Shown here: piece by piece, positions 1 to 64,000 of the stretch
How positions within the stretch are numbered: the first letter of the stretch is position 1
Layout: each line of letters opens with the position of its first letter
DNA from: Auanema rhodensis
Taxonomy: Eukaryota; Animalia; Nematoda
Direction: 5' to 3'
Assembly (NCBI GenBank): GCA_964057225.1
Contig: OZ059898.1
Coordinates: 11,780,001-11,844,000 of the forward strand
Length of the DNA stretch: 64,000 bases
Notes under the pieces: generated by a model
What the model was told of the DNA's origin: nothing
The model's input: the letters and a program-made list of their open reading frames with translations, nothing else
Databases searched by the model: none
Made by a program: the position numbers and the translations under genes

Positions 1-623
1 AAAAACACAATTGATGCTGAAATAGCTGCAATTGAAATTTGAGCAAATCAAACAATTATGTCAACAACGATAAATAGGAAAAACCTTGATAATTGAGTTC
101 ATATAATAAGGCTCAGATAACTTTACTTATTCTTCCACTGTTCTAGCTTCTCTGTTATTCATTTTTAAAAACTAAGAGACAAGTGAAAAGAGAGAGAGAG
201 AAAGAGAGAGAGAGAGGGAAAGGTCTGAGTAACTGGAAAATAATAAAGGATGAAGGGGGGACAGAGAGAAGAGAACTGCTTGCAGTGTCAGTAAAGAGTC
301 TTCAATTATTTAAATTTTTCATTTTAATCGTCTTCTTTTCTGTGACAAAACCATCGTATTCACGTAGTAAATAGATCTCAACATCTTTTCCCTTTTTTTT
401 CAAAAAAATTTTTAATAAATGAATACGTGCATCCTTTTTTTCTTTTTCTCTTCTTCGTCATTTTTAAAGATAAATATACAAGAAGCGACGAAAAAAATGG
501 ATAAAGAGATCATTTCGGCTTTTCTATTCTTCAACCCAAAAAAGGAAAAAGTCTTCTGTTCATCCTTAAAGATTTTTCCTATTCCTCTCTTGCACCCCCC
601 CCTCTCTCTCTCTCTCTCTTTCT

Positions 624-671
624 AGTAGCATAGGAAGGAGGGATTATAAAACCATTTTCGACTTTTCAGTC
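624..671 (+). repeat. Left terminal inverted repeat
   Basis: Reverse complement of 2834-2881 with one mismatch (position 6). Confidence 0.95.
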
Positions 672-902
672 ATTTTAACATATTTTCTTTCTCTTATGAC
701 AGAGAATCACCTCATTTACAACATTTTTTTGAAAAAAGTGTAAATTGAATGAATTTGAAAAGTTTTAAAAAGTGCTCATTTTCAATAATTTTTGTACATT
801 TCCAACCAATTTTTTCATTTTCACATTTTTAAAAAATATCAAGGATGTCGATTTTAGAAAGAAAGTGGTATTATCTCTGAAGTTAAAATATAAGGCCAAT
901 AA

Positions 903-1313
903 ATGAAATTCTCAATAGACCTGAAGCCTCTTACTATCTTCGAACTCATAGAATTAGCAGAAATATTGGGAATCAAGGATTTTAGAGGAGTCTTTATGAG
1001 AGATACTTTACCTTCTAAGATTAAAGAAAGAGAAGTAGGAATTCTCAATCTAGATTCTTCTAATTATAAAGGTACTCATTGGGTTTGTTATTCCAAAAAC
1101 AAAGAAAATATTTGTTACTTTGATTCTTTTGGATTAGATCCACCTCTAGAACTTCAACAATATCTCAAGAATAACAATAAGAAAGATAAAATACTTTTAT
1201 CAACATTTCAAATTCAAAAATTTGGAACACATCATTGTAGTTATTATTGTTTGTTACTTCTAAAATTATTAGAATCTTATGATTATCAAAAGTCAATAAT
1301 TGGTCTGATGTGA
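903..1313 (+). CDS. Maverick/Polinton adenain-like cysteine protease (PRO), 136 aa, intronless
   Basis: FRGVFMRDTLP, ILNLD, GTHWV (His), YFDSFG (Asp), FQIQ..GTHHCSYYC (Gln/Cys). Confidence 0.9.
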   Translation: MKFSIDLKPLTIFELIELAEILGIKDFRGVFMRDTLPSKIKEREVGILNLDSSNYKGTHWVCYSKNKENICYFDSFGLDPPLELQQYLKNNNKKDKILLSTFQIQKFGTHHCSYYCLLLLKLLESYDYQKSIIGLM

Positions 1314-1705
1314 ATGCCATCATCCATTACAACACCTTTTGGACACACCAGAGATAAGCTAGTTTTACTCAATTCATAAGTCTTCATTGTCTTATCAATG
1401 AACCTGAATCCTTTATTTTCTCCAATTATCAATTCATTAAGCTTTTGAGGTTTTTCTCTTTTGTCAAGATATCACTATTTCTATCTTTTTGAATTCCTTT
1501 AGCTGATAATTTATTCTCTTTTCCACCCCAAACAAAGTAAGTCTTACTAATCAACGCAACCATTCCATCACCTTCTTCAATTTTTAAATAATCCAGGTGT
1601 TCTTTTATCGTATGCTTTGAATTCTACTCTAGGGAAAAATTTATATTTTATCTTCTCGTATTCTTCTCTCAAATGTGGCTTAATCAGACTTTCAAATCTC
1701 CAGAC
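1286..1705 (-). pseudogene. C-terminal fragment of protein-primed DNA polymerase B (pPolB), 5'-truncated and frameshifted
   Basis: FESLIKPHLREEYEK..FFPR..YDKRTPGLFK/IEEGDGMVALISKTYFVWGGKENKLSAKGIQK../ENKGFRF..KTYELSKTSLS..VMDDGIHIRPIIDF*. Frameshifts near 1580 and 1438. Stop at 1286-1288 overlaps the PRO 3' end. Confidence 0.85.
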
Positions 1706-1918
1706 GCAACGCGACACGCAAACGTGTTGGGCTAGAGTGGAAGGGAGAAATGTGAGGGACGAGTGAGCAAGGAGAGAACCTGCCAACATCGCATTCTTCC
1801 ATTAACTTTTGTGAATATAAAAGAGTTCCTTTTCTTCTGCATTGTTATTTTCTCTTTAACTTCGAGTTTGTTAACAACTTTTCCCCTCTCTCTCTCTCTC
1901 TCTCTCTCACTCTCACTC

Positions 1919-1965
<47 letters not shown>

Positions 1966-2006
1966 TTAACCGAATGTGTTTAGAGTCCAGCCTCTGAAGT
2001 TCTAAC

Positions 2007-2839
2007 ATGTCCCGCCATTTTGTTTTGGTAAGTTAAACTTTAATTTTCTACTTTATTTTAGGTATCACTCATTATTTACAAGTATTGTTAATAAATAATT
2101 AGAACTTTTTTACTATTAAATGAACACTTTCAGGAAAATGGTCGCCGTATTCAAAAAAAGTTCAAGATTGCTAAAGCTCACATCGAATCGAAGTGAGAAT
2201 TTGATTTCCTATTATTTTTTATTTTGCTTCATTTTTTTAAATTTATATGTCTTAGATATCTTAAAGGAGTGGATCTGGACACGCAGGAAGTCTATAACGA
2301 TGCTCTTATCGAGATCATTGAGGAACTTGATGATCTATTTCGACAACAATCAGGTATGCAACCTCTGAACTTTTTTGCTTTTTTTCACAACAACTTTAAA
2401 AGCATTATTCTTATTTGATAAATTTAAAACTTTACCTGGAATCATCAAAAACATTTTGTATTTAATTCGTGGCCACAACGATCCGAGCATTCTTTCGCCG
2501 AAAGTTGACAACGTATATTTCTTTTTATTATTCCGTTAACAATAAATTATAATATTTGACTAATAGATAAAAATGTATACTTACTCAATTAACAACTCAC
2601 TATTGTATTTAGCGTTCCGCGACATTCAGAATCTTACGCCGACTGGAACGACAGATCATCGCTGTTTGCATTCTCGCGGATATTTCTGAACTTGGTATTT
2701 TTGCATATTTTTATAATGTTTTATGTTTTATTAATTTTGTATTATAGGTCCTGCAGCAAATGCAGATGAAGCTAGAGTCTTATCTCGAGCATATCTGCTG
2801 ATGGAGCGACTTTACGAAATGGCTTCGCAGCAAGACTGA
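2007..2839 (+). CDS. Six-exon orphan gene, 153 aa, inside the Maverick TIRs
   Basis: Exons 2007-2027, 2134-2192, 2256-2353, 2403-2512, 2613-2694, 2748-2839. Five GT-AG introns with matching phases give a stop-free 462-nt CDS (MSRHFVLENGRRIQKKFKIAKAHIESKYLKGVDLDTQEVYNDALIEIIEELDDLFRQQ...RAYLLMERLYEMASQQD*). Confidence 0.75.
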
Positions 2840-2881
2840 AAAGTCGAAAATGGTTTTATAATCCCTCCTTCCTATACTACT
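2834..2881 (-). repeat. Right terminal inverted repeat
   Basis: Begins AGTAGT on the minus strand; followed on the plus strand by TSD CTTTCT. Confidence 0.95.
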
Positions 2882-4132
2882 CTTTCTCTTTTTAAAAAAA
2901 TACAAGGAAAGACGTAAGCGGAAAATCGACGAGTAAATGAGCAATATATGCGCATAATTGTCTCAATAAATCTCTTAAGAAGATCATGTTTCTAATTTAA
3001 AAGATAGTAAAATGCTTAGTGATTTCCCTCTTTCTTCTATTTCTAGTTCCTTGATCATTTTTTATCTAATATGATTGCAGATGTATGTGCTTGGTTTCTA
3101 CAATATTGCTTTTCGAATGGAGTCAGATGAATATACGTAGAGGAATGGAAACGGATGTCCATGGTTATCCTAGATTCCTGGACAACAACGATGATATGCA
3201 CACCGATTATACTTCACACTTGCTGCATATATGTATATAGTAAAGATATTTCATAATGTTGTATTTGTTTCTAAGTAAAAAAAGAAAAAAAAAAGAAGAT
3301 GAAAATAATAATAATAATAATGTTTTAAATTATATATTAGAAAGAATTTTTGGTGTGAAAATCACATGTAGAGTATGGCTTTCTAATAAAGTTGTCCCAC
3401 CTCCTCGCTTTTCTTTCATTCATGTCGTCAACTCTTTACAACTTATTCGGAAAAATGACGTGATATCTATATATGCTAATTTTTTGTTGAAAAGTAAAAG
3501 ATACTTATAGCTTTATATATCAAAGATTGAAAAAATTGTCATGATGGCATGATATATGTACACAAAAGCTGGAAAAATCATCACTATTGTAACCAAAAAT
3601 AGCGATTCCGAATGAAAAATTTAAGAAAAATGCTTTTCATTCATCTGCTTGAACGTTATCCTTTGATTTCAATGGAATTATAAAGGTACATTAAACACAT
3701 TGAGAAATATGCTTGACTGCTGGGCAACAACGAAGGAAAAAGGGAAGTTAGAAGAGAAGATTAGAAAGAGAGAATAGGCAAAAGATGAGGAACAGACAAA
3801 GTTTCTTTAAGGTTTTTTCGACGATTCACACTCACACGTCATTTGTTAACGTCGTAAAAGAAGTAATAAAGAATTAAGAGTAGATAAATCTATTAATAAA
3901 TGGATTTGATGGTGTTGTATCCCCCCCCCACGCTAGTTTTTTCCTTAAAACTTCATATTTTTCTTTAATTTATGTCGATACTTAGTAGTACATGTACTAT
4001 ATAAGTATATGCTCTTGAAATTTGGGATTTGAACTCATTTGAAGTTCATGGAGAAAGCAGAGATTTTCTACAAAACCTCTGTCAAATGCTTGGGAAACAA
4101 TTAAAGATGAACGTACTAGTTGAGTAGTAGAG

Positions 4133-4136
<4 letters not shown>

Positions 4137-4198
<62 letters not shown>
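4137..4198. repeat. (GA)n microsatellite, representative of many (also ~1865-1962, 4451-4502, 8527-8580, 10250-10311, 12900-13023, 15279-15351, 15763-15829, 27266-27321)
   Basis: Direct inspection. Confidence 0.95.
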
Positions 4199-4200
<2 letters not shown>

Positions 4201-4449
4201 CATTCAGTAAAATGCAATATGAGAACTCAATTATGTATTTAATTATATAAAATAATATATTATATTGTTTCTAAAAAAAATAAGGAATGTTTAGTATATT
4301 AATTTACTAATTATATATATATATATAATATTTATGTTTCTTCACTTATGAACCTTGTACGTACAAACACAGACGGACACACACGAAATGGCTTGTACAT
4401 GAATGTCCATCAACGGTCACATATTCTTTTGAAAAAATAAGTAAAAAGC

Positions 4450-4506
<57 letters not shown>

Positions 4507-5761
4507 TAAAAGAAATTGAGAAAGGATATGAAAGAGATAGAAAACAGATATTTTCTGAAAGCTTTTCTAAAAGAATGACAAATAAATTACGGAAGTTTAA
4601 GAAGATATTTCAAGCCATTCATCGTATATGTATGTACATTAGTATACTTCAAATTGTTTTTATTTTTCAAATAAACAATATTATTTATATGTATAGTATT
4701 AGTTAGTAATTCTAAAATATTTTAGCTTAATTGTTCTTTTCTTTTCTTTTTTTGAATTTTTAATATATTTTCCCATGTTAATGATGTTATCTTAATTATA
4801 TTTTTCTTTCAGTTTTTCAAGATTTACTTAATTACATTCACATATCTAATCTGGAATCACCGTAATGGTCTGGAGAAAAAAATAATTTTTGATGGTTTAA
4901 TGAAACCTAAAGAAATATTGGTTCTTATTGGAAAAAACATATACATATATACTACAATATCTTATAAAATTTTTATAAAAAATATTAAACGATTTGACTG
5001 AGTGAAATCCAATACAAAAATTTGTCTATAAATCATGGAAATGAATACATAATCTTTCTCAATAAAATTTTTATTGACATTTTCTTTAAATAAATAAATA
5101 ATAATTTGTATTTTATTATATTTTTTAAAAACAAATATTGAAATGAAGCATACAAAATACTGGAAAACTCATTGATTGCTCATGAAGATCTTCTGATAAG
5201 ATCACCAATGTCACAATCAACATGCATATACTATTCTATTTCTATATATGTATTTCATATTGTATTCAATATTTTGTTTTTATTATATATTTCTTTAATA
5301 TAAAAGAAAGAAAACATGATAATTCATTTCGATATGATCATACAGCATGAGGTTGCCAAGCTTCAGCACAACAACAACAACAGCAACAGATAGTCAGCTT
5401 TGAAACTTAACTCCAAATGCACTCTATAATACTTAACTCTCAGATCAATATGCTATTTTCTTTTGTTGTAAATAGTTCAATACCTATATCCTCTTGTTTA
5501 CGAACTGCAATTAAACTTTCAAGTATTTCCCTGATGTAAATAATACCTTTATTTCAATTCAAGTATGTGTGCTTTAAATACAAAGAATATGCGATTCTGC
5601 ATTTCTCTTATCTATTGCATCTAAGACTACGACGTTTCTTATCGACTTCTAGATAAGCCCATCATAGTCTACGAGCACTATTTAAAATATCTAATCTGTC
5701 TTCAGAACTAGTGGGTGAGTACCGGCTGTTTCTATCAGGATTGGGTATCACTGAATCCGTA

Positions 5762-5833
5762 GCGTTCGTGGTGTAATGGTCAGCATGGATGCCTTCCAAG
5801 CATTCGACGGGGGTTCGATTCCCCCCGAACGCA
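5762..5833 (+). tRNA. tRNA-Gly(TCC) copy 1
   Basis: GCGTTCG/CGAACGC acceptor stem, CT-TCC-AA anticodon loop, GGTTCGATTCC B box, downstream T4 tract. Confidence 0.97.
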
Positions 5834-5940
5834 TACATTTTCCTTTTCCCGGTTCTTCCAACATGTTGGAACCTTATCTTCTAACCCCAGTGGTCGAGTA
5901 CCGGCTGTTTCTATCAGGATTGGGTATCTCTGAATCCGTA

Positions 5941-6012
5941 GCGTTCGTGGTGTAATGGTCAGCATGGATGCCTTCCAAGCATTCGACGGGGGTTCGATTC
6001 CCCCCGAACGCA
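5941..6012 (+). tRNA. tRNA-Gly(TCC) copy 2
   Basis: Identical to copy 1. Confidence 0.97.
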
Positions 6013-6119
6013 TACATTTTCCTTTTGCCGGTTCGTACGACTTGTTGGATCCTTATCTTCTAACCCCGGTGGTCAAGTATCGGCTGTTTCTATCAGGATT
6101 GGGTATCTCTGAATCCGTA

Positions 6120-6191
6120 GCGTTCGTGGTGTAATGGTCAGCATGGATGCCTTCCAAGCATTCGACGGGGGTTCGATTCCCCCCGAACGCA
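6120..6191 (+). tRNA. tRNA-Gly(TCC) copy 3
   Basis: Identical to copy 1. Confidence 0.97.
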
Positions 6192-6297
6192 TACATTTTC
6201 CTTTTCCCGGTTCTTCCAACATGTTGGATCCTTATCTTTAACCCCGGTGGTCAAGTACCGGCTGTTTCTATCAGGATTGGGTATCTCTGAATCCGTA

Positions 6298-6369
6298 GCG
6301 TTCGTGGTGTAATGGTCAGCATGGATGCCTTCCAAGCATTCGACGGGGGTTCGATTCCCCCCGAACGCA
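6298..6369 (+). tRNA. tRNA-Gly(TCC) copy 4
   Basis: Identical to copy 1. Confidence 0.97.
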
Positions 6370-6476
6370 TACATTTTCCTTTTGCCGGTTCGTACGACTT
6401 GTTGGATCCTTATCTTCTAACCCCGGTGGTCAAGTATCGGCTGTTTCTATCAGGATTGGGTATCTCTGAATCCGTA

Positions 6477-6548
6477 GCGTTCGTGGTGTAATGGTCAGCA
6501 TGGATGCCTTCCAAGCATTCGACGGGGGTTCGATTCCCCCCGAACGCA
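6477..6548 (+). tRNA. tRNA-Gly(TCC) copy 5
   Basis: Identical to copy 1. Confidence 0.97.
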
Positions 6549-6655
6549 TACATTTTCCTTTTCCCGGTTCTTCCAACATGTTGGAACCTTATCTTCTAAC
6601 CCCAGTGGTCGAGTACCCGCCGTTTCTATCAGGATTGGGTATCTCTGAATCCGTA

Positions 6656-6727
6656 GCGTTCGTGGTGTAATGGTCAGCATGGATGCCTTCCAAGCATTCG
6701 ACGGGGGTTCGATTCCCCCCGAACGCA
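6656..6727 (+). tRNA. tRNA-Gly(TCC) copy 6
   Basis: Identical to copy 1. Confidence 0.97.
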
Positions 6728-6834
6728 TACATTTTTCTTTTCCCGGTTCTTCCAACATGTTGGAACCTTATCTTCTAACCCCAGTGGTCGAGTACCCGCC
6801 GTTTCTATCAGGATTGGGTATCTCTGAATCCGTA

Positions 6835-6906
6835 GCGTTCGTGGTGTAATGGTCAGCATGGATGCCTTCCAAGCATTCGACGGGGGTTCGATTCCCCCCG
6901 AACGCA
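6835..6906 (+). tRNA. tRNA-Gly(TCC) copy 7
   Basis: Identical to copy 1. Confidence 0.97.
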
Positions 6907-7013
6907 TACATTTTTCTTTTGCCGGTTCGTACGACTTGTTGGATCCTTATCTTCTAACCCCGGTGGTCAAGTATCGGCTGTTTCTATCAGGATTGGGTAT
7001 CTCTGAATCCGTA

Positions 7014-7085
7014 GCGTTCGTGGTGTAATGGTCAGCATGGATGCCTTCCAAGCATTCGACGGGGGTTCGATTCCCCCCGAACGCA
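7014..7085 (+). tRNA. tRNA-Gly(TCC) copy 8
   Basis: Identical to copy 1. Confidence 0.97.
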
Positions 7086-7192
7086 TACATTTTTCTTTTC
7101 CCGGTTCTTCCAACATGTTGGAACCTTATCTTCTAACCCCAGTGGTCGAGTACCCGCCGTTTCTATCAGGATTGGGTATCTCTGAATCCGTA

Positions 7193-7264
7193 GCGTTCGT
7201 GGTGTAATGGTCAGCATGGATGCCTTCCAAGCATTCGACGGGGGTTCGATTCCCCCCGAACGCA
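7193..7264 (+). tRNA. tRNA-Gly(TCC) copy 9
   Basis: Identical to copy 1. Confidence 0.97.
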
Positions 7265-7371
7265 TACATTTTTCTTTTGCCGGTTCGTACGACTTGTTGG
7301 ATCCTTATCTTCTAACCCCGGTGGTCAAGTATCGGCTGTTTCTATCAGGATTGGGTATCTCTGAATCCGTA

Positions 7372-7443
7372 GCGTTCGTGGTGTAATGGTCAGCATGGAT
7401 GCCTTCCAAGCATTCGACGGGGGTTCGATTCCCCCCGAACGCA
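7372..7443 (+). tRNA. tRNA-Gly(TCC) copy 10
   Basis: Identical to copy 1. Confidence 0.97.
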
Positions 7444-7550
7444 TACATTTTTCTTTTGCCGGTTCGTACGACTTGTTGGATCCTTATCTTCTAACCCCGG
7501 TGGTCAAGTATCGGCTGTTTCTATCAGGATTGGGTATCTCTAAATCCGTA

Positions 7551-7622
7551 GCGTTCGTGGTGTAATGGTCAGCATGGATGCCTTCCAAGCATTCGACGGG
7601 GGTTCGATTCCCCCCGAACGCA
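7551..7622 (+). tRNA. tRNA-Gly(TCC) copy 11
   Basis: Identical to copy 1. Confidence 0.97.
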
Positions 7623-7758
7623 TACATTTTTCTTTTCCCGGTTTTAAAAACATGTTAACCTGGGGTACTCGAAGGACGGGAGATAAGCTTACAACATAGA
7701 AGGCGTCGTTGTTATCATACTAATGTTGTAGTTTTAAAATAAGTCAACAGTAATCAAT

Positions 7759-8015
7759 CTACTCTTGAAGTATAGGTGGATATAATCCGAAAGAATCAAA
7801 GTAGTGAATTTTTCTTTTACCTTGGAACAACAAACCCAACGAGTTCCTTGCCCATCTGAATAATCTAAATTTACAATTCTCACTTCTCTTGACTGTATTT
7901 GAGTAGGTAAACTGTCTCGCTTGTAAATTCCTCGGAAGTTCTAGATTCCCAGTACTTTTATGAGTTCTTTGAGGTAAGGATTTGTAAAAGGTCTCAGATA
8001 TTTCTTGAATTTCAT
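7759..8015 (-). pseudogene. Second, decayed Maverick PRO protease
   Basis: MKFKKYLRPFTNPYLKELIKVLGI*NFRGIYKRDSLPTQIQSREVRIVNLDYSDGQGTRWVCCSKVKE/IHYFDSFGLYPPILQE* aligns colinearly with the 903-1313 protein. In-frame stop at 7941-7943, 1-nt frameshift near 7810, catalytic His replaced by Arg. Confidence 0.88.
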
Positions 8016-8524
8016 TTTTAAGTGCATTTGGCTTTTTGGCAATTTTGGAAAATTTTTGAAAATATCACATTTTTGAAGAATTAAGACATGTTTTCGATTA
8101 AAATAAGAATTAAAATGGCTCACAATGTGTATAAACTAAAAGTGGTCGAAAAGGTGCGCTAGAACGGCAATATATACATTATGAAAACGCTTATTTTCAT
8201 GTTGTTGTTGTGCCAATGCTTTTAGTTTCCTGCTATTGATTACCAGGCTTTATCGCTAGTCTCCGGGGTTTGTAACAACTTAGATGGAACTCTATTCGAT
8301 GCATATCAACAGCCTCATTATCCTTGTCCATATCTCTGGCATTGTTCATGTTTAGAATCAGTTATTGAGTCCGCTTGACAATTGCCATGTGCAGTATCGC
8401 TAAGTTTTGTTGAACATTCACTGAAACAGCTACTCGAATCAGGAACCAGCTCCTTGCCACATGCTCACATCTGCTCCATAGAACTTTCCTTGAACCCACG
8501 CGTAAAAAACAAAATGTTAAGAGC

Positions 8525-8586
<62 letters not shown>

Positions 8587-10050
8587 CAAATCATATCTCA
8601 TGATGTTATGTAAACATCTGATTATCTCATAGTTTTGGTTAAACTTGACATTTGTCATTCCTATTTCTCATACTTAAGCCGGTAATTCAATGAGGTTGTG
8701 TGCTCGTATATGGAGCCTAGAACCGTGAGCTTCTTTTTCCATTTTCTTTTTCATCTTCTTCTTCTGCGTATTCGAAAGCTTATGTGAACGTGGCCTCACA
8801 TTCAACAATTTTCTATACAATAGATGAAAATATTTCATATAAGTTAAGCTTTTTCCTAATTTGTTTCAAAAAATTTCATATTTACTTTCAATTTCACTAA
8901 TTCATAAAATAAAAAAAATGAATTTTTCAATTATTCATCAAATAGAAAAAGTTATTTTATTTATTTTTAAATATTTATTAATATTAAATTATTTATTTAT
9001 TTATTTATTTTAAAACTACTTTTATTCTATTTTACTTAGAAAATATTTTTTTATTTAAAAAAAATTTTTTTTTCTTAAAATTTAAATTTTTCAAAGAGAA
9101 ATTCATTTGTTTTTTAAACTTTTTCTTATTAATATTCATTGTTAAACATAGATGAACATATGATGATGATGTTCTCAATTCTTGAATACAAGATAAATTG
9201 TTATATTGATCGCCAAAATAAGTATAGAATAGACGGCCTAAAGAGCTGACATATTTACTAAAATAAATCTTTTTTTTTCTTCTTTTTCATTTCTTTTAAT
9301 ATTATTTTTATAATTATAATATTTATTTTATTTCATTTATTTATTTCTTTTAATGTTTTAAGAAAGTATTCTTGTCTCTTTACTCTCTCAAACTTTGACC
9401 ACCATTTTTGGTATGAACCTAATTGCAGGCGCATGTAACATATTTAGAAACCTAATAGCTAGCTTGTTAGCCATTTTCTTGTTAATTTTGATCTTTTTTC
9501 CTTTAAACATTTAGACTTTCTAACATCATTTTCTGTATTGTTTGAGCTTAATCCACAACTTTTCGCAACGTTTAAGCATTAAGCAGCAGCTAGTGCTAGC
9601 TGTCGTGCCCAAGATTCAGTTTATGACAACAGAATTTTCATTTTTCTTTTTGTGTTTTTTCGATTCAAATATCTTAAATTCATATTTTTTTAATTTTAAG
9701 TATTACTTTACACTTAAAATAATTTTATTCAAATCATTTATGAAACAAAAAATTAAAAAAAAAAGAATTTTTGAAATCAATAATAAATGGAATTAAAAAT
9801 AAAGTTATTGATTTACGCAATGCAAACTTTTTTTTATCAAAAAACGGGATCTAGAGAGTTGGACTGCAGGATTACTCAGAACCATTTGTTTGTTGTTCAC
9901 GTATGTCTCTATGTGAGTATGTGTGATTAATCTACAATTTTAAAATTTATATGAAAATCTATTTGATATCTTAAATTGATTATTATATTTGATTATTGAT
10001 TATTATATTATATATTTATTATATTATTTTATTAAATTTCAGTTAACAAG

Positions 10051-10262
10051 ATGAATAGAGAAGATGAATCTGATATGGAAAATGACATGATGCTATTCAC
10101 TAACAACTATTCTGATGCTATTAATGACTTACGTCCAATTGATTGTAGCCGTCGAACAAGTACATTAACTATACAAGGAATGAAACGAAGTATCAGCAAT
10201 CTTCTACGACCTTCGAACACGTAAGTACCTTTTTATTAAAATTCTCTTTCTCTCTCTCTCTT

Positions 10263-10315
<53 letters not shown>

Positions 10316-12946
10316 TTCAACTGTAAGTATAGTCATTAAAACATTCTTCTGCAATGTTATGCCGTTCGAAACTTGACTGGAACTATCACCTCTTTTACCC
10401 AAAACTTGAACAAGCTTGATTGATTGATTTTTCTATCATTTTCCCAGCATTTTTCTTTGATGAAGAAGAAAAATCAGATTTATCTTGCTGTTGTTCTCAT
10501 ATAAAATTTGTTCTCTTGTGCAAGTTGCTTAGAGCTAGTTTTTTAGCTTCGTCACCCTTCGCTGTGAGCATAAGTTGACCTAAGCTTTAACAATATATAT
10601 CTTAGAACATTGTCTTGACAACAAAAAACGTTGTTGATTATTCAATTTACAAAGAGTAAATCAAAGATTTTAAAATCTTCTTTAACTAAATGCCTTGGTA
10701 GCTTACTATTCGAACTAGAATATTTACTTTGTGCTCTTCTCTTACCCTATTTGCTTACCTATCTATCTATCTATCTGCAAATCAACCTCAGAAGGTAAAC
10801 TGCCGACGGCGGCAGCCACAGAGACAGAGAACTAGCATTGTACGTCTTCTTAACATCACCTTCCATCATGTTTTCCCGAAGAAAAAAGGAACTAATAATT
10901 GATCCGTAAGTTTATTTCAAGATATTTCCTATCTATTCATCATATTTCCACACATACATTGTTCAATTTACTCAACTAAACTATTTTTGGACTTTATTCA
11001 TATTGTGGACTTAAGGTTATATTAATAAACAAGTAAGGATTAATGCAAACAAGTTCAAGTTTTGAAGAAATTTTCCAAAATTTCTATGATTTTCTGCATT
11101 CCACTATCTATCTATCTATCTATCTATCTTCTTTAAGTAATTTTTGATGCTTGATTATTCATTGGATTTTGTTGCATTTGCTTTGAAATACTACAGCAAT
11201 TACTTTTTTTTTCCGTATAAGACCTTTATTCTAATACTTATTATGAAGTAATTGTTATTGTTCATATTCTTTATTAAATAACATTTTATATTTAACATAT
11301 AAAAAATATTGATATCATTAATCTAGTTATCAGCTGGTTTTGTGGTTGAAAAGGAGGCAAAAAAAAACTGAAATGTTAGCTGTTTTTCCTATTATTTTGA
11401 ATATTTTTATATGCTATATACGTCTAAATTGTGATATAAATCAGTATTTATACTATAATATTAATTCTTTAATACATTTATAGAGATATTTCTTTTTAAT
11501 ATAATCATATAAGCTATTTGATATTAAATCTAAAATTAGAGATATTAGATGATCATACTTGAATGCATATACTATATTTCTGGTGCTTCTCACCATGATA
11601 TGTTATGCTTCTGGAGCTTCTGACGATGATTGTCGAACATTATCCAACAAAAAAAATGTTAAAGCAGGAAGAAGATGAAGTTGCAAACATATATGGATAG
11701 AAAACATTTGTGTAGACCATAGTATTCATATGGAATATCATGATGATGCTTTGTCTTTGCAACCAATTTGTTTTCATAAAGTTTGCTCTGCTGTCCAAAA
11801 GTCTTGGTAATTTTATTGAAAATGAAATACATAGCTGATCAAATGTTGTCTTCTTCTTCCTTCTTTTTATATTTTTTTTTGCTGTCTGCATATGTGTCAC
11901 AATTAATTGTTTAAAGATGCATCCTAATCAGTTATTTATGAATATTCTGCTATTTGAAAACATTTTTTAACAAAAAAAAATAAACGAAGTATTAAGCTAT
12001 GTGAATGAGTGAGCGTAAGTATGACAATATGCTGTTGCTGATGCTGATGCTGTTGCTGATGCTGATGCTGCTGTTCATGCTGATACTGATGCTTCTTTAT
12101 GTGTTTCAAATACTACTTAATAATAGTTCTTCTTTCTAAAGAACATTTTCCACAATCACATTCAATCTTTATCACTTACGAGCAGTCTTGAGCCAATTTC
12201 TGTTTTCTTTTTAACAAATATTACGTCTGTTTCCAGCTGTTACATTCTTGTATCTCAATAAACGATTATCACTTTCTCTTAGATTTCTCATTTCAACATG
12301 TTCATGCCTAATGAATTTCAACTAACTTAGTAAGTTTAAACTTTATTTTTAGCTTTTTTAAGCTTTCAAAACCTAATTTAACTATTTGGATATGGAAACT
12401 AGAACTTTGTTTTCGTCTTCAAAACGTTATGATACATTGACCTATGGTACATACACACAAGACACTACATTCGATTCAGTATGTGTTTGTTGCGAATAGC
12501 CAATGTAAATCACGCACATTAGCTTAGCCAACCAAGTTTTGCTCTCTTCATGTATCTCTCAAGGGATGGAGAAAGTTTTTCGAATCAAGCTTTAGAAAGA
12601 TTGTTTAAGAGAATAGAAGAGAGCACAGAAAAATGAATGAGCATGAGTGAAGGACTAAAACGGACGGAGATTTATCTAAAAAAATGGATAAATAGTTGTT
12701 TCACTTGGTCAGAGTATTTCAAAATGCTGACCAAACGATGTAAACGAATAGAAATACGAGTCTAATGCAAGCCAAGATGAGACGTTTTTGGTCTCAATGT
12801 ATGCTTTTGCAATTTCATTAGTTTCTTTTTTTGTCTTTAAATCTGTTCTATATTCTTTTCTAACCTCACTTTCAGTCAATTCTTGTATTATAGTTCTCTC
12901 TCTCTTCTTGTCTCTTTCTCTCTCTCTTCACGTCTCTCTCTTCACG

Positions 12947-13023
<77 letters not shown>

Positions 13024-14181
13024 TTAACTGTTTTCAATACCTGTCATACTTACTGATTTGAATAATTGCCAAATTTTTTAACGAAAAACCTGAGAAATAA
13101 CAGATTTTTGTCTAAATTTAGATTAATTTACATGTTTATGAGATTTTTTATTGAACAAAACTGATTTACAACGCTTTTTGTTTCCTTTTTTTTCAATTTT
13201 CAATATAAATATATTCTTATATACTATATATGTACATATATTCATATGTATCTCTTTCTAGTACATTCTGTATTTTTCTCTAATTCCTCTTAAAGTTTAC
13301 ATTTATATTCAATCTCCCTCTCTCTATAATTGCTCAGATTCAACTTATATAAGCTATTCCTTAATCGTTCAAGTTTCACCCTAACTTGTATTATAATGAC
13401 TCCAACAAATTATTATAAATATGATATCAAGCTGTAAGTTTTCAAGTTTTTATAAATTTTTTCATAAAAAATTTCAAGTTCTTTTCCATTTCATGCAACA
13501 GTTGTAGCTTGTGAACTGTTGTTTTCATGTGATTGAGATGAATCGTCTGCTCGAATGTCATTTTCAATCAAATTTAATTTCACGATGTTGTCTCGTGGAC
13601 AAAGCTTTTCCATTTAAAGCATATTTCTATTCGAAAATGTCTCAAATATGGTTTAGAAAACTATTGTCAAGACCTTTGCTCCTGATATTCATGAGTTCCC
13701 CCTATTTGATAGTTTCCTCAATGCTCGTGTATAATGCTGATACATGTGTCTATATTCTTTTAAGTAATGTTTAACCTTTCAAACAATGAACTTGACTGAC
13801 AGGCGAAGATAAAAAGAAATTTAGAGAGACATAGTGTGAGAAATGAGGAAAGAAAGAGAAAGAGGGAGAGAGAGATAGAGAGAGAGAGAATCCATTTACG
13901 CTCCTTTACTCAAAGCTTATTCTTGCTTAGTAAATCTAGTTCGTCTTGTTTTATTATAAAGTACATAATAGATCTTGTAAAGAGAAAGCAATCAACTGTT
14001 AGTAATTAATATATTTTTTTCTTTTTCCTTCTTCTTCTTCTTTCATTCATTATGTTGCTTATGAATTCTGAGTTCGTTTTGATGTTTTCAAATTGAAATG
14101 GTGAGATCTGAAAAAATTAATTAGTTCATTTCATAGTTATAAGTATATATCTGAAGAGAATAATAAGTTTGAGGGATAAAC

Positions 14182-14214
<33 letters not shown>

Positions 14215-15273
14215 AATAGAGAGAAAGAGGTAATAAGCAAATGAAAAGGAAGATGAAATGAAAGAGTAAATGATAGTATGAGGAAGACGAAAAAATTAAA
14301 ATAGGGGAGTAGAATAGGGAATATAGAGAGAAGAGAGAAATAGAAACAGTGAGCTTGTCTGTGTGTGTGTGGATGTGATGAAGCCTTGTGGCTAGTCGAT
14401 TTCTTTTGGACATTATCCATTTCATTTAGTCTATTCAGCTTCATATGTATAAGCTATGGGTTTGCTAAATGTATCAGATAGCAGCTATATTCTAACCTTT
14501 TGAAGAAATTCAATAAGTATATTCTCTCTATATTTTATAAAATGACCACAAACTCTATGGATTAACTATGTCTTCTATGCTAAATTTATAATATTATGCC
14601 TTTTTTAAATTTTTATTTTTAATCTATCATCTGTTATATGTTTTTATCCAATTTCTTAAGAAAATCAATTCTTTTCTCATTTGAACTTTTTTTATGTGTT
14701 CTTTTCTTTAAAAGCTTTAAAATCTGGAGTAGAAAGAAAGAGAGAGAGAGAGAGAAATAGAGAGAAAGAGGTAATAAGCAAATGAAAAGGAAGATGAAAT
14801 GAAAGAGTAAATGATAGTATGAGGAAGACGAAAAAATTAAAATAGGGGAGTAGAATAGGGAATATAGAGAGAAGAGAGAAATAGAAACAGTGAGCTTGTC
14901 TGTGTGTGTGTGGATGTGATGAAGCCTTGTGGCTAGTCGATTTCTTTTGGACATTATCCATTTCATTTAGTCTATTCAGCTTCATATGTATAAGCTATGG
15001 GTTTGCTAAATGTATCAGATAGCAGCTATATTCTAACCTTTTGAAGAAATTCAATAAGTATATTCTCTCTATATTTTATAAAATGACCACAAACTCTATG
15101 GATTAACTATGTCTTCTATGCTAAATTTATAATATTATGCCTTTTTTAAATTTTTATTTTTAATCTATCATCTGTTATATGTTTTTATCCAATTTCTTAA
15201 GAAAATCAATTCTTTTCTCATTTGAACTTTTTTTATGTGTTCTTTTCTTTAAAAGCTTTAAAATCTGGAGTAG

Positions 15274-15355
<82 letters not shown>

Positions 15356-15761
15356 GGAGAGAAAAGGATATAAGCATTGAGAATAAGGGTGAAACAACTT
15401 GAGAAACTTGTCATAATCATATGTTTTCTATCTTAAACTTTAAGATTCAACTATATTTTGTTTTATATTTCAATAATATAATTCACATAAATGGTTAATT
15501 TTACTGTTTCTTTTGTTTTTATTATTTTGAACAAAGTTTTTCGAAGCTTCATGCTAGGTGTAACTTAAGTTTGTCATTATGATAATGAACTAGAAATATT
15601 CTTCAAAATTCAAATGAATATTCTCATTGAAATTCAATTTATATTTCGTTTTTGCTGTTTCCTATCCATAGCAACAACACTGATCCATTTCATAATTTAT
15701 ATAAAAAAACGTGTTTTTGTGCTCCACCTTCATCGGATTAGATGTCATTCTTCGATTTTAC

Positions 15762-15833
<72 letters not shown>

Positions 15834-18800
15834 TCTATCTCTTTCTTTGATAAAAAAGGGAAAGAAGATGAAGTTGTTGAAAAGATGGACAATATGATTT
15901 TAATTAATTATGAATAGTTGTATAATTTTTATTATATTTCTATACTACATATACATATATTTCTAATATTTTGTATTTATCATATATTAATCTACAAATA
16001 TTTATAATTATACTAATTATGTATTCTGTTTATATTTATTATTTTTAGTAAAGAATAACAAAACCTGACAAAATCATATTTTAGCTTTTTCACTTCATCG
16101 ATAAAGATAGGAAGAGTTGTATGTATACATGTTGAAATATGTTTTTTTATCTTTTATTTCATTTCTTATAAATAATTTATAATATTCATTTGACATCTCC
16201 TTATATAGAATTAACTATATGTATATATTCTATTTTCTCAATATTTCTTCTGTCTTCTATTTTATGTTTAATAAGCTTTTTGCAGTTTTGTTTTTGAAAC
16301 GAAAAATAGCTCAAGACAACATTCAAGATTTAATTACTTTAACTTCAAATCTATAAATATATTCCTTTTTTTGAATTAAATTATCTTCTTCCTCTTCTTA
16401 TTTCACTTTCCCTCTATTCTGCTTTGTCACGAAAAAAATATTTTTTTTATTCAGTTGAGTTATTCTCAAAATTCCTATTAAATTTTTTTTTGTTTAATCT
16501 CTCTTAATACCAAATATTATTTATTTATTTGTTGTTAATTTTGTTATTTACATGAATTTCTTTCTTTTTTTTTTAGTTCAATTTACAATATTGGATTTCT
16601 CTAAAGCATTAAGCTTAGTTTTCAACTTTTTTGTTCAAAATTGCTACTTATAAGTTGCAACTTACTCTGGAAAGGACTAGAAACAACAACAGAGAGAAAG
16701 AGAGAGAGAAAGTAATCACACAACTACTACAATTGGATCGAAGAAGGACAGAGGCGAAAAAGCCTAATTAAAGGATGCTAGATGATGAAGAGGTTCAAAG
16801 AAATGCAGGAGATACTACAATCGATAGTCAGCTACTTCCCGAAGCAGCACCAACTGAAAATACCGGCTTTCAAGCTCGAAGAGTTACTTCATTCACAGAC
16901 GGATTGTATGTCCATCATTCATCTTTAATATATTTTTAAACAAATTTGAGCAAGCTAGTACATATCCAGCTTCCAGCTTACAAACTTAGAAACCTCAACT
17001 TACTCGTATTCGTGTATCTTATTCAAATGCTCTCATCTGCAAAGCATAGTTAATAAGCATTTGTTGGGAATACTACCAAACATAGTAGATTCACGTTATC
17101 TCATTTTCAATTCCATTTGGCTGGTCAAGCGGTCGGTTTTTCGCTTTTTTTTTGTTTCCACTCCGTATATATCGGAAAAAAATCGAATTTTTTGAGCATT
17201 GCATGCACATAACCTATTCCAATTCATGCTTTTCATTATTTTTTCTTTAAATTCTCTGCAATTTTTCTTTAATTTTTAGTCTTTAAGTTAGGTTGTTAAG
17301 TTAAACTTCCGTTTTTTTTCACAAAATGCTCACGAAAATTCAAATGAGTGTTGAATGAAGCAAAGAATTTCTATTCCTTCCTCAATTTTCAACAAATATC
17401 TACCTCATTCTGCTATTTAAACTCATTTTCTGGATCTATCTTCGACGATTTCATCAAAAATAATAATATTTTTTCTCTAAAACATCAATTACATTGAGAA
17501 AAAGTTGTCCTAATTCTATACGAATTCATAAATTTACGAAATGAACATGAAACAAGATCATAAGCAGATGAGGTATTTTCAAATATTGTTGTCCAACCAT
17601 CAAAACCCGGAACTGAAATTTCTTTGTAAAGAAACATTAAGTAAAGAAACTTCTTAACTTATTCTTTTAGTTAAATTTTATTTTTTTTATTCAAAATAAC
17701 ATATAGTTATTCTATTTTGAAAAAAATATATATATATAAGATTAAGAAACAAATCTCTTCTATTCATACTCCTCTGACTACACATGTCAAGCTGTAGTCC
17801 TCGTATTGATCCTTCGCATTATGACAGAGAAGATACAAACCAAAAAAAGTCTTAAGATTTCTCTAGTCGATAGCTGTTTTCCTTATTTTTATTTTCTGAA
17901 ATAAAAATAAAAATACGTTAACTATACTATTTTTTTATGAAAAAAAAATGTTTTTATATATATATATATATATATATATTAATAATATTGATTTTTATAT
18001 ATTAAATATACATATAAATCAAATTCTTATCAAAAAAAAATAATAAAAAAATAGTTTTATTTCAGAATTTTTGTTAAAAATCAATGTTTTTCATTTGAAA
18101 ATTCAAATTAAAACTTTAATTTAGGATGTATGAAATATAAAAATTTAATAAAAACATATTATTAAAGATATTATATTGATAACCATACATACATATATAT
18201 ATATATATTTAACTATAAAGTTCAAATAATAATAAAAAAAAGAAAATAAATAAATATTTCAATCGTTTTCTTATATTGATTGATTTTTCTATTTTAGTGC
18301 CCGTATGCAGTATGGTGTTGATACTAGTTTCAAATCAAGATTACAACAATATTTCATAGAAAATCAGAAATCAAGTAAGTTTGTTTGTTTATTTGTTGAT
18401 TATTAAACTTTATAAATTATTATAATTATCATAATAAGCATAATTAATTAATTATTTAAGGTTTACGTATAAGGTTATTTAACGTATTCATCAAAGTATT
18501 ATCATGTATACTATATTGTGTTCGTGTTGTTAACGATAATGGTGATTTACCTGATCATGTAGAACATGTAAAGCGTGGACCTGATGATATTAAGCTGTAA
18601 GTTTTTCTTCTTTCAGCTTAATTTCATAATTTGTAACATATTCTGTTATAATTCGTATTATATTTGATTCCAGAGAACAGCTTACTTGGATTCAATGTAG
18701 CTATGAATTATGGTTTATACAAACTATTGTGGCTTTTATTTCTATTGTAGAAACTATTTTAATATTTTATATAAGTTATCAGGTAATTTAATTATTAAAT

Positions 18801-21800
18801 AAATAAATAAATATATAAATATTTAGGGAAATATTGTAAAATTATTATATAATGTTCATTTTTTGCTTGAAATAGTCACAAGTTGTCCATTTATTTTTAG
18901 TGTAAGTTTTATATATTTTTTTGTTACAAAAAAAGTTAATTATAATATATAATTTAGATATTTAATCCACATCTTCGACAACTATTTGTGCCAGCTTTCT
19001 TAAATTGTTGGCTAGCAAAAAGTGCTTTACAAGCTATGATGGTAATGCTGTGAAAGTTAGAGCTTAAGATGTGATGATTTATGTTTAGAATGATTTGAAT
19101 AGAGTTGCTTTCATGTCACAATCAGCACTTTTTACTCAAATGTTTCTGCTTTTTACAACTTTAATATGTTTAGTATTTACAGGTAAATATAAATTATATA
19201 AAGAAGATAATCATAATTTTATTTGAAAGGAATGTGTACGATTGAACATATGCAAAGAGGTGGTGGAAGACAATTTGATTTATTTAATAGTTTTTACTTT
19301 GTAATGGTCACATTATCAACTGTTGGATATGGAGATTTGTATGTTATTTTCATTTTTTAGTTTTCATTTAATTTCCTTTTGAAGTTATCCGGATAATTGG
19401 ATGTCACGATTATGTGTTGTTATTCTTATTTGGTTTGCCTTGATTCTTCTTCCTTCTCAGGTAAATCATATTCAATATTCTTTTGATTTCAAATGCTTTT
19501 TGTAGTATTTTTAAGTTTTATTCTAAAAAATTATTTGAAAACTTAAAACTTGACATGAATTTGAATTGATTTCAGTTGGAATCTCTTGGTCAAACTTGGT
19601 CAGAAAGACAGAAATCTGGTGGAGAGTACGGTAGTCAATGGTCAGCTGAAAAGCATGTTGTCGTCACAATAACTCATTTGGAAGTGGAATTCATTAGAGA
19701 TTTTCTTGATGAATTCTATGCTCATCCAGAGAATCAAGTATGCTTACCATGAGATTCATCTGAAATGATGTTTGTTATTCATTTAGAATGTTGATGTTGT
19801 TCTCTTATCACCAGCTGAATTGGATAATCAGATGAGACTTCTGTTGAAAATACCATTATGGAGTCAGAAGGTTTACTATGTACGAGGTAGCTCTCTACGT
19901 GATGAAGATCTTGAAAGGTTAGAATGTTTTCCGAGAATTGGGGTAAATCATCATCTCTTTTCAGAGCCAAGTTATCAACAGCCAGAGCTTGTTTCATCTT
20001 AGCTGCCAGACATGTAAATCGAAAGATTGTTACGGTATGTGACTATTACTTGTTGATTAATCTATGATTTCCTTATTAAACTTATTGAACTTGCCTTTCA
20101 AACTGATCTCATTTGATTTCTCAGGATGAACATACTATTCTACGATCGTGGGCTGTGAAAGATTTTGCTCCAAATGTTAAGCAATATGTTCAAATTTTCC
20201 GTCCAGAAACTAAAATGCATATAGAGCACGCTGGTTTGTAAACTTATCACTCATACATGTTTTTTTGTAATTTTGTTTTTCAGAAGTTTTGGTTTGTGAA
20301 GATGAGTTCAAGTATGCTCTGCTTGCTAACAACTGTATTTGTCCCGGAATTTCAACCTTTATCACACTTTTGGTTCATACATCAAGAGGAGAGTATGTGT
20401 TTTTACTTCATTTCTGCTTAATCTTTCTTGTTACTTCTCTGTAGAGAAGGCCAGAAATCAACTGAGCCATGGCACAAAGTCTATGGATTCCATTCTGGTA
20501 ATGAGCTGTATCATATTCGCGTTGAAGACAGCAAGTTCTTTGGTGATTATGTGGGCAAAACGTTCACATATGCTTCTTTTCATGCTCATAGATCGTATGT
20601 TCTTTCTAAGCAACTTGATTATCTTTATTTCCTTTTGTTCCAGATATGGAATCGGTTTGATTGGTGTGAAAACCAATGAACATAACGCTAAAATGAGTCT
20701 GAATCCGGGAACCGCTCATGTTCTCGAAGGGACTGACATTTTGTATTATATGGGATTAACAAATGAAGAATCTCTTTATGATTTCCGAAAAGATCTTAAA
20801 ACTCAACAACGACGTGCGAACGTAGCATCCACGATTGCCAATATAGGTAGGTCAAACAGTATTAGATATCTGGTATTACTGCGAACGGTTAACGTGCAGC
20901 GATGTCCGAGTGGTTAAGGAGTTGGACTTGAAATCCAATGGGCATTGCCCGCGTAGGTTCGAACCCTGCTCGCTGCGATAGTTTTTGGTTTTTGTGAGAA
21001 ACAATTATAAGAGTTTTTTCCGGTTTAATTAATCTGATTAATTAAATATTTTCTCAAATTATTCAAATTAAGTTTTAGTAATGCATGAAAATTGTTTTTG
21101 AAGTTTAAAGTTTTCAAAATCAAGGTCTTATTCAGAAATTCAAAGATCAGTTCAATTATTTATTGTTTTTAGTATTTTACTTTTCTTTATTTCTTATAAT
21201 ATTTTTATATTTTTCAGGAAGTGTAGCTGTTGATGTGCCAGCTTTAGAAGAAGGACGAAAGAAAGTTCAGAAGAAGCGCGGTTTACTACAGAAAGCCAAG
21301 GTAGGATCTTTGACAACTGCCTTCCACTCTTATCAAAACATAATGTTCAGGCTACTGATGAAGTGAGATTAATCGAAGTTCCTGCTGAAGCAAGCCGTCG
21401 GCCATCTATCGCTATGGTCATGGAAGCTCATAATTCGTCAAGTGATGAGGATGATGATGAGCAATGTGACACATGTCGGGGAGTGTGCATCCAAGAAAAG
21501 TAACTTTACTGACATCAATGAATGTTACTAAGCCAATCTGATACCAATTTCAGGTTACAGAAGTCATATCCTCAAGTTCGTACATACATTGGAACATCTA
21601 ATACTATATGTCATACAATGAAAGAAAAACGACCAATGTGCTGCTTACAGCTCGACAAATCCTGTGCTCATTGCACACACACTGCAGCATACTCATACAA
21701 CTGGCGTAATCGCCCAATCATTCTTGCAGCTGATCGTACAAGCAGTGGAATGTATAATCTTCTTATTCCTTTAAGGTAAATTGAATTAAGTATTATATGA

Positions 21801-23510
21801 TATAGTATATAATCTTTTCTTTTATCACAGGGCTTACTATAGACCAGCACATGATCTCTATCCTATTATCTTATTATTAGAACTTGATGAAACTGATGAG
21901 CCCAATATAGCTTTCTTGGATGCCATCTCATATTTCCCGGAAGTGTATTGGATGAAAGGAAAAATTTCAAAGTATATCGCATTCCTATAAAACTTATGCT
22001 CATATTATTTCTTGCAGCTTAGACAAATTGCTGATTGCTGGCGTAGCTCATGCGGAACAAGTTGTTGTCGTAAAGGAATCAGCATCATTGGCCGAAGAGC
22101 ATTTTGCTGATTGCAGTACGATCATTACAGTTCAAAAGATTCATAGGTTAATTTCGATGTTGTACGTTCTCTTACTAAACATACTGTTCAGAATGTTCCC
22201 AACTCTTCGTATGATTACTGAGTTAACCCATGCGTCCAACATGCGTTTTGTTCAATTTAATCCAAATGATCCATATTCACTGGCACAATCTCGCTTTGAA
22301 AAGGTTATTTTATTGTTTATTTTAAGAACAAACTTATCTTTTTATCTGAAATATTTTCATAAATTCTTTAATTTTAAAAAATATTTAGAAAGAAAGAAAA
22401 CGAGGATCTCATATGCCCTTCATGTTCCGTTTACCATTTGCACAGGGAGGTGTATTCAGTGCTAATATGCTTGATCGGTATAATAAGCTTTTCCTTCGAT
22501 TTTTACTAACATTGAAAGAAATGTTATAGCTTGCTCTATCAATCGCTTATCAAACCCTATGTGGTTGAACTTAGTCGTCTTCTCTTAGGAATTGATCAAT
22601 CTGCTGGCAGTGGTTTCCTAACATCAGTAACATCATCAAGCTTCTTATTCACAATCTAAGCTTATATACTTTCAGTTTGTAATAACCAAAGAAGATCTTT
22701 GGATTAAAACATATGGACGCCTATATCAGCAGCTTTGCTCAACTGTATCAGACATTCCAATCGGTATATTCCGAACAAAGCTCATGGACTCCAAAACGGT
22801 AAAATTGATGATCATTTACTAACGAAAACAAGGAATTATTTTTGAAAAATTAGAATATTTTCTCATTTTTTCAGGTTAGCAATGCGGTAAGTTTCATATT
22901 TTAGAATATTTCATTAATCAAGTTGTATCATGTTGCTCATACCTTGCACATGCACACCTTATAGTAGAAACATCCTAGTTTTCATTTTTAATAATTTCAA
23001 TTAACCTTATTAAATTTTAAAAAATTAAATTAATAATTAGTAATATTCTAGGTTTCATTGGATCTTGAACGAAGATGCTGCTCAGTAGACTATGAACAAG
23101 CTGCTTATGCTCATCGGAAAGATATGTATGATCATGTAAAAAATAAAATGAGAAACTTGGGAATGTCTTGTAGTACAGATGGTTTGAAATATTTTGAATT
23201 CAGCTTCAATAACTTCTTGAATTTGAGGATTAGATGGAGATGAAGATAAGAATAATGTGATTTCGTTTGTAATCATCAATCCATCTGTTGATTTACAACT
23301 AGAGGAAGGGGATATTGTGTATGTTTCAGTAACTAATGATATAATGATTTGTTTTATTTCAGTTATGTTATAAGATGTCCTATAAGGGAAAATGCAAAAA
23401 CGAGTAAAATAAATCCAAGACGTGGTCTCAGACGAGGAAGAAATGTTCGTGAAACACTAGATACATTGGATTTAGCTGATTCAAGCGTTAAATTGCCAAC
23501 ATTATTGTAA
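10051..23510 (+). CDS. slo-2: SLO-2 (Slack/KCNT-family) potassium channel, about 28 shared exons plus alternative first exons
   Basis: Shared exons start at 18298. [19 protein letters not shown] (S1), [10 protein letters not shown] pore (~19308-19338), RCK motifs [67 protein letters not shown] at 23508-23510. The start shown is the most distal candidate first exon (10051-10220, after TTTCAG). Confidence 0.93.
14204..15285. repeat. Direct tandem duplication, 2 x 541 bp, bounded by (GA)n tracts
   Basis: 14211.. equals 14752..; the duplicated ORF-track entries are offset by 541. Confidence 0.92.
20896..20977 (+). tRNA. tRNA-Ser(TGA) in slo-2 intron 20847-21217
   Basis: GCAGCGA/TCGCTGC acceptor stem, CT-TGA-AA anticodon loop, long variable arm GGGCATTGCCC, GGTTCGAACCC, T5 terminator. 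Confidence 0.96.
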
Positions 23511-26500
23511 GCTATATATCTATATAGATAACTCTCTCTATATATATATATTAATTATATTAATTATAATACAAAAATATATGAATTATAGAGTAACGGA
23601 ATGAATCTGCGATGTAAAATCATTAGGAAGTATCTATCATCATGGTCTCAAAACTTAATTATTATTATTTTATGTGCTGTAGAAATTTAAAAATAATAAT
23701 ATTGCCTTTAATATTTATGTATTAAACAAATTAAATATATGTATATAGTTAACAAGAATCAAATGTATATTCTTGAAAATTATTTGAAATAAGTAAAGCT
23801 TTTGGAAATAATTCATCTGTTTTAACATCAAAATATTCTGAATCCTAAATAAAGAAATCAGTCAAGTATTTTCATGAAAAAACGATAAAAGTTGTTGAAG
23901 TACTTACATCGAGTGTACTCATCGTACTAAATTCTTCGCAGAAATCATTAAATGTTTTTGAAAAAAGTATTTCCTTATTAGTTAATTGGAATTGTTTGGG
24001 AGAAATGAAATCAACTGAATCAATCAATATTTTAAAAATAATTATTATAAACTGATATGCCTTTTATATGAAATTCACTAGTTATTGGTATATGATTCAA
24101 TATAGAAAATGCTACATCGTCTTCTTCCATTTTCACCGAAAAAGTTGAAATAAAACTGAAAAAATGAAAAGTTTTATATTCTTCACGTCAAATTCACGTC
24201 ACGTAAAAATATGTTGGAATGTTTAAGCAGATTCTTAAGTCATCAGCATCATCATCTAAGATTTCAATCAGACTGGTTTGATTTGTAAGATTTCGATCAA
24301 GTTGTATACCTACAGTTGACTGGCTGAATAGTACAGGTGTGATACTGTTTCAAGCTGCAAAAGATAAGAACTTGAATTTTAAACTTGTATGCCAATCAAT
24401 CACATAATAATCCCACATAAAACTTGTTCAATATGATGAATATGAAAGATTTTAAAAGAAATACAAATTATGTATTGTTGATTTAGAAATTATTTTGAAT
24501 AAACTATATATTTATAATTTATAAAAATTAAAAACAACGATATATATGTTCGTTTCATGTTAGTTTCTAGGGTCCCGGCCTTCTCTATAAGGTATGTATA
24601 TACATATCTAAGAAAAGGATAATAAACGAAAGAAAACAAATCAAGAAAACTTAATTCGTAAAAAGTTTTGTTAATATTTGGTACAAACATGTTCAGCTTA
24701 TTCTATTGATTACAATGATATGTAATATGATTAGTTTAAACAAGCATAAATCAAGTTCTAAGCTTTTAAAGCTTAAAAGCGTATTAGGCCGCTACAATAA
24801 ACTTTTTAAAATTTGTATGATTAGCTGATTGGTAAAAGGTTATCATACGAATTCAATCGATCACTCGAGTTCAAATCTTATAGAAACCTACAGTAATATA
24901 CATATTCATAGTTTTGATTGTTCATTCAATGTTTAACAATAATTTTTATTTTTTTTACATATTATATATGAAATATTTAATCAATTGAATAATAATAATA
25001 ATAAGATTATAACAATACATAATAATATTTTAAAATTCATATAAAATATAATTAAAGAGAAGAAAATAAATTGCAAATCGTAGATTATACATCTAAATTC
25101 AATTCATATATGTATGAATAACTATAAAATGACAGGTTTATGACATCAAATGTCATTATATTTTTATAAAAAATATTATTTTTGTACATTATTTATTATA
25201 AAATAATTAAAAAATTATATAAATAAATAATAAACATTAATGATTTTCAGGAATAAAAGTACAGTGTCAGGCTTACCAATGTACTCAATTTGAAAATGAA
25301 AAAGAATTTCTCAACTAAATCTTAAATTAAAGCTTTAAAGTTAAATTGTCTCAATATATAAATAATAGAAATATATAGGTTTATAAGAAAAATATTATTT
25401 GAAAAAAAAAATGAAAAATAAGAAAGAAATTATTCATCGTAATACTAGCTATAAGATAATTTTAGTTTATAGTTTGTACTTTGTTCTTAACCTAATCCCT
25501 TTTCTCTTGAATGTTTTTAAATAATTCTTGTTGTTATTCCCTTATATACATATTTTTATCAATAAAATTGCAAAAATAAATGTAAAAATGTTCTTTTCAA
25601 CCCCCAAGAGCTTGGTGTTCGTATTATTTTCGTATCAATGTCCCCAGATAGCAGCTATAGCTTGTTCTTAACTTCCAAAACGTTTTTTTCTCATTTAGTG
25701 TACTGGTTTTTTAGGTTTTGTTCTTTCATTTTCATAAATAAAGCATATTGGCAACTATTTATCTTTTCTTGGCAACATTTTTTAACTTCTTTCTCAGACA
25801 TATAGATAGATATATAAAGAAAGAAAGAGAAAAACTAAAGTAAATCTCTAGAGATTACAAAGAAGTAAAGTATAGAGAGAGGGAGAGGGAGGGAGAGAGA
25901 GAGAGAAATAGAAAAAAAAAGAAGCAGAACCATAAAAGCATGTATAAGATTCATGGTATAAGATGAAAGAATTTTATGAGCTTTTCGTTCAACTTTATTC
26001 ATTTGGCTGGGTATATACTCATTATTTGAGAATCTATAAAGATTTTTCATTTAATATATTGACGTTTTGGAATATTTTAAATTTGAAATGTCATATTCAT
26101 ATTGAATAACAGACGTGTTTTACTTTCAAATAAATAATAATAAGCTTGTTATAGTAGTATTAGCTTATGAACTGTTCAAATCTTAATAATGGAATTAGCT
26201 ATTTGTATTTTGAAATTAAGTATTAATCTACGTAGATGTGATCAAGTATGAATGCCATCCCACAGATTATATTTTTGACAATATTGTTTGAATTCTGTTT
26301 CTAGAGTCCCTGACCTTTAAGAAAGTTCTGAAGTTTGTATATAAGAGAACGGAAACGAGGGAAAGCTCTTCCCACTTGTTCTCTCTTTCTCCCCCACCCC
26401 TCTCTCGGTTTCAGTTCTTTTCACCTATCTCTTATTGTGTTTCTCATTGAGAAACAGTCAGATTCTCTCTCTCTCTCTCTCTCACTCTGTAGCAGAACTA

Positions 26501-27262
26501 AGATGAAAATTCTAGCTTCCGGTTCCTTAGACCTTCTTAGTTGCAACCCGATATTCACAAGTCAATAACACATTTGGCGCCTATTCGGAACTATCAAATA
26601 TACATAACATACACATAAACATACATGACTAATACCCTTCTTAATAGGTCGTCATTATCATCATTTCATATAAATTGGTAAAACTAGATGATATATAGAA
26701 TCATAAATCATATAGTAAGATAGTTATATCATAGAAGATATAATTGGAAGTACAATCATATCACATCATGGATCTTTGGTTTACCCCCCTTTTGCCATTC
26801 CGTATTCGCATATTATCCGTTTTTCGTGGTGAGTTCTGATGACATCTATGGCCATATGTCCATCAGCTTTTACCCAGATCATCTTTCTCACTCTTTATGT
26901 ATCTTTCTCTCTCTCTCTCTCTCAATCTCTCAATCTCTATCTCTTTCTCTCTGAAACCAATAAAAATATACAAAATATCTCTTTAGTTTCTTATTTTTCA
27001 TAGTTATAGCTTAATCTTATTCCATTTATGGCCATCAGATTGAACATAGAATCAGACGAAAAAAAAATCTTTTTTTTTCTCAACCAAAACATCTTTACTA
27101 CTAGTGTAGTATAGTAGTAAATAAATCAAAATACACTGTAACACTCTAATGGAACCTACATCTAGTATATTCTTGATCACATTAACCAAAGAAATGAAAA
27201 AGCTTGAATTACTGTGTGAATCAAGTGGAATATTGATGACTTGAAATGCTTGTTGACAACTA

Positions 27263-27326
<64 letters not shown>

Positions 27327-29054
27327 AGTATACCTTTTACTACATAAAACATAAATATTAGACTTTAGTTTTAAGACCAATAACGTAATATATTATAAAT
27401 GAAAGAATATATTGAGATATATGGTATTTATAAAAAATATATAAAGTTAACTATAGTCATTCATATAGATTAAGAATCTATTACATAACACCGTGAAATC
27501 TATTACATTAAGCTAGATGACGAGATAACATCTTCTGGAGCTTCCGAAAAATATTGAAGACAGGCACAACTCATCACTTCTCTTTCTTTTCATTCTTCTC
27601 TTTCTCTCTCACTCTTTTGTAATTTCTCAATTAAGATGAAAACGACGAAGGGAGTTTGATGATACAACTTGTCAACTAACTATAGAAATCTTCTTAAACC
27701 CAAACTCTCAATCTTTCTCTTTCTTGATTTCTCTTCAATAACACCAAATGACTCATTGTCTTCATGTCAATTTTGAACTATATATATACTTCAATGGAAC
27801 AAATAAAGACATTGAAAAGAGCAAGCAACACCGGAAACGTATTTGAAATTACTTGTCGTATTGAACACTTTTTGATTTATCTTTTCTACTGTCTTTTCTT
27901 TCAAATATATAACTAACTATACTAATTCTTCTAGTCTTTGCCGACTTCTCGTCGAAGCCTCATTAAGACTATCTTTTAGAGTTTCCATTTCATAATTACT
28001 TTTGGAGGAAAAAAAGTTGAAAAAAGTCATTTTCTTTCTTCTTTTTCTTCAACACACAGTTTTTCTCAACGGTTCTGCTTCGTCTCACCCGGATCATTTT
28101 AGTCTTTTGAAACCTAATTGAATCTTCCTAAAATAGCTTGGTCCCTCAACTCTTTCTCTCCATAGTCTTTCTCGTTTCTCTTTTTCTTTTTCTTTTTTTT
28201 TTCTAATTTTCTCTTTTCTTTTGGTCATTGCTGTGCAACTAATTTACATTCTACATGTAGCTGTTTCAACATCATGTTCCACAATTTTGTTCTAGTTTTT
28301 AGAGCTAGATCTGAAGCTTCTGAATTGGTGAAAATTTAACTAAGAGATGGCACATGGTAAAAATGAGAAGCCATGCCCAACAAAGCTATTTTTATAACTT
28401 TTATCCATATATTAGATATAGACGAGAGAAAAAGCCTAAATTTAAATACAAAAAGCTATGTAGAACACATTTTATGAGAGCAGAAAATATTCTGGCTCTC
28501 TCTTCTCTTCTTCTCTCATGGATATAGATATATATATACACGAAACATTTTTTTTATTGGATAACAGCTTCGCATGGAAACAACGAAAGGACATCGACTG
28601 ATGTTGATGATGAAAGCCAAGCTACAGAAACATGCATTTACACAAGCATCTACCAATGTTTTCAAGCTGTTTCAAGAAAATTCTAGACAGCATTTTCCAT
28701 TTTGGCTAATCCTCCTTAACATTGTCGTCTTCATCGCGATTGATTTGCCAGAATAATAAGAAAATACATGAAAATGGTTAACAAAGGAAAACAGAGGGAG
28801 AGAGAGAGAGTCAAGCTTGTATAGGATGAGAACATCAATCCAACTACGACTTGATCTCATCAGAATTGAATTGAGAAATGCATAAATTTATATTTCTTGT
28901 TTGGTCAGCAGCAAGCTCAGTTCTCATGTAGATAGATGAACCACCAAAAATGCAAATAACCCAGCTGTTTTTTGGCCGAATGCAAATTTATCAGAACGAT
29001 TGTTTCTGCAGGTCCCTTGTCTCTATCCAGAAAATGAGCTGTTTTCGTTTTTTC

Positions 29055-29230
29055 GCCATCATCATCATCAACGTCGTCGTGGTCGTCGTCGTCACTACTA
29101 CCATCACCATCATCATCATCACCATCTTCTTCTTCTTCTTCTTCTTCTTTCTCTTCCTCTCATCACTGTCCTCATCAAAATGGACGTCGTTGCCGTCGTT
29201 TTCGTATGTCGTCGCGGCAGTTATCGTCAT
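29055..29230. repeat. Compound trinucleotide low-complexity tract (CAT/CGT/CAC/CTT)
   Basis: Consecutive short runs of different triplets. Confidence 0.85.
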
Positions 29231-32200
29231 TGTGGTTATGGCTGTGTCTATAGAAGAGGAGAAAAACCCTGAACGAGATGATATAGAGAAGAATTAGGGG
29301 AAACAGACGATGCATGTCAGACACGTACCGCCAAAACCTAATATAGAATCAGACGACGATGGGCCCCACACTAACAATGCATCGACAGGAACAGCTCTTT
29401 ATAGATAAGCACATGACGTTATGGTCGTCGTCGTAGCCGTTGTCATCCGACTTCTTACTCTCTAATGTCACTTTTATGGATTCATTTAGGTTTACATGGC
29501 AGTATATTCATATATATGAACAGATGAAATGAACGATGTATAGTCAGAGAAAAGGTATGAAGTAGTGGACATAAGCTTCTTGGTATGCATATAAACAGAC
29601 AAACGTTCATTAATAATAAAATAACATGTGGCTAATGTGAGTTCATATCTCGTCGAAATGCTCCTTGTTCCTTTTTCCCATTTTCGACCTCAGATGGTTC
29701 AAATTCAATGGATATTTCGGTCACACTGCGTGCATTATAAGCCCATTTCGTTCATCGAATCACTTAATGGCAGCTATTTTTGAGCATTAAATTCATTTAA
29801 ATATGATTACTGTAATTTAGCCATTATGTGCTATAAAGAATATATTCTCATCATATGAGATGAGCACAGTTGAAGTTTCAACGATACAAGCACATTCGAA
29901 ATTGCTTAGTCCCGTCCTATAATGCCCTCCGATGCATCTAATTCTCCATAATTTATAGCCATAAGCTGGATACTTCACTTTACTTTCTTTTAAAAATTGT
30001 CATTCGGGCATTTGCTGTCATAGATCCCAACTTTTCTATACTATCAACTACTCAAATCAGAAGACTCCATCAGTCATCTGCAAGGCCTCTGGTGCCTTGC
30101 CATCTCCTTAGAGGCTCATTTCCGTTATACGAAGAGGAGCTTACTCTCTGTTTCTCTCTCTCTCTCTTTCATCATTCCCTTTTCCCTTTCTTCTATGTCT
30201 TCGTTTTCTACACATCGTCATCTCAGCGCAAACCCTAAAAGCAACTCTAGCTGACAGAGCAAATGACAAAAACAGCAGCAGTTTTTCCGAGTTCAAGTTC
30301 GAGACCAAGCCGCCTTTGAGAAATAGTTCCGCTGTGAAGCTTAAAAGAACATTAAGATAAACTAAAGCACTTCGTATTCATCATTTGAACTTAGATCCTA
30401 TATCCTTATAATTCTTGGACAATTATATACATAACCCTAGATCGTTAATCAGAAACTATGACTTGAAATGTTTCATGTGGCTCATAAGATGGATATCCTT
30501 TTGAAGCAAGCAATCTTCTCCCACTTCATATGTTTAAGATTCTGAATAGAGTGCCCAAATTCCTTGTGACAAACACCAAACTGAAACGCAACATAGAACA
30601 GAGAGTATGAAAACCAAATCCCTGAAATGATTTTCCCCTAAACGAAAAAAAAAAGATAATTTCAAAGCTTTGCTGGTTTCTGTTTTTGTTTGGACATACA
30701 CACATATAAATATATACATATATATACATCTTCCATCATGTAGAGGTTGTTCCTTGAAGAAAGGGAAAAAGCTTTGTTTTCCGGGCTCGTTCTCTCATCA
30801 TCTATGACCCTGACGACTTGAAGCCTATTAGATTTACGGTAATCGATGTCCATGTGTTCCGGATACAGTCAACGGATGATGATGACAGGCTACCACTTGA
30901 AGGAGTATACTTTGAAAGTGAAAGACCGGTTCAAGATGGACAAGTATGCGAAGATTTCGAGGATTGCAAGCCTTATATCGAATAGAAACCAAATCGTTTT
31001 TCTCTTTCAAATCCCACCAAACGACTTGTTTGATAGAGATGTTTGAAATCGAAAATACTCGTATTGTAGAATCCCTGTCACAAATTCGTCGCTTCACAAC
31101 ATGTCAAATCGAAAAAAAGTTGAAAATTAGGAAAGGAATTACAAACAATGCATATAATCTGCGAACAACATGCCGTCAAATCGAGTCCACGATGACATTT
31201 CCAATCAATTACTAGAGAAACATCTTGTTTTTTTCAATGATTGCCGAGACATTTATTGAATTGATGGCCAGAACTACTAGGTACATACTTAACGGCGTTC
31301 TACTTTCTGCCTCAAAACTATTTTATTTGTCTTCTTCCTATACGTTGTCACCTCGAAAAGAGAAAGAGTCCCGTGTTCTTCACACTAATTAAACTGGACG
31401 GCTATATGCTGCCACAAAGTGTTTCCTTTCGCTTTTCAAATGATAGATGGATCATCGTATCTGTCTTCCGTTCAAAAAAACCTCAGTCTGTTTCCGGACA
31501 CAAAAGATGTAAAGCAGCTGAATAAGATGAAAAAGAGAGCAATTTTTCACTAAATTCTTCTTTTCATTTAATGATAGATGTACGCGATTCAAAAAGCCTC
31601 AGCAAATAGTAACAATATGAAGTGAAAACGAAGATCACAAAAACCGAAACATATTGCAATGAGCTCTAGGATGTTGCAGTCGTTCCTTCCCTCTATCTAT
31701 CTATCTATCTATCTATTTTGATGTCTCTCTCTCTCTCAATGCGTAGGAAAACTATGTAAGACTGATTCAGAAAAATTAGAAGAATTAGAATCATCTGACT
31801 CAGCTTAGTGTTAGTTCAAAGAGAGGTTGCGCTTTCTATTCACGAACTGTTGGTCGTATATTTGCTCGATGAATACAAAGGTATTATTCTTAAAAACACT
31901 TTCTGGAGGAACAGAAGAAAAAGCAGAATTTCTTATAGAACTTTATTCTTAAACATTTGAAAATGTGTGAAAGGAACGATAGTTCCTAGGAAGACGTTGA
32001 ATAAGGACTCAACGAAAAATGACTATGTTCGGAACAATAAAAAATCATAATAATAATAAAAAATATTCCAATTGTTAAGTAACTGAATCTAAAATGAAGT
32101 ATACAATTCCATACAAATTGAAATCACTATGGTAAAAAAAATTATAAAACAAAGAAAGAGTCGGTGTATCAACGTGAAAAAACAATAACAAACAGTCCAA

Positions 32201-33051
32201 AAATAATAATTACGATGTTGGATGAACAATTTTTTATTGATGAGAGAAGAGCAACGTGGTCATGCTCTTAGTTATTAATTGAGAAGATTTGAAGAATGCA
32301 AAATACCCATAAGAGAAGGAATTATTATGAACATATTCATATTTCTACATAAATGGGCAACCACGTGGCAATTCGTACATCATCTGCATGATGGCAGTTT
32401 CACTAGATTTTTCGCAATGAAAAGATACAAAGAGATAGTGAGAAGCTACACAATCTGACTGGGAAAGGTAAACTGGGATCGGAATAACTAGAACATCACT
32501 TTTCTTGTGAGGACAAGTAGAAAAAAGAAAATATATATAGAAAGTAGTGAGTGACAGCAGGGTTAGGGCTCTCCACCAGCCATAAAGCCAAAACAATCTG
32601 GTGTCAGACCGAAGGACATCGTTATCATCATGCGAAAGGAATCAACGAACGTATATGAAGCCAACCGAGACGCGGGCCAGGCCCCACGGCGCCCCACACC
32701 CGTACGCGGCAGCACCGACGGCACGAGATCAAACGGTTAAGCCGTTCCGGAAAATTTTGTTCACTCTTCAACATACTGGGATCTCGGTTTCACCAGGTAG
32801 AAGACATTCACCCCTCTTCCTATCCAAAAAACGCTGTTCGAACTCAAAGCGCTCTAGCACCCAAGGCAGGCAAAGAGGCCAGAATAAAAAACAAACGTTG
32901 AAAGGACGAAGCAGGAAAGCTATGGAGCAACAACGGGTGAGCACAGATCGAAGTAAATTGGGAGTGAGGAAAAGGTGGAACGGTTAAGCCGACAGCGAAT
33001 GTACACGGCTACACAAGCAATCACCGTAGGGCAGCATCACAGAGGAGTCGA

Positions 33052-36000
33052 CTAGTAGCGAGGCGGCAACTGACCGCTGACTGAAACACACCCATTAGGC
33101 AAGCGTGAGTTAAGCTTTTCTTGATTCTAATCAGATATTTACAGCAACAAGCGACATACAGTTCTTTAGAGAACGACAGGCTATTCAAGCATTTTTCAAG
33201 TAGATTCATCGAATCAAATCTACTTCAAATTAGTGTTAGAGCAGTGAATCTCAATAGCAGCTAATACGTATGATTAGCCTGCAGGATGCAAAAAAAAAAC
33301 GACTGTGTGTTGCTTGTTAGGAACTTTGAAAAACTCTTATTGTTAAACTTCGTCTAGCGCAGCTATCAAAATCATCGACAGAATTCATGTTCTCGCTTTC
33401 GAAACAGATTTTTTTAAATTTTTTTGAACGAAAGCGGATTGTTTGTCAGAGATAACATGATTATTCTGGTTCATAATTAACGTGTGAAAAAGCGAAAGTG
33501 CCATAAATCGTTACATAATTCGCGCATCTTAAAAACAAGAGAACGAGAAGTTGAACTTTTGTTTTGCTCTAGGAGCTAACACGGGGAAAATTCTAGGAAG
33601 GAATATAGTACTCACAAGACACAGCAGGCACATAGCCTTGCAGACCCTGAAGTAGGTAGGGATTGAACTGTTGGGTGGGCTGACCCTGATAGACAACAGT
33701 TCCATTTTTATCCAAAGCGGGACGTTTGCATGGTACTCCAGCCTGAAGAAGAATTGATTATGATAAGTACAAACACACGAAATGGAGTGCTGACTATCGT
33801 TCATGCCACAACACGCCACTGCGTTAGAATATTGAACTAAACAGAAAACAAAACAACCGTCACTTCTGGCTGTGAGATTACTCCAGTAGGGTTGACATAG
33901 AAAATTACCAAAAAAATAGAAGATAGGATCAGCGGTTGAAACTAACAGAGAGAAAGAAGAAAATAACTGGATAGAAACAGAGCGAAAGCAAATTTAGCGG
34001 TAGCAAAGAGCACCAAAACAGCAAAAAAAAATTAATAGCGGTATACGCTTGTTTTTCTCTTCTTCTGTTCTCTCGAGATGTCAGATTAACCGGAAGCCAT
34101 CTCCCATGTAAGACATAAAATCACACAGCAAGAAGTGACGGTACGAAAAGAAAGAAATAATACCGCAGCAGACACGGCAGCAGCCAGGTTGAGCAGATGA
34201 GCTTGTTGACTGTTACTTGTTACATCTTCATCCTCCATTTTTCTCTTCCGACTTAGTTTAGCAGCTTGTGTTGTCGTATGCTGCACGACGGACGGAGGCA
34301 AGGTAAGCGCGGGCGTCGACGTCAGATTGGGCTGAAGAACTGTTAGCTGAGCAGCTGCCTGCGCAGCTAATAGTCCTCCATGCCCGCCATGTCCTCCAGA
34401 TCCACCACCACCGCCCGCGCCCTGTAGCAGTGCCGCAGCCTGCAGTTGCTGAACAGAGCTCTCAGCTTCAAGCCATGCACAATACACGTTAGGCGCAAGG
34501 GCTAGGCATCAAGTGTGGTTTGATTTATGATGAGAAAATGATCATTTACATTGAATTAATAAAGAAAACTATCGATCTTTCGGAAAATTTCGATTTTTTT
34601 CTGTTTTTGAATATTACACCACGAACGAAAGTGCAAAATGTAGCCGGTATATGATATTGATAGTTGCGAAAGAGGCAAAAGAGGGTTATAACCAAATCAA
34701 CTACACGGCAGGAACGTGCAAAAGTGTATGACAATAACGCCTTATGAGAGAGCCTTAGTACAAGCAAGCAAACGTATTCAAAAAGTTACCTGAGTTACAG
34801 CAGCTTGGTATGGATCTTGTAACATAGCAGCGGCAGGATAAATCATACCCTGGTAGTATGGATAATGCAATGTTGGAATTAGGTTGGCGGCAGCAAGGTT
34901 TGCTTGTTGCTGATGCTAAAAACACAAAAGTTAGCAAAAAAGCAGATGTTATCAAAGGATATGCCTGAGAAACAAAAAAAATGTCAACGTACCAATTGTA
35001 TTTGCTGGAGAGATTGAAGTGGATTAACTAGAGGTGTGGCACCCGTTCCTTGATTCAGCTGTGCTGATATAAGATTCTTTAGAGCCAAATTGTTTCTTCC
35101 ATTTATGAGAAGCTGATCTTTAATGTGCTGTGGCGGATGAAGATATTTACATTTTGGATTTTCACGAGTGCACCGTCCCTGAAAATAGAAATGTTAAACC
35201 TATCGTTCAAATGACAGCCGTTTGCTATCAGTTTAGCGAAGTTTGAGTTTCCGATGACCGATATAAATTACGATGTTGGCTAACGCAGTCTTCACATAAT
35301 TAATCTGATCGTTGATGCGCATAAGACAATGTGAACTGATGATATCTTCTCACTCATTCTTATCACTCTTAAAGTCGACTGCTGTTGTTCCAACAGCTTG
35401 ATATGATTCGTTGTAACAATTATTCAACAGAGGAAGGTGATGAACTGAATCATAGATATGCAACATGCCGAAAACCAACACACATCTTTATATAATGATA
35501 ATAATATAATAGATATGTCTTTATATCACACAGCGTTACTCAAAGCCCCTGTGGCGCTCACTGTTGTCCAACTTATGGAGAGATCACTTCAAGCAGTTTC
35601 GCAGGCGCGATTCGTCAACTTTAGTGTTGAACTTGAATCAGTCACTTTGAGAAATGAGACAATGTCAACCACAATAGGGCTAGAATTGCACAAGAACTGA
35701 ATACTTTATCGGCGCCATGCATGTATCCCGCTTTAACATTCGATTTCTTAACAGAGTCTAGAGTAAGAACTGTCAGAAAAAAAATTGTAGCACAACAGTT
35801 CAGCCACTGAAATACTGTTCAGCTGTATTAATCCATTGTAATCTGACCGGTTCTTAAGCTTATAGTCTTTTAAAAACAAGCAATCGGTCCAGGTTGAGCC
35901 TAATAAGACCCCTAAGATGCACAACTGGAACAACCCGGGTAAAGTATAGCTTATTTTATGGCTACAAACGCGTATAAAATAACGAAAACACTAATACATT

Positions 36001-38284
36001 TTGCAAAAATACTAATAACAGCCGCTGTCTTCTCAAACAAGCAGATCTTATAGCAAACAAACCGGACAAGCAAGTTACAGGAGGAATATTTTTTTTTGTA
36101 TAAATGTCTTTACTAAGCAGGAAATGAATTGATGTAAACATCTGACTATTCCATCTACCCTTCTACATGAGAGAAATTAAGAAACCGAATGTGAAATCCT
36201 AATCACACAAAATGATGGAAAACCTATTTTAACTACTAGCTCTGAAGAAGCAACAAACCGGATTCACAAACCCCCTTATTCGATCCTCCTCGTCGTTTCA
36301 CGACCAGCGTTGTCTCCAATTCAGACGACAGTCCCCTTGGGACCGAGATCCTATGCTCTATCCAGATGGCCAATCTTCACCGCTCCCAACGCTCCGATAA
36401 CCTCGTCATGTCAAGCTGCTTGATAGATATGTAATTCTGCATCAAGACTTCTTTCAAATCCCCATAAACAGTACAAAAGCCCAGTGTTTTTGAAAACACA
36501 TATCAATCTATCAGCTAATAGTGACGAGGCAAAGATGTGACTTATGTAGAGAATAATGTGAATCATGGTCATGCGCTGAGAGTGCCCATATAGTAGTTTT
36601 GAAGGTTGTATAGAAAAATATCACATGACTGTCTGATATGTCGCATTACTATTATCTACATACTATTCAGAGCAGGAGCTCAGATCTACCCACTTATACA
36701 GCTCTTACAATCCCTGTATGTGCAAAAATGGCCTTGAATTTGGAAATTGCTTCCTTTCTTCTCTCATGAAATGCAGTTAGTTGATCCCTCAATGTCACTA
36801 TTGACATTTAGGCATAAGTAAGACCACACCCAGTTGGACGATTAACTAATACACTATGTATCAAAAATTCGAAAAACTTGAAGACAATATATCATAGTAA
36901 TAAGAAACGATAGAATGTAACCGTTGGGAGCATCATAAATAAATACCAGAACTCCGAGCCAGGGGCCATTTGAACTTTTACTCACACATCAGCACCCCTT
37001 CAAAAAACGGAGCAACACGCAACATTGATGGCTTATAGAAGTCGGCTCCAGCCCGAATCATTGAACTATTTTGCATTTGAAAGCAGCAGGGGCCAGCTGG
37101 CAACAGCCATCAATACGGCATTAAACAATGCAAAGAATAACGAATGGATGGCACAGAGTATGTATAGATGACAAACAGTTGATGATATACAATGATATCC
37201 TGGCATTGTCTCGAAAAGGCAAAAAAAAAGATTAGAAACACTTACTTTTATACTATCATAACAAGCTGTGACACGTCCTTGCTGTACATCAACATGAGGA
37301 GGTGGATGAGCAAATTTACATTCCTGATCACTTCGGGCACATTGGCCTCGTTGGAATTCACGGCATACTTCTACCTGAAATTTCATAATTTATGTATGCT
37401 TTGTTCATAGGCGTATCAAGTTGATTTTTCTCATCATCTCAGTTCACAAAGGGAAGCTCTTTCACCGTCATCATCGATTTCAATGAGGCATTACATCAAA
37501 TGAGGTACGTACATTTGGCAAGGCAATAATCCCTTGAAGAGCAACGATAAAAACCAACGAGGCTCAAATATGTGCTTCGAAAAAGCATCATCGTCCATCC
37601 ATTGGTATACATTTGCATTTCGCAAGAGCCTTAGACGCCTTAATTGTGCACCCCCTCAAAGCTAGAAACAGGCGAGCCGTGGTTCAACTCAATTAAAGAC
37701 AAGGCCCATTCTCATTCACTCTCCATAAATATACTGTAGCTAATAGAAGAAACATTCACAAGAAAAATAGAAAAAAATTTTGAACTTTCAGAAGATAAAG
37801 TGGTTATATCCTGTTTAATCATTAACCCCAGATGAATACTTAAAGAAGCTGCTCCCTTTTACTATTAATATGAAGAATAATGTAGGAAGCGACAACTTTG
37901 AAAGCTATAAACACACAAGAATAAACATGATTTCATTTTGAAGTGAGCAGCGACCTTATGTTTCTATTAGTAAACTACGACATTTATTTTACAAGACAGA
38001 TATCGACCCCCAAAGTACATGATTGATTGGTCAATTAGTTGACGAACTTAGTAAAAACTGATCAATTTTAAGTAGGAAAAAAACAAAGAGGCCGTTTTCA
38101 AAACGTTAATGAAAAAAAGAAAAATTCTTACCTGTAACCATCTAGAATCTTTGACATTTAAAAGCGATGCAAGAGCTGGGCTAGGAGAGGCAACATTGCC
38201 AGAAATTTGTCCTTGTGCAAGAGCAGCGGACGGAACTGAAGCTACTGAACCTGCTGTGGCCGTGTTACTGTTCTCGTCATACAT
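33052..38284 (-). CDS. mbl-1: Muscleblind-like CCCH zinc-finger splicing regulator
   Basis: Exons 38284-38132, 37374-37246, 35178-34993, 34915-34790, 34448-34164, 33742-33593 (or spliced at 33616 to 33080-33052). Motifs [63 protein letters not shown]. Confidence 0.96.
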
Positions 38285-41200
38285 ACTACTCCAGCCCTAT
38301 AAATTACACTTGTATTAAATGAAAAATGACAGAGAATAGAAGAATAAGTAAAAAGATGCAAAGGATCCCAATCGATTCACGCACTAAACTAGTAAAGAAT
38401 GAAAGCCGAAATGTAAACTGCACAGAACCAATATAGAAGAAGACCACAGAGAAAAGTCACATATGAGAATCTCAAGAGGCGGGATTCATAGAGGGTGAAA
38501 GGGCATGAAGAAGACAAGAACTGCGACTGTTTCCGAATTTCAATACTTCCAAAACAGTTCCGAACATGTCTTGTGGTTAAATCAAATACAATTAAACAAT
38601 TCAGCAAAGAAAAAACTAAGACGAAAAGTCAAAAACTTCTATGTGCAAATTGACTACGAGATGTTAGAAATAACGATGATGAAGACGACGTTCAATGCAG
38701 AACTGAATGAAACCAACGGTAGTCTGGACAGGTCTTAACAAGCCAGACAGAAGCAAAAACACGGATCTGAAGTAAAAGCGACAATGCATGGAAAAGGGCG
38801 ACTCTGGAGAGGGGGGAAGGAAACGGGCATTTGAAATGTGACATGTATATTATAGGAACGGAGAAAGGAAACCATCGTATATACATATGCGCCGGCATAC
38901 AGAGAAATATGCGACCAATCAATATCAAATGAAGAGCGATGGGAGAAACGGAATTGCCGAAAATGGTAAGAAGACGAAGTCATCCGACTGTTTGGTCTTC
39001 AACGATAACAAAAAAAAAGAATGCATATTCTGATAAAATAAAATGTTTGTTTACAAGCCTATTCTGGAAGTAGCGCCGGGCAGCCAAACGCAAGCACGAT
39101 TGATTGAAAAGCGCGTCGACTGGATAGAAATCAAACTGGACTCTCTCTCATTCTCTCTTTCTGTGGTTGTAGAGGTGTGCGGGGTGAAATGACGATCACC
39201 ATTACAGAAAACCAGTTCATGACGGGAGGGCTGTATGCGTATGAGCGAAAACACGCCAAAGAAGCGATAAGGATGGCATTGTGTATGTGGTACTTCAACT
39301 GTTGAAACTCAGCTCATAACTATCCTCAAGGCTTGTATACTAGAACAATTATTATGAACACAACAAAATGATGAACCAGCGCGGAACTTGACAAAAATGT
39401 TTCGCTGACTAACGTGGAAAATTAATATTTAAAACATGAAGAATATTCACATATGACAAATAAACACACTGGAGCGACTTCACAAGAATATCATTATTTT
39501 CTCAGTGAAGCGCTTAATGGGTAGCTGGCAGCTTTTGAAAAATGAGCGTCCAAGGCTGCTTCATAAAATGATGTGTCTGGGTCTCCTATTCAGTTCAACC
39601 AAAGGAGCTAGGAAGTCATCAAAACGTTAAGGGCATCGATTACACAACAAAGAGAAAAGAGGCTAAACAAGAAACAACGCGATGCCAACCTTCCTTCATT
39701 CATATCACAGTGAAACATCATCTCAATTGTGACAGATGCATGAAGACCGATCAAGAAAACGACCGGAGATAGCGTTTGAAGCTGCTCCCAAATAGGGATG
39801 GGGTACGCCAGTGGCAGATGGGATCACTGCCTCCAGGAACTCATGGCTGCACTTCTTAAGCCACGCCCCTACAGTAGGACAATGACAAGTAGGTATTGAT
39901 CTTGTGCAGCGAAGCCATGAAAAGCCGAAAGAACTTCGAGCAAGTCGACAAGTAAAAAAATCAAGTAAGCAACAGACATGATGAAGAAAATAAGTACCAA
40001 TCTAATTTGAAACTTTCAAAGATATAATATAGTGTACAAAGGGTGCAATAGTGAGCAATAATAGAGGAAAAAGCAATCCAGAAACACATTATATGTTAGA
40101 ACATCTTTCACTAAAGAAATATACGGAGGATATATGTGATGAAACGAAACAGATCGGAAAAGAAAAAGATATGAAGAAGCAGGCGTAGAAATGAAAGAAT
40201 AAAATGGATGAAACTTTAAAACCTATCCAGCCGACGTACAAAGGTGGATATAAATTATGGAGGTACAGGTGTCAATGCTCGCTATCTGTTGGCCCGACGT
40301 ACACTTTCGCGCCTCACAAGTACTCTCATCACAATGATCAAACAGAGACACTGCAAACTGACTACTATGGAGGACTGACGATAGTCGAGAAAAAGTCCGC
40401 ATCGAAATCCACTCTATTAAAGATGAACATATAAGAGCCAATGTGGCCGCCCCACTCCCAAAAGTCGTCAATCCTTGGGGTTTACCACTCGAAATGTACA
40501 CCAACAACTTGATATGAAGACGAGCATAAGCGCAAGCAAGAAACAGTACACAGATCAAGCTTAAATAACCTAAGGAATTTTTTTTTACTTCAATACAGTA
40601 GACGTTTCGAAAAGACAACGCTCAATGAGTAATTGCAAGCACTCGATAGAGGAAATGAGAAAAATCCTGGTCAATGAATGTGTGCTTTAGAGCCACAAAA
40701 CGATTTCCAAAGAAAAAATTAAATTAGCTATAGGAAGGTGTGTCCAAGGCGTGAATGTAAAGACCGCAATGAAACCGCAAACCCATGCATCGAATACAGG
40801 CCGAAAACCGAAATCTAGTTCGAAATTGAGGTGACAGTACAGATTAGATCTATAATAACCTTCAATTATATACATATTTCCATTACGCTATGAAAGTGAC
40901 GAAAATATTCTGACAATCAACGCAACAATTTGAATAATGATCATATGTTATGAATAGGAAAAGCGGCACTAATATCGTGATTTTGGAATTTTATAGCAGA
41001 TATTTAGCCAGCAAAAGAATACGTTTCTTTATGGGAAAAAGAGCGATAGAGAAAATAATTTCTCTGTCGATCAAGACGCGAGGCACATCTGTACAGTGTG
41101 TATGTGTGTATGTCGTTCCAAAGAAAGAAAAACGCCCGTGAGACGTCCATGAATCATATGATGCGCATCCCTACTGGTAAACACGGGAAAACGAAGGCGC

Positions 41201-44200
41201 GCCTGAGCAAACGTACAAGGCAGTGAACAAGCAGGGATTCTGAACATAACATTGGAGAAAATTCAATTGAAACATTTGTTTCACATCATGACTCTTGTTG
41301 AAATCGATGTTAAACAATAGAGAGGTCAGTCAGTATTAACTTCAGGATTCTCACGGGAGCTCCATCACTATGTAAGAGAAACGAGTACAAAGAAAAACAA
41401 GAAAATGGGCAATCTCATGTGGGACCAGGAGCAGGAGTGTCAATTGCACCTATTACACCGCATTTCGGCTATCCTTGATCGATCTATTGTCCGTCATATA
41501 ATAGAGCGTAATACACTGGTTAGACTAATGATCGCATAATGGATATACATATTCCTTTAGTTGTCTATCGTGAACTGCACCATATAAGCAGAGTGAATAA
41601 GCTGAGAGAAAGGCGAAGAAAAAAAAGTATTTACGAACGAAATAAGCAAGCGGAATTAAAACAAAGGAAAGCTCGCGGCCAAGGTCGGTCCGAACATCTT
41701 CTATATAGAAACAGGTAGAATGAAAAGAAAACACAAAGCAGACGGTGAAGAGGTTCTAGCCAGCCAGGTAATAATAGAAGCAATCATTGAGTTGGAACAA
41801 ATAGACTGTATTACGGACCGTGAAAGGATTAGTCTCTGGGCAATCATTGTTATGCAAAAGGCAGACTCCGACCTTCGCGCAACACACAACGTACAAGTAA
41901 TCAGAGAAATACAGGAAACCGCGAGGTTTATCTTGATAGCACTCTATTCCAGCCATAAATACAACAATTGAGGACGATGCTACATTTAGAAAACTATACG
42001 AGAGAAAGATAGCCACTGTATGTCCATTTTGCATCTGACGTATGCCAATATACATAATGTTGGCAATAAAACGTCTTCCAACAGCTGTCATGTATATTCG
42101 TTAATTTGAGGCACCAATTTTCCGAAGAACATGCTATTTTCTAGCTATCAGTTCGTTTAATGCACAGCCATCCACCCACTTACCCTTCGAAATACAAAAA
42201 AAAGCAGATCTGTTCTCGCAAGGCATCATCAAAAAAGCGACTGAAGAGTTTCAATGGGAGAAAAGAATTACGCAGTCTGCTGTAAACCAGGAATATAGAT
42301 TTTAGATCATTAAGCTACTGATTTTATTTAGACTTATATCTTAAAGTTATGTGCAAAAATACACACAAACTAAATCTATTTGCTATTGAAGGAGGGCAGA
42401 TACTAACCAAATGAACCGCAAAATCTGGTTACTACCGGATTTCAACGGAATACCAATACCCAAATTGCTTCTTCGAAGTATTTCTTCGTGTAAGCTCAGA
42501 TTCGGCTCATCTGCCATGTGCTATAGACATTACTTAATATGGAAGAATACCAAGATTACGAGGCTGGTATAGGCGGGAATTCCAGCTCATTCTTGCAATG
42601 AATTAGCCATTGGTGATATAATTTATATCGATCGGCACCGTTATTGAATTACAGAATGTTTCATCCAACATTCACATCCAAATTATGACAAATATATAAG
42701 GAACATGACACAAAATTACACCCCAATCTCAGAACAGTAAAGTAACAACAAGTGACCACAACTCAGTACTCAAGACAGGCTAAGATTATTCCAACACTAG
42801 CCTTCTTTGCATACAGAATTTAGAATTCTATACGACAGATTCAGTCATCTATCAGTGCCAGCGCCAAAAATCAAAATAATCCCCCCGCCATATGTGCTGA
42901 AGGCTGAATGAACAGTACTCTTGCAATTTCCATAAACGTGGTTTTGCATAAACAAGTGAACCCCGAAAATCTATTCTCAATCATGGTCATGTACTTTTAG
43001 AAAAATTGGGAATGAACTAAGGACTGGGAACAGGGAGAGAACCTGAAAAGGAACAGATCAAGGCAACATATGTATACATGCTATCACCAGACAACAAAAT
43101 TAGCTTCATACAATAGTTGCCATCTCGTATTTCATTACCTAACAATAGAAAAGACACAATTAGGATGAGCCATGTCAATTGAAAAACGATTTTCAAGATA
43201 AATAGAGACATAGTGAGATGGTTTTCGTGAACCCTTAATTGTCGGCTACAATTAGTGACTGATCTGGCTTGGCGATTATGAAAGTAAGCGAGATGACTAA
43301 GCAGGGGATAACAGACGCTATAATAGCTCACTAAAAGCGAAGCCGCTTAATTGAAAACCACTAGCTCTTAAGTTGAAAGTTGCGATGAATTAAAACAGTA
43401 GGGAAACAAACAAACAATGCAATCATGAGTCCCATTGGGGATAGTTTACCAACCATAATTCAGTTAGCTATAATCAGTCGTACTCGTTACGAGATCGAAC
43501 ACATAACATGCCATCTGCTATATACTTTGCTTCTTATAATATCTTACTTAGATGTTAATTGGCAAGTAGCGACAGCAACATTTGCCGCTATAAATAAGAA
43601 GAGAAGTACAAGATCTACGTCGAGGAGTCAATGACCGACTCTTATTTTTGACGGTCTAAATCCATTTATCATTTTCTATAAAATCATACGTCGAGCCGAA
43701 ACACCATCTGTCAGGCTATTCATGTATTATGAATGCAAGGAATGGCGGTATCGGGAAAGAATTGTATCCCATTGAGACGAGAGGGCTCATAAGACATCCA
43801 GCCTATTTGGAAATGAATCATGCGAAATAGCATCTGTCATTTCCGTGATATGGGCCATCAGCTCATCCCATGTACAAATGAGTCTAAGAAAACAGATACA
43901 AAAAGAGCTACTTGCCGAACAGCATCATATCTTAATCAGGGAGATGAGCGGAAATAAACAGAGCGGCTATTCTTTCATTGCTGCCTTAATTGCATGATTG
44001 CGTGCACGCAACCAGTTTTTAGATTATAAAATACACATAATTCATGTAATTTACAAGGACATCATTCAGCACAGCTCAACATAGCATATCTTATGTTGAG
44101 AAATACTGTTCCATGAAAAACTGATGAGCACTTGTTCGCATAAGGTTCAAGTTGAAAGCATCATAAAACAAGAAAGAAGAAAAGGTTAAAGAAAGAGAAT

Positions 44201-44759
44201 AGAACTGTTAGAGAAAATAGCAATAATGGAATTTATAAAGTACGAACCAACGAGCTTAAAAATTGCTCTTCATGAATGCTTAGACTTTTCAGCAATTCGT
44301 GTCTGCAAGCCTTGACAGAAATGTGCACACAACGGATTAACAAGCGGGTTTACTTTAGCTGGTCACGACTAGTTTAATCGTAGATGGTCAGAACTACAGA
44401 GCATATATGAATTTGGAAATTAACATAAAATTAAGTAAAGAAAGTAAAGGACAGAAATATACAATGTAAAAGTGGAATCATCTCAGCTTGAATCAAGCTG
44501 ATAACGATACAGACACTTTGCGGGCGTACAGATAAGGAACATATACTGAATGAGTAAATAAAAATAACAACTGGTAGCTAAAAATCAAATAAGGTTGTGA
44601 CTAAGAGGATGGTCAAGAATTAAAACTTGAAGAGAGTAGAAGAAACTAACAAAGCTAAAACAAAGAAAACATTGAAAGAATGATAAAAAGCAGAATGGTT
44701 AGAATAAACTTAAAAAATGAAAGAATTATTAGTATATAAAACAAAACCAAAACTCCTAC

Positions 44760-44876
44760 CTGGTTGCTGGGGAGGGATATGTGTTCTCATATAAAATAAC
44801 AGGAAAAAAGTTATGCAAGAAAGGTATATATAAAATAAAAATAACCTCTAGCAGCAGTTGAAGCTCATTTCCCCTT
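44760..44876 (-). other. Candidate non-coding 5' UTR exon of mbl-1
   Basis: Minus-strand CAG|GTAGGA donor at 44759 and a CTTCAG acceptor upstream. Acceptor TTTATAG lies 12 nt before the mbl-1 ATG (exon start 38296). Would imply a ~6.4-kb first intron. Confidence 0.3.
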
Positions 44877-45476
44877 CTGAAGTTCTCCATTCGTATTAAA
44901 CCGACCGATTTTCATTACAGAAATGATGACAATGGCTTTTAAAATATTTAAATTTGCGACGGTTCAGATTTTTTCGCTATAGAGCATATGTGATTAAGAT
45001 CTATCGAAATTCGATTAAGATCTAATGGTTGTAGGATTATTGTTCTCATAAAATGTTATTTTCCTGAAAGAACAATATAAAATGAACACTTCTTCTTATC
45101 GTCACTAATTTAGTGACAAAAATTTGTTGCCCTTATCGGGAGAAAGCAGCTAAAACTCTCAAAGTATGAAATATCATTTAGTATTGATGTTCTCATAATA
45201 AGGAATGAACGTGATAAAGTACATTATGAAATTTTAGTAAAAAAATTAAAAGATTTAAAAGTTTTATTCAGAGGATTGCAATAAAAACATAAATAAATTT
45301 TGCTACTTGTATAATATAATGTGAATGATAATGAAATAGATAACGTAAATCAATAATGGATATGAAAGGAAGATCATTAATTTCATTAATATAATTAATA
45401 ATTTTAATTCAGAATTACTATAATTCAATTTCAGAAAAAAAATATCATCAAGATTTGCTGCAAATGCTTTGTTTTC

Positions 45477-46813
45477 TCATACGCCATTTGACTCATTTGG
45501 AGTTTCATTGGTGCCAGATGTTGTTTGATCAGTATGGTGATGTTCTTGGCTAAACGAACTAATTAAAAGTTTGTTTGTAATAAAGATTTCTTGATATTTG
45601 AAACCTGAATCGGATGAATGCTTGAGAAGGACGTGGTCCAGTACGAACTTCAACTGGAGGTGACATCAAAGGAGAAGAAAGGTCTTCAACTGAACTGTCA
45701 TTAGAATTCATCTTGTTCTCAAACAATATCTGAAAGAATACCAGATATTTTCATTATAATTAAGTAACTTCGATTAACCTCTGAGGTATGAGCAGCAGTT
45801 TTGCTGTGTTCAATAGCATCAATCAGCTGATTCATTTTTGTATTCAGCATAGTATTTTCAGAAATTAGTTCAATTATCTAAAAATCTGTTTAAACGTAAG
45901 TATATTGGAACATCAAATTACTTTATTAGATAAATCTGAGAATAACTGCTGATTTTGCTCTTTTTGAAGTTGCAGAACTTCATGAACATCATTTTGAAGT
46001 TGCATTTCATAATTCTAAAAATTGTAAATTTAATTTTCTTGTTTATGGTTCTTAAGAACATTATCCTCGAGTTTAGAATCTTTCAATATCTTCTCAAAGT
46101 TGTCAACTTTCTTTTCAATGCTTTTCAAACGATCTAAAACTGAATCAAATAGCTGAAAAAGGATAACATTATTAATTTTCTGATGTTAAATACCGGAATA
46201 CTGATATTAATTTGTGGGAGATTGGTAATGGAATCATTCCTATCTTGAGAGGCTTGTTTACCATGTTTCTGAAAATTCTATTTTCGGTCAACGTATTCAG
46301 GTTTTAATCTCAGGTTTAAAACTTTTTTCTTTTAAAAACATAGTTGACCTTAACAGTTTCAAGCTGTTCGTGTCGCAAAACAATTTGCTCTAACTTCTCC
46401 AACAAAGCTAAGTCTCGCGCTTCATCCGCTTTACGTCTTTCGATTTCTTGTTTGTTTTGGTTAATCTAAAGCTCTGTAAGAACTGTGAATAGCAGCTCAG
46501 TACTCACGGAATCATGTGTAGAAACAACAACAGTGGGTGTCTTTGCTCTATAGGGAGTGAATGAATTTGTTACTGGACTTACAGCAACAGATTTCGGATG
46601 GCCACGAATAAAGGTCGTTCTATCCACCGTATCATTCATCTGGAGAAAATGAAGGAAAGTGAAAGATATGCATTTCAAAATAGGTAGATGTTTTTTTTTT
46701 TTTTCTAATTTTAACGGAGAAAAATGCAAACGAACCTCTTGAAGGATCAATGGTTCATAACTTCGTCGACGAATTTCTTTGATGTAGTGTTCATTTATAG
46801 TTCGATCATTCAT
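45477..46813 (-). CDS. Uncharacterised coiled-coil protein, about 300 aa, 9 exons
   Basis: Phase-consistent GT-AG exons (46813-46736, 46639-46508, 46465-46349, 46268-46194, 46152-46060, then four more to the TGA at 45477-45479). Heptad-like segments VLDRLKSIEKKVDNFEKILKD and LISENTMLNTKMNQLIDAIE. Confidence 0.72.
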
Positions 46814-47182
46814 TTTGTTTCTTAAATTTTACCTATCGAAGACGAAAAAAAACAAAGTTAAAAGGAAATATTACAAAAAAAAGGATGAAGAAAACGTAAA
46901 ATAATGTGAAAGAGCGTAAAGAAATGATTATAATGGTTTGTGATTAACAGAATTGCATCCATATTCGTCAGATGTTATGATTGGACGTACAAATGCATTC
47001 AAAAACATTTATATTTTCCCATTTATACAATAAATAGATTCTGTACAATACGAATTGTCTTTAACTCAGAGAAAAAGTTATTTCAAACAATATTTTCACT
47101 TTATACATTGTTATTTTCAATGTATCATCATGTCATGTTATCTAGTGAAAACTATACTTTTTGTATTTCAAAACTATCTTCT

Positions 47183-47260
47183 GCATCATCATCATCATCC
47201 CCATCATCATCTTCATCATCATCATCATCAGCAGCAGCATCATCATCTTCACTATCATAG
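47183..47260. repeat. (CAT)n/(CAG)n microsatellite between the coiled-coil gene and che-2
   Basis: Direct inspection. Confidence 0.85.
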
Positions 47261-47711
47261 TAGCATATTCAACATCTCTCACAAAAATTTAACTATATAA
47301 TACTATTCAATAACATGTTTTCTTTTTGCATTTTTTTGCAAGATTGAGGTTTTTTCTTGTTTCTTTACACATAGAATGAACAATACAATCCTTTGCTTTT
47401 GTAAATACCAGATTGTGTTCAAGTAAAGACATGTGAAATTCATGGAAAAGGTTAAGTCAAGAGGTCAAATCAATAAAAGTTTTCGAATAAAGGTATTTTC
47501 ATTTCAATTAAGAGTCTACTCGTAACATTTCTAAATAAGTTAATTCTAATGCAATTATTCAGCTTCAACTATAAATTAATGGATGCGGTAGTCAAGCACC
47601 TAATTTTTCCAGTCAAAAGAAAAACATTAGCAGGTATTTTCATTGATTTAATGTCTTCCATATTCTCAAATCTGTCAGGTCAATGTCATTTGTTTAGTTT
47701 TCCCGCTTTCT

Positions 47712-47725
47712 GCTGCCATGGCAAC
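47712..47725 (+). promoter_or_regulatory. X-box (DAF-19/RFX site) about 200 bp upstream of che-2
   Basis: GCTGCCATGGCAAC, one mismatch from GTTGCCATGGCAAC, at a typical distance from the ATG of a ciliary gene. Confidence 0.8.
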
Positions 47726-47911
47726 GATAAAGCTTCGGTTCACTTTGGCGCTGCTGTCAAGACAACGACATAGAACACCGATTTACTTTTCTCTCTCTAT
47801 CTTTTTTTTTCAAATGCATTCATTTAATTGTGAGAAACAAACTGTCGAATTAATATAAATTATTATTTTCTAGATAATTGAAATATTTATTTAGAGTTGT
47901 ACATATTATAA

Positions 47912-50900
47912 ATGAGGCTTAAAGTAGTTCATTCTCGTTTACCGCGTCATAGTGATATGGTCACAGCAGTTGAATGGATGAATAGCGAAGAAATTATTTC
48001 AATTGGTGATGATCGGCAAGTTTATAAATGGAAAACAAGTGGACTAGAACCTACTATGATATACCAATTACCTGAGTAAGAAATAATAGTATTTCAAACT
48101 TAATTGATTTGATTCCAGGAAATGCTATCCAACATCAATGCATTGGCTCCCACGTAATGTTAAAGGAGCTTCAGATGTGTATGCAATGACTACATCAGAT
48201 GGTATGTTCATGATCAGATTGTATTATTTGTTAATCTTTGTAGGCAAATTATATGTTATGAATAAATCTGGAAAAAGCGAAAAATCAGCAGAGGCTCATA
48301 AAGGAGCAGCAATTTGTGGTCGATGGAGCCCTGATGGGAGCGGGCTTCTCACCTGTAAGCTTAAAAGATCATGAAGCATGTATTCATATTCGCATTAAGG
48401 TGGTGAAGATGGAGCTGTTAAGATGTGGTCAAGAAGTTGTATGTTACGTTCAGTGATTGCTCAGTTTTCCAGCCCAGTACACTGGTTAGTTTTTTCTCTA
48501 TTTTGTGTTTTAATTTCGAATTCGATGAAGATTATTTCATATACAGTGTAACATGGGATAATTGTTCAACCAGAATATTATACTGTAATGGTGATAGTTG
48601 TTATATAAAATCACTGAAAATGCAGGTACATATTAAGAGTCACAGCATGTTTTTAATTAAAATTAATTATTAGATTTCTCCTTTGAAATGGAAGGCTCAC
48701 GATGGCATTGTTATGTGCTGCGATTGGTCTCCACAATCCGATGTTATAGTTACAGGAGGGGAAGATCTGAAGTTTAAAGTTTATATTATTCATAATTTCT
48801 CACGAAAAACAGAAGAATTTAAGGTTTGGGACAACTTTGGACGTATTCTATTCTCATCGGCTCCATACGATTATGCAATTTCGTCAGTGAAGTGGAGTCC
48901 AGATGGCTCTCTATTTACAGTCGGCTCTTACAATATTCTTCGATTATGTGATAGAGCTGGGGTAATAATGTCAATCTTAACATATATAGCTAATAAGATT
49001 AGTTTTCAGTGGTCACATTCATTGGAAAAATTATCAACAGGTTCTGTTTTGGAAATAGCTTGGTCATCCGATGGTACGCAACTAGCTGCAGCTACAGCCG
49101 GCGGTCATGTTATTTATGCTCACTTGACAGAAAAGTAAGTGGATTGAAGCTTTCCATGACAATAGGTTTCTAAATTTAATCTCACATACTCAAACACTTA
49201 CAGAAGATTGTCCTACCGTAATCTAGAAATTGTGCAAACAAAGCCGAACTCAGTTGAAGTACGAGATGTTTGTAGTGATATAGCAAAAGAAAGATTAGAA
49301 ACACGAGATAGAATAACACGAATATCTATTAAATATGATTATTTAATGATTATTACAACTTCTCAGCTTTATATATTTAGGTAAATTATTGATTAAGTTA
49401 TTGACAAACTATTCAATTTTAGTTCAAATAATTGGAATACACCGGTAATAACTGATTTGAAAGAGAAATCTCCTTCTATAATAATTCAATGTGAGAAGTA
49501 AGGCCAATTCTGAAACAATACTTGGAAACACGAATCTTCAATTCAGAATATTTTTACTTGCTGATGGAATAGGATTTTATATATACAACTACGATGGACG
49601 AAATCTGTGTGAAATCAAACCTCCAGGATCTGGCGGAGGAGCAATCAGTAATTTCTGTTGCTATTGATGACTTCTAACTTCGAGATATTGTAGGCGAATC
49701 AGCAACAGCTCTCTCTAATGATACAATTGCTTTGAGAGATCGAGGTGATCATAAAACTTTGCATTTCTTTGATCCTACAACATCTAAGCCACAGGGTGAC
49801 GGATCATTGCACCATGATGTAAGCACTACATTTTCAATTTTTTAAGTTTCTTAATATGCTTCAGGCAGATGTAGTTGAAGTGGCAATATCACAATGTGGT
49901 CCTTTATCTGAAAGAATTGTTGCATTCAGAGATCAAAACTCTAATGTATTCCTGGCTTTAATAAAAACATATAGAATTACACAACGTGTTGCTAAAATAG
50001 GCAAGTAAAAGCTTGAATATATTAAGTATATGCTATATTATATGATTACAGGCTCATTAGTTGAACAATTAATGTTCAATGATGTTAGTAATATATTAGC
50101 TGGAGTAGCAGATGGTAGATTGAGTAAGCTTATTCATATTTTACTTCGAGGCTGAGTCTCATTTACAGTAGCTTGGCCTGCGCCGTCTGTTGTATTTACT
50201 GATAGAAGTCTACTTCAACAAGCCACAATAGAAAAACCCTTGAGTAATTTAGGAAGATTTCCATATTTTCTCAAGTACATCATTTGATACAATGATAATA
50301 ACGTATTGTATATTTTAGTTTTTCGTTTAACTCCGCAGTACTACGAAGATCTGATGGTTCACTCTTGCCAATTATGATTTCGCCATTTCCAGCAGCACTT
50401 TTAACACATATTTCCAGTAACAAATGGGATCAAGCTATCAGATTATGTAGGCAAATCAATGTAGTTATAAGCAAAATATATATATATATATACAACGATT
50501 TCAAACAGGATGATGTACTATGGGCTGTGTTAGCTGGAATGGCAGTACAAGAAAAAAACTTGTATGCAGCTGAACTTGCATATGGTGCTTTAGATGAAGT
50601 AAGCTCGTTCGTGTTTTGTGTGCCTTCTGTAAAATTCGTTGAAAAAAACTTTTATAAAAATTCGTTTTCAGGGTGAAAAAGTTTCCTTCCTTGCAATGGC
50701 GCGTAATAGTCCTAACAAGGATGTTAGAAGTGCAATGCTTATACAATTATCGGGAAAAGTTTGTCAACTTCCAAACAATATGAATTGTTTCCAATTTCAG
50801 ATATCTGATGCGGATGTTATATTAGAAAGAAGTGGAAATACTTACCAATGCGTTATGCTGAACATTAAAATGTTTAGATGGGAAAGGTTTGAATAGAAAA

Positions 50901-51155
50901 CGATATAAGGAAAAACAATGCGATAATTTAGAGCAATAGATGTAGCCAGTAAACATAAAAAATATCTGGAAATTGTTTTAGGATACAGACAAAGATATTT
51001 AAATGAAATGAAATTAACAGAAAATGATAGCAAATATTTAAAACATATGTCCGAAGTAAGTTCGTTAAACAACAGCAGAAATAACTATATATTTTTAGGT
51101 GGAAATAGATTGGGATCATATTCGAGAAATAATGGAATCAGAAGAAAACAAATAA
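47912..51155 (+). CDS. che-2: IFT80 intraflagellar transport WD40 protein, about 21 exons
   Basis: MRLKVVHSRLPRHSDMVTAVEW, EAHKGAAICGRWSPDGSGLLTCGEDGAVKMWS, WKAHDGIVMCCDW, TGGEDLKFKVWD, WSHSLEK, SNDTIALRD, KWDQAIRLCR, C-terminal VEIDWDHIREIME. TAA at 51153-51155. Confidence 0.95.
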
Positions 51156-51174
51156 TTTACTAAAGTCATGAAGC

Positions 51175-53043
51175 TTATTTAGAAAGTTTATTGAATCCTT
51201 GGTTTAAGCCTTCTTGTTGGATTTTAATTATACTCATTTCTCGTCTCACCTGGTAAAATCCAAAATAAATAAAATAAACACAAAAAATTGTTTACGGTAG
51301 CTATCCAATCACGCTTACAGTACAGCTTGTCATCCATGATAATGTTTACCACAGATGTTTTGTACTCTTCCAGAAATTCAGAATATTCCTGTTAGAAATA
51401 AATAAATTAAACTAAAAATTAATGAGTTGATACGTGTAATCGTATTTCCAATAATCTTCGTTGACTCAGATCGTCAGTGAAAAAAAGAGCAGGAAAGGCA
51501 TAAGCCAAGAAGGAAATACTATGCAAAAGTAAGTTAAACGCATTTCTAGGTAAATCTCTCTGAAAATGAAATCAGCTATCATTACTGGTAATCATATGAG
51601 ATAATTCACTTCAATGGACGAGAATCCAACAAAAGACTTATCCAACATTGTTTCTATATTCTTTAGATTATCTTTGAAATTCTGAAAAATATGTTTATGA
51701 GCCAGTTTTCTGGAATTAAATATTAGTACATCACTGAGGTTGTCTCTCATTGCTTTAAATTCATGATGTAAACCACGATACCAGAGATGTTTATCTGATG
51801 TCTCTGTTAACTTTTTAAGTAATGGGGCAAGCATTTGAATGTTTCTTTTCCTATAAAAGCATAATAATAGTCGAAACTTTCCAAATGTACATACTCTTCA
51901 CAATATGCATGTTGGTACGTATTATTTTCAAATGGTACCAAACATTTATAGCAAAAATGTGTGTGGCATTTGGTACAGTTAATATGATTGCAGCCACTTA
52001 TTTTTTCAACAGCTATCTAATAAAAACAAAGCTTAATAAGAGTAAGTTCGAACTAACATTGCATCTTGGACAAAATTTACCAAAATCGGATAAAAATTCC
52101 AATGACTTAGTTTCATCTGCCACATTCTTTTCGTTTGAAAAACCAACATCCAATAACTAATATTAAGGATATGAGTTAAATAAAATAAAATAAAAATGTA
52201 CTTTGATACTATCGCAAGGTAGAGGCTCATGAGGTTTTAAAGAACATTTCATACAAAAGCTTAAAGAACAGTGACACGTTACAGTGCTCATATTTCCAAC
52301 CTTAAATTCAAATAAATAAAAGTTTAAAATAAAGTTTTTTACCGCAATGAATGATCCGCACTTTTGATCTTGGCATCTTACAAATTGGGGATTTTTCTGC
52401 TTTTTAGCATATTCAGATATTATAAGCTGCATATATTCATGATAGCTATTGGGAAAATTGTTTTTCATCTACCATCAAGAACTATATACATGTATAATGG
52501 TATTAGAACTTACTTGTGCATCATTAATTATGAGGTTACAATTTTCACCATTCATACATTTAATTTCAGAAATGGAATTCGACAGATTACAAGAAATGTG
52601 TCGCATCCAGCACAACGAACAAAAAAAATGTTCACAACCTAACCCTAACAGGTTATCCTCATCGCAACATACAACACATTCTACAAGAGGAATTATATAT
52701 TTTTTCAATTACGCTTACCATTCTTGCCGCCATTTTCAAAAAAGTCCACATAATTTATATTACTTGTTAGCTGGAGATAGTCATCAGCGTAATCGCACGC
52801 TATGGTAACGGGTTTCTTTCCCATTTTTCGCACAATGTAGCGAGCTGCATATAATGGTACACCAATGTAATCTGATAACGTTTGAGCATCAGATTCTAGA
52901 CATGCTTCCATTTCATGTTGTTTAAGTACCTGAATAAATTCGCATTAGGACTAACCAATTGCAATTTAAACCGTTTTATGGTTATAACAGACATCACCAG
53001 AATTCTCGCACAAATCGTCGTCAAAATCAGAATCAGAATTCAT
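51175..53043 (-). CDS. Divergent Ariadne-like RBR (RING1-IBR-RING2) E3 ubiquitin ligase
   Basis: Acidic N-terminus MNSDSDFDDD. RING1 CVVC..GCEHFFCSLCW..CMNGENC. IBR RCQDQKC..CHCSLSFCMKC..PHEPLPC. RING2 CPRC..VEKISGCNHINCTKCHTHFCYKC. TAA at 51175-51177. Confidence 0.88.
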
Positions 53044-54024
53044 GCTAGAATTTAAACTAGTACGCTGGAAACACGTTTAAAGTAAATATTAAATAAGTTA
53101 TTATTAAATCAATAGTGCCACTTAATGAATTCCACAAAGGATTAAAATAATTACGAAATTTATATAACTCAGCTTTTTTTATCGATCATTCTTGCTATAT
53201 TGCCAATGGACAACAGAGAAAAATGACTCATTCATTTCTTCTTATCAAATTGCAATTAATTGTCCGTATAACAAATTTCGTACATTCATATTTATTTAAA
53301 TATATATTTCTTTCCGCTTCATTATATCCATTTTTCTTACTTTTGGCCAAGCGCCTTCTGAAATCATTTGTAAACCGGTTGTGCTTTCGGCTTATTTAAG
53401 ACCCTATATGCCTGTTACATGGTGTCTCCTGTTTGAAAAACTCAGTTTCTGTACATGTTTGGTTGACATTTAAATGTGATTATGAACCTTAATTGTATGG
53501 GATGTATTGACTGATATTTTTTTAAACTCAGATTGAAATAAGTTTCACAATAAAGTTTTATATAGAGAAATTTTTATTGAAATGAATAGCTTCACACATG
53601 TTAAAATGATACAATTTTCTTCGGTTAACTGTAATGGTCAAAGGTCAAAATTTGAACTTATATAAGTCTCATACAACTTTTTTTTACAATATATTTAAAA
53701 ATTTCATTTTATTTAAAACCGTTTAATTATATAACCAAAGTCATATTTTGTATTAAACAAAAACTAAAGGCTTTAACTATAGAGCACATTTATAATTTTT
53801 AAACAAAGACGCCAGGACGCACTATGCATGCGCCAAGCTTGGCGATCTGTTTAAAAGGAAATATTTAAAATTAGTTTATATATAACTATTAATACAATTT
53901 ATTACAATTATTGCTTTTAAAATTTAAAAGAATTATTTTTACAAACTATTTCATTGTACAAATATAATTGTATTTGTAATGTTCAGTAGTAAAACTCAAA
54001 TTTCAGGTCTAAACTACCAATAAA

Positions 54025-55558
54025 ATGGGTGAAGCTTCGGTAATTCAACTTAGTCGGCCTGAAGTATGAGTTTATATGAGATTCCAGTAGTATAGATATT
54101 TTGTTAACTTACAGGTTTATGTGAATAGTCTCTCTTTTGGTGGGAATGATTCTGTTGCTGCAGCTCTGAGTACGAACTTTATTCACTTGGTTGATTTGAA
54201 CGCCAAGAAATCAAAACAAACCCTTGATGTTGCTAAAAATGTGGTTGGCATACATTTTGATTCATCTAGTGGCTCAGGTAAAAAAAGGTCTACTACAGTT
54301 CAAAAAGTGTTATTTTTAGTTTTAAGAGCTGTCGATGATAGTTTTGGAATCCATCTATTTGATATTCGATCAGGCTCCAAGAAGAAATCCAGGTATATTG
54401 TTTAATGATAGTATATTGTAGAAAACTTGTATTTATGTTATCTTGTTCAACACAATCATAATTGTTTCAGATTGAACACAGTTGTCGAAAATCATTTAGT
54501 AACTTGCTCTGCTACTTCTGATAATTATATCGCGTTAGCCAGTTCCACATTTTTAACCACTGAACCTAAGAAGAAGAATAAGAAGAAGAAGAACGAGGAT
54601 TCGTCTTCCGATGACGACGATGAGGTAGTTTATAAGTTTGCTTATTATTGATAATGCTTTGCCAGGATGAGATCGATACATCTGAAATCCCCCATGTCGT
54701 AACTATTTTCGATATAAGAGGATCAACTGAGCCATTAATAACTCTCAAGGCATGTTGAATTTATTGAATTTTAAAATAAATTATGTTCAGGAGTCGCATA
54801 GCGATGCCATTAATTGCTTATCTTTTATGCGAGATGGAAGACATTTAATAACAGGAGGTGCCGATGGTCTCATCAATGTATTTGACGTATCATTGTCCAA
54901 AGAAGATGACGCTTTAAAGAGCACTAATCAAGTTTGTCGATCAGAATATCTTTTACCTTTTTAAAATTATGTTTTAAGGCTGAATCATCCGTGGCCAAAG
55001 TAGCTTCTCTGTCTAAACGACTATTCTATGGATGTACCGACGATAATAAATGCGTAGTATATTCTCCAAACAGCCCAGATGATGTGGATATTCTCTTCAA
55101 GTCTGTTGAATTTTTATTTGTCTGTATTTCTATTTCATGAATGTTTTAGGAGAAGTGCTCGTCCTGATCATTTCTTAGTTGATCTATTCAAAGGAGGAGA
55201 AGAGGAACGTCCCATTGCAATGTTGGAGTGTGAGCAAGAAGGAAAGGTCTGATTTATTCAGTTAATATATTAAAATTGGTTTTTTTTGTCTAGTTATTCT
55301 TATCTACCGTTTCTGCTGATGGTAAGAGTTCCGAAATTGTAGATGAGTGGACGGGACACACAGATATTGTTCGCAGTACTGCTTACCACTCTGGTTTGCT
55401 TATAACTGGAGGTGAAGATGGTAAAATTGTTGCGAAGCAACTTGATCTCAGGTAAGTTAAAACCATATCTCACTAATTCTAAAAAACATTGTTCTAGATC
55501 TGGAGCAGGAGGTAAAAGCAAAAAAGAGAAAAAGAAGAGCAAACACAGAGACTTCTAA
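54025..55558 (+). CDS. WD40-repeat protein, WDR89-like
   Basis: ESHSDAINCLSF..LITGGADGLINVFDV..EDDAL and TDIVRS..LITGGEDGKI resemble WDR89 motifs. TTTCAG at 54001-54006 before the ATG; basic C-terminus; TAA at 55556-55558. Confidence 0.8.
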
Positions 55559-57440
55559 GTGGTGTCTGAACACTTTGCTTTGCTATTTTTTCTTTTTTTA
55601 GTTATTTATTCACATCATTCTTAACCATTTTGGCTGTTATAATATTGTGCACTTCTTATTGTTTTTCATTTTCTCATTTTACGTTCAGTATGATTTGATT
55701 TAATTTGATAACTAGTACGGTTTTGGCTAACCCATTCTCGCCTGTTCTTCAGGTATCTGATATATGAAGCTGTTGATCTGTGTTATCAAATATGTTGTTG
55801 TGAAAAATGTAAGGTTATTATCGAGGAACGTTTTTTTTTTTTTTGAAAATCAACAAAAGTTTTGTTCCCCAGAAAGCATCTAATGATCAGGAAGGAGACA
55901 TATCTAAAAACTGAAACGTTTTAGTGAAAAACTAGTTAGATCAACTATTTTTTCTGCCATGATACGTCTGATAACGAACCCTGCGCAGAATTCCTTAACA
56001 AATATTGTTATTTTGTTGGACGAATTTTACATCTTAACACCCGTGACGGTCCACAATTTAGTGTTGGGACTGTCATGATGAACATATAGTACTGGAATTA
56101 ATGTTCAAGAAACCAAGAAATCTAAAGTAGTTATATATAATTTAGGGCACAGTGAATTCAACCGAGATGTAATATGCTTTTTTACAAAAATAAGATCTAA
56201 ATTCACGTGAAAGATACGTGAGTCAGAGAAATGAAAGTGATAGTCTTATTGAACCTTATATCTGCCATATATCTGAATAAGATATTTTCTCTTTTTCTCT
56301 TGGTTTGGACTTTTTTTTAAAGTTTTGTTTTATAATTGTTCTATCAGGCTGGTATATGCTTAGTGTGTTGCCTGCTACAAAGCGTTTCAGTGGAAATATA
56401 AAGAATATAAGTAAAGTTTAAGGTTTATATTGAATTAGAAGATCGTTGCATAAAAAACAATGACGGGATTGAGAAACACAAATTACAGATCTACGAGGAA
56501 AAAAAAGTAACAACAATAATTAGGGTCTATAAATGAAACAATATAGAACACAGATGTGATATAACACAGAAACAGTTGCCGAATATAATAAAATAAGGGA
56601 ATTTAGAGTTTTTTTGGTCCTGTACACTAATGGAATGTTTGCGAAGTCTTTTGATGCATAAAATATGAATATAATAATAATTAGAATTAAAATAATAATA
56701 ATAAAGTTTGTACACTACTGGCAAGATGTGTAGCTGCTGAGTGGCATAAGTATGCCGCAAAATGGTGGGAGGAAGAACTCAACATAATTGAAAATATAAA
56801 ATGTCTATATAAGTAAGTTCTTTAACAAGTAATAATGTGAGGAGAAAATGTATATTAGATCAGATAGGCAAAAAATGTGCCTAGAAATAGGTAAGATCCG
56901 TGATAGAGGCAAGCTATATATTGGAGAGGGGGGGCAAAGTTTCAAAACCCGGATAGATATATTAGGAAGAGGCAAATGTGAGAACAGAGTAGAATACATA
57001 GTCAAATGATCAACGTTTCTTGATGTATCTGATCATTATAAGATTACGTGTGAATAAAAAAATGAATAAAGGCTTTTCGGGGTCCCGTAACAACAAAGGC
57101 ATTAGAGATCAGCGCTTTTGGGCAAAGGGGCGCCAAATCAATTCCTAGAAATGACTACTACGAACGAGATAACAGCTTGAATGTGTGGATAAACGAATGC
57201 TCTGGGCTTTTTGTGTATTTTTCTCATTGTGTTTGATCAATGAGAAGGTGTCATAACCGAATATAAGTAAAAGCTTTGAAGACATAGGGGTATGAATATA
57301 TATGGGTATTGTGGCTGGAATCTAGTAGATAGGCACGGCCATAAGAAAGGAATCATGAAAGAGCTTTCATAGTTCATCAGAGGTGATTTGTAAAATGAAA
57401 GAAGTACTATTGAAGTCTTATAATGATTTTAAAAATGAGT

Positions 57441-60400
57441 TCAATGATCATATGTTGGCAGAAGTTGAATCTGCTCTCGTCCTGAGGTGAGCATCTCACT
57501 TAGTAAAGAAGCTCTATCTCCGTTTGTAATTTCATTCTTGTTTTCCAATAAGAATTGAACGCAGGTATGAGCGAATTGACTGAAAAGAAAGAAAATTAAT
57601 TTAATACTAAGGTTTATAATTAAATTTTAATTTGTGAAGTTGGGTTTAATATCCTCATCTCATCATTACATTATGCTGTCAACCTGTATGACAGCATTGT
57701 CATTAGGTTGGAATAATAGGTTTTTCAAATGAAAAGAATGAAAGCAAAAACATGTCTCATGCTCGTCAGAACGATCAACGATTTTGCTCATCTTCCTTTC
57801 AAATATTTGCCATTTGCTGTGATTTGACTGTCAGAATGGAAGAAAAAATCATTCATTGTAATTACGATACTCTCTTCTTTTTTGCAAAAGATTTTTCATC
57901 GAATGCCTTTAAAAGGATAATTATCTCGGCAACTGTGTAGTAGCTCACAGCACGCTCAAGGCCATCCTCGTATATTCCTTTCTTTTTCCTCGTATGCAAT
58001 TTCGTTTTTTTTGTTTATTGTTATTAGAAAAAATGGAAAAAAAATTAGGAAGATCATAAGGGTTAATGACTTCAATTTTCATAAGAATCTGGAGAGATTA
58101 AACAAACGGCTTATATGCTATTTAAGCTCACAAAGTTGATGGAATTCTTTTCACACGTTTTTTTGTGTATGTTTCCCTATTATTCGGCGCTCTTCTTAGC
58201 AAATAAATAAGAGACAACGATTTTTTACGGGAAAAGGAAACGAAAGAAAATTGGCTAGAAGAGAAAAAAACTGAGATAGTACAAGATGAAAGGAGGAGAA
58301 GAGAAAGAGGGAAAGTAAAAAGACATGATGTGGCAGCAGAAAATTGACAATTTCTCTTGCCGGTGGCCTTGAATTGCGCGGCTCCTTGTATACTGTTGTG
58401 ACCAGTTGCAGCATGATCGCACTGTCACTAGATGATCGACCTCCTATTATGGTTTTCCTTGTTGCTGATACAAGTCAGCAACTTCAGCATGGTGCCAACG
58501 TTTTTGTGTTGACATCGGTTACAAGATGACGTTATGTCAGTTTTAGCTTTACTGGGACATTTGAACCAATAGCAGTACATTCTGTATCGGCAGTCCCCTG
58601 TTCAGTGATTTCTTGAACTTTCACTAAGTTGACCTGAGATGAGCACTTCAGATGTGCCTTGTTACTCAAGCCAGTGACCATGACCGCCAACTGTGCTTGA
58701 GCAATTTATATGCAGATCTTGGGTTGACGATACAGATTCATGACTTGTCAATTAGACCAATCATCTATTGTTCACAGATCCATATAAGGAGCTGTTGAAC
58801 TCTAATCTATGGTGGTTGTATATATGGCTTGTCTTAGATTCGCATAACAAAAAAATACAAAAGTGAGCCATGACATGCTAGTGACAACAGGTCTTAAAAG
58901 CTTTCTCTCTCTTCTCTCCTTCTTGTTCTCTTTGTCTATGTAAATTTCTTTTCTTCTTTACAGTCGTCTGAGAGAATAGTTGGAGAAAGAATAGAGAAGA
59001 ATACGGTAATGGCATTCTCTAATTAGGTCTTTATCCATTTGATTGAATATTAATTGCCAGGCAAGAAAACTAGTCAAGCGAAATGAGCTAAATCTCAAGT
59101 TGAGTCTAACGTTTTCTCAACTTAACCCTTCACGTCAAATCTTAGTCAATCTCGTTTAGCCGACGTCATCCTACAAGGTCAGGTGAAAGTTTGTATGAGT
59201 GAATGAACGGCAAAACGAATGATGAGGATTGATCAGCAGTGTTCATCTGGGTTAGCAGTTTCACGTGACAGTATGTAGCACATGTATGTATATCAGATGA
59301 TGAGGATAAGTGAATGTTCAACCGTTTCCATTTCATGAATTAAAAGTTAGAACTTACTTGATTTGATATAGAATTTCGTACAGAGGCCGGGTATTCAAGG
59401 GACCTCCACGGTAAATCTCCCATGCCTGCATGAGAGCATGTCGACAACTGGCAACATTAGATTCGAGACTGAGATCTTCTAAAACAAAAATAGGATGAAT
59501 AAATGATATGTAACTTAGTAAAACTTACGTTGTTCTTGGAGTAAAGCCAAGAAACGAAGAGCTGCATAGTCATAACGACCAACTTCAAGCCTTCGCATGA
59601 GGGTGACGATTTCGTTCCACTTCTCTAAGTGAACATTACAGCCAAGAAGGGCGATAAGGCCAACGGGAATTCTGAAAATCAGTTTTTTTAGAATTTGTCA
59701 TCAAAAATATTTTTTATTATTTAATTAGTTTTAATAATCTTCTGAATATATCTAAAGTTAAGGGGTAATCCGGTCATGAAGTGTGCCGACGGGTTGTAAA
59801 TGGCCTCACTTTTCCCAGGTCCCTGGCGGTATATTACCCTTCTAATCCAACTTGATACTGCTGATGCAGGAGCTATCAATATAGAAAATCTCCCTAATAA
59901 ACCGTTTTCATCAAAATATGCCGCCTTTTCGTGGTGGGAGCCAATTAGAGCTATATCTCAAACTGATCATAATCGGATCTACGCGTTACGCAATCAACTA
60001 TCTCTATGTTTTACTGCCAAGTTACTGCAAAAGAAATCTCTCTGGCGGAAAGATGTGGAAACAAAAGTAAAATGTTTGAGATATTATACACGATAGAATA
60101 ATATTAAAGTTGAAACTTACGTTCGTCCTACGCTGATTTCGATGTAATCACTTCTGAGCGAGAAAGTAGCTACTGCATAGGTGAAGTCAATGATGTGAAT
60201 AGCAGCCCATGAATTACGAAGCATACATGTTTTCTGCTCAATCTGAAATGAGAATAAGTAATTTGAATCTATAAATGAGTTTCTCATATTTCTCTATAAC
60301 CATATTACTAATAGAAATTGTATGAATATGTATATTGTATTGTGAAAATAATGGTTTTTTACTCTCTCTCTCTCAATCTCTATTGAGAGATAGAAGAAGA

Positions 60401-62345
60401 AAAGAGCTATTGCAAGAGTTTCAAGTAATTGAGGTTACGGTAGTTGTCATCTTCTTCATTTTTGAGTCCTACTTCTGAATAGTAAGTATGCCCATGATGC
60501 GCATACATACACACATGTTTTAGGACAATTTGGCACTTGATTATCCATCCCTCAATTATATTTAGCTGTTCTATTTAGCCGACAGCATACTCTTATTGGT
60601 ATTGTTTTAGAATTAAGTTGGTAATATCAGAAACAATAAACGGAACTATATATGAAGATACAACTGTATACAGATGAGTTCATGACCGACCAATTACGGG
60701 CGCTCAAGTGCGGAGCCCTTTGAGTCGAAAGGAAATGTACAATACATACATGTCTTCCATTTCTTATACGATACGGTTCTTTAGATGTTAGAATTACGGA
60801 AATAGGTGTTGTATATAGTTGATACAGCTAGTTAGGTAATGTGACAAACGGTGACTTCCTCTCTTACTTGCATGTACTTGAGACCGGAAGACCGACCGTT
60901 TAGAGACACAATACAAACGTTTATGGACTTTTTGGAAGTTAAAATAAAGCCGAAAAGGACAGAGTTATGTAACTTACAAGTAGTTGTCCGAAGAAAGGAG
61001 CCGTCTTAGCCCAGCTAACAATTTGATTCAAATTGTCTTCAACAGTTGAAAGAACAAACTCGAATGGTTCCATATGTTTGGTTAATGGTCGGCTCAACAT
61101 GTTGTATATCCTGAAAATCAAAAGAATAAGTATTGAGAAAAAAAAGGAATGAAAACGAAAAACAAACAAACTAACCGATTATCAGGTGGAAGGGCTGTAA
61201 CAATCATATTCATAAGGCTGGAATCCTTTGGCGTACTGTAGAGCACAGAATCGAATGTCTTTTCAGTGGGTACCGGACAAATAGGTAACACAGGGCTAGA
61301 ACGGTTTGATCCAGCTGAACCGGAGCTTGTGGAGCTGAGTGGTGCCATTGTTGTAGCAATTGTCATTGGTACATTAGCATATGATGCTGGTGGGTGAAAG
61401 GCTGAATAATCAGCAACATGCTGTTGGGTTGTAAGTTGGAAAGGCTGTAATGAAATGATGATTGAAATTTTATGTTTTACATCAAATTTTGCTACCTGAA
61501 GGTATGGCTCAGTGTATTCAAATGGTTCATTCTTCACAGTTGGATACACAGGGAAAGTTGGTGTTCTTAACAACTGGTCGTCAATGGAAGACCCAAGTAA
61601 AGCGGCTAAGCTGTCACTGTCACTAGGCATGTATGCGCTTGGACGAATGATGAAATCTGTAAACGTTCACATTTATACAAAACATATTTTGGATGCATTT
61701 CATGATTTCAAATTTTGTATTTTGCTCGGCCCTCTTGCTTTAGCAGTATTTCACATCTATGCCATTCTTTGCAACTTGAGCGACAATTAGTCTGATCAGG
61801 TTAAGAACACGATGACACGACATGCAAAAGGGCAACTGAGGCAACTTTCATGCCTCAGCTAGTAGTAAAATTGGAAGAAATAGGTAAATAATAGTCAGAA
61901 AGTTCATGAAAAATGAACTTAGATTCGTGAAATTGATGAAATACAGTGGGAATGTATGGAATTTATAAAAACATACTTTGGTGATTTGGGGTACTACTAG
62001 ACAGTGTTGGACTCTGTAATAAGGCATCATAATCAGTCTTCTTGTGTGATTGAGTATCAAAATATTGGATATGAGCTGGTTGATCCGGAGTACTGAAATC
62101 AGAGCTAAGTTTATAAGCAGGGGTAAGATGATGCAAAACAAAAAATACAATTACATACCTGCTGGTCACCTGATGATCCATGGATGGAACATAGAATACA
62201 TTCTGATGAGGAGCTGTTGGCTGAGGTACAGCTCCGTTACGAGCAGCTAGATTTGTACGCTGAGCTTGAGCTCTCTGGGCACGATCTCTCTTATAGTATG
62301 ATCCAAACTTGTTGCGGCCTCCGCGCATACGATCCTCACGAACAG
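57441..62345 (-). CDS. nhr-25: NR5A/FTZ-F1 nuclear receptor, partial (zinc-finger exons not found, presumably beyond the window end)
   Basis: FTZ-F1 box AVREDRMRGGRNKFGSYYKRDRA. LBD NLNQIVSWAK..PFF, MLRNSWAAIHIID, YAALRFLALL, AF-2 LLSEML. Exons 62345-62159, 62092-61977, 61656-61496, 61444-61176, 61110-60978, 60242-60121, 59671-59529, 59478-59358, 57579-57441. Confidence 0.95.
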
Positions 62346-64000
62346 CTGAATAAGTAAGTATTATGAACCCCGTCAAATTGCTTTTTTTCTAATTTTATTT
62401 TTTCGTTTATATCTTGATATATCAAATGGATGGATGTCTATTTTTGGCAGAACATCATCATCATCGCCTTTGCTATGATGTGTAATGAGTTGTGAATTGG
62501 GGGGGGGGGACTATATCAGTTTGATAACCATGCTCTCTTTGTCTTTACAACTTGAAGACGTGCCTAAAAGATGCTGCAGCAAGATGTCGTACCAGCTGGT
62601 GCCAGTTTGCCATCACCTTAGTAGGTCTGAAGTGTGGACGACAAAAACTAGCCAAGTTAGCGCAAGAGTTATCGACAACGAAGACCATCATCAGCGACAA
62701 TCGTCGTTATCGACAACGGCAATATCACTTCATATCGAAAAGATTGAGAAAATGAGAGTGAAAAATAAAGAGAGAGCGAAATAGAGAGAGAGGGAGAGAA
62801 ACAGAGCCATGATCTTTCTTCGATGTCATTTCCTTCCTTCTTTTTCCCTTTTTATCGAATAGTCAGTGGTGAAGAAAAAATCGAGCGAAAGAAGTCTTAG
62901 ACGATATATGCGATTACGGTAACCGATGACTGTTTGCTGGTCCTCCAATTCGTTTCAGTTCAATGGAATCACCACTACTTGGTACTGTATTTAGTATGAA
63001 GTGTGTGTCTTCTCTGATGCACAATATGGACTTCTTGAATTTGATCATTCGTATATGGACGATACACCCGCGCTCATTCAGCTCCTTTAATTCTTTTGAT
63101 GATGATGATCTTCGAGACGGTGTGAGTTGAGAAGTTCCGAAATTGGTCAATGGACGTACCGATCTCTCCAAAAAAATTATGTTTTCATCTTTCATCAACT
63201 TCCGCTCTTAGTTGTTCTTTACTCGAAAGACCACTCAATACACGAAAAAATAAATGATTGAAAAGAAAGAAAGACGGTGAACACACACCGAATTGGCTGT
63301 CAGATAATTGAGCCGGCTCTTATGCTAAAGAGAGTACATTGAGGTAAAACATTGGTTCCAATAGTGTGAACATGCTTATTATATCGTATGGTGGTATCTT
63401 TCAACCAGCCGACTCTTCTTCTCCTATTTCGTTGCCGAAGTGGCATGAACTCAGTTTTTTTGAATGGAGCGCTGATGGAATTCTATCTCTCATCATCTTT
63501 GCTATTCTTTTGTAGCAGAGCAAGTAGCGTGGTCGGAGCATCTAAATGCTATTGTTTCTACTCACACCCCTCATTATCTGTGCGGGACGAACGGTGTCAA
63601 GAGCTACAATCCCTTACTGAGTAAGGCAGGGCAAAAGAGCCAGCCGACTCATCATGCTACGACTTATCCGATATGAGCTGCTCTGCTGGCTTAGGTCAAC
63701 TACCAGATACCGACAGAGAATAGGATGAAGATGATGAGAGTAGGAGTCCGGATGAATTTTATCCATCCCTTCGATAAAATTGGACAAAGGAATCGGATTG
63801 CCTGAGCTCAATACAGATTTCCCTTTCTTACATTGCTTCGCAGAAGACCGTAATTATAGTCATGATGATGAAATGAGGTGTCTCTAAGCTCCCATCTTCG
63901 CACTCTCTCTTATACACAGAATGAGTTTTTTTTCCTCCAATACAAAAATGGCCTTCAACTAAACCAGCCATTGAATAAAAAAACTGCTGCCAGCTCTTCT

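What the first reader, a model, noticed from the sequence alone, without database searches (positions are those of the whole stretch)
618..2887. Miniature 'Pack-Maverick': 2.26-kb non-autonomous Maverick with intact ends carrying an intron-containing gene
Seen: 48-bp TIRs (47/48 identical, AGTAG termini) flanked by a perfect 6-bp TSD, enclosing PRO, a broken pPolB tail and a six-exon gene with its upstream region. Known: Mavericks/Polintons are usually 15-20 kb, make 6-bp TSDs, and in nematodes have been implicated in moving cargo genes between species. Inference: integrase, capsid, ATPase and most of pPolB are gone and about 1.1 kb of spliced cellular-type DNA is present instead, yet both ends remain. 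Such an element could be mobilised in trans, as Pack-MULEs are. Whether the deletion or capture happened before or after insertion cannot be told from one copy.
Basis: partly seen in the sequence, partly recalled or inferred. Interest (0 to 1): 0.92.

Follow-up and report, generated by a model that had tools for sequence, protein, structure and literature searches.

The report
Miniature cargo-carrying Maverick deletion derivative
A 2.26-kb stripped-down copy of a nematode virus-like Maverick transposon keeps both ends, its protease gene, a decayed polymerase stub and an intron-containing passenger gene; it is a neat example of known Maverick cargo and decay, with no proof that it moves.

Summary
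Window 624-2881 (2,258 bp) has 48-bp terminal inverted repeats (47/48) and a perfect 6-bp duplication, CTTTCT. Inside are an intact 136-codon adenain-like protease (PRO), the last ~140 codons of a protein-primed polymerase (3-4 frameshifts), and a GC-richer 1.13-kb module. That module holds a six-exon, all GT-AG, 153-codon ORF whose stop codon lies in the right repeat.

The 'Pack-MULE-like capture' reading is only partly supported.
- Nematode Mavericks are already known to carry intron-bearing, GC-richer cargo beside one end.
- No cellular parent of the ORF was found. Only single exons could be searched.
- Two public contigs show the same mini-layout (inverted repeat, PRO, spliced gene, inverted repeat) with different passenger genes. 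Each shares a short upstream motif with the window.
- The first 22 nt of the repeat match (20/22) the terminus next to the polymerase gene of an 18.5-kb, near-complete Maverick.

Best reading: an internally deleted, non-autonomous derivative of a cargo-bearing pPolB2-class Maverick. Whether it ever moved as a mini-element cannot be told, because one copy is visible and the source genome could not be searched. The polymerase stub shows relaxed evolution and PRO does not. That is a weak hint that the lineage persisted after losing its polymerase.

The parts
618..623 (.). left copy of the 6-bp target-site duplication (CTTTCT)
   Evidence: Identical to 2882-2887. It lies at the end of a (CT)n microsatellite.
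624..671 (+). left terminal inverted repeat, 48 bp
   Evidence: 47/48 match to the reverse complement of 2834-2881. The right arm's first 22 nt match, at 20/22, the tip of the ~45-nt inverted terminal arms that lie ~190 nt after the pPolB stop in the near-complete Maverick L005; the left arm differs from the right arm at 1 of 48 positions.
672..902 (+). AT-rich subterminal non-coding region upstream of PRO
   Evidence: 23% GC. Positions 845-874 are 30/30 identical to the first 30 nt of contig L001 and 34/35 to L002. It is loosely alignable to the subterminal regions of L011, L013 and the window's second remnant.
903..1313 (+). PRO: adenain-like cysteine protease gene, intact 136-codon ORF
   Evidence: Pairwise dN/dS to relatives is 0.17-0.33. 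There are no indels, and the lineage-specific branch is no longer than in relatives that keep pPolB.
1295..1703 (-). pPolB remnant: only the last ~135-140 codons, convergent with PRO and overlapping its end; broken
   Evidence: Aligns to the C-termini of pPolB relatives. It has 3-4 frameshifting indels, 1-2 in-frame indels, and no stop in the reference frame. It is 91.8% nt identical to L001 and L002. Its lineage-specific branch is about 3-fold longer than theirs by unpolarised counts and 5-10-fold with outgroups. Homology to L001 and L002 ends at 1703.
1704..2006 (+). upstream region of the spliced ORF (promoter-like, 5'-UTR-like)
   Evidence: 42% GC over 1704-1884. It contains a 27-mer at 1774-1800 that matches L011 at 24/27, next to that contig's inverted-repeat arm. 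It also has a TATAAAAG at 1816-1823, a 14-mer at 1871-1884 identical to L012 upstream of its cargo ATG, and a (CT)n microsatellite at about 1885-1962. No match elsewhere in the window.
2007..2839 (+). six-exon ORF of 153 codons (cargo gene, function unknown)
   Evidence: Exons 2007-2027, 2134-2192, 2256-2353, 2403-2512, 2613-2694, 2748-2839. All introns are GT-AG. Exons are 41% GC and introns 20%. No Pfam hit for the four exons of 27 codons or more (3-6), each searched alone. The exon-4 search of 1.84 billion representatives returned five weak multi-repeat hits; the two checked in Pfam are bacterial cadherin-repeat proteins. The exon-3 ORF found no homologue. The stop codon lies in the right repeat.
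2834..2881 (-). right terminal inverted repeat, 48 bp
   Evidence: Its innermost 6 nt supply the last sense codon and the stop codon of the ORF.
2882..2887 (.). right copy of the 6-bp target-site duplication

Best explanation
Window 624-2881 is a non-autonomous, internally deleted derivative of a cargo-bearing nematode Maverick/Polinton. The lineage is the one whose polymerase is the HNH-containing pPolB2 class. In this lineage the left end reads terminus, ~230 nt, PRO, then a convergent pPolB. One deletion running from inside pPolB to the edge of the cargo module would remove most of the polymerase and everything beyond it (integrase, capsid genes, ATPase). It would leave the left end, PRO, a ~410-bp polymerase stub, the cargo module (promoter-like region plus a six-exon ORF) and the right terminus. 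On this reading the spliced ORF is ordinary Maverick cargo kept in its slot beside a terminal repeat. It is not DNA newly captured in place of the core genes. Shown: the two ends were integrated together by a staggered 6-bp cut, which gave the duplication. Inferred from what is known of Maverick integrases: the ~20-nt tips are what the integrase recognises, because they are far better conserved than the coding DNA. The element encodes no integrase or polymerase, so it cannot copy or insert itself, and any movement would need those proteins from a full-length relative. Whether the deletion came before insertion (the element moved as a mini) or after it (decay in place) is open; I put about 35-40% on 'before'. 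The function of the 153-codon product is unknown.
For: Repeats and duplication. PRO identity. The stub is the pPolB C-terminus and homology to L001 and L002 stops at 1703. PRO followed by a convergent pPolB is the standard layout in four relatives, L001, L002, L019 and L020. The L001 polymerase carries an HNH/endonuclease VII-like segment (PHROG E=1e-9) and has Phytophthora relatives. Jeong et al. (PMC10748475) give both as hallmarks of nematode pPolB2. The repeat tip is 20/22 identical to the terminal arms beside the pPolB end of the 18.5-kb Maverick L005, although the polymerase tails are only 66% identical. Cargo-slot precedent: Widen et al. describe GC-richer, intron-containing cargo between one repeat and the integrase, and say most nematode Mavericks are incomplete. 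Here the exons are 41% GC and the upstream region 42%, against 28% for PRO. Parallel minis: L012 is 1,646 bp with 30-nt perfect inverted ends. It holds PRO, then a 4-exon, 212-codon serine-protease-like gene with its own AATAAA. L011 has 53-nt inverted repeats enclosing 1.49 kb, with a PRO fragment 92% identical to the window's and a spliced gene. Shared upstream motifs: 14/14 with L012 and 24/27 with L011, z about 6.6 and 7 against shuffles.
Against: No full-length element carrying this ORF, or the full 48-bp repeat, was found. The ORF has no 3' UTR or polyadenylation signal inside the element and ends in the repeat, unlike the L012 cargo. So the right junction may be a second breakpoint. In L011 the cargo module faces the other way relative to PRO and the near repeat, so the minis do not share one simple ancestral right end. 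The shared motifs are short. Contigs L001, L002, L012 and L014 all break just upstream of PRO. This may mean some relatives have inverted repeats of ~200-250 bp, in which case the window's right repeat is truncated. The cargo ORF has no detectable relative, Maverick-borne or cellular.
Confidence: 0.55

Rival explanations
1. Pack-type capture. A deletion derivative acquired about 1.1 kb of host DNA, a promoter plus a 3'-truncated spliced gene. The host DNA acted as filler between a break in pPolB and a break 48 bp from the right terminus. The result is a chimeric ORF completed by the repeat.
For: The stop codon and last sense codon come from the repeat, and there is no 3' UTR or AATAAA inside the element. 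Inverted-repeat identity ends exactly at the junction. Intron size, splice consensus and exon GC are host-like. There is no similarity to any Maverick protein in hand. Contig breaks in relatives hint at longer repeats, so the right arm may be cut.
Against: No parental gene was found in the window or by exon-wise searches. Intron-bearing cargo beside a repeat is the norm in nematode Mavericks. The upstream region shares motifs with two other Maverick minis that carry unrelated genes. Terminal arms of about 45-53 nt also occur in L005 and L011, so 48 bp may be the native repeat unit and not a truncation.
Confidence: 0.22
2. Fossil made in place. A full-length Maverick inserted here and was later whittled down by two or more local deletions. 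The mini-structure never existed as a mobile unit and is a one-off.
For: Most nematode Mavericks are incomplete or pseudogenised. The stub has several indels and an elongated lineage-specific branch. A second, unrelated, truncated Maverick end lies about 5 kb away, so decay is common here. Only one copy is visible.
Against: PRO has no indel, against 4-6 in the equally long adjacent stub (my binomial estimate, p about 0.02-0.06). PRO also shows no branch acceleration (my Fisher test on the singleton counts, run, gives p=0.0002). This is unexpected if both have drifted since one local event. However, recombination between lineages, or PRO's already fast rate, could mimic it. The same mini-layout recurs in two other contigs.
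Confidence: 0.4
3. Not an element at all: a chance inverted repeat around unrelated fragments, or an assembly artefact.
For: The flanks are low-complexity CT-rich DNA, which inflates the chance of a matching hexamer.
Against: A 47/48 inverted repeat is unique in 64 kb. Its tip matches a Maverick terminus. PRO and pPolB lie in the lineage's usual order immediately inside it.
Confidence: 0.01

Closest known systems
Cargo-bearing nematode Mavericks (Widen et al., bioRxiv 10.1101/2022.07.12.499685; WASP protease and KRMA kinase cargo)
   Same: Maverick termini, an adenain-like PRO and a pPolB. An intron-containing gene, GC-richer than the core, lies beside one terminal repeat. Incompleteness is common.
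   Different: Those elements are full-size. Polintons are reported at 13-25 kb (Jeong et al., PMC10748475), and Widen et al. place the cargo between a repeat and the integrase. Here only 2.26 kb remains, with no integrase. The ORF is neither WASP- nor KRMA-like as far as could be tested, and it runs into the repeat.
pPolB2-class nematode Polintons (Jeong et al. 2023, PMC10748475)
   Same: The polymerase of the closest relatives has an HNH-like insert and oomycete homologues. pPolB2 is well conserved and PRO poorly conserved, as they report (91% against 66% median identity in C. briggsae). They test for 6-bp duplications.
   Different: Their catalogue required at least 5 core proteins and repeats of 100-1,500 bp. 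This element would have been filtered out. Its repeat is 48 bp.
Pack-MULEs (gene-fragment-carrying non-autonomous Mutator-like elements; my own knowledge)
   Same: Terminal repeats plus a duplication enclose a spliced gene or gene fragment, with no transposase of the element's own. The ORF end may be chimeric.
   Different: A different superfamily and integration chemistry. Pack-MULEs are defined by identifiable parental genes and multiple transposed copies, and neither is shown here. Half of this element is still Maverick coding DNA.
Internal-deletion derivatives and MITEs of DNA transposons (my own knowledge; general description in PMC3014272)
   Same: The ends are kept and the enzymes lost, so such an element could depend on a full-length partner.
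   Different: For cut-and-paste elements the deletions arise by interrupted gap repair. How a self-synthesising element would produce deletions is unknown. The accessible literature search found no description of miniature Mavericks.
Public contigs L012 (Logan SRR10595406) and L011 (ENA ERZ22382522)
   Same: Inverted ends, PRO (whole or cut), one spliced GC-richer gene. Size 1.5-1.7 kb. Short upstream motifs are shared with the window.
   Different: Different passenger genes. The L012 gene is serine-protease-like and the L011 gene is unidentified. Neither has a pPolB stub. The L011 cargo is in the opposite orientation and no duplication is visible. The flanks of L012 are unknown.

Membership tests
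Maverick/Polinton (as the source of the DNA) | terminal inverted repeats | tested here: met
   47/48 over 48 bp. The tip is 20/22 identical to the terminal arms of the Maverick L005. At 48 bp the repeat is shorter than the 100-1,500 bp quoted for Polintons.
Maverick/Polinton (as the source of the DNA) | 5-8 bp (typically 6-bp) target-site duplication | tested here: met
   CTTTCT on both sides. The context is CT-rich, so the chance of a match is up to about 1%.
Maverick/Polinton (as the source of the DNA) | adenain-like maturation protease | tested here: met
   The family profile hits adenain 1avp at E=1e-6. 17 of 24 relatives match Peptidase_C5. The H, D, Q and C columns are kept. The window protein alone is below Pfam detection.
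Maverick/Polinton (autonomous member) | [quoted passage not shown] | tested here: not met
   Only the last ~135-140 codons remain, with 3-4 frameshifts.
Maverick/Polinton (autonomous member) | retrovirus-like integrase | tested here: not met
   Apart from the pPolB stub (and the separately tested PRO), no match in the window to any called protein of L005, L006, L001 or L003; no integrase was positively identified among those queries. No ORF of adequate size lies in 624-2881.
Maverick/Polinton (autonomous member) | capsid proteins and packaging ATPase | tested here: not met
   Same search. The L005 set includes a Pox_A32 ATPase.
pPolB2-class nematode Polinton | HNH endonuclease domain within pPolB; oomycete affinities | tested here: inconclusive
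   Met in the relative L001 (PHROG HNH/endonuclease VII, E=1e-9; Phytophthora hits). The window's stub does not include that part of the protein.
Maverick cargo module (Widen et al.) | intron-containing gene beside a terminal repeat, GC-richer than the core genes | tested here: met
   Six GT-AG exons end in the right repeat. Exon GC is 41%, against 28% for PRO and 32% for the stub.
Maverick cargo module (Widen et al.) | belongs to a known cargo family (WASP protease, KRMA kinase) | tested here: inconclusive
   No Pfam hit per exon. No similarity to the serine-protease-like cargo of L012. The joined 153-residue product could not be searched.
Pack-MULE-like gene capture | an identifiable cellular parent gene elsewhere | tested here: inconclusive
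   None in the window. None found by exon-wise searches. The source genome is not in the searchable collections; the best PRO hit was only 76% identical.
Pack-MULE-like gene capture / active non-autonomous family | several copies with the same internal junctions and different duplications; an autonomous partner with the same ends in the same genome | not testable with these tools
   There is one copy in the window. No whole-assembly search is available. The repeat was not found in IMG/VR or JGI metagenomes.

The most novel reading that the evidence does not exclude
Rhabditid nematodes harbour a recurrent class of 1.5-2.3 kb 'mini-Mavericks'. Each has ~45-53-bp termini, the protease gene and a Maverick-borne promoter cassette in front of interchangeable spliced passenger genes. 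On this reading they persist as non-autonomous lineages after losing the polymerase, with PRO still under constraint, and they add a small-format route for carrying genes with Mavericks.
Probability: 0.2. Interest if true: 0.75.

Novelty: new variant of a known kind. Interest (0 to 1): 0.5.

Why it matters
Mavericks are the best-documented vehicles of gene transfer between nematode species, but only full-size elements have been catalogued. Published screens demand five core proteins and long repeats, so a 2-kb derivative would be filtered out. If small derivatives that keep only the termini, the protease and a cargo cassette are a propagating class, the number of Maverick-associated passenger genes is underestimated. 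It would also suggest that the minimal cis-requirements for Maverick integration are the ~20-50 terminal bases. If this copy is only a decayed insertion, it is an ordinary fossil. It would still give a clean, annotated example of a nematode Maverick end, its duplication and a cargo ORF of unknown function.

Tried and rejected
1. Pfam, PDB and PHROG scans of the window's PRO and of the three stub ORF pieces separately. Nothing useful came back, and one sub-threshold T4_Gp59_N hit was dismissed. Identity was obtained through relatives instead.
2. Pfam on the L001 polymerase pieces gave nothing. The gene was identified as pPolB through named and PF03175-bearing relatives.
3. My idea that the right repeat was cut down from ~250 bp. 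It rested on contigs L001, L002, L012 and L014 breaking just upstream of PRO. It was weakened by the ~45-nt arms in L005 and the 53-nt arms in L011, and is left open.
4. Similarity of 1704-1773 to any terminal or subterminal sequence: none.
6. Exon-4 search of 1.84 billion representatives returned five weak multi-repeat hits; the two checked in Pfam are bacterial cadherin-repeat proteins, and all five are treated as spurious.
7. Exon-3 ORF search found no homologue.
8. Repeat searches in IMG/VR (two patterns) and JGI metagenomes found nothing.
9. The GTDB scan gave 2 hits in bacterial MAGs. By my calculation about 4 are expected by chance. They have no extension and no Maverick genes, so I treat them as chance.
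10. PRO-based locus searches gave only 43-47% relatives in metagenomes and none in IMG/VR.
11. L014-L017 were tested as possible multiple insertions of a truncated element. They are one locus seen in four samples.
12. Apparent mosaicism, with the stub 92% and PRO 79% identical to L001 and L002, is explained by the known gene-specific conservation.
13. By eye the L011 cargo looked retropepsin-like. Pfam gave no support, so I make no such claim.

Step left out: the joined 153-residue exon product has no reference, and long typed strings are barred. It was therefore never searched against Pfam, PDB or the protein collections, and never folded.

None of those places appears in my notes, in what my scripts printed, or in this report.


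Full report
OBSERVATION. The 48 bases at 624-671 and the reverse complement of 2834-2881 agree at 47 of 48 positions, and the match stops abruptly at position 49. No third copy exists in the 64-kb window, even allowing 8 mismatches. CTTTCT flanks both ends. The insertion site is the end of a (CT)n microsatellite, so I estimate the chance of a 6/6 match at 0.02-1%. That is still good support. The element is 2,258 bp long.

THE MAVERICK-DERIVED HALF. ORF 903-1313 is an uninterrupted 136-codon gene. It has 78 relatives in public data, the best at 74-76% identity. Alone it is below Pfam and PDB detection. A profile of 24 family members hits adenovirus protease 1avp at E=1e-6 and the ASFV S273R protease. 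Seventeen of the 24 members match Peptidase_C5. The window protein keeps the conserved H59, D74, Q105 and C112 columns.

On the opposite strand, 1295-1703 aligns only to the last ~135-140 residues of a long protein. That protein's relatives include a C. remanei 'DNA-directed DNA polymerase', C. briggsae CBG24020 and several proteins with Pfam DNA_pol_B_2. This confirms the 'pPolB tail'. It is broken by 3-4 frameshifting indels and 1-2 in-frame indels, with no stop in the reference frame.

The polymerase of the closest relative, L001, has an HNH/endonuclease VII-like segment (PHROG E=1e-9) and Phytophthora homologues. Jeong et al. (PMC10748475) give both as the signature of the nematode pPolB2 class. 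PRO followed by a convergent, slightly overlapping pPolB is the normal layout in four independent contigs: L001, L002, L019 and L020. DNA homology of the window to L001 and L002 runs from about 844 to exactly 1703 in both. That point is therefore the inner edge of what is left of the Maverick core. No integrase, capsid or ATPase homology exists anywhere in the window.

THE TERMINI BELONG TO A REAL MAVERICK LINEAGE. L005 is an 18.5-kb contig with a Pox_A32-type ATPase and a three-piece pPolB. About 190 nt after its polymerase stop it carries a 148-nt foldback with ~45-nt arms. The first 22 bases of those arms are 20/22 identical to the window's repeat tip, and a (TA)n tract follows. The polymerase tails of the two elements are only 66% identical. 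The tip is therefore far better conserved than the coding DNA, as expected for a sequence that the integration or replication machinery recognises. That last step is inference.

Exact-pattern scans found no further copies in IMG/VR or JGI metagenomes. Two hits in bacterial MAGs are what chance predicts and have no Maverick context.

THE OTHER HALF. From 1704 the sequence changes character. GC rises to 42%. There is a TATAAAAG at 1816-1823 and a long (CT)n tract. An ORF can then be assembled from six exons with canonical GT-AG at all five introns (49-106 nt), giving 153 codons. Exons are 41% GC and introns 20%, the usual nematode contrast. Exon 4 has the weakest acceptor and the lowest GC, but it is needed to keep the frame.

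The last sense codon and the stop codon lie in the innermost six bases of the right repeat. There is no 3' UTR or AATAAA inside the element. Nothing resembling this module occurs elsewhere in the window.

Exons 3-6, searched one at a time, give no Pfam hit; exons 1-2 were too short to search. Exon 4 searched against 1.84 billion representatives gives only five weak multi-repeat hits. The two checked in Pfam are bacterial cadherin-repeat proteins. The ORF around exon 3 finds no homologue. The joined product could not be searched, because no reference exists for it and long typed strings are barred. So 'no detectable relative' holds only at single-exon sensitivity.

WHAT IS ALREADY KNOWN. Widen et al. 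(bioRxiv 10.1101/2022.07.12.499685) report that nematode Mavericks commonly have a 2-5 kb region between one terminal repeat and the integrase. It is recognisable by higher GC, low conservation and intron-containing genes, and they interpret it as cargo. They also report that most nematode Mavericks are incomplete or pseudogenised. The window's spliced, GC-richer ORF beside a repeat fits that description. One deletion from inside pPolB to the edge of such a cargo region would produce the observed structure. No new capture event is needed.

PARALLEL MINI-ELEMENTS. Two public contigs reached through PRO relatives have the same compact layout.

L012 is 1,646 bp. Its two ends are a perfect 30-nt inverted repeat. 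That is the length a k=31 assembly graph would leave at the inner edges of a longer inverted repeat (my inference about the assembler). L012 holds a PRO ORF 75-78% identical to the window's. About 240 nt further on it holds a four-exon, 212-codon gene with an H...D...GNSGSG pattern. That gene has weak Trypsin_2 and PDB serine-protease matches, its own AATAAA, and 47% GC exons against 30% for PRO. It is plausibly a member of Widen's WASP family, but I could not test that directly.

L011 has 53-nt inverted repeats (96% complementary) enclosing 1.49 kb. Inside are a PRO fragment 92% identical to the window's and a spliced gene on the other strand.

The window's upstream region shares an exact 14-mer plus a CT-rich run with L012, at a similar distance from the ATG. 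It also shares a 24/27 match with L011, directly inside that contig's right repeat arm. Each stands about 6.6-7 SD above shuffled controls. These matches are short. They suggest, but do not prove, that the upstream region is Maverick-associated and not a host promoter. The three passenger ORFs are unrelated to one another.

HAS THE LINEAGE PERSISTED WITHOUT ITS POLYMERASE? In a three-way comparison with L001 and L002, the window has 31 unique substitutions in the stub, against 11 and 9 for the relatives. In PRO the three are equal at 32, 37 and 39. My Fisher test on these counts gives p=0.0002. Polarising with outgroups gives the same picture.

The stub has 4-6 indels (3-4 frameshifting, 1-2 in-frame, depending on the reference) and the equally long PRO has none. 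PRO's pairwise dN/dS is 0.17-0.33. So the stub has drifted while PRO shows no sign of relaxation. This is a hint that the lineage was copied, with PRO mattering, after the polymerase was lost. It is only a hint, for two reasons. The extra substitutions expected in PRO over that interval are about 7-11, which is within the noise. Jeong et al. also document exchange of pPolB genes between Polintons, which could equally distort the branch lengths.

UNRESOLVED. First, the timing of the deletion relative to insertion is unknown. One copy is visible, and the source genome is not in the searchable collections, since the best PRO hit is only 76% identical.

Second, it is unclear whether 48 bp is the native repeat. 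The ~45-nt arms in L005 and the 53-nt arms in L011 say yes. The contig breaks just upstream of PRO in L001, L002, L012 and L014 say some relatives may have repeats of ~200-250 bp. If the native repeat is longer, the right junction is a second breakpoint and capture becomes more attractive.

Third, the cargo module faces opposite ways in the window and in L011.

Fourth, the function and origin of the 153-codon product are unknown.

VERDICT. It is best filed as a non-autonomous internal-deletion derivative of a cargo-bearing pPolB2-class nematode Maverick. The Pack-MULE analogy is possible but unsupported, and mobility is untested. The recurrence of the same compact layout with different passenger genes is the most interesting lead.

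Noticed in passing
window 5762-7622 (+): A tandem array of 11 identical tRNA-Gly(TCC) genes with a 179-bp period. A lone tRNA-Ser(TGA) lies at 20895-20978.
   Followed up: no
window 7765-8182 (-): A second, unrelated Maverick left-end remnant directly beside the tRNA-Gly array. It has a subterminal region 75-82% identical to L013 and L015-L017, plus a PRO fragment covering about residues 1-82 (54% aa and 72% nt identity to the first PRO). The fragment has at least one frameshift and has lost its C-terminal ~40%. No partner end is present in the window.
   Followed up: partly
L005:11300-11632: The right end of the 18.5-kb Maverick contig. Two ~60-nt tandem subterminal repeats contain repeat-like cores, followed by a 148-nt foldback of two ~45-nt inverted terminal arms. 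A (TA)n tract and a ~1.7-kb near-perfect palindrome (11881-13560) follow. This end structure is unusual for a protein-primed element. No matching hexamers flank the foldback.
   Followed up: partly
L012:1-1646: A mini-element-like contig with 30-nt perfect inverted ends. It holds PRO and a four-exon, 212-codon serine-protease-like gene (H/D/GNSGSG) with its own polyadenylation signal. The gene is probably the WASP-type Maverick cargo of Widen et al..
   Followed up: partly
L011:1179-3361: A 1.49-kb unit bounded by 53-nt inverted repeats. It contains a PRO fragment 92% identical to the window's and an unidentified spliced gene. It sits between two 100% identical 101-nt copies of a C-type lectin exon. 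No target-site duplication is visible.
   Followed up: partly
L013:325-545: In this lineage the region between the terminus and PRO contains an internal inverted pair of ~45-nt repeat-like motifs about 130 nt apart. The subterminal region is therefore itself palindromic.
   Followed up: no
window 181-215, 601-617, 1885-1962, 4136-4198, 4451-4503, 8527-8581, 10243-10318: Many long (GA)n/(CT)n microsatellites. One lies exactly at the insertion site and another inside the element's 5'-UTR-like region.
   Followed up: no
window 22028-22462 (+) and 48683-49135 (+): Host-gene exons. One has a sub-threshold match to a Slo-like potassium-channel RCK domain, and one is a clear WD40-repeat exon. No tool named the host species. 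A nematode origin is inferred from the Caenorhabditis relatives of PRO and pPolB and from the splice-site style.
   Followed up: no
P0074: A UniRef entry from Heterorhabditis bacteriophora, related to this PRO family (73% identity over 38% of the query), is named 'Toxin-antitoxin system, toxin component'. This is probably a mis-annotation of a Maverick protease fragment.
   Followed up: no
P0135; L021, L022: A pPolB2-type protein is filed under a bacterial MAG (Aquella sp.), which suggests eukaryotic Maverick DNA mis-binned into bacterial genomes. The two MAG hits to the repeat tip are chance matches.
   Followed up: partly
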